DNA of 32,000 nt from NCBI RefSeq assembly GCF_007988965.1, contig NZ_BJVD01000007.1:66625-98624 (forward strand), in the 5' to 3' direction. Positions 1-32,000 of the stretch are shown piece after piece; within the stretch, counting starts at the first letter, position 1; each line of letters opens with the position of its first letter. The translations under genes were made by a program, and so were the position numbers. This DNA comes from Rummeliibacillus stabekisii. GTDB taxonomy: Bacteria > Bacillota > Bacilli > Bacillales_A > Planococcaceae. Under the pieces are notes generated by a model. The model ran no database searches. It was not told where the DNA came from and worked only from the letters and a program-made list of their open reading frames with translations.

Positions 1-1151
1 ATTTAGATAACCGTTTGAAAGATAAAACAAAGTTGCTTCGTATTGCTTCTGGATTAATTATCTTAGTCTTTTTTACTTTCTACGTTTCTTCTGGAATGGT
101 AACGGGAGGAGTCTTCTTTGAAAGCTCATTCGGCTTTAATTACCATACAGGGTTATTGGTAACTTCAGGAGTTGTGATAGCCTATACATTGTTTGGCGGT
201 TTCTTAGCTGTGAGTTATACAGATTTTATTCAAGGGCTTGTCATGTTCTTAGCACTTATTATAGTCCCAATTTTCGGATTGTTCCTCACGGGTGGGTTTT
301 CAGACACTGCTCAATCGATACGTGAAGTAGATCCAAATCGATTAAGCTTTCTAACGGGAGCGACCGTAACAGGGGTCATCTCAGCAGTAGCATGGGGGTT
401 AGGCTATTTTGGTCAGCCACATATTATCGTACGTTTTATGGCGATTAGTAGTGTGAAAGAAACAAAACAAGCGAGACGAATCGGCATTGGATGGATGTTC
501 TTAAGTTTGTTTGGAGCTATCGCCACTGCTTTAATCGGGATTGCTTATTATCAACAAAATGGTTTAGAACTGAAAAATCCTGAAACCGTATTTATTGCTT
601 TAGGCCAAATACTGTTCCATCCATTTATCGCAGGAATTATGTTAGCAGCGATACTGGCTGCGATTATGAGTACGATTTCTTCTCAATTGATTGTAACGTC
701 TTCTGCTTTAGTAGAAGATATCTATAAAGCTGTGTTTAAAACCAATGCAACTGATAAGCATTATGTATTTTTAGGCAGAATGGCTGTATTGATTGTATCC
801 CTTCTAGCGATTGCTCTTGCTTGGAATCAAGATAATAAAATATTAGACTTGGTATCATTTGCCTGGGCGGGCTTTGGGTCAGCGTTTGGTCCAGTAATAT
901 TGCTTACATTGTATTGGAAGAAGATTACGAACTGGGGAGCACTTGCGGGTATGGTCACTGGTGCCATCACCGCTTATGTCTGGGGATCTATTAAAACCTT
1001 GCACAATAGTCTGTATGAAATTGTTCCAGGATTCCTTGTCTGTCTGATCGTTGCAGTTATTGTCAGTTTATTGACATATAGACCAAATCAAGAGATTGAA
1101 GAGGAATTTGACAGTACAGTTGATCTATTAGCGGAAGAAAAAAGAAAATAA
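1..1151 (+). CDS. putP: Sodium:proline symporter (SSF family), 5'-truncated by the window edge
   Basis: The reading frame is open from the window start, upstream of the ORF-track start at 15. GLGYFGQPHIIVRFMA and AAIMSTISSQLIV-type segments match PutP/OpuE Na+/solute symporters. The product is polytopic and hydrophobic. A terminator follows. Confidence 0.85.
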   Translation, partial: LDNRLKDKTKLLRIASGLIILVFFTFYVSSGMVTGGVFFESSFGFNYHTGLLVTSGVVIAYTLFGGFLAVSYTDFIQGLVMFLALIIVPIFGLFLTGGFSDTAQSIREVDPNRLSFLTGATVTGVISAVAWGLGYFGQPHIIVRFMAISSVKETKQARRIGIGWMFLSLFGAIATALIGIAYYQQNGLELKNPETVFIALGQILFHPFIAGIMLAAILAAIMSTISSQLIVTSSALVEDIYKAVFKTNATDKHYVFLGRMAVLIVSLLAIALAWNQDNKILDLVSFAWAGFGSAFGPVILLTLYWKKITNWGALAGMVTGAITAYVWGSIKTLHNSLYEIVPGFLVCLIVAVIVSLLTYRPNQEIEEEFDSTVDLLAEEKRK

Positions 1152-1162
1152 ACTAAAAAATT

Positions 1163-1197
1163 GCCTGTAGTATCTGAAAAGCTGCAGGCTTTTTTCT
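1163..1197 (+). terminator. Rho-independent terminator after putP
   Basis: GCCTGTAG / CTGCAGGC stem with one G-U pair, followed by TTTTTTCT. Confidence 0.7.
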
Positions 1198-1212
1198 AAG
1201 GGGTGTCTAAAT

Positions 1213-1905
1213 ATGTTTGAACTCGATCATGTGGTTTATTTTACGAAAAAAACGCCAGAAGAAATTACAAAAGAAGTGTCGATTGAAAGTCTCCATCCTG
1301 TTATTGGTGGACAACACCTTCAGTGGGGAACTCATAATGCATTATTATACACAAGAGATAGTTATATCGAGTATTTAGCAGTTGAAGATGAATCAGTGGC
1401 TCGAAAATCTTCCCAGCCGTTAGTGCAACAACTGCTCTATGATTTGCCTGGCGGTGAAGGTTTTTATACGTTATGTCTAAGAACAGATAGTATAGAAGAG
1501 AAAAATATTTATTTCCGGAAGCTTGGGTACCGGACAACGGGTGTCATTCCGGCAGAAAGAAAAACACAAGATGGTGAGCTATTAAGATGGAAAATGCTGT
1601 TTATTGAGCAGAGGATTGGGGATGATCTGCCATACCCATTTTTCATCCAATGGGAGCAGCCTATAGAAGTAAGGTACCAAAATCTAAAAGCAACTGGGAT
1701 GGTACAAGAGGCAAATGAGAAACTGTTTATTGAACGCTGTCTGTTCAATGTAAGAAACACCGATCAAAAAATTACTCAATGGTCGAGACTTCTATCTTTG
1801 CCGGTAAACGGCAACACACTAAGACTTCCTAACACAACATTTGTATTCCAAGCTTTTAATGAACAGAAGGAACGTTTGCACAATATTGAATTAGGGAAAA
1901 TTTGA
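1213..1905 (+). CDS. VOC family (glyoxalase-like domain) protein
   Basis: 230-aa ORF with RBS GGGGTG upstream. The N-terminal LDHVVYF...GGQHLQWGTHNAL pattern is typical of glyoxalase-like/VOC proteins of Bacilli. Function is not assignable. Confidence 0.55.
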   Translation: MFELDHVVYFTKKTPEEITKEVSIESLHPVIGGQHLQWGTHNALLYTRDSYIEYLAVEDESVARKSSQPLVQQLLYDLPGGEGFYTLCLRTDSIEEKNIYFRKLGYRTTGVIPAERKTQDGELLRWKMLFIEQRIGDDLPYPFFIQWEQPIEVRYQNLKATGMVQEANEKLFIERCLFNVRNTDQKITQWSRLLSLPVNGNTLRLPNTTFVFQAFNEQKERLHNIELGKI

Positions 1906-1956
1906 ATCGTAAACATTTCTTGTGATAGGATGGACATAATATATAGAAGAAAAGGA

Positions 1957-1990
1957 AAAGGAGAGTGGTTTATCTGCTCTCCTTTCTTTT
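1957..1990 (+). terminator. Rho-independent terminator after the VOC gene
   Basis: AAAGGAGAG / CTCTCCTTT 9-bp stem, followed by CTTTT. Confidence 0.6.
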
Positions 1991-2020
1991 AGCATCCAGT
2001 CGCATGAGGGAGGAACATAC

Positions 2021-3286
2021 ATGGAAGAATTGCAAGAAAAGGCGGTATTAGTTGGAGTCAATCTACATAATGATTTGCACTTTGACTACTCAATTGAAGA
2101 GCTTGGAAATTTAGCTGAGGCATTGAATGTAGAAGTAGTGGGTGTAGTTACGCAAAATTTAGAACGAGTCAATCCTTCACACTATGTAGGGACTGGTAAA
2201 ATAGAAGAAATCAAAAGATATTATGAAGCAGTTGATGCAAACTTAGTCATCTTTGATGATGAATTATCTCCATCTCAAATACGAAATCTTGAAAGAGACC
2301 TGGAATGTAAGGTAATTGACCGGACGATGCTCATCCTGGATATTTTTGCAAGGCGCGCCAAGTCGAAGGAAGCGCAAATGCAAGTGGAACTCGCACAATT
2401 GCAATATATGCTGCCAAGATTAGTTGGTCTTCGCGATTCATTAAGTAGGCAGGGCGGCGGTACAGGCGGTGGTTTCAAAAACAGAGGTGCCGGCGAAACA
2501 AAGCTGGAGCTGGATCGACGTAAAATTGAAGATCAAATTGCTAAGCTTCATAAAGAGCTGGAGAGCGTAAAAGAACAGCGAGAAACGCAAAGGAAGCAAC
2601 GACGGAAAAGCGAAATTCCTATTGTTTCCATTGTCGGCTACACAAATGCTGGTAAATCGACTATCATGAATCAGCTGCTTCAAAATACAAGCCAGGAAGA
2701 GCACAAGCAAGTATTTGAAAAAAATATGCTCTTTGCAACATTGGAGACTTCTGTAAGACAGATTTCATTGCCTGATAACAAGAGCTTTTTACTGACGGAT
2801 ACAGTTGGCTTTGTCAGCAAATTACCTCACCATTTAGTAAAAGCTTTTCGTTCAACATTGGAAGAAGCTAGAGATGCGGATTTGTTGCTTCATGTGGTAG
2901 ATGCCTCTAATCCGGAAAATCAATATATGATGGAAGTCACCAATGATACGCTTGAAGCAGTTGGTGTAGTAGATGTTCCAACAATCAATGTCTTCAATAA
3001 AGCAGATCTTGCAAACTTGGCCTACCCATACACCAATCACAATCAGATATGGATGTCAGCTAAGGAAAGAAAAGGCATAGATGAATTGCTACAGCTCATT
3101 CGCAGCCATATTTTTAAAGATTATGTTACCTGCACACTCTGCATCCCGTATGAAAGGGGAGAGATCGTTTCTTACTTAAATGAGCATGCCCATATACTGG
3201 AGACATCCTATGAGGAGTCAGGAACAGTCGTCAAAGCAGAAGTGAAGGAAGCTATTATGCAAAAGTACAAGCAATACTTAATTTAG
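2021..3286 (+). CDS. hflX: GTPase HflX
   Basis: RBS GAGGGAGG. HflX N-terminal domain plus coiled linker. G1 GYTNAGKST, G3 DTVGF, G4 NKAD. Confidence 0.9.
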   Translation: MEELQEKAVLVGVNLHNDLHFDYSIEELGNLAEALNVEVVGVVTQNLERVNPSHYVGTGKIEEIKRYYEAVDANLVIFDDELSPSQIRNLERDLECKVIDRTMLILDIFARRAKSKEAQMQVELAQLQYMLPRLVGLRDSLSRQGGGTGGGFKNRGAGETKLELDRRKIEDQIAKLHKELESVKEQRETQRKQRRKSEIPIVSIVGYTNAGKSTIMNQLLQNTSQEEHKQVFEKNMLFATLETSVRQISLPDNKSFLLTDTVGFVSKLPHHLVKAFRSTLEEARDADLLLHVVDASNPENQYMMEVTNDTLEAVGVVDVPTINVFNKADLANLAYPYTNHNQIWMSAKERKGIDELLQLIRSHIFKDYVTCTLCIPYERGEIVSYLNEHAHILETSYEESGTVVKAEVKEAIMQKYKQYLI

Positions 3287-3329
3287 TCCTCATGCTTAGC
3301 AAATTCACAAGGGACCTAGAAATATAATG

Positions 3330-3380
3330 AGACTGTAAACGTGCAGGTATTATAAAGCATGATTACAGTCTTTCCTTTGG
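3330..3380 (+). terminator. Probable terminator hairpin after hflX
   Basis: AGACTGTAA / TTACAGTCT 9-bp stem extended by 5 more pairs after one mismatch. The T-rich tail TTCCTTT is weak. Confidence 0.45.
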
Positions 3381-3583
3381 AATAGGGATTATGCTACTAA
3401 GTCGGACAAGGTTATTTGTATTTATAGAGCATACACATTAAACTCTATTGTTTTTTTAATATTTTATTTTTAAATATACATATTTATTTAATAATTAATA
3501 ATACTATTGAATAATAGGGAAAAACGTGCGGTTACCCCATGTGAAATCAGAAAATATAAAATTTTCCACCATGAAAAATTTTT

Positions 3584-3612
3584 TTGACATAACACAAGTG
3601 TGCATGTATAAT
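3584..3612 (+). promoter_or_regulatory. Consensus sigma-A promoter for dtpT
   Basis: TTGACA (3584-3589), exactly 17 nt of spacer, then TATAAT (3607-3612). It lies about 100 nt upstream of the dtpT start. Confidence 0.65.
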
Positions 3613-3712
3613 GGACAACATACTTCACTAAACTTTAAAGTTATGAAAAGAGATATAGTTTATAGTTAGAATTGTTGGACTATTTTTTATATTGAAAGAA
3701 GGAGAGTTTCTT

Positions 3713-5200
3713 ATGGCAACAAGAGAGGAAATCGTTAAATCAGTCCCTCAAAAGGGATTCTTTGGTCATCCAAAAGGCCTGTTTAGTTTATTCTTTACTG
3801 AATTCTGGGAGCGTTTCTCATATTACGGAATGAAAGCAATTCTGATTTATTTCATGTACGATACCGTGAAAAACGGCGGTTTAGGCCTTAGTGAAACTAC
3901 TGCCTCTTCCATTATGGCAATCTACGGCTCATTAGTTTATATGTCAGGTATTATTGGCGGATGGGTTGCTGACCGCTTATTAGGAACAAGAAGAACTTCA
4001 TTCTGGGGTGGTATATTAATTATTGTTGGACATATATGTCTGGCGATTCCTGGAGGTTTGCCATTCTTATTCACTTCAATGGTATTTATTATTCTAGGTA
4101 CAGGTTTATTGAAACCAAACGTATCTTCAATTGTTGGTGAAATTTATGCCGAAGGTGACAATCGTCGCGATGCAGGCTTTAATATTTTCTACATGGGAAT
4201 TAATGCAGGGGCATTTATCGCTCCATTAGTTGTAGGTGCTGTAAAAGAGGAATACAACTATCACGTTGGTTTTAGTGTTGCTGCTATTGGTATGGCAATT
4301 GGATTATTCTTCTATACACATAATCAAAAGCAAAAATTAGGACTAGCAGGTATGGAACCTAAAAATCCACTGACTGATGTTGAACGTGGGAAAATCATTA
4401 AGAATTTCATAATTTCCCTAGTAATTATAGCAATTTTAGTTGTTATTGCGGCAATGGTTGGCCTCATTACAATTAACAATGTAGTTAACTTCTTTACAGT
4501 CATTGGTTTATTAGCACCAATTTGTGTTTTCATTTGGATGTTTACTAGTAAGAAAACAGAAGCGAAAGAAAAGTCTCACCTTCTTGCATACATCCCTTTG
4601 TTTATTACTGGTACAATGTTCTGGGTTATTCAAGAGCAAGGTTCTACTATACTTGCTACTTATATTAAGCAGCGTACAGACTTATCAATTGGCTCCTATA
4701 ATATCCCAGCACCATGGTTCCAATCATTGAACCCATTATTCATTATTACAATGGCACCAATCTTTGCGGCTATTTGGATGAAACTGGGCAATCGTCAACC
4801 ATCTACGCCAATTAAATTCTCATTCTCCTTGTTGTTTGCAGGGGCATCATTCTTGATTATGATTATTCCAGCAATCTCTTCAGGCGGTACAGAGTTAATT
4901 AGCCCATGGTGGATCGTTATTTCATTCTTCTTAGTAGTAGTAGGTGAATTATTAATGTCACCGGTTGGTTTATCGGCAACAACAAAATTAGCTCCGGCTG
5001 CATTTGCTGCGCAAACAATGTCACTATGGTTCTTGACTAGTACTGCAGCACAAGCATTGAATGCTCAATTAGCTAAGTTGTTTGATAAAATTTCTGAGGT
5101 ACAATACTTCGGATTCCTTGGCGGTGCTTCCGTTGCATTATTTATCATCATGTTAATACTAAGTCCATGGATCTCTAAAAAAATGGGCGATATTAAATAA
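3713..5200 (+). CDS. dtpT: Proton-dependent di-/tripeptide transporter (POT/PTR2 family)
   Basis: PTR2 signatures FWERFSYYGMKAIL and GGWVADRLLGTRR. The ATG at 3713 is preferred over the ORF-track TTG at 3692 because GAAGGAGAG lies 7 nt upstream of it. Confidence 0.9.
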   Translation: MATREEIVKSVPQKGFFGHPKGLFSLFFTEFWERFSYYGMKAILIYFMYDTVKNGGLGLSETTASSIMAIYGSLVYMSGIIGGWVADRLLGTRRTSFWGGILIIVGHICLAIPGGLPFLFTSMVFIILGTGLLKPNVSSIVGEIYAEGDNRRDAGFNIFYMGINAGAFIAPLVVGAVKEEYNYHVGFSVAAIGMAIGLFFYTHNQKQKLGLAGMEPKNPLTDVERGKIIKNFIISLVIIAILVVIAAMVGLITINNVVNFFTVIGLLAPICVFIWMFTSKKTEAKEKSHLLAYIPLFITGTMFWVIQEQGSTILATYIKQRTDLSIGSYNIPAPWFQSLNPLFIITMAPIFAAIWMKLGNRQPSTPIKFSFSLLFAGASFLIMIIPAISSGGTELISPWWIVISFFLVVVGELLMSPVGLSATTKLAPAAFAAQTMSLWFLTSTAAQALNAQLAKLFDKISEVQYFGFLGGASVALFIIMLILSPWISKKMGDIK

Positions 5201-5232
5201 AATCGAAATTCGCTTTATAGCGATTTTAAAAT

Positions 5233-5285
5233 AAGCTTGCTTGTAAATCAGTTTATATGGTTTGCAGGCAAGCTTTTTATTTTAT
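5233..5285 (+). terminator. Rho-independent terminator after dtpT
   Basis: AAGCTTGCTTGTAAA / TTTGCAGGCAAGCTT 15-bp stem with two G-U pairs, followed by TTTTATTTTATTT. Confidence 0.75.
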
Positions 5286-5300
5286 TTCCATTAAGATAAT

Positions 5301-5340
5301 ATTAAAGCCTAATTTCCTTATTTAGAAATTAGGCTTTAAT
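5301..5340 (-). terminator. Hairpin downstream of the minus-strand membrane protein gene
   Basis: Perfect 16-bp inverted repeat ATTAAAGCCTAATTTC / GAAATTAGGCTTTAAT with an 8-nt loop. The trailing U-tract on the minus strand is poor. Confidence 0.45.
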
Positions 5341-5350
5341 GATGGAGCGT

Positions 5351-6607
5351 TTATTCGTCTTTTGAATTCTTACTTTCTTTCTCCATTTTCGCTTCAAACT
5401 TTTGCAGTTGGCGACTAGCAAATTCTCGACCGCCAAGCCCAAATGATAGGGCAAATGCCACTGAAAGGCCAGCTATGACGAACAAGAAGGCTAGATTGAC
5501 AATGCTTGTACCGAAGTGCAATTGTGAAAGGGCCATAAAGATTGCCATGATAAGAATGGCATACTTAACTATGCCGCCAAATAAACGATTGCCTGTAGTT
5601 TGGCGAATATAGTTGCCAAGAAGGGTAGAGCCGATAAAGCCAAGCAAAATAATAACGAGTGCACTTAATAGAAGTGGCAGGTAGCTAATAACAGCCATAC
5701 CGATATCTTGTAGAACTTCTAGATGCAAAACATTGAGTCCTTCAACTGTAAAGAATATAATAATAAGTACTTGCACAACTTTACCAATAATTGTGGCAAT
5801 ATCAAATGATGGCATAGATGATTGTTGTTTTTGATTTAAATATTTTGATACATCGTCGATGCCTGTGCCTTTTAAGAGATTGCTAAGCAATTCTCCAATA
5901 AAACGTGCTAGAACGATACCAATAAGGATTAATATAACCGCTACAAAAATATTTGGAATCATATTGAGCACTTCATTTAACATAGCAGTAACTGGACGTG
6001 TAATGGAGTCGATTCCAAGTGTTTCAAGTGCAACAGTGACAATCGGAATCAGGATTAAAATGAAAACAACGTTAGACAGTACATTGGTAAGCGTAGTTTT
6101 ACTATCAGGAGACATTACTTCTCCGTTTCCACGTTTGGTCAATTTATTGAACCATTTATCAATGTTGATTGTTCCTAAGATCATAGAAACGATGTTGCGG
6201 ACAAATTTGGCTACAAAGTAACCAATCACTAAAATAATAGCAGCCATGAATAAGTTAGGTAGGAAATCGAGTGTTTTATCCATCATATTAGAAATAGGAT
6301 TCGCTACTGAATTCATTCTCAACTGATCTAATACGCTCGGCAAGAACAATATGAACACAAGATAGTAAAGTATTTTACCAATAGAATTGAGCTTATTGTG
6401 GGCGTCCCTATCATCAGTTGCCATATGAGCTCTCGTCATTGCTCGTGTTGCGCCGATTTTTTTGAGGCCTTTTGTAAAAATAGCTTGGATAAGAGTTGCA
6501 ACAAGCCAAGCTACGACCAGTAGCAGAATAGCTCCTAAAATATTGGGAATAAAGTTTGCTACTCTGTACCACATGTCATGAAATTCACCTGTAAATCGAT
6601 TGACCAT
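5351..6607 (-). CDS. Polytopic membrane protein with four 'conserved TM helix' repeats (annotated in relatives as mechanosensitive-channel-related)
   Basis: RBS GGAGG upstream of the ATG. A fourfold internal repeat of the pattern (F/M/Y)(I/L)PN(I/L)... + hydrophobic helix + basic/GT-rich linker is visible at about residues 20, 115, 215 and 310. The C-terminal tail is charged. Confidence 0.7.
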   Translation of the reverse strand: MVNRFTGEFHDMWYRVANFIPNILGAILLLVVAWLVATLIQAIFTKGLKKIGATRAMTRAHMATDDRDAHNKLNSIGKILYYLVFILFLPSVLDQLRMNSVANPISNMMDKTLDFLPNLFMAAIILVIGYFVAKFVRNIVSMILGTINIDKWFNKLTKRGNGEVMSPDSKTTLTNVLSNVVFILILIPIVTVALETLGIDSITRPVTAMLNEVLNMIPNIFVAVILILIGIVLARFIGELLSNLLKGTGIDDVSKYLNQKQQSSMPSFDIATIIGKVVQVLIIIFFTVEGLNVLHLEVLQDIGMAVISYLPLLLSALVIILLGFIGSTLLGNYIRQTTGNRLFGGIVKYAILIMAIFMALSQLHFGTSIVNLAFLFVIAGLSVAFALSFGLGGREFASRQLQKFEAKMEKESKNSKDE

Positions 6608-6779
6608 CTTTTTACCTCCAAATATAAAATATTCCTGTTGATATCGACTTTATTACCCTTGTCTACTAGGAATAAACATATTGTCGAATAAAGAGATTTT
6701 TCACTTCGTCGAGGTTTAAGTATTACTTTACGTACTATGATAACGAAAGAAATACTAATCTATAATATATAAATCCTTT

Positions 6780-6794
6780 TGATAATCATTTTCA
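6780..6794. promoter_or_regulatory. Fur box 1 (7-1-7 type)
   Basis: TGATAATCATTTTCA versus the Bacillus Fur 7-1-7 consensus TGATAATNATTATCA: 14/15 match. It lies just upstream of the -35 of the siderophore-transport operon. Confidence 0.7.
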
Positions 6795-6802
6795 ATTAAC
6801 GG

Positions 6803-6830
6803 TTGAAATATAATATTCAGATGCTATAAT
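6803..6830 (+). promoter_or_regulatory. Sigma-A promoter of the yclNOPQ-like operon
   Basis: TTGAAA (6803-6808), 16 nt of spacer, then TATAAT (6825-6830). Confidence 0.6.
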
Positions 6831-6844
6831 TAAGTAGGAGCAAG

Positions 6845-6859
6845 TGATAATGATTTTCA
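6845..6859. promoter_or_regulatory. Fur box 2 (7-1-7 type)
   Basis: TGATAATGATTTTCA, 14/15 to TGATAATNATTATCA. It lies between the -10 and the RBS, in a roadblock position. Confidence 0.7.
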
Positions 6860-6908
6860 TTTGCAGATGTATCACCTAATAAAGGAAGAGGAAGTAGACG
6901 GGATTGCC

Positions 6909-7859
6909 ATGAAAAAACGATATTTATTGATAGCACTTGTTGTGTTGTCTCTTATCTCTCTCTTTGTGGGGGTAAGTGATATCACACCAAAGGACTTATT
7001 AAACTTACATTCAGAAAAGACACAAATTTTCCTCATCAGTCGCGTACCAAGATTGGTTGCGATTATTTTGGCGGGCTTTGGTATGAGTATTGCAGGCTTA
7101 ATTATGCAAAGTTTGAGCCGCAATAAATTCGTATCGCCTACAACGGCTGGTACATTAGATGCTACTCGTTTAGGGATTCTTGTATCGATGCTGTTATTTG
7201 CAAACGCTTCGATGCTTGAAAAAATGGCGGTATCCTTCGTATTTGCGCTTGCCGGCACATTATTATTTATGCAAATATTGGACCGTATTAAATTTAAAGA
7301 TGCGATTTTCATACCGCTTGTCGGATTGATGTTTGGGAATATATTGTCTTCTATCACGACGTTCTTTGCTTATAAGTCCAATGTGATCCAAAATATCTCA
7401 ACATGGCTACAAGGTGACTTCTCGATGATCATGAAAGGTCGCTACGAACTGCTTTATATTAGTGTGCCTGTATTGATTATCGCCTACTTCTATGCCAACC
7501 GTTTTACAGTGGCTGGAATGGGTGAAGATTTTGCAAAAAACCTAGGGCTTGCTTATAAACGTATCGTTAATTTCGGCTTAATCCTTGTTGCTTTAGTTAC
7601 TACTACTGTTGTTTTAACAGTTGGTATGATTCCATTTTTAGGATTGATCATTCCCAATATTGTCTCCATTTTTAAAGGAGACCACTTGCAAAAAACACTG
7701 CCACATACTGCGCTTTTAGGAGCTATATTCCTCTTAATCTGCGATATATTAGGCCGTGTCCTTATCTATCCATATGAGATTTCTATCAGCTTAATGGTAG
7801 GCGTCATAGGCAGTGCAGTCTTCCTATTCTTGTTGTTTAGGGGGAAGGCGTATGCGTAA
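6909..7859 (+). CDS. yclN: Iron-siderophore ABC transporter permease (FecCD family)
   Basis: FecCD-type polytopic permease. The ATG at 6909 (MKKRYLL...) is preferred because the RBS AAAGGAAGAGGAAG is at 6882-6895. It is first in a permease-permease-ATPase-lipoprotein operon with the same order as B. subtilis yclNOPQ. Confidence 0.85.
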   Translation: MKKRYLLIALVVLSLISLFVGVSDITPKDLLNLHSEKTQIFLISRVPRLVAIILAGFGMSIAGLIMQSLSRNKFVSPTTAGTLDATRLGILVSMLLFANASMLEKMAVSFVFALAGTLLFMQILDRIKFKDAIFIPLVGLMFGNILSSITTFFAYKSNVIQNISTWLQGDFSMIMKGRYELLYISVPVLIIAYFYANRFTVAGMGEDFAKNLGLAYKRIVNFGLILVALVTTTVVLTVGMIPFLGLIIPNIVSIFKGDHLQKTLPHTALLGAIFLLICDILGRVLIYPYEISISLMVGVIGSAVFLFLLFRGKAYA

Positions 7860-8802
7860 TAGTATTAAATTAGCAATATTGCTAGGCGTTGCGCTTATAT
7901 TTAGCGCACTGTATATTTTCCAAGGCTTGAACGGCAATTATGATTACATATTGCCTCGGAGAGTAATTAAGATTTTGGCAATGGCTTTGACAGGTGTTTC
8001 TATCGCTTATTCAACGGTCATTTTCCAAACGATTACGCATAACCGTATTTTGACTCCAAGTATTATGGGGTTAGATTCTCTATATTTGCTTTTGCAAACG
8101 TTTATTATTTTCTTTTTTGGATCTGGCCATATTATCATTATGAACGCGCAAGTGAACTTCTTTGTGTCAGTTGTCGTTATGATAGGCTTTGCGCTAATCC
8201 TATACCAATTTTTATTTCGCGCTGGCGGGAAACCGATTTACTTTTTGCTGTTAGTGGGCATAATTGTGGGGACGTTCTTAGGAAGTATCACGACTTTTAT
8301 GGAAGTTTTGATTGATCCAAATGAATTTACCCGCGTACAAGACAAAATGTTTGCTAGTTTCAATAATGTCAACGGTGATCTCGTATGGCTGGCATTAGTG
8401 GTAGTTGTGATTGTCATGATCTATGGTGTTAGAATGATCAATCAACTAGACGTTCTATCACTCGGCCGAGATACAGCGATTAATTTAGGTGTGCCTTATG
8501 ATAAAGTGGTCAAGCGCATGCTGATCATCTCAGCGATACTTATTTCAGTATCAACGGCACTTGTTGGGCCTATTACATTCTTCGGTTTGATAGTAGCCAA
8601 TTTATCTTATCAATTTTTCAAAACGTATAAGCATTCCATTTTGATTACGGGTGCGTCATTTATGAGTTTAGTTGCATTAATCGGAGGCCAATGGATAGTT
8701 GAGCGAGTATTTACATTCTCAACAACATTAAGTGTTATCATCAATTTCATCGGTGGTATCTACTTTATTTACTTATTATTGAAGGAGAGTCGATCTGCAT
8801 GA
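7852..8802 (+). CDS. yclO: Iron-siderophore ABC transporter permease (FecCD family)
   Basis: The ATG at 7852 (MRNSIKL...) is preceded by GGGGAAGG and overlaps the upstream stop by 8 nt. It is a FecCD-like polytopic protein. Confidence 0.85.
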   Translation: MRNSIKLAILLGVALIFSALYIFQGLNGNYDYILPRRVIKILAMALTGVSIAYSTVIFQTITHNRILTPSIMGLDSLYLLLQTFIIFFFGSGHIIIMNAQVNFFVSVVVMIGFALILYQFLFRAGGKPIYFLLLVGIIVGTFLGSITTFMEVLIDPNEFTRVQDKMFASFNNVNGDLVWLALVVVVIVMIYGVRMINQLDVLSLGRDTAINLGVPYDKVVKRMLIISAILISVSTALVGPITFFGLIVANLSYQFFKTYKHSILITGASFMSLVALIGGQWIVERVFTFSTTLSVIINFIGGIYFIYLLLKESRSA

Positions 8803-9560
8803 TCCAAGTAAAAGAGATTTCCAAGTATTTTGGAAAGAAAATGGTCGTTGATAAGGTAAGTGTTGATATACAAAGAGGTAAAATCACTTCCTTTATTGGC
8901 CCAAATGGCGCCGGAAAATCGACGCTATTGTCGATGGTGAGCCGTTTACTTGATGCGGATACCGGTGAAGTATTGTTAGACAGCACTGATGTAAAGAGAG
9001 TGAAGTCCAATGATTTCGCAAAACGCGTATCTATTCTAAAACAATCCAATTTTATGAATGTTAGGTTAAGCATTCGTGAACTCGTTTCTTTTGGACGCTT
9101 CCCATATTCGCAAGGCCATCTTACTGAAGAGGACCAAAAAAAAGTTGATGAAGCCATTCATTATATGAACTTAGAGGATATCCAACATGATTATTTAGAT
9201 GAATTGTCTGGTGGGCAACGACAACGCGCATTTATCGCGATGGTTATTGCTCAAGATACCGAATATGTTTTGCTAGACGAACCATTAAATAATCTGGACA
9301 TGAAACATTCTGTTCAAATCATGAAGATTTTGCGTAAACTTGTTGATGAATTGGGCAAGACTGTAGTGATTGTACTTCATGATATCAACTTCGCATCCGT
9401 TTATTCAGATTTTATTGTGGCGCTCAAAGATGGAAAAGTCGTAAAAGAAGGGCCAACCAGTGAAATCATTAATTCCGCGTCACTCAAAGAAATATACGAT
9501 ATGGATATACCTATTCAAGAGATGAATAGCTGTCGAATCTGTGTGTATTTTAATTCATGA
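8799..9560 (+). CDS. yclP: Iron-siderophore ABC transporter ATP-binding protein
   Basis: Walker A GPNGAGKST, signature LSGGQRQR, Walker B VLLDEP. ATGA overlap with the upstream gene. Confidence 0.9.
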   Translation: MIQVKEISKYFGKKMVVDKVSVDIQRGKITSFIGPNGAGKSTLLSMVSRLLDADTGEVLLDSTDVKRVKSNDFAKRVSILKQSNFMNVRLSIRELVSFGRFPYSQGHLTEEDQKKVDEAIHYMNLEDIQHDYLDELSGGQRQRAFIAMVIAQDTEYVLLDEPLNNLDMKHSVQIMKILRKLVDELGKTVVIVLHDINFASVYSDFIVALKDGKVVKEGPTSEIINSASLKEIYDMDIPIQEMNSCRICVYFNS

Positions 9561-9576
9561 TAAAGGGGAAAAACAA

Positions 9577-10560
9577 ATGAAAAAGTGGTCATTACTAACA
9601 TTAGTATTTGCAGTTCTATTTGTGCTAGGCGCATGTAATTCAAAAGATTCTAGCAAAGATAAAGGGAATTCTAATAGCGGTTCTAAAGAAACAATTGCCG
9701 TAACAAACGATTTTGGAGTACAAAATGAAGATGGTTCATCTGATTCTGTAAAAGATAAAGTTGATGTTCCGAAAAACCCAAAAAAAGTAGTTGTATTTGA
9801 TATGGGCTTCTTAGATACACTTGATACACTTGGTGTAAAAGTTGCAGGTATTCCACAAGATTCAATTCCTGGTTACTTGAAAAAATATGAAGGTAGCGAT
9901 TACGAAAACGTTGGTTCATTAAAAGAGCCAGATTTTGAAAAATTGGCTTCATTGAATCCTGATGTTATCTTTATTTCTGGACGCCAAGCTAGCCTTTATA
10001 AAGAATTCAGCAAAATTGCGCCAACTGTTTATGTTGGTTTAGATACATCTCGCTATATGGAATCATTTAAAGAAAACACAGAATTAGCAGGCAAAATTTT
10101 CGGCAAAGAAGATCAAGTGAAAACAGAACTTGCTAGTGTAGATGAAACTATCGCAAAAGTTCAAGGCGAAACAAAAGGTTTAGATAAAAAATCACTAATT
10201 ATCCTAGGTTCTGAAGGTAAAATCAGCGCTTACGGTCCTGCTTCACGCTTCGGCTTGATTCACGATGTATTTGGTTTTAAACCAGTAGATAAAGGCATTG
10301 AAGTATCAACTCATGGACAAAACGTTTCGTATGAATATGTATTAGAGAAAAATCCAGATATCATCTTCGTAGTAGACCGCGATGCTGTTGTAACAGAAGG
10401 CGCTTCAGCGAAAAAAGATATCGAAAACGATATTGTAAAGAAAACAACTGCTTATAAAGATGGAAAAATGATCTACTTAAACCCAGAAGTATGGTACTTA
10501 TCTGGTGGAGGTATCCAATCTGTAAAAGAAATGGTTAAAGAAGTAGAAAAGGCTTTATAA
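9577..10560 (+). CDS. yclQ: Siderophore (petrobactin-type) binding lipoprotein
   Basis: Start at MKKWSLLTLVFAVLFVLGAC (lipobox LGAC) with RBS AAAGGGGA upstream. Long stretches such as GSLKEPDFEK, YKEFSKIAPT, HGQNVSYEY and WYLSGGG match my recollection of B. subtilis YclQ. Confidence 0.8.
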   Translation: MKKWSLLTLVFAVLFVLGACNSKDSSKDKGNSNSGSKETIAVTNDFGVQNEDGSSDSVKDKVDVPKNPKKVVVFDMGFLDTLDTLGVKVAGIPQDSIPGYLKKYEGSDYENVGSLKEPDFEKLASLNPDVIFISGRQASLYKEFSKIAPTVYVGLDTSRYMESFKENTELAGKIFGKEDQVKTELASVDETIAKVQGETKGLDKKSLIILGSEGKISAYGPASRFGLIHDVFGFKPVDKGIEVSTHGQNVSYEYVLEKNPDIIFVVDRDAVVTEGASAKKDIENDIVKKTTAYKDGKMIYLNPEVWYLSGGGIQSVKEMVKEVEKAL

Positions 10561-10568
10561 TCATTGTT

Positions 10569-10601
10569 AACACCTAGCCCAAGATGGCTAGGTGTTTTTT
10601 T
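10569..10601 (+). terminator. Rho-independent terminator after the siderophore operon
   Basis: AACACCTAGCC / GGCTAGGTGTT 11-bp stem, followed by TTTTTT. Confidence 0.85.
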
Positions 10602-10699
10602 GTGTGTATGATAAAGTGAAACTACTCTGGAGTAGCTTGCGTTAGATGAAGTAGGTTTGTGTATAAAAGGGTATGCTAATAAACAAGGGGGGATTGGGC

Positions 10700-11302
10700 A
10701 TGTCAAAAATCATGTATTCCTTAGGCATTCTTGCTTTTGCTATTTTTATTTTTTTATGGATAAGTTTAAAGAATGAATGGGTAACGACAATCGATTTAGT
10801 AGCAGCTCATTTACTTAAGGGCAATGGATTTATTATTGCTTTCCATTATATTGGCGAACAAACATTTATCTTAACGATCGCTGTTTTGCTGCTAGTTTGG
10901 TTATGGATACGCGATCGCAATTATCGTGGCATGATGTTTACACTGTTGACGATCGGCGGAGGAAATATGATTAATCAATTTATTAAAGAATGGGTGCATC
11001 GTACTAGACCAGACATTCCTAATCAATTGGCATCCTTTAGTTTTCCATCTAATCATGCGATGATGAGTGTCCTCTTTTTGTTCACCCTCGCTTATTTTAT
11101 GACTGAGGATAAACGGAAGAGCACTTTTTCAATAATTGTATGGCTAGTAGCAATACTATTGGCTATATTAATCGGCTTGTCACGTATCGCGGAAGGCAGG
11201 CACTTCGCTTCAGATGTAGCGGCAGGGTGGGCATTGGGGTTTGCTTGGTTTGTTATAGTTTGGGCATGGTATGTACGTCGCAAAAAATGGCAAAACACGT
11301 AG
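10700..11302 (+). CDS. PAP2-family membrane phosphatase
   Basis: PAP2 motifs KEWVHRTRP (KX6RP), PSNH and SRIAEGRHFASD (SRX5HX3D). The ATG at 10700 is preceded by AAGGGGGGA. Confidence 0.8.
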   Translation: MSKIMYSLGILAFAIFIFLWISLKNEWVTTIDLVAAHLLKGNGFIIAFHYIGEQTFILTIAVLLLVWLWIRDRNYRGMMFTLLTIGGGNMINQFIKEWVHRTRPDIPNQLASFSFPSNHAMMSVLFLFTLAYFMTEDKRKSTFSIIVWLVAILLAILIGLSRIAEGRHFASDVAAGWALGFAWFVIVWAWYVRRKKWQNT

Positions 11303-11308
11303 TCCATA

Positions 11309-11350
11309 ACAATCCCCTAACAGAAAAGCTCAAAGGGGATTGTTTATTTA
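11309..11350 (+). terminator. Rho-independent terminator after the PAP2 gene
   Basis: AACAATCCCCT / AGGGGATTGTT stem, followed by TATTTAT. Confidence 0.7.
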
Positions 11351-11522
11351 TAGAGGTTTCAATAATTCAAATGAAGTCTTATTCTCCATTTTTATCTAGT
11401 AAATAACAAAATTTTATGTATTACAGATCAAATGAATAGCAAACTTCTTTACTTTTTATCGAAAAGAGACTATTATAAAGAACATAAAACCAAGTATTCT
11501 AATAGGATAAGAGGGGAAAAGT

Positions 11523-12770
11523 ATGACTCAAAAAACTGTCTCAAATTGGGACCACAAATCAACAACAGTGGTTGCCAAGCTGAACCCTATGCAAAAACCG
11601 CTAGCTTCAGCAGGGATTCTTATAGCAATTATTCTTTTGATTTCGATTGTTTACGTGGCAAATTGGACCCAAGGTGTACTATTTATTATCGGCATTGCCC
11701 TTGGCATGACGTTATTGCATGCACGCTTTGGTTTTACCTCTGCCTTCCGTCGACTGGCATCAGTCGGTAATGTGCAAGGGTTGCAAGCGCATATGCTCAT
11801 GCTTGCAATTGCATCTATTTTGTTCGCGATTATACTCGGAACGGGCTTTAGTTTTACTGGAGTCGCTCCTGAGGGAAATGTTTCACCTGTAGGCACAAGC
11901 TTGCTTGTCGGTGCATTTCTTTTCGGGATTGGTATGCAACTTGGAAATGGATGTGCATCAGGAACACTTTACCAAGTGGGTGGAGGAACATCTTCCATGC
12001 TTTTAACGCTCATTGCATTCATTGCGGGATCTGTTCTAGGTGCATATAATTTCACATTTTGGATGGAGGACACACCTTCATTGCCAGCCATTTCGTTAGC
12101 TGAATCAACAGGTCTCGGTTATGTGGGCGCATTAATCGTCCAACTCATCGCATTTGCTGTCATCTACTGGATTACTGTTCAGATTGCGAAAAAGAAACGC
12201 CCACCGATGATGAAGCCTCTACCAACAACTAAAGGCTTTAAAAAAATGATTCGCGGTTCTTGGCCATTATTCGCAGCTGCTATTATTCTTGCATTGTTAA
12301 ATGCATTGACTTTAGCGGTAAAAGGCAGCCCTTGGGGTATTACTTCTGCTTTTGCACTATGGGGCGGCAAAGCATTAATGGCAATGGGTGTAGACGTGTC
12401 AAGCTGGGGCTTTTTCGCAGGTGCTAAAGGCAATGCCTTAAGCCAATCAGTGCTCCTTGATGCAACGAGTGTCATGAATTTCGGTATTATCCTTGGCGCA
12501 TTTATATCAGCTGCATTCCAAGGTACATTTAAACCGAAGAAACTTCAACCGAAAGTAGCAGCAGCAGCTGTAGTAGGCGGTCTTATGATGGGTTATGGTG
12601 CCCGTCTTGCATTCGGCTGTAACATTGGTGCATATTTCAGCGGTATAGCTTCCTTCAGCCTTCATGGTTGGGTGTGGGCAGTAATGGCCTTTTTCGGCAC
12701 ATATGTAGCACTCTTTATACGTCCGCTCTTTGGATTGAAAAATCCAAAATCTACGGATACGTTTTGTTAA
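11523..12770 (+). CDS. YeeE/YedE family sulfur-compound (thiosulfate-type) transport protein
   Basis: RBS GAGGGGAAAAG. Two sulfur-transport half-domains carry conserved Cys motifs GNGCASGT and FGCNIGAYF. About 10 TM segments. Confidence 0.8.
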   Translation: MTQKTVSNWDHKSTTVVAKLNPMQKPLASAGILIAIILLISIVYVANWTQGVLFIIGIALGMTLLHARFGFTSAFRRLASVGNVQGLQAHMLMLAIASILFAIILGTGFSFTGVAPEGNVSPVGTSLLVGAFLFGIGMQLGNGCASGTLYQVGGGTSSMLLTLIAFIAGSVLGAYNFTFWMEDTPSLPAISLAESTGLGYVGALIVQLIAFAVIYWITVQIAKKKRPPMMKPLPTTKGFKKMIRGSWPLFAAAIILALLNALTLAVKGSPWGITSAFALWGGKALMAMGVDVSSWGFFAGAKGNALSQSVLLDATSVMNFGIILGAFISAAFQGTFKPKKLQPKVAAAAVVGGLMMGYGARLAFGCNIGAYFSGIASFSLHGWVWAVMAFFGTYVALFIRPLFGLKNPKSTDTFC

Positions 12771-12788
12771 ATACACTAGAATAACACC

Positions 12789-12833
12789 AAAAAGGCTTCT
12801 GTCATCCTAAACGATGACAGAAGCCTTTTTATT
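12789..12833. terminator. Bidirectional terminator between convergent yeeE-like and MFS genes
   Basis: Perfect 18-bp stem AAAAAGGCTTCTGTCATC / GATGACAGAAGCCTTTTT. The A-run and T-run give U-tracts on both strands. Confidence 0.85.
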
Positions 12834-12845
12834 GTGTCTTAATCC

Positions 12846-14054
12846 TTATTGATTAGCATTGAGCGATTGGCGCACTGTAATCTTATGGATTGCAAAAGCA
12901 AGGATGCTCGCTGCGATTAAAAAGACTAAAACAATGCCTACGACACCGCTCCAGCCGAACTTAGACCAAAAGAGTCCGCCGGTTGTTCCGCCGACACTGG
13001 ATCCTACGTAGTAGAAAAAGAGGTAAAGCGAAGAAGCTTGTGCTTTTTCATGTGTTGCTCTTTTTCCAACCCATCCACTTGCAATGGAATGAGCTCCAAA
13101 AAAACCGAAAGTAAGAATCGCTATTCCTGCAATCTTGATAAATAGGTTATCCGTTAATGATAAGAGAGCACCGGCAAGCATAAGCCCTATGCCGCTCAAA
13201 AGAATTTTGTAACGCCCGTGATGGTCCGCTAAACTACCCATCCATGCCGAACTGAATGTCCCTACAAGATAAATTAAAAAAATCCAGCCAACAATTGTTT
13301 GGCTAAGAGAATAAGGTGGTTCTATCAATTGGAAACCTATATAGTTGTACATCGTTACAAAAGATCCCATTAGCAAGAATCCAACACCGAATAAACTTAA
13401 TAATGCAGGATCCTTCAAATGCATAAGAAGAGATTGGAATAGTGGCTTTAATGCAAGCTTATCTGGCTCAAAATGACGAGATTTTGGCAATAAAAAGTAA
13501 AATGCTATAGCAAGAAGCAAACTAATAATGCCAATCACAATCATTCCGACGCGCCAATTCGAATAATCGCTCACAGAACCCATCACAATCCGTCCGGCAA
13601 GACCGCCAATGGAATTTCCACTTATATAGAGCCCCATTGCCGCTCCTAAGCTTTTTGGATCGATTTCCTCACCTAAATAAGCCATCGCAATAGCTGGTAG
13701 ACCTGCAAAAACAGCGCCTTGGACAACTCTCAAGATCAGCAAGACGTGGTAGTTAGGCGAAAAAGCAATAAGAAAAGTTAAAATAGCTACCGCAATCATA
13801 GAAAATGTCATAATAGGTTTGCGGCCCCATGCTTCAGAAAGAGAACCTACTATTAACATACAAATGGCAAGTGATGCTGTAGTAAATGAGAGGGAAAGAC
13901 TAGCCGCAGCCGGCGATATATGGAAAAATTTTGTTAACGTCGGCATCACTGGCTGCGTCATATATAAATTAGCATAAGTACTAAACGCGCCAGCGAATAA
14001 TGCCAAGTTGGCTTTGCGAAAATCTAATGTTCCTCTTTTGATGTATTCCTCCAT
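12846..14054 (-). CDS. MFS transporter (YnfM-like)
   Basis: 12-TM MFS architecture. The ATG at 14054 (MEEYIKRG...) is preferred because GAGGTG lies upstream. The ORF-track start at 14105 would add a non-conserved hydrophobic leader. Confidence 0.8.
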   Translation of the reverse strand: MEEYIKRGTLDFRKANLALFAGAFSTYANLYMTQPVMPTLTKFFHISPAAASLSLSFTTASLAICMLIVGSLSEAWGRKPIMTFSMIAVAILTFLIAFSPNYHVLLILRVVQGAVFAGLPAIAMAYLGEEIDPKSLGAAMGLYISGNSIGGLAGRIVMGSVSDYSNWRVGMIVIGIISLLLAIAFYFLLPKSRHFEPDKLALKPLFQSLLMHLKDPALLSLFGVGFLLMGSFVTMYNYIGFQLIEPPYSLSQTIVGWIFLIYLVGTFSSAWMGSLADHHGRYKILLSGIGLMLAGALLSLTDNLFIKIAGIAILTFGFFGAHSIASGWVGKRATHEKAQASSLYLFFYYVGSSVGGTTGGLFWSKFGWSGVVGIVLVFLIAASILAFAIHKITVRQSLNANQ

Positions 14055-14231
14055 ATTTTTCACCTCGATAACCTTATTATAAAACGCAATAAGAAAGAAA
14101 TACATTTTCCTGTTTATTCCCAGAAAGAGGGAAGTGGTTCATCTTTTATTTTGGCTTTAAAGAAAATTGTTTCATAAAGGAAACATTAAGCATATAGTAA
14201 ATAAAAAGTCAGTTCATAAAGGAGTATGTAA

Positions 14232-15044
14232 ATGGATGCAAGTGTACTATATGCATTGGGGTTAACTCTTTTTGCAGGATTGGCAACAGGAGTCGGCAGC
14301 TTAATCGCCTTTTTTACCTCAAGAACGAATACTAAATTTTTATCATTTTCTTTAGGTTTCTCAGCTGGTGTTATGATATATGTTTCCCTTGTTGAGATAT
14401 TTGTCAAAGCTAAAGTGGCACTAGTTGGGGAGCTAGGAGAGAAACAAGGCCATCTTTTTACAATTATCGGATTCTTTTCAGGCATGCTGCTAATAGCCTT
14501 GATAGATAAACTGATCCCGAAACAAGGAAATCCGCATGAAGTCAAAATGGTAGAAGATTTGAAGAAAGGCCCGTCACAACAAGATTATTCGAGCTTAATG
14601 AAGATGGGCGTTTTTACTGCCCTTGCCATTGGCATACACAACTTTCCTGAAGGGATTGCCACGTTTGTTTCCGCATTGAGTGATCCAAATTTAGGATTAG
14701 CGATTGCCATTGCTGTCGCAATTCACAATATCCCTGAAGGTATTGCTGTATCTGTTCCTATTTTCTTTGCAACAGGGGACCGGAAAAAAGCTTTTAAGCT
14801 TTCTTTTTTATCAGGCTTAGCAGAGCCGGTTGGGGCATTCGTTGCGTATTTATTATTGATGCCATTTTTGAATGATATTATGTTTGGTATGATATTTGCT
14901 GGGGTGGCAGGAATTATGGTTTTTATCTCACTAGACGAATTATTGCCGGCGGCCCGCAAATACGATGAAGCTCACTCGTCAATTTATGGCGTTGTTCTTG
15001 GCATGATTGTTATGGCCATTAGTTTAGTATTGTTGGTGCCTTAA
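14232..15044 (+). CDS. zupT: ZIP-family zinc transporter ZupT
   Basis: RBS AAAGGAG. It appears collinear with my recollection of E. coli ZupT, including HNFPEGIATF and HNIPEGIAV. Confidence 0.9.
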   Translation: MDASVLYALGLTLFAGLATGVGSLIAFFTSRTNTKFLSFSLGFSAGVMIYVSLVEIFVKAKVALVGELGEKQGHLFTIIGFFSGMLLIALIDKLIPKQGNPHEVKMVEDLKKGPSQQDYSSLMKMGVFTALAIGIHNFPEGIATFVSALSDPNLGLAIAIAVAIHNIPEGIAVSVPIFFATGDRKKAFKLSFLSGLAEPVGAFVAYLLLMPFLNDIMFGMIFAGVAGIMVFISLDELLPAARKYDEAHSSIYGVVLGMIVMAISLVLLVP

Positions 15045-15075
15045 GAGGATTGCTTGACGGCAATCCTCTTTCTTG
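15043..15075 (+). terminator. Terminator after zupT
   Basis: AAGAGGATTGC / GCAATCCTCTT 11-bp stem with a 6-nt loop, followed by TCTT (short U-tract). Confidence 0.6.
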
Positions 15076-15099
15076 GTGCAAAAAGAGGGCGGTACTACA

Positions 15100-15128
15100 T
15101 TGCATGTCGAGCAGTTTCCAACTATAAT
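15100..15128 (+). promoter_or_regulatory. Near-consensus sigma-A promoter upstream of the small membrane ORF
   Basis: TTGCAT (15100-15105), 17 nt of spacer, then TATAAT (15123-15128). Confidence 0.55.
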
Positions 15129-15180
15129 GGCGAAGAATCACATCAAAGAATGTATCATCATGGGAAATTAGGGGAAGAAA

Positions 15181-15426
15181 ATGGACAAGTTGCTTGGCAG
15201 TTTATTAATGGTTATATTTGTAGCAAACTTAATTTGGATTATTTACATAATCATAAAAGAATATAAAAAAGATAGCGCTAGTTTGTTTAGATCTATCTTT
15301 TTGTCATATTCAATATTGTGTTTGATAATTATAGTCTCTATGCTGTCTTTGTTGTTTCCTGCTTTTTATTTGGAGTCATTCTGTTATTTTATTAATAACG
15401 AAAAAAGGGGTTGCCAATATGGCTAG
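15181..15426 (+). CDS. Hypothetical small membrane protein (81 aa, two predicted TM helices)
   Basis: ATG preceded by GGGGAAG. It has its own promoter and two hydrophobic stretches. I recognise no family. The 3' end runs into the thrB terminator hairpin. Confidence 0.45.
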   Translation: MDKLLGSLLMVIFVANLIWIIYIIIKEYKKDSASLFRSIFLSYSILCLIIIVSMLSLLFPAFYLESFCYFINNEKRGCQYG

Positions 15427-15431
15427 CCCCT
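15400..15431 (-). terminator. Terminator of thrC-thrB (possibly bidirectional)
   Basis: GGGGTTGCC / GGCTAGCCCC stem with one bulge. On the minus strand it is followed by TTTTTTCG. Confidence 0.6.
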
Positions 15432-15440
15432 TACTGTATT

Positions 15441-16349
15441 CTAAATATACTCTGATACTTTTAGTTGAATCCCATTTCGATCAATGGAAACAGCTTTTAT
15501 CTCATAATCCGGCAGGTGAGGACGCATCTTTTCAACAAATTCATCTACTTCTTCAGGTTGAACTAAAGAAATCATGGTTGGACCTGCTCCGCTGATCGCT
15601 GTCCCGTAAGCCCCATTTTCCTTCGCCAGTTCTCTAATTTTATTATAATAGGGAATTATATTTGCCCTGAAAGGTTCATGGAACAAGTCAGCTTCCATCA
15701 TTTCACCTACACGTTTCCAATCATTCATTAATAAGGCGGCTGTTAATACATTAGCATAGGCACTTGCTTGTACAGCATATCCTCGGTCAAAAGTAGAAGG
15801 CAAGGCATCCCTTGCTTCTTGTGTTTTAAGCTCTACATTTGGGATGAAAAGGGCGAAGGCTATATCTATTTCTTTTACACTCAGCAGGCTTAGTCCTCCA
15901 TTCGGCAACATAGCCCCGATTGTCAGTCCACCGCAGAGGGATGCCGTAGCATTATCTGGGTGTCCTTCTAAATCAGTAGTAATACGGCATTTCTCTTCTA
16001 ATGTTAAGTTTAATTCACAAAGTTGATTAGCTAATTCAACCCCTGCAGCAATGGCAGCCGCACTGCTCCCAATACCACGAGCCAAGGGTAATTCGCTTTG
16101 TACAATCACCTTGCAGGAGGGGAGTATGGCACCATAGCATGATGCTGCATAGTTTGCGCTTTGATAGATTAAATGGTCTTCCGTATTTATTTCTTGAGGT
16201 AAATGAACTGATTGATGATCAAATGCCCATTGATCACTTAATGTTACATCTAAAGTTAAGTATAGTCCTAGTGCAATTCCAATTGAATCAAAGCCTGGTC
16301 CTAGATTCGCTGTGCTGCCCGGTACTTGTATGTTCCATGTTTTGCTCAT
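15441..16349 (-). CDS. thrB: Homoserine kinase
   Basis: GHMP kinase motifs [12 protein letters not shown] and [15 protein letters not shown] overlap with thrC. Confidence 0.92.
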
Positions 16350-17407
16350 AGTAGTCCCTCGATATACTCACGGATTTCCTGTTCGTTATTCGAAAGTGTT
16401 ACCACATTGACAGAGGATGCACTGACAGCTGTGTCAGGATCCTTCAATCCATTGCCTGTAAGGACCGCTACAACCTTGCTTCCTTTTGCGATAGAACCAT
16501 CCGCTACAGATTGATAGACACCTGCAATAGATGCGGCTGATCCAGGTTCAGCAAAAATACCTTCTTTAGAGGCAATCAATCGATAGGCATTTAGAATTTC
16601 TTCATCAGTCACAGCACTGATTTTACCGTCCGATTCATCGCGTGCCATTTCTGCCAATAGCCAACTGGCTGGATTTCCAATGCGGATGGCCGTAGCGATT
16701 GTTTCAGGATGTGCTATTGGTTCGCCTCGGACAATGGCGGCAGCCCCTTCCGCTTCATAACCAAACATTCTTGGAAGAGATGTACCTTTTTTCTGTGCGT
16801 ATTCTCTAAAGCCTTTCCAATATGCGCTTATATTACCTGCGTTGCCAACCGGAATAGCTAGGATATCTGGTGCGTCTCCTAATGCATCGCAAATCTCAAA
16901 AGCTGCTGTTTTTTGGCCTTCTAAACGATAGGGATTGACCGAGTTTACTAAGGTTACGGCTGTTGTATCACTGATTTGGCGTACAAGTTGCAATGCCTCG
17001 TCAAAATTGCCATCAATCTCGATGATTTTTGCGCCGTACATATAGGCTTGCGCTAATTTGCCTGCAGCAACTTTACCCTTTGGAATCACGATAATAGCCT
17101 CAATGCCTGCTCGTGCCGCATAGGCAGCCGCAGACGCAGAAGTATTGCCGGTAGAGGCGCAGATTACGCATTTGCTTCCCTCTTCTACCGCTTTAGCCAC
17201 GGCCATAACCATTCCTCTGTCTTTGAAGGAACCAGTAGGATTTAAACCTTCAAACTTTACGTGCAAATCAATCCCCAGCTCTTCAGATAATTTGGCAAGA
17301 TAGATTAATGGTGTATTTCCTTCGTGAAGTGTTAAAAGCGGTGTATTGCTGTTGATTGGCAAAAATTCCTTGTAATGATTAAGCAAGCCATTCCATATAG
17401 CGGTCAT
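16346..17407 (-). CDS. thrC: Threonine synthase
   Basis: PLP-lysine motif [19 protein letters not shown]. About 350 aa, typical of Bacillus ThrC. Confidence 0.92.
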
Positions 17408-17553
17408 GATGATAATTCCTCCTTAGTAAATGCAAAGTGGTGTACTTTCTAAAAATACAGCTGTTTATGTATAAGAGACACTTTATCAAAAAAAGAACCT
17501 GCTTTCAATGCTATCCTATAAATATTCTAAAATTTCGTAAAATATTTAAGATA

Positions 17554-17582
17554 TTGTCACATGTTTACTGATGTTGTATAGT
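17554..17582 (+). promoter_or_regulatory. Sigma-A promoter of the NiaP-like MFS gene
   Basis: TTGTCA (17554-17559), 17 nt of spacer, then TATAGT (17577-17582). Confidence 0.5.
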
Positions 17583-17597
17583 AAATACATATAAATG

Positions 17598-17611
17598 TTT
17601 ACACGTGTAAA
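17598..17611. promoter_or_regulatory. Perfect 14-bp palindrome (candidate operator)
   Basis: TTTACACGTGTAAA is self-complementary. It lies 16 nt downstream of the -10 and 27 nt upstream of the ATG at 17638. Confidence 0.45.
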
Positions 17612-17637
17612 GACACATAATGGGGGATGGGAATAGA

Positions 17638-18846
17638 ATGAAACAAGCAGTAAATGCACAAGTTTTTTCGCGCAATAAATTATTGGGCGTTGCAGGTGTA
17701 GGATGGTTATTTGATGCACTCGATGTAGGTATTTTATCTTTCGTTATTGCGGCACTTGCAAGCGATTGGGGGTTAACCTCGGAACAGATGGGGTGGATTG
17801 GTAGCATTAACTCGATCGGCATGGCCGTAGGAGCGTTAGTATTTGGTATTTTTGCAGATCGTGTCGGCCGTAAGTCTGTCTTTGTTTGGACATTAATCAT
17901 TTTTTCAGTAGGAAGCGGAATATCTGCATTTGCTTCTTCACTAGCCATTTTTATGGCATTACGTTTTGTGATTGGTATGGGACTAGGAGGAGAACTCCCA
18001 GTGGCATCCACTTTGGTATCTGAAAGTGTGGAAGCGAAAGAAAGAGGAAGGGTAGTCGTATTGCTGGAAAGCTTTTGGGCAGTAGGCTGGCTACTTGCAG
18101 CGGTAATTTCATATTTTGTCATTCCGCATTATGGCTGGCGTGTTGCATTGTTGTTAACGGCGCTTCCAGCATTATACGCAGTTTACCTTCGTCTCCGTTT
18201 GCCAGATTCGCCCCAGTATGAGGAGAAAAAAGAGAAAAGAAGCGTGCTACAAAATTTAGCAGCTGTTTGGTCTAAACCTTATGCAAAGCAAACAATCATG
18301 CTATGGATCGTATGGTTTACGGTTGTATTCTCGTATTATGGTATTTTCTTATGGCTTCCGAGCGTTATGGTGGTAAAAGGGTTTAGCCTGATAAAAAGTT
18401 TTGAGTACGTATTAATCATGACATTAGCTCAATTGCCAGGTTATTTTACAGCTGCTTGGCTGATTGAAAAGTGGGGAAGGAAATGGGTGCTTTCTGTGTA
18501 CCTGCTAGGCACGGCATTTAGTTCACTAGCATTTGGTCTGGCTGATAGCACTTGGCTTTTAATGGTTTCGGGAATGCTACTTTCTTTCTTTAACCTCGGA
18601 GCATGGGGTGCACTCTATGCTTATACACCAGAACAATATCCGACCGTGATAAGGGGCACAGGTGTCGGCATGGCAGCATCGGTAGGGAGATTAGGCGGCA
18701 TCTTTGGACCATTGCTTGTTGGATCACTAATGGCAGGAGGCATATCGATTGGTTGGATATTCTCTATCTTCTGCCTTGCTATATTAATCGGTATCTTAGC
18801 TGTAATAGTACTTGGAAAGGAAACAAAGCAAACAATTATTAATTAA
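17638..18846 (+). CDS. niaP: MFS transporter, NiaP/YceI-like (putative niacin/nicotinamide permease)
   Basis: 12-TM MFS. The N-terminal LGVAGVGWLFDALDVGILSFV...GWIGSINSIGMAVGALVFGIFADRVGRKSVF matches my recollection of B. subtilis YceI/NiaP. The start is uncertain between the ATG at 17638 (placed here) and the ATG at 17620. Confidence 0.65.
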   Translation: MKQAVNAQVFSRNKLLGVAGVGWLFDALDVGILSFVIAALASDWGLTSEQMGWIGSINSIGMAVGALVFGIFADRVGRKSVFVWTLIIFSVGSGISAFASSLAIFMALRFVIGMGLGGELPVASTLVSESVEAKERGRVVVLLESFWAVGWLLAAVISYFVIPHYGWRVALLLTALPALYAVYLRLRLPDSPQYEEKKEKRSVLQNLAAVWSKPYAKQTIMLWIVWFTVVFSYYGIFLWLPSVMVVKGFSLIKSFEYVLIMTLAQLPGYFTAAWLIEKWGRKWVLSVYLLGTAFSSLAFGLADSTWLLMVSGMLLSFFNLGAWGALYAYTPEQYPTVIRGTGVGMAASVGRLGGIFGPLLVGSLMAGGISIGWIFSIFCLAILIGILAVIVLGKETKQTIIN

Positions 18847-18858
18847 AAAGTAATTTTT

Positions 18859-18890
18859 AGGGACTAGCATAGGTTGCTAGTCCTTTTTTG
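18859..18890 (+). terminator. Rho-independent terminator after the NiaP-like gene
   Basis: GGACTAGCA / TGCTAGTCC stem with a 5-nt loop, followed by TTTTTTG. Confidence 0.85.
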
Positions 18891-19009
18891 TAATTATTTT
18901 TATTTAGAAAGATTAAATTCGAAACAAAAAGGGAACAAATTACCTTAAAGAGCAATTTTTTATTCAACAAATTGCTATGTAATTTTATGTATTTAAGGGA
19001 GGTAACAAA

Positions 19010-19756
19010 TTGAGCAATGACAATCAAAAAGATATCTCAAGACGGGATTTCTTGAAAACAACTGGTATTGCAACAGGAACTTTGATCGGCGGAGGTTTAA
19101 TCGGTGGCTTGATCGGCTACAATTCGAAAAAAACTGCCGCACCGTCTAAAACTAACCAGTCACATTCGAACAAAACATCTGAGACTAGCCAAGGGAAGAT
19201 GTACTTTACAACAGATGCAGATTTTAATGTTTTAGCAGCTGCTACGGAACGTATTTTTCCAAAGGATGATTTAGGTGGCGGAGCTATTGATCTTGGCGTC
19301 CCTTATTTTATTGACCGTCAGCTGGCAGGTCAATATGGCAGTAATTCGAAAGAATATATGCAAGGACCTTTCCATGATGGATCCCCAACGCAAGGCTATC
19401 AAACACGTTTAACGCGAGCAGAGATTTTCTCTGAAGGCGTTTCTAAGCTGGAACAAGAAGCGCAAAAACGCTATAAAAAAGGTTTTACTGATATTTCGGA
19501 TAAAGAGCGTGACGTGATTTTAACGGCATTCCAAAAAGATAAGGTGAAGATGAAAGGCGTATCTGCCGCATTCTTCTTTAATTTGCTCCGGTCAGCAACC
19601 ATTGAGGGCGCGTATGCCGATCCTCTATATGGAGGCAATCGCAATATGGAAGGATGGAAGATGAAAGGTTTCCCTGGACATCAAATGTCCTATATCAATG
19701 TGATTGAAAAAGAGGGATTCCAAAAAATTGCACCAAAATCTTTAGGTATGCATTAA
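19010..19756 (+). CDS. Gluconate 2-dehydrogenase subunit 3-family small subunit with twin-arginine signal
   Basis: TTG start 6 nt after AAGGGAGGT. The Tat motif SRRDFLK is followed by the hydrophobic stretch TTGIATGTLIGGGLIGGLIG. The size and the C-terminal GGNRNMEGWK pattern fit the small-subunit family. Confidence 0.8.
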   Translation: MSNDNQKDISRRDFLKTTGIATGTLIGGGLIGGLIGYNSKKTAAPSKTNQSHSNKTSETSQGKMYFTTDADFNVLAAATERIFPKDDLGGGAIDLGVPYFIDRQLAGQYGSNSKEYMQGPFHDGSPTQGYQTRLTRAEIFSEGVSKLEQEAQKRYKKGFTDISDKERDVILTAFQKDKVKMKGVSAAFFFNLLRSATIEGAYADPLYGGNRNMEGWKMKGFPGHQMSYINVIEKEGFQKIAPKSLGMH

Positions 19757-19771
19757 TAGGGGGTATGGATT

Positions 19772-21481
19772 ATGGCGAAAACATTGCCAAAGGTTGATGT
19801 AGTAACAGTCGGTGTAGGCTGGACAGGCGGAATTGTAGCCGCAGAATGTACAAAAGCAGGATTGAAAGTAGTTGGCTTGGAAAGAGGTAAAGAGCGTGGA
19901 ACCAAAAACTTTGCGAACGTCCACGATGAATACCGTTATGCTATTCGATATGAATTGATGCAAGATTTATCAAAAGAAACAGTTACCTTCCGTAACAACC
20001 GTAAACAACAAGCTTTGCCGATGCGCCAACTAGGTTCATTCCTGTTGGGTGAAGGGCTAGGCGGCGCTGGTACTCACTGGAATGGACAAACATTCCGTTT
20101 CTTACCGTATGATTTTAAAATTAAATCTATTACTGATAAAAAGTATGGAAAGAATTTCTTAGGATCCGATTACATCCTGCAAGATTGGGGGATGGATTAT
20201 GATCAAATAGAGCCATACTACGATAAATTTGAAAAAATAGCCGGTATTAGCGGTGAAAAAAATCCACTTGGTGGCAAACGATCAGATGATTATCCAACAA
20301 AGCCGATGAAAAAGACACCTCTGTTGAAAAAGTTCGAGACTGCAACTAAAAAAATGGGGTATCACCCGTACATGATGCCATCTGCGAACCTATCTGCACC
20401 GTACAAAAACCAATATGATCAAAATATTAATGCATGCCAATATTGTGGTTTCTGCGAACGTTTTGGCTGTGAGTATGGCGCGAAAGCAACGCCGGAAGTA
20501 AGTGTTATTCCAGCAGCATTAAAAACGGGTAAATATGAAATTCGCTTTAACTCAAATGTTGTAGAAGTTCTTACTAAAGGAAATAAAGCAACAGGCGTAA
20601 GATATATTGATTCTGTAACAGGAGAAGAATATATTCAACCAGCAGATGTGGTTGTTCTCAGCGCATTTATGATGAATAACGCTAAATTGCTGATGATCTC
20701 TAAAATTGGTACTATGTATGACCCGAATACAGGTAAAGGAACTTTAGGGCGTAATTATTGCTATCAAATTATGCCAGGTGCAACTGGTTTTTATGATGAG
20801 CAATTTAATACATTTATGGGTGCTGGTGCACTAGGTGAATGTTTAGATGACTTTAATGGCGATAACTTTGACCACTCTAAACTAGGTTTTATTCACGGTG
20901 CGAATATTGCATTAACCCAAATTGGTTTACGTCCAATTGGGAACAACCCAACGCATGCCGATACACCGACATGGGGAGCTGAGTTTAAGAAAGAATCAAT
21001 CCAAAACTATACGCGTTCATTGTCTGTTGGTGGACAAGGTGCTTCAATCGCACATAAAGAAAACTACTTAACATTGGATCCGAAATATAAAGACGCATAT
21101 GGCGTGCCTTTATTGCAAGTAAACTATAACTTTACTGATCAAGATCGTAAACTGCACCACTTTATTTCTAAAAAATGTGGCGATATTCTAAAACAAATGG
21201 ATGCCAAAAAAGTAGAAGTTCGTGCAGATCTAACGGATTATAGCATCGTCCCTTATCAATCAACACATAACACAGGTGGTACTGTAATGAGTAAAACACC
21301 TGAGGATGGGGTAGTTAATAATTACTTACAACACTGGGATTGCGAAAATCTATTCGCAGTGGGTGCTGGTTCATTCCCGAATAACTCAGGTTATAACCCT
21401 ACTGACACTGTTGGCGCTTTAGCGCTTCGCTGTTCTGAAGGGATTATCAAGTATAGCAAAAAAGGTGGATCTTTGGTTTAA
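19772..21481 (+). CDS. GMC-family FAD oxidoreductase (gluconate 2-dehydrogenase flavoprotein-like large subunit)
   Basis: RBS AGGGGG. N-terminal FAD fold VVTVGVGWTGG with no signal peptide. It has GMC N- and C-domain length (569 aa) and sits directly downstream of the small subunit. Confidence 0.85.
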   Translation: MAKTLPKVDVVTVGVGWTGGIVAAECTKAGLKVVGLERGKERGTKNFANVHDEYRYAIRYELMQDLSKETVTFRNNRKQQALPMRQLGSFLLGEGLGGAGTHWNGQTFRFLPYDFKIKSITDKKYGKNFLGSDYILQDWGMDYDQIEPYYDKFEKIAGISGEKNPLGGKRSDDYPTKPMKKTPLLKKFETATKKMGYHPYMMPSANLSAPYKNQYDQNINACQYCGFCERFGCEYGAKATPEVSVIPAALKTGKYEIRFNSNVVEVLTKGNKATGVRYIDSVTGEEYIQPADVVVLSAFMMNNAKLLMISKIGTMYDPNTGKGTLGRNYCYQIMPGATGFYDEQFNTFMGAGALGECLDDFNGDNFDHSKLGFIHGANIALTQIGLRPIGNNPTHADTPTWGAEFKKESIQNYTRSLSVGGQGASIAHKENYLTLDPKYKDAYGVPLLQVNYNFTDQDRKLHHFISKKCGDILKQMDAKKVEVRADLTDYSIVPYQSTHNTGGTVMSKTPEDGVVNNYLQHWDCENLFAVGAGSFPNNSGYNPTDTVGALALRCSEGIIKYSKKGGSLV

Positions 21482-21535
21482 CCAATAACCTTCTCTAAAG
21501 CTAAATCAAAAATCAAATAAAAGGAGTGATGCATC

Positions 21536-21751
21536 ATGGGCATAGGTGCCATTGGTATTCCTGGATTAATCATTATTTTAGTCATTGTACTTATCGTTTT
21601 TGGTCCAAAAAAATTGCCGGAGATTGGTTCTGCAGTAGGCAAAACTTTCTCTGAGTTTAAAAAATCTACTCAAGGCCTAATGGATGAACATGAAGAACCT
21701 AAAAAGGAAACGATCACAACTGTCAAAGTAAAGGATAAAAACGAAATTTAA
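21536..21751 (+). CDS. tatA: Twin-arginine translocase protein TatA/E
   Basis: RBS AAGGAG. One TM helix followed by [10 protein letters not shown] and an amphipathic helix. 71 aa. Confidence 0.9.
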
Positions 21752-21766
21752 TTAGAGGGTGTTCGT

Positions 21767-22651
21767 ATGGATCCGTATGAAGAAAATAAAAAGAAAGTAC
21801 TTAGCCCTTTGGATAAATTAGACGAAAGCGAATACGAAGGGAGCGAAGAGGCTGCGGCTGTTGAGCCCGTCTCCCCAGCTCCTTCCGCCTCTCTCGAGAT
21901 CGAAGAGGAGCAGGGATTGGAAAGCTCCTTTAGGGATACGAGCGAAGCATTTGTTGAACATCTGGCGGAACTTAGAAAACAACTTATCAAAGGGTTAGCT
22001 GTTTTTCTCTTTTTCTTTATTCTTGTATTTGCGACAGTCAACAAATGGCTTCCGTATGTAACAAGAGGGCACGACTTAGTCATCTTAGGGCCTCTTGAAG
22101 TTGTTAAATTTTATATGTCCATCTCTACAACAGTTGCTGTAGGACTTTCATTGCCATTCTTAATGCACTTTATATGGTCATTTATAAAACCGGGTTTAAA
22201 AGAAAACGAAAAAGGTTTTCTTGGTTTATATTCGCCCGTTATGCTTCTGTTATTTCTCTTAGGGGTGGCTTTCGGCTATTTTGTCATTAACCCAATTAGC
22301 TACCATTTCCTTGTAGGCATAGGCGAATCGAATTTCAACGTAATGATCTCAGCAGCTCAGTACATGAGCTATCTCATCATGACGACAGTCCCAATTGGAT
22401 TATTGTTTGAATTACCGATTATTGCTATGTTTTTATCGACAATAGGCGTTCTAACATCAGATACGATGAAGAATATTCGAAAATGGTCTTACGTTATTAT
22501 GGCCGTTTTCTCAGCACTTATAACACCGCCTGATTTTATGAGCCAATTGTTGGTACTCGTACCGATGGTTCTTCTTTATGAGATCAGTATATATATCGTG
22601 AAGAAATTGGAAAGAAAAAGAGAATTACAAGAAGAAAGTTTTAGTTCATAA
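21767..22651 (+). CDS. tatC: Twin-arginine translocase subunit TatC (start ambiguous: ATG 21767 or in-frame TTG 21917)
   Basis: The canonical TatC N-terminus FVEHLAELRKQLIK begins only at about residue 62 of the long ORF. Six TM segments follow. Both candidate starts have good RBSs: GAGGGTG before 21767 and GAGGAG before 21917. Confidence 0.85.
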   Translation: MDPYEENKKKVLSPLDKLDESEYEGSEEAAAVEPVSPAPSASLEIEEEQGLESSFRDTSEAFVEHLAELRKQLIKGLAVFLFFFILVFATVNKWLPYVTRGHDLVILGPLEVVKFYMSISTTVAVGLSLPFLMHFIWSFIKPGLKENEKGFLGLYSPVMLLLFLLGVAFGYFVINPISYHFLVGIGESNFNVMISAAQYMSYLIMTTVPIGLLFELPIIAMFLSTIGVLTSDTMKNIRKWSYVIMAVFSALITPPDFMSQLLVLVPMVLLYEISIYIVKKLERKRELQEESFSS

Positions 22652-22656
22652 ATAGG

Positions 22657-22698
22657 AAAAGCTTGTTGATCAGGAATAGCGGGTCAGCAAGCTTTTTT
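22657..22698 (+). terminator. Rho-independent terminator after tatC
   Basis: AAAAGCTTGTTGA / TCAGCAAGCTTTT stem with a G-U pair, followed by TTTCT. Confidence 0.75.
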
Positions 22699-22712
22699 CT
22701 GCTTATGCTGCT

Positions 22713-23159
22713 GAGCCGAGATAATTAGAGTTTCTGTAATAGAGGAGCGAGTGGCCGTAATTTCATCGTGAGTGTCTGAATAATTGGTTGAGTGTCCGTA
22801 ATAGAGCAGCGAGTGACCAAAAAAGGTAGTTGAGTGGCCCTAATCGAGACGAGTGGCCGTAATTTCATCGTGAGTGACCTGAATAATTGGTTGAGTGTCC
22901 GTAATAGAGGAGTGAGTGACCAAAAAAGGTAGTTGAGTGGCCCTAATCGAGGCGAGTGACCGTAATTTCATCGTGAGTGACCTGAATAATCGGATGAGTG
23001 TCTGTAATAGAGGAGCGAGTGACCAAAAAAGGTAGTTGAGTGGCCCTAATCGAGACGAGTGACCGTAATTTCATCGTGAGTGACCTGAATAATCGGATGA
23101 GTGTCCGTAATAGAGGAGTGAGTGACCTCAATAACCGGTTAAGTGACCCCAATCCCCTC
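22713..23159. repeat. Non-coding higher-order tandem repeat: five about 19-21-bp monomers (core GAGTGNCCNNAAT) forming a 102-103-bp unit, with 4 full copies plus a degenerate left remnant
   Basis: Unit starts at 22749, 22851, 22954 and 23057. Monomer order is conserved in every unit: ...CCGTAATTTCATCGT / ...CCTGAATAATYGGWT / ...GTAATAGAGSAGY / ...CCAAAAAAGGTAGTT / ...CCCTAATCGAGRC. By eye the units are about 94-95% identical. The last two monomers (23120-23159) and the left edge (22713-22748) are degenerate. Confidence 0.95.
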
Positions 23160-23353
23160 GAGACTTTCCGATAGGTTTGCCGTATGTAACAGCAGGGCAT
23201 AAATCCTAATAATTGCAAATACAATTCCTTAAGGAGTAATAGTTTATTGAAAGCGAATACATCGAAATTCGTTAATTTATACGATTTATTTTTATAATTT
23301 ACATGCATGTCCGTCAATTTCTAGAAAGGCTATTTAACGATAAAGGATGGGGT

Positions 23354-24487
23354 ATGATGAAAGAAAAGTTAAAGGAAATAGAGTCGAAGCTCAAGGGAAT
23401 ATTTCAACATCTGCACGCTAATCCGGAAATCGCGTGGGAGGAATACCGCACAACAGAATATATTGAATCGTTATTGCAAGAAGAAGGTTATAAGGTCCAT
23501 ACATTAAAAGACAGTACGGGTCTGTATGTTGAGATCGGGGAAGGCAAGCCGGTTGTTGGTTTAAGGACAGATATGGATGCCCTTTGGCAGGAAGTAGACG
23601 GGGAAATGCGAGCCAATCATTCATGTGGACATGATGGGCACATGACTATGATTATTGGGGTGCTACTTCTTATGAAAAAGTTGTCAATCGAGTGGAAGGG
23701 AACCTTGCGTGTTTTATTCCAACCGGCTGAGGAAAAGGGACAAGGGGCTCTTTCCTTTGTGGAACGGGGATTGATCGATGATGTAGATTATTTGTTTGGT
23801 GTACATTTGCGTCCTATACAGGAGCTCGAAGATGGCACTTTTTCGCCGGCCATCCATCATGGCGCATCCATGACTATTTCCTCGGAAATTTATGGTGTTG
23901 AAGCTCATGCTGCAAGGCCGCATTTAGGTAAGAACGCAATCGAAGTGGGGAGCAGCCTAGTAGAAGCTTTAAAATCCATTCGTATCGATTCAATGATTCC
24001 CTATTCCGCAAAGGTGACGGTTTTCCAGGCTGGAGGCAGATCAGGCAATATCATACCCGGCAAAGCATTCATTAACGTGGATGTAAGAGCCCAAACGAAC
24101 GAAGGCATGCAAGAGTTATATAAAGATATTCAGCGCATTGTTAAAGGAGTTAGTACTTTATATGAAGCGAATATTGAGTTAAAGGTTTTGACTGATATAG
24201 CGGCAGCGAAAGTAAATGAGGAAGCGGAAGAGATTCTAAAACACGCGATTATAGAGTCTGTCGGTGAAGAAAAACTAAGGCCTGCCCTCTTTACACCAGG
24301 AGGGGAAGACTTCCATTTTTACAGCAAATTGAGGCCACATATTAAAGCTACTATGCTAGGATTAGGGTGTGGTTTATCCCCAGGGCTACATCACCCTGAT
24401 ATGACATTCAACCATGCCCAGCTTTTGCCTGGAGTTGAAATACTAACGAGATCAGTTTTAAAAGCAACTGGTTCAACAGTCAAATAA
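23354..24487 (+). CDS. M20D-family amidohydrolase (N-acyl/N-succinyl amino acid hydrolase type)
   Basis: ATG at 23354 (or 23357) after AAAGGATGGGG. Metal-site motif HSCGHDGH. LHANPEIAWEE and GLRTDMDAL are typical of M20D aminoacylase/hippuricase-like enzymes. Confidence 0.8.
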   Translation: MMKEKLKEIESKLKGIFQHLHANPEIAWEEYRTTEYIESLLQEEGYKVHTLKDSTGLYVEIGEGKPVVGLRTDMDALWQEVDGEMRANHSCGHDGHMTMIIGVLLLMKKLSIEWKGTLRVLFQPAEEKGQGALSFVERGLIDDVDYLFGVHLRPIQELEDGTFSPAIHHGASMTISSEIYGVEAHAARPHLGKNAIEVGSSLVEALKSIRIDSMIPYSAKVTVFQAGGRSGNIIPGKAFINVDVRAQTNEGMQELYKDIQRIVKGVSTLYEANIELKVLTDIAAAKVNEEAEEILKHAIIESVGEEKLRPALFTPGGEDFHFYSKLRPHIKATMLGLGCGLSPGLHHPDMTFNHAQLLPGVEILTRSVLKATGSTVK

Positions 24488-24513
24488 TGAAACGAATATA
24501 GGTGAGTTTAAAG

Positions 24514-25626
24514 TTGAATATAGAACAAGTTAAGATCCGCCAATTAAAAATGCGGATGAAATCTCCTTTTAAAACCAGCTTTGGTAGCGTGCAGGATAAA
24601 CAATTTCTTATTCTTGAAGCAAGGGATCGAGATGGTCTTATCGGATATGGAGAAGGCGTCGCATTTGAAGTGCCTTGGTATACGGAAGAGACGATGAAAA
24701 CGAGCTGGCATGTACTAGAGGATTTTCTACTACCGCTTATTATGGGCAAAGAGATTCATCACCCGGATATGGTCAGCGAAATCTTTAGCAGTATCCGTCG
24801 TAACAGCATGGCTAAGGCTACGTTGGAAACCGCGATATGGGATCTTTATGCTAAGAAGCAATCTATTCCTCTTGCAACAGCTTTAGGCGGTCAAAAAGAA
24901 AAGGTGGCTGTTGGAGTGAGTATCGGCATACAGCCTACACATCAGCAGCTTTATCAAAAAATTGAGGATGCTTTAGAAGCTGGCTATCAGCGTATAAAGG
25001 TGAAAATTAAACCAGGCGAGGATATTGCACTGCTTAATGCGATTAGAAATGAATATCCAGATGTCCCTTTAATGGCGGATGCCAATTCATGTTATACGCT
25101 TAATGATTTAGCATTGCTTCAAGAACTAGATCAATATGGTTTGTTGATGATTGAACAGCCGCTAGGCGCAAATGATATTGTGCAGCATGCGAAGCTTCAA
25201 AGTCAGTTAAAAACACCTATCTGTCTAGATGAAAGCATCACTTCATACGAAGATGCTGAGGCAGCGATTGATCTTGGAAGCTGTAAAGTGATGAACATCA
25301 AATATGCCCGAGTAGGCGGCCTGACGGAAGCAAAACGTATCCATGATTTGTGTGCTAAACATGAGATGGCAGTATGGTGCGGTGGTATGCTTGAGGCGGG
25401 TATCGGAAGGGCACACGCTATCGCCTTATCTACGCTGGCTAATTTTACGCTGCCAGGAGATACAGCAGGCTCTGCACATTACTGGGAAGAGGACATCATC
25501 ACACCTGAAATTACGGTGAAAAATGGCTATATTAGCATTTCAAAAGAACGGGGAATAGGCTATGAAATCAATCATTCTGCGATTGAACGTTATACAGTGA
25601 AGGAAAAGGTTTATCGTGCGAAATGA
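24514..25626 (+). CDS. Enolase-superfamily o-succinylbenzoate synthase / N-succinylamino acid racemase (NSAR/OSBS)
   Basis: MLE-subgroup catalytic set is visible: KVKIK (KxK), MADAN (Asp ligand), IEQP (Glu), LDES (Asp) and MNIK (second Lys). The TTG at 24514, 8 nt after AGGTGA, is preferred over the ORF-track GTG at 24502. Confidence 0.8.
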   Translation: MNIEQVKIRQLKMRMKSPFKTSFGSVQDKQFLILEARDRDGLIGYGEGVAFEVPWYTEETMKTSWHVLEDFLLPLIMGKEIHHPDMVSEIFSSIRRNSMAKATLETAIWDLYAKKQSIPLATALGGQKEKVAVGVSIGIQPTHQQLYQKIEDALEAGYQRIKVKIKPGEDIALLNAIRNEYPDVPLMADANSCYTLNDLALLQELDQYGLLMIEQPLGANDIVQHAKLQSQLKTPICLDESITSYEDAEAAIDLGSCKVMNIKYARVGGLTEAKRIHDLCAKHEMAVWCGGMLEAGIGRAHAIALSTLANFTLPGDTAGSAHYWEEDIITPEITVKNGYISISKERGIGYEINHSAIERYTVKEKVYRAK

Positions 25627-25755
25627 TGATGACTTGTTCCTGTTTTCCTGGCTATGGACAGGGAACATCTTTTTTGTGCGAATCTAGCGACTATATGTTA
25701 TCTTTTTGATAAAATAAAAAAAGAATCGGTAATTCATTTTGGGAGGAATATATAC

Positions 25756-26682
25756 ATGAGTAACGTCCTAGTATTCGGACATAAAAACCCTGATACAGAT
25801 ACAATTACATCTGCATTAGTGTATGCATATTTAAAACAACAAATCGGCGTCGATGCTGAAGCTGTTCGCTTAGGTGAGCTAAACAATGAAACGGCTTATG
25901 CACTAGAAAAATTCGGCTTTGATGCACCCCGCTTGATTGAAAAAGCGACACCAGAAGTACAACAGGTCATTTTAGTCGACCACAATGAGCGCCAACAATC
26001 TGTAACTGATATAGAAGAAGTACAAGTACTTGAAGTAATCGATCACCACCGTATCGCGAACTTCGAAACGGCTGATCCTTTGTATTACCGTGCTGAGCCA
26101 GTTGGATGTACAGCAACCATCTTAAATAAAATCTTTAAAGAAAAAAATGTAGAAGTTCCTGCAAACTACGCAGGTTTAATGCTTTCTGCTATCATTTCTG
26201 ATACATTGCTATTTAAATCACCTACCTGCACAGAAGAAGATGTGCAAGCAGCGAAAGAATTAGCAGAAAAAGCAAATGTGAATGCAGAAGAATATGGACT
26301 TGCTATGTTGAAAGCAGGTGCCGACCTAAGTGATAAAACATTGGAAGACTTATTATCATTAGATGCGAAAGAATTCGCAATGGGCGACCATAAAGTTGTG
26401 ATTGCACAAGTAAACGCAGTAGATATCAACGATGTATTTGATCGCCAAGAAGAGTTAGAAAAATTGTTAGAAAAAGAAGTACAAGATAAAGAGTTAGATT
26501 TATTCTTCTTTGTAGTCACAGACATTCTAAACAATGACTCTGTTGCTGTACCGGTTGGTAAGGTTGCAGATAAAGCTGCTCCTGCATTCCGTTCAGTGCT
26601 AGAAAACAACCGTATTGTATTAAAAGGTGTTGTATCACGTAAAAAACAAATCGTCCCAACACTAACTGAAGTATTAGGCTAA
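25756..26682 (+). CDS. ppaC: Manganese-dependent inorganic pyrophosphatase (family II, DHH)
   Basis: RBS GGGAGG at 25741. [26 protein letters not shown] and DHHA2-type C-terminal domain motifs. 308 aa, matching PpaC length. The ORF-track start at 25654 adds an unsupported 34-aa leader. Confidence 0.92.
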
Positions 26683-26686
26683 AAAT

Positions 26687-26730
26687 AAAGAGCTGACTCC
26701 CTGGAACAAGAGAGTCAGCTCTTTTTTATA
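26687..26730. terminator. Bidirectional terminator between ppaC and the convergent FAD/Rieske gene
   Basis: Perfect 13-bp stem AAAGAGCTGACTC / GAGTCAGCTCTTT, flanked by an A-run upstream and TTTTTAT downstream. Confidence 0.85.
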
Positions 26731-26740
26731 AGATCAATCA

Positions 26741-28111
26741 TCACAATTCAAGCGGGTCAACGGCAGGGCCTTCTATAACCAAGCCCTCTTTTGAAAAACG
26801 GGATCCATGACACGGACAATCCCACGTTTCATCCGCTTCATTCCATCTGGTTTTACAGCCCATATGTGTACAGCGAGGAGTAGAAGTTCGAGTGATATAG
26901 CCACCTACAAAATCAACTGCTACTTGGCTGCCGATTTTTAAAGCTTGTGCGAGTGCAGTGCCTAGCTTTGTATGGCTAGGCGAATAAAGATCTAAGCCCT
27001 TGTTTGGGGTACCTAATATGCCATCGCTAATTAGCTGTCCTGTGACAAGAGAGTTGGAGATTCCCCATTTTCTAAAACCTGTCGCAATCCAGACGTGTGG
27101 AGTCCCAGAGCCAAGATGTCCAACATATGGAAGTAAGTCAGGTGTCTCAGGGTCCTGTGCCGACCATTTAAAAGGAATATCTTTTGCATCGAATCTGTCA
27201 TGTCCCTCTGCTTCAATCTCATCATAATATTTATACGTATCCGATTTAGTGCCTGCTTTATGACTTGGCCCTGCAAGCAACAAATAATTTTCACCGTCAA
27301 TCAGTGCTGTTCGTATAGATCTTACAGCGGTATCAACTGAAAGATATTGCCCTTTATAAGGGTCGGGTGTTTTAAAAGCAATAATATAAGAACGATTGAT
27401 TTCTAATTTAAATAAATGCAGTCCCCTAAGTGCTTCAATGGGGTAATGAGATGCAATGACTAAATCTTTGCATGAAACCGTATGTCCGCTATGTGTTGTC
27501 GCCTTTTTATTTTGAATATCCACATGCTGAACTCGCGTATGCTCATAAACCTTCGTTCCTGCAGCCATGGCTTTAGCAAGCATTTCACGACCAAAACGAA
27601 CAGGATGGATTTGGGCTTGCTCTGCCATTGAAACAGACAATTTCGTTGGATAAGGGATTTCACTCTTCGGATTCATTGTGCCAGCAATATTCAACTGTTT
27701 ATAGGCATCCCATTCGTCTTCCAGCTTCTTTCTATTAAACTCTTCCTGTGTATACAGGATAGATGTAGAGGGCTGGATGACATCTGAGCCTACTAAATCG
27801 AATCCCGAAGAAACAGCCTTTTGGTTGAGTTTATAGTAAAGAGAAGCCCCATCACTTCCGAATTGCTTGATCAGTGTTTGATAGATGGCACCGTGCTGAG
27901 CTGTCAGTTTCCCGGTAGAATGGCCGGTTGCACCTCCCAATACGGAATCTCCTTCTAGCAATACTACGTCTTTTCCTGCTTTAGACAGATGATAGGCAGT
28001 CATTATGCCACTTAATCCGCCACCAATAATACATACATCTGTTTCGATTGATTCGCCAAGTGCAGCTTTTGAATGCTCTGTTGGTTGTTGTAGCCAAAGT
28101 GATTTATACAT
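26741..28111 (-). CDS. FAD-dependent oxidoreductase fused to a C-terminal Rieske [2Fe-2S] domain (YhfW-like)
   Basis: RBS AGGAG. N-terminal dinucleotide fold DVCIIGGGLSGIMTA. C-terminal Rieske ligands CTHMGC ... CPCHGS. Confidence 0.8.
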   Translation of the reverse strand: MYKSLWLQQPTEHSKAALGESIETDVCIIGGGLSGIMTAYHLSKAGKDVVLLEGDSVLGGATGHSTGKLTAQHGAIYQTLIKQFGSDGASLYYKLNQKAVSSGFDLVGSDVIQPSTSILYTQEEFNRKKLEDEWDAYKQLNIAGTMNPKSEIPYPTKLSVSMAEQAQIHPVRFGREMLAKAMAAGTKVYEHTRVQHVDIQNKKATTHSGHTVSCKDLVIASHYPIEALRGLHLFKLEINRSYIIAFKTPDPYKGQYLSVDTAVRSIRTALIDGENYLLLAGPSHKAGTKSDTYKYYDEIEAEGHDRFDAKDIPFKWSAQDPETPDLLPYVGHLGSGTPHVWIATGFRKWGISNSLVTGQLISDGILGTPNKGLDLYSPSHTKLGTALAQALKIGSQVAVDFVGGYITRTSTPRCTHMGCKTRWNEADETWDCPCHGSRFSKEGLVIEGPAVDPLEL

Positions 28112-28247
28112 ATATAATCTCCTGTTTTTTCCTAGGTTGTGTTATTCATATGAAGTTTAAACATTTAGTTGTCATGGATTGAACGGCCGGGCAATAAAAT
28201 TGCCTTTTGAATGAAGTGATAGATACAATAGAGGCGAGGTGATCATG

Positions 28248-28955
28248 ATGAAAATAGAAGTTTGGTCAGATTATGTATGTCCATTTTGTTATATAGGTAA
28301 ACGAGAATTAGAGAATGCATTGAATAAAACAGGATTTAAGGATCAAGTGGAAGTTGTCTTTAAAGGCTACCAGCTTAGTCCTGAATCGAAAGATACATCA
28401 GATGAAAGCATGTATGAAGTCGTTGCAAAGAAATATGGCACGACAGTAGAACAAGCAAAAATTCAATCACAAGGCATCATTGCCCGTGCGAAGGAATTGG
28501 GCTTGGATTATGATTACGACCACTTAAAACCTGCGAATACATTTAAGGCACATCGCCTTGCAAAATATGCAGCAACCAAAGGGTTAGGGGCCGAAATGAG
28601 CGAGCGTTTGCTTCGTGCCTATTTTATCGAAGCGAAGGAAATTGGCTTAACGGATACATTAGTTGAGTTGGCCGCAGAAGTAGGTATCGAACGCAAGGAC
28701 GCAGAGGAAGTCTTGGCAAATGGCTCATTCGCTGACGACGTATTGCGAGATATACAAGAAGCAGCCCAAATTGGCGTAAGAGGGGTTCCATTCTTTGTGT
28801 TGAATGGGAAGTATGCGATCTCAGGAGCTCAACCTAATGAAGTGTTCGAAAAAGCAATTCAACAAGTCGCAGAGGAAGAAAATCTTCGTCCTACATTAAA
28901 AATGATGGGGCAAGATGGCCAGGGAATATGCACAGACGATCATTGTGATTTCTAA
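28248..28955 (+). CDS. DsbA-family thiol oxidoreductase (FrnE-like)
   Basis: MKIEVWSDYVCPFCYIG with a CPFC active site. The RBS GAGGTGA lies 6 nt upstream of the ATG at 28248. Alternative starts are 28245 and 28239. Confidence 0.8.
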   Translation: MKIEVWSDYVCPFCYIGKRELENALNKTGFKDQVEVVFKGYQLSPESKDTSDESMYEVVAKKYGTTVEQAKIQSQGIIARAKELGLDYDYDHLKPANTFKAHRLAKYAATKGLGAEMSERLLRAYFIEAKEIGLTDTLVELAAEVGIERKDAEEVLANGSFADDVLRDIQEAAQIGVRGVPFFVLNGKYAISGAQPNEVFEKAIQQVAEEENLRPTLKMMGQDGQGICTDDHCDF

Positions 28956-28975
28956 AAATTTCAGTCAAAAGTATG

Positions 28976-29010
28976 AAAACCCATTCGTTGACTTCGGATG
29001 GGTTTTACAT
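28976..29010 (+). terminator. Terminator after the DsbA-like gene
   Basis: AAAACCCATTCG / CGGATGGGTTTT stem with one G-U pair, followed by only a 4-nt T-run. Confidence 0.6.
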
Positions 29011-29021
29011 TAAAATTAAAA

Positions 29022-29043
29022 TATCTTGAATTTGAGATATAAT
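29022..29043. promoter_or_regulatory. Inverted repeat TATCTTGAA-TTTGAGATA overlapping the TATAAT -10 of azoR (MhqR-type operator candidate)
   Basis: The 18-bp imperfect palindrome is at 29022-29039 and the -10 TATAAT at 29038-29043. It matches 16/18 to the B. subtilis MhqR operator as I recall it (TATCTCGAA-TTCGAGATA). Confidence 0.5.
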
Positions 29044-29070
29044 ATTACACGAAAAGAGAGTGTGTGACTA

Positions 29071-29718
29071 ATGACAAACGTATTAGTTGTTAAAGCAAAT
29101 AACCGCCCAGCGGATCAAGCTATATCAAGCAAAATGTATGAAACATTTATGGAAACTTTAAAAGGTTCTGATTTAAATGTGACTGTATATGACGTATATG
29201 AAGAAGATACTCCTTATTTCGGTCAAGATTTACTAGATGCTTTTGGTAAATTGCAAAATGGTGAAGAGTTGTCTGAGCTTCAACAACGTACACTTGCTGC
29301 TAAACAAAAAGCAATGGACGCACTTACAGCTGCTGATGTAGTCGTATTTGCATTCCCTCTATGGAACTTGACTATTCCTGCTAAATTACAAACTTTCATC
29401 GACTATGTATATGCAGCTGGTTTTGCATTCAAATACGATGAAGCAGGTAATATGATTAGCCTAATGCCTGAGAAAAAAGCTATCTTGCTAAACGCACGTG
29501 GTGGCATTTATTCTACTCCAGAAATGGCATCTATGGAAATGGCTGTTAACTATATGCGTAATGTATTTGGCGGCGTTTTCGGTATGGACATTATCGAAGA
29601 AGTTGTTATCGAAGGTCATAATGCAATGCCTGCTAAAGCACAAGAAATCATCGCTGACGGTTTAGAAGAAGTTAAAGCAGCAGCTAATCGTTTAGTTGAA
29701 ATGGCTGTTAAAGCGTAA
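29071..29718 (+). CDS. azoR: FMN-dependent NADH-azoreductase
   Basis: RBS AAGAGAG. About 210-aa flavodoxin-like fold. VVFAFPLWNLTIPAKLQTFIDYV is the typical AzoR/AcpD motif. Confidence 0.85.
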   Translation: MTNVLVVKANNRPADQAISSKMYETFMETLKGSDLNVTVYDVYEEDTPYFGQDLLDAFGKLQNGEELSELQQRTLAAKQKAMDALTAADVVVFAFPLWNLTIPAKLQTFIDYVYAAGFAFKYDEAGNMISLMPEKKAILLNARGGIYSTPEMASMEMAVNYMRNVFGGVFGMDIIEEVVIEGHNAMPAKAQEIIADGLEEVKAAANRLVEMAVKA

Positions 29719-29744
29719 GCAACAAGTTAGAAATAGAACAATAA

Positions 29745-29795
29745 AAAGCACCTCCTATGTTAGAGATAACTCTAGCTTTGGGGGTGCTTTACTTA
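29745..29795. terminator. Bidirectional terminator between azoR and the convergent DUF2500 gene
   Basis: AAAGCACCTCC / GGGGGTGCTTT outer stem. The U-tract is better on the minus strand (TTTTTATTG). Confidence 0.65.
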
Positions 29796-29817
29796 TTATT
29801 GAACGGTTAGGGCTAAA

Positions 29818-30183
29818 TTACAGTTTTCGTTCAAATTGATGATAGCGCGTTCCCTGGTATGTCAGCGTACCATTGTCTCCTTCAACAAAAGAACCATATA
29901 CTTTACCGCTCACCCGCAATTCAACTCGTTCTCCGTTTTCTAATTCAAATGTCGCATAGTAGCTTGTGCTGGCACTTGTATCATGTCCTCCGCCGCTAAC
30001 TTCGGTACGTTTGGCTACGATTGCAGCAGGAACAGTGAGGATAGGTGAGTTATTATTCGTTGTCCACGTGTTCAGCCCCTTGGCTGCACTGATAATTAAA
30101 ATACCGATTACAATCACAAAACCAATGCCAACGATAATCGGTACAATCGTAAATAAGCTAAATCCTTGTTCTTCTAATATCAT
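29818..30183 (-). CDS. DUF2500-family membrane-anchored protein
   Basis: N-terminal TM helix followed by a beta-rich domain. The pattern YYATFELENGERVELRVSGKVYG...GTLTYQGTRY is typical of DUF2500. The ATG at 30183, 6 nt after AAGGGGTG, is preferred over the GTG at 30192. Confidence 0.7.
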   Translation of the reverse strand: MILEEQGFSLFTIVPIIVGIGFVIVIGILIISAAKGLNTWTTNNNSPILTVPAAIVAKRTEVSGGGHDTSASTSYYATFELENGERVELRVSGKVYGSFVEGDNGTLTYQGTRYHQFERKL

Positions 30184-30360
30184 TCCTGCCACCCCTTACA
30201 ATAATCCTATAATATGTATTTCAATTTATTATACGAATAGACCTAGAGAAAGTTTCAACCCATGTTCCGGTTGCTTTAGCCAAAGAATATTACTTGTAAA
30301 ATGGGCCTTCGTTATTCATACTTAGTTATGAATAAGTATGAAGGGAATGGACTTTCGGAG

Positions 30361-31275
30361 ATGAAAGAACAATGGATGAATGATTTAAAAACGATTGTAA
30401 ATCCCGATGATATCAAAATAGATGAACCACTTAATAAATACACAATGACAAAGCTAGGCGGCAATGCAGATTTGCTTGTTATGCCTTCCACTGAAGAAGA
30501 AGCGGCAGAAGTTGTCAAGTATGCCCACCAGCATGACGTACCTCTATTTCTATTAGGAAATGGATCAAACATGGTCATCCGTGACGGAGGCCTTCGTGGA
30601 ATTGTTCTAAACCTCTCTAAATTGGATGAAATCCGTATTGAAGGGACGACCGTGTATGCTCAAGCTGGAGCACTGATCATCGATGTATCAAGAGCAGCTG
30701 CCGCGCAATCATTGAGTGGCCTTGAATTTTCTTGCGGTATTCCAGGCTCAGTAGGTGGAGCGATGGCAATGAATGCAGGTGCATATGGCGGTGAAATTAA
30801 TGATGTAATCGTCAGCTGCAAGGTCATGACGCCAAGTGGCGATATATTAAACCTGACAAAGGAACAGTTAGAACTCGGCTATCGCCAAAGCATTATTGCG
30901 AAGAAGGGTTATTACGCGCTTTCTTCCATTTTTGAATTGAAGAAAGGCGACCAAGCAACTATTGATGAAACGATTGCTGATTTAACATACAAGCGAGAGT
31001 CGAAGCAGCCTCTTGAATTTCCTTCAGCAGGCAGTGTATTCAAACGCCCCCCAGGTCATTTTGCAGGCAAGCTAATTCAAGATAGTGGCTTGCAAGGTAA
31101 AGGTGTGGGTGGAGCAGAAGTATCCACAAAACATGCCGGCTTTATCATCAATAAAGGCAATGCGACAGCAACGGATTATATTGAGACAATCCGTATGGTT
31201 CAGCGTACTGTAAAAGAGAAATTCAACATAGATCTTGAAACAGAAGTTAAAATTGTCGGCGAGGATGTAAAATAA
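30361..31275 (+). CDS. murB: UDP-N-acetylenolpyruvoylglucosamine reductase
   Basis: FAD-binding LGNGSNMVIRDGG and catalytic-region SAGSVFKRPPGHFAGKLI. Starting at the ATG at 30361 gives 304 aa, collinear with Bacillus MurB. The exact start is uncertain because the RBS spacing is poor. Confidence 0.88.
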   Translation: MKEQWMNDLKTIVNPDDIKIDEPLNKYTMTKLGGNADLLVMPSTEEEAAEVVKYAHQHDVPLFLLGNGSNMVIRDGGLRGIVLNLSKLDEIRIEGTTVYAQAGALIIDVSRAAAAQSLSGLEFSCGIPGSVGGAMAMNAGAYGGEINDVIVSCKVMTPSGDILNLTKEQLELGYRQSIIAKKGYYALSSIFELKKGDQATIDETIADLTYKRESKQPLEFPSAGSVFKRPPGHFAGKLIQDSGLQGKGVGGAEVSTKHAGFIINKGNATATDYIETIRMVQRTVKEKFNIDLETEVKIVGEDVK

Positions 31276-31295
31276 GACTAGATATAATGTTAAGA

Positions 31296-31334
31296 AGACG
31301 CCTTCCGTTATACCATGGAGGGCGTCTATTTTTA
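31296..31334 (+). terminator. Rho-independent terminator after murB
   Basis: AGACGCCTTCC / GGAGGGCGTCT 11-bp stem with one G-U pair, followed by ATTTTTAT. Confidence 0.8.
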
Positions 31335-31441
31335 TAGATGGGTTAGCATGAAATAAACAGGGGAAATGTCTTTTCTAGTGAGGAATATTGTATTCTTCCA
31401 AAATCTATATTTTTTGAAGGAGTTTTATAGGATGAAATTTA

Positions 31442-32000
31442 TATCATGGAACGTCAATGGTATTCGCGCATGCTTGAAGAAAGGGTTTCTTGACTATTTT
31501 CATCAGGAAGAACCAGATTTTTTCTGCATCCAGGAAACAAAATGCCAAACTGGGCAAGTAGAGATCGATTTGCCTGGGTATTATCAATTTTGGAATGATG
31601 CGGAGAAAAAAGGGTATTCAGGAACAGCCATTTTTACTAAACATGAACCTTTATCAGTCAGTTATGGTGTTGGCGATGCGGACACACAAGACGAAGGCCG
31701 AATTATTACATTGGAATATGAAAACTTCTACTTAGTAAATGTATATACACCGAATTCGAAGCGGGATCTGGCTCGTTTGGAGTATAGGCTGCTGTGGGAA
31801 GATGAACTGCGTGCTTACTTAAAAGAGTTAGATGAAAAGAAACCTGTCATTTACTGTGGTGACTTGAATGTCGCACACCAATCAATCGATTTAAAAAACC
31901 CCAAAGCCAACATAGGGAACTCTGGTTTTACAGAAGAAGAAAGAGGCCGAATGACGAGACTATTAAACAGCGGCTTTGTCGATTCATTCCGCTCTGTTTA
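31442..32000 (+). CDS. exoA: Exodeoxyribonuclease III (AP endonuclease), 3'-truncated by the window edge
   Basis: It is absent from the ORF track because no stop occurs inside the window. RBS GAAGGAG at 31426. MKFISWNVNGIRA, FCIQETK and NVAHQSIDLKNP motifs of the Xth/ExoA family. Confidence 0.88.

Follow-up and report, generated by a model that had tools for sequence, protein, structure and literature searches.

A higher-order tandem repeat of strain-variable length between tatC and an M20 amidohydrolase gene in Rummeliibacillus stabekisii

Introduction

Intergenic minisatellites of bacteria, the variable-number tandem repeats (VNTRs) used in MLVA typing, are head-to-tail non-coding repeats whose unit number varies among near-identical strains. 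Assemblies break in such repeats, and a conserved function is not required for them to persist. The array described here, from Rummeliibacillus stabekisii, is alike in these respects. However, its unit is built of five diverged sub-repeats with a bipartite core, and such higher order is unusual in bacterial minisatellites. The closest parallel for the higher order is found in eukaryotic satellites such as alpha satellite, in which, as here, diverged monomers (~50%) sit in 95%-identical units. Unlike alpha satellite, the array measures 0.45 kb and not megabases, has monomers of 21 bp and not of nucleosome size, has no centromere role, and occupies a single chromosomal locus in a bacterium.

Two plasmid systems resemble the array in a different way. 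Iterons, the Rep-binding repeats of 17-22 bp (about two helical turns), are likewise direct repeats of ~21 bp in one orientation with a bipartite conserved part beside less conserved positions, and the 21-bp spacing within the units of our array has the same geometry. In contrast to iterons, which come in 3-7 copies, the array has 10-25 copies and lacks an AT-rich unwinding element and a plasmid context. Partition centromeres such as the parC sites of R1 and pSK41 are also short direct-repeat arrays, and theirs bind protein cooperatively. REP, BOX and ERIC elements share with the array that they are intergenic and non-coding. CRISPR arrays have repeats of ~23-50 bp and unique spacers of similar length.

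Array structure

The window, by which we mean the whole 32-kb stretch of R. stabekisii DNA that was analyzed, contains the array in a 705-bp gap between the stop codon of tatC (22651) and the annotated start of an M20 gene (23357), in agreement with the ~700-bp intergenic gap given in the initial annotation of this DNA. Tandem Repeats Finder, which had been suggested there as a check, detected a 103-bp period at 22748-23127 (3.7 copies, 95% matches) and, nested inside it, a 21-bp period (16.4 copies, 58% matches), bearing out the nested 21/103-bp structure. Parsing resolved 22713-23165 into 21 monomers of 19-21 bp each (two degenerate copies counted). They are arranged head-to-tail, all on the plus strand, and have the common core GAGTG-N-CC-NN-AAT. 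Their spacings (21, 21, 20, 21, 21, 19 and so on) average 20.65 bp.

Five monomer types, A-E, follow each other in a fixed order and build a unit of 102-103 bp. Written in monomer types, the array of the window reads (I) C A B C D E A B C D E A B C D E A B C F G, where F is a variant of B (19/21 identical) and G is a variant of E with a 5-nt insertion. The four unit starts claimed previously (22749, 22851, 22954 and 23057) were recovered by parsing, and the earlier estimate of about 94-95% identity between units agrees with the 95% from Tandem Repeats Finder. The end of the array had been placed at 23159, but the last monomer reaches 23165. The nesting is evident from the comparison of 95% identity between units with that among types A-E, which is 76% in the core and 22% in the tails. 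The head-to-tail arrangement and a unit of at least 10 bp are those of a VNTR. Because the monomers within a unit have diverged (~50% overall) while the units are still 95% identical, two rounds of amplification are indicated.

Allowing at most one mismatch, the core GAGTGNCCNNAAT occurs 19 times in 22749-23153, on the plus strand only, and three more times in the other 31.5 kb of the window, each time within a gene. About 1.5 matches are expected per 32-kb window, and none of 100 shuffles reached 22. In the same scan, the cores beyond the array were not above chance. The array also stands out by its GC content of 45-48%, compared with 30-38% in neighbouring intergenic DNA.

The features of the locus are collected in Table 1. 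The sequence of the tatAC terminator is identical in all strains compared. The TatC and M20 proteins encoded on either side exactly match proteins entered under R. stabekisii. We propose, from the arrangement of these elements, that the array lies in a spacer that is not transcribed, with the tatAC terminator on one side and the M20 operon promoter on the other.

Table 1. Features of the tatC-M20 intergenic region and its flanking genes (window coordinates)
Feature	Coordinates	Strand	Basis
tatA	21536-21751	+	Pfam TatA
tatC, upstream flanking gene	21767-22651	+	Pfam TatC
Predicted intrinsic terminator of tatAC, 13-15-bp stem then T-run	22657-22702	+	Inverted repeat; fold -26.2 kcal/mol, z=-4.1
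Two degenerate lead monomers, GAGCCGAGATAATTA and GAGTTTCTGTAATAGAGGAGC	22713-22748	+	Monomer parsing
Unit 1, 102 bp, A B C D E (B monomer 20 bp here)	22749-22850	+	Tandem Repeats Finder, monomer parsing
Unit 2, 103 bp, A B C D E	22851-22953	+	Tandem Repeats Finder, monomer parsing
Unit 3, 103 bp, A B C D E	22954-23056	+	Tandem Repeats Finder, monomer parsing
Partial unit 4, A B C, then B-like F	23057-23140	+	Monomer parsing
Terminal G monomer, E-like; common to long alleles and all short alleles except L175	23141-23165	+	
Non-repetitive ~190-bp spacer, probable M20 promoter	23166-23356	+	Sequence reading; promoter inferred
M20 aminoacylase-family amidohydrolase, downstream flanking gene	23357-24487	+	Pfam Peptidase_M20, M20_dimer

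Variation among strains and species

The exact TatC protein of the window was found on at least 15 contigs, and monomers were counted on those that span the locus. These strains, whose tatC genes differ at 4-7 of 885 nt, have 10, 16, 21, 24 or 25 monomers at this locus and are referred to as long alleles. The 21 monomers of the window (CABCDE(x3)ABCFG) compare with 16 in L121 (CABCDE(x2)ABCFG), 24 in L122, which is the complete genome CP097314.1 (HCCDE(ABCDE)x3 ABCG), 25 in both L123 and L124 (HCCDE(ABCDE)x3 ABCFG) and 10 in L125 (HCCDEABCFG). The alleles differ by whole 103-bp ABCDE units and, in addition, by a variant lead and by whether F is present; the lead of the other long alleles differs from that of the window and is 29 bp longer. 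The order ABCDE is held in all long alleles. Such a difference in unit number at one locus between strains of one species is expected of a VNTR. Some of the assemblies are short-read, and since several short-read contigs break in the array, some of the copy-number differences may be assembly artefacts. The 21 monomers of the window were counted in one assembly; short-read sequence of this strain is broken at either edge of the array (contigs L126 and L178).

All other R. stabekisii sampled (L166-L176) have an unamplified short allele of ~105 bp with the monomers C' D' E' A', an F remnant and G. This sample comprised PP9, TYF-LIM-RU47, BSL5, GCA_023713565.1 and several metagenome contigs, and its tatC genes differ at 10-45 of 885 nt. 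Most of these strains are without any perfect core, and substitutions among them strike core position 5. In the loci retrieved from other Rummeliibacillus and Viridibacillus species, the core motif was found nowhere and there is no array. The Rummeliibacillus relatives have glp genes immediately 3' of tatC, and Viridibacillus has a TetR-family regulator and an MFS transporter there. As the glp genes are missing at this place in R. stabekisii and the array fills the gap, the array probably arose at or after a rearrangement junction. The glp genes in question are glpF and glpK in L157-L160, glpK in L161, and glpD, glpP and glpF in L164 and L165; in L161, the M20 gene comes after glpK.

This distribution bears on a caveat of the initial annotation, by which any functional interpretation would be undercut if the array were private to a strain and the core conserved nowhere else. 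That is largely the situation we found. The array is private to a clade, other strains have decayed cores, and neither core nor array occupies the syntenic site in other species.

The two proposed rounds of amplification were corroborated by the sister strains, which keep one unamplified monomer set in the same cyclic order, with unit number varying only in the clade of the window. The existence of the short allele shows that the monomer-level array is older than the divergence of the R. stabekisii lineages. Amplification of the 103-bp unit is restricted to a single clade, where it continues to change.

Orthologous monomers of long and short alleles are only ~60-85% identical, compared with 97-99% on the tatC side. 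On the downstream side, divergence from most short-allele strains is ~4-8% over the first few hundred bp. One strain, L170, has a short array, yet its flanks are nearly identical to those of the window on both sides. Given the divergence of the monomers beside similar flanks, and the mosaic of L170, the allele classes look old and seem to have been reassorted by recombination within the flanks. In L170, recombination breakpoints appear to lie at the array edges, and the spacer as a whole appears to be a local diversity hot spot within R. stabekisii. A third haplotype, L175, has unrelated sequence in place of the terminal G monomer region.

The reading we favour, at about even odds, is that the array is a clade-private, fast-evolving, non-coding and dispensable higher-order minisatellite (VNTR) that is resized by slippage or unequal recombination. 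The structure, the copy-number variation, the restricted distribution and the lack of coding and RNA features were observed, whereas slippage or recombination as the mechanism and the lack of a function are inferred. By this account, the ancestor of R. stabekisii would have had an older run of about six 19-21-bp monomers. In the type-strain clade, the five-monomer block A-B-C-D-E of 103 bp would then have been amplified. Whole units may since have been gained and lost by replication slippage or by unequal homologous recombination between the 95%-identical units, and the array sequence itself would be dispensable.

In this reading, the array is mainly of practical interest, as a ready-made marker for typing R. 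stabekisii and as a cause of breaks in short-read assemblies. It is also a small and clear bacterial case of how higher-order repeats form, with the state before amplification still preserved in sister strains.

Conservation and phasing of the core

A purely neutral history explains one feature of the monomers poorly, and the minisatellite reading is strained by it. Among nine monomer types, core positions 1-3, 11 and 12 do not vary at all and positions 4, 7 and 13 hardly vary, whereas identity at positions 6, 9 and 10 and in the tails is at the random level. In this comparison, the core is 71-76% identical and the tails are 22-24% identical.

Conservation of the core while the monomer tails were randomised keeps alive the main alternative, in which the cores are putative sites of a sequence-specific DNA-binding protein, a possibility that we regard as real but rather unlikely. 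The site would be bipartite and asymmetric, with GAGTG and AAT about one helical turn apart, and its binder might, by analogy with plasmid Rep on iterons or with AraC-type monomers, use two helix-turn-helix or winged-helix modules. With sites 21 bp apart, neighbouring proteins would be able to make contact. The array could then regulate the M20 operon as an upstream platform or act as a titration sink, with unit number setting its capacity. The conservation of a bipartite core among 5-9 monomer types with randomised tails speaks for such sites, as do the strictly direct orientation with 21-bp spacing within units, the raised GC content relative to adjacent intergenic DNA, and the position of the array, in DNA that is apparently not transcribed and 128 bp 5' of a -10 element without a good -35. 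On the other side, the end of the array is ~140 bp upstream of the inferred transcription start, which is far for a classical activator, and the 32 kb contain no other sites. The 28 ORFs of at least 150 aa in the window are all transport or metabolic genes (Pfam scans or precomputed gene calls), with no Rep, Par, transposase, integrase or regulator gene among them, and a gene for a candidate binding protein was thus not found nearby. Most R. stabekisii strains have only decayed cores and other species have none, which also argues against binding sites.

Variants within the long alleles favour constraint on the core. Over 96 monomer copies from five long-allele loci, we counted 25 distinct variant events. 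Seven of the 25 fell at the ten specified core positions, a depletion at P=0.037, and none of the 25 at AGT+AAT (P=0.0002, for a subset chosen post hoc). The comparison of long with short alleles points the other way: core positions are 80% conserved and the rest 81% (Fisher p=1.0), so that between allele classes the core is no better conserved than the tail, and broken cores are tolerated in short alleles. For AGT+AAT, the corresponding values are 90% versus 77% (p=0.18). Concerted evolution, limited to the sole segment still able to mispair between neighbours, could explain the pattern among paralogous cores.

It had also been claimed that all cores face the same side of the duplex. The 21 bp between neighbouring cores of a unit equal two turns at 10.5 bp per turn. 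For the array as a whole, the claim holds only at 10.3 bp per turn, where the cores are on one helical face (resultant length R=0.95). It fails at 10.5 bp per turn, where R=0.20 is like that of random positions and the cores are in phase only within a unit. At that pitch, each 19-bp E monomer turns the phase by -69 degrees, once per unit, and this loss of phase between units counts against binding sites. Intrinsic curvature, which had been put forward as a further check, was estimated with a wedge model. The array was not unusual: its ratio of end-to-end to contour length was 0.86, with no predicted excess of curvature, and the same model gave averages of 0.83 for 405-bp segments across the window and 0.87 for shuffles of the array.

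A more specific version of the binding-site alternative takes GAGTG-N5-AAT as putative protein sites of R. stabekisii. A five-site module of one clade would have been amplified to an iteron-like titration or regulatory array of 10-25 sites, with capacity tuned by gain and loss of units. We view this version with more doubt than the general one. If the core is a protein-binding site, the locus would be a rare chromosomal binding-site array of strain-variable size and a natural system for studies of titration or cooperative binding.

Comparison with known families and other sequences

To our knowledge, the core is unlike the CIRCE half-site (GAGTGCTAA), the CtsR, marbox, sigma-H, sigma-D and sigma-54 motifs, and type I restriction sites. 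The literature yielded nothing relevant to the array. A blastn search of plasmids and phages with the array gave no similarity, a scan of viral sequences for the core pattern gave 0 matches, and the R. stabekisii plasmid pPP9 has no cores and no similar repeats.

The known repeat classes were rejected one by one on structure or context. An identity as plasmid iterons fails on context, as there is no rep gene or origin and no similarity to plasmids, pPP9 included. A tandem-repeat partition centromere was dismissed because the window has no parM, parA or parR and the context is chromosomal housekeeping. REP, BOX and ERIC elements were set aside, as the array has no inverted symmetry or hairpin and gives no sign of dispersal within the 32 kb. 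The conserved part of the array is 13 nt, and the tails of 6-8 nt recur in fixed order, which is incompatible with a CRISPR array.

A scan of a genome collection for three GAGTGNCC cores returned no family member among the matches listed (L001-L120), which were high-GC noise. In metagenomes, two full cores were found at 27 loci. Many of these are tandem arrays of 19-21 bp, with a GC content of 31-68%. No shared gene context was found among these loci, and what is conserved in the diverged arrays L156 and L137 is not the core. Any tandem repeat with one chance core fits the pattern, and we treated these loci as unrelated. Arrays of 19-21 bp containing GAGTGNCCNNAAT at very different GC were seen in L141, L146, L148 and L149, in L142/L153, in L144, in L150/L155, in L137 and in L156. 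In L137, three 20-bp monomers make up a higher-order unit of 60 bp. Another metagenome example, GGAGTGRCCGRAATGYCACCAG, occurs as 3-4 repeats just upstream of gene starts on GC-rich contigs.

Coding and RNA potential

All three plus-strand frames are closed across the array, and the reading frames of the array have no homologues or domains, in support of the non-coding status assigned earlier. No Pfam domain was found in the 124-aa ORF of the minus strand, and a six-frame composite of the array had no match among 5.8 billion proteins. An exhaustive HMMER search with the minus-strand ORF against 1.84 billion representatives gave a single match, P0147, which is spurious and repetitive. P0147 is a 414-aa predicted 'protein' that amounts to a translated long tandem repeat, of the kind produced when gene callers translate repeat arrays. 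The initial annotation had tentatively mentioned similar 'SDRN' pseudo-proteins annotated in other Bacillaceae and, with them, a dispersed repeat family. Neither suggestion was supported, as the six-frame search came back empty and HMMER returned nothing but the spurious match; moreover, R. stabekisii belongs to the Planococcaceae and not to the Bacillaceae.

The lack of hairpin symmetry was also upheld. No inverted repeats were found inside the array, and both strands fold less stably than shuffles (z=+1.6). None of the Rfam 15 covariance models matched the array at the gathering score, and at E-values up to 1 there were weak matches only, over the terminator region. A structured RNA or Rfam family was rejected on these grounds. 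The array is non-coding, does not form a structured RNA or hairpins, and has no mobile-element, plasmid or phage link.

An unstructured transcript is a different matter. If the array were transcribed, an RNA with ~20 GAGUG...AAU motifs might be bound by an RNA-binding protein or a small RNA, for which it would be a sponge or a platform. All motifs are indeed on one strand, and they would be single-stranded, because both strands are less structured than shuffles. Nevertheless, we judge such a role very improbable: a strong terminator lies directly upstream, no promoter-like site was found within the array, there is no Rfam match, and the same distribution among strains and species that favours the minisatellite reading speaks against it. 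Least credible of all is a decayed gene for a protein of 7-residue (21-nt) repeats, with xxL(L/F)RxL on the minus strand or S-x-R/L-N-xxx on the plus strand. In its favour, the 21-nt period equals seven codons, and open frames of 43-124 aa are present on the minus strand. However, no frame is maintained across the 19-bp E monomer and the 103-bp unit, the plus frames are all closed, gene callers leave the domain-less 124-aa ORF uncalled, and neither protein search gave a genuine homologue.

Flanking genes and the M20 spacer

The first ~130 bp of the non-repetitive spacer are ~92% conserved between allele classes (alignment, counted by eye). The spacer has a TATAAT at 23293-23298 with a poor -35 and a ribosome-binding site at 23342-23347. 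It also contains a perfect 10-bp palindrome, TCCTTAAGGA, at 23226-23235, with AAGGAG within it. Ten nt 3' of the palindrome, we noticed a TTG-initiated ORF of 16 codons (23247-23297, MKANTSKFVNLYDLFL) that overlaps the TATAAT. In the short-allele haplotype, its reading frame is preserved, although several amino acids differ. The palindrome and the ORF may serve the M20 operon, as an operator or as a leader peptide, or may mean nothing. The M20 gene is followed by genes for an enolase-superfamily enzyme and then a DHH-family phosphoesterase.

On the other side of the array, genes for a Gluconate_2-dh3 subunit, a GMC oxidoreductase, TatA and TatC are adjacent on the plus strand (19010-22651). 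Every locus retrieved via TatC, whether from R. stabekisii, another Rummeliibacillus or Viridibacillus, has this order. This conserved dehydrogenase-tatA-tatC order suggests a dedicated Tat export pair for that dehydrogenase.
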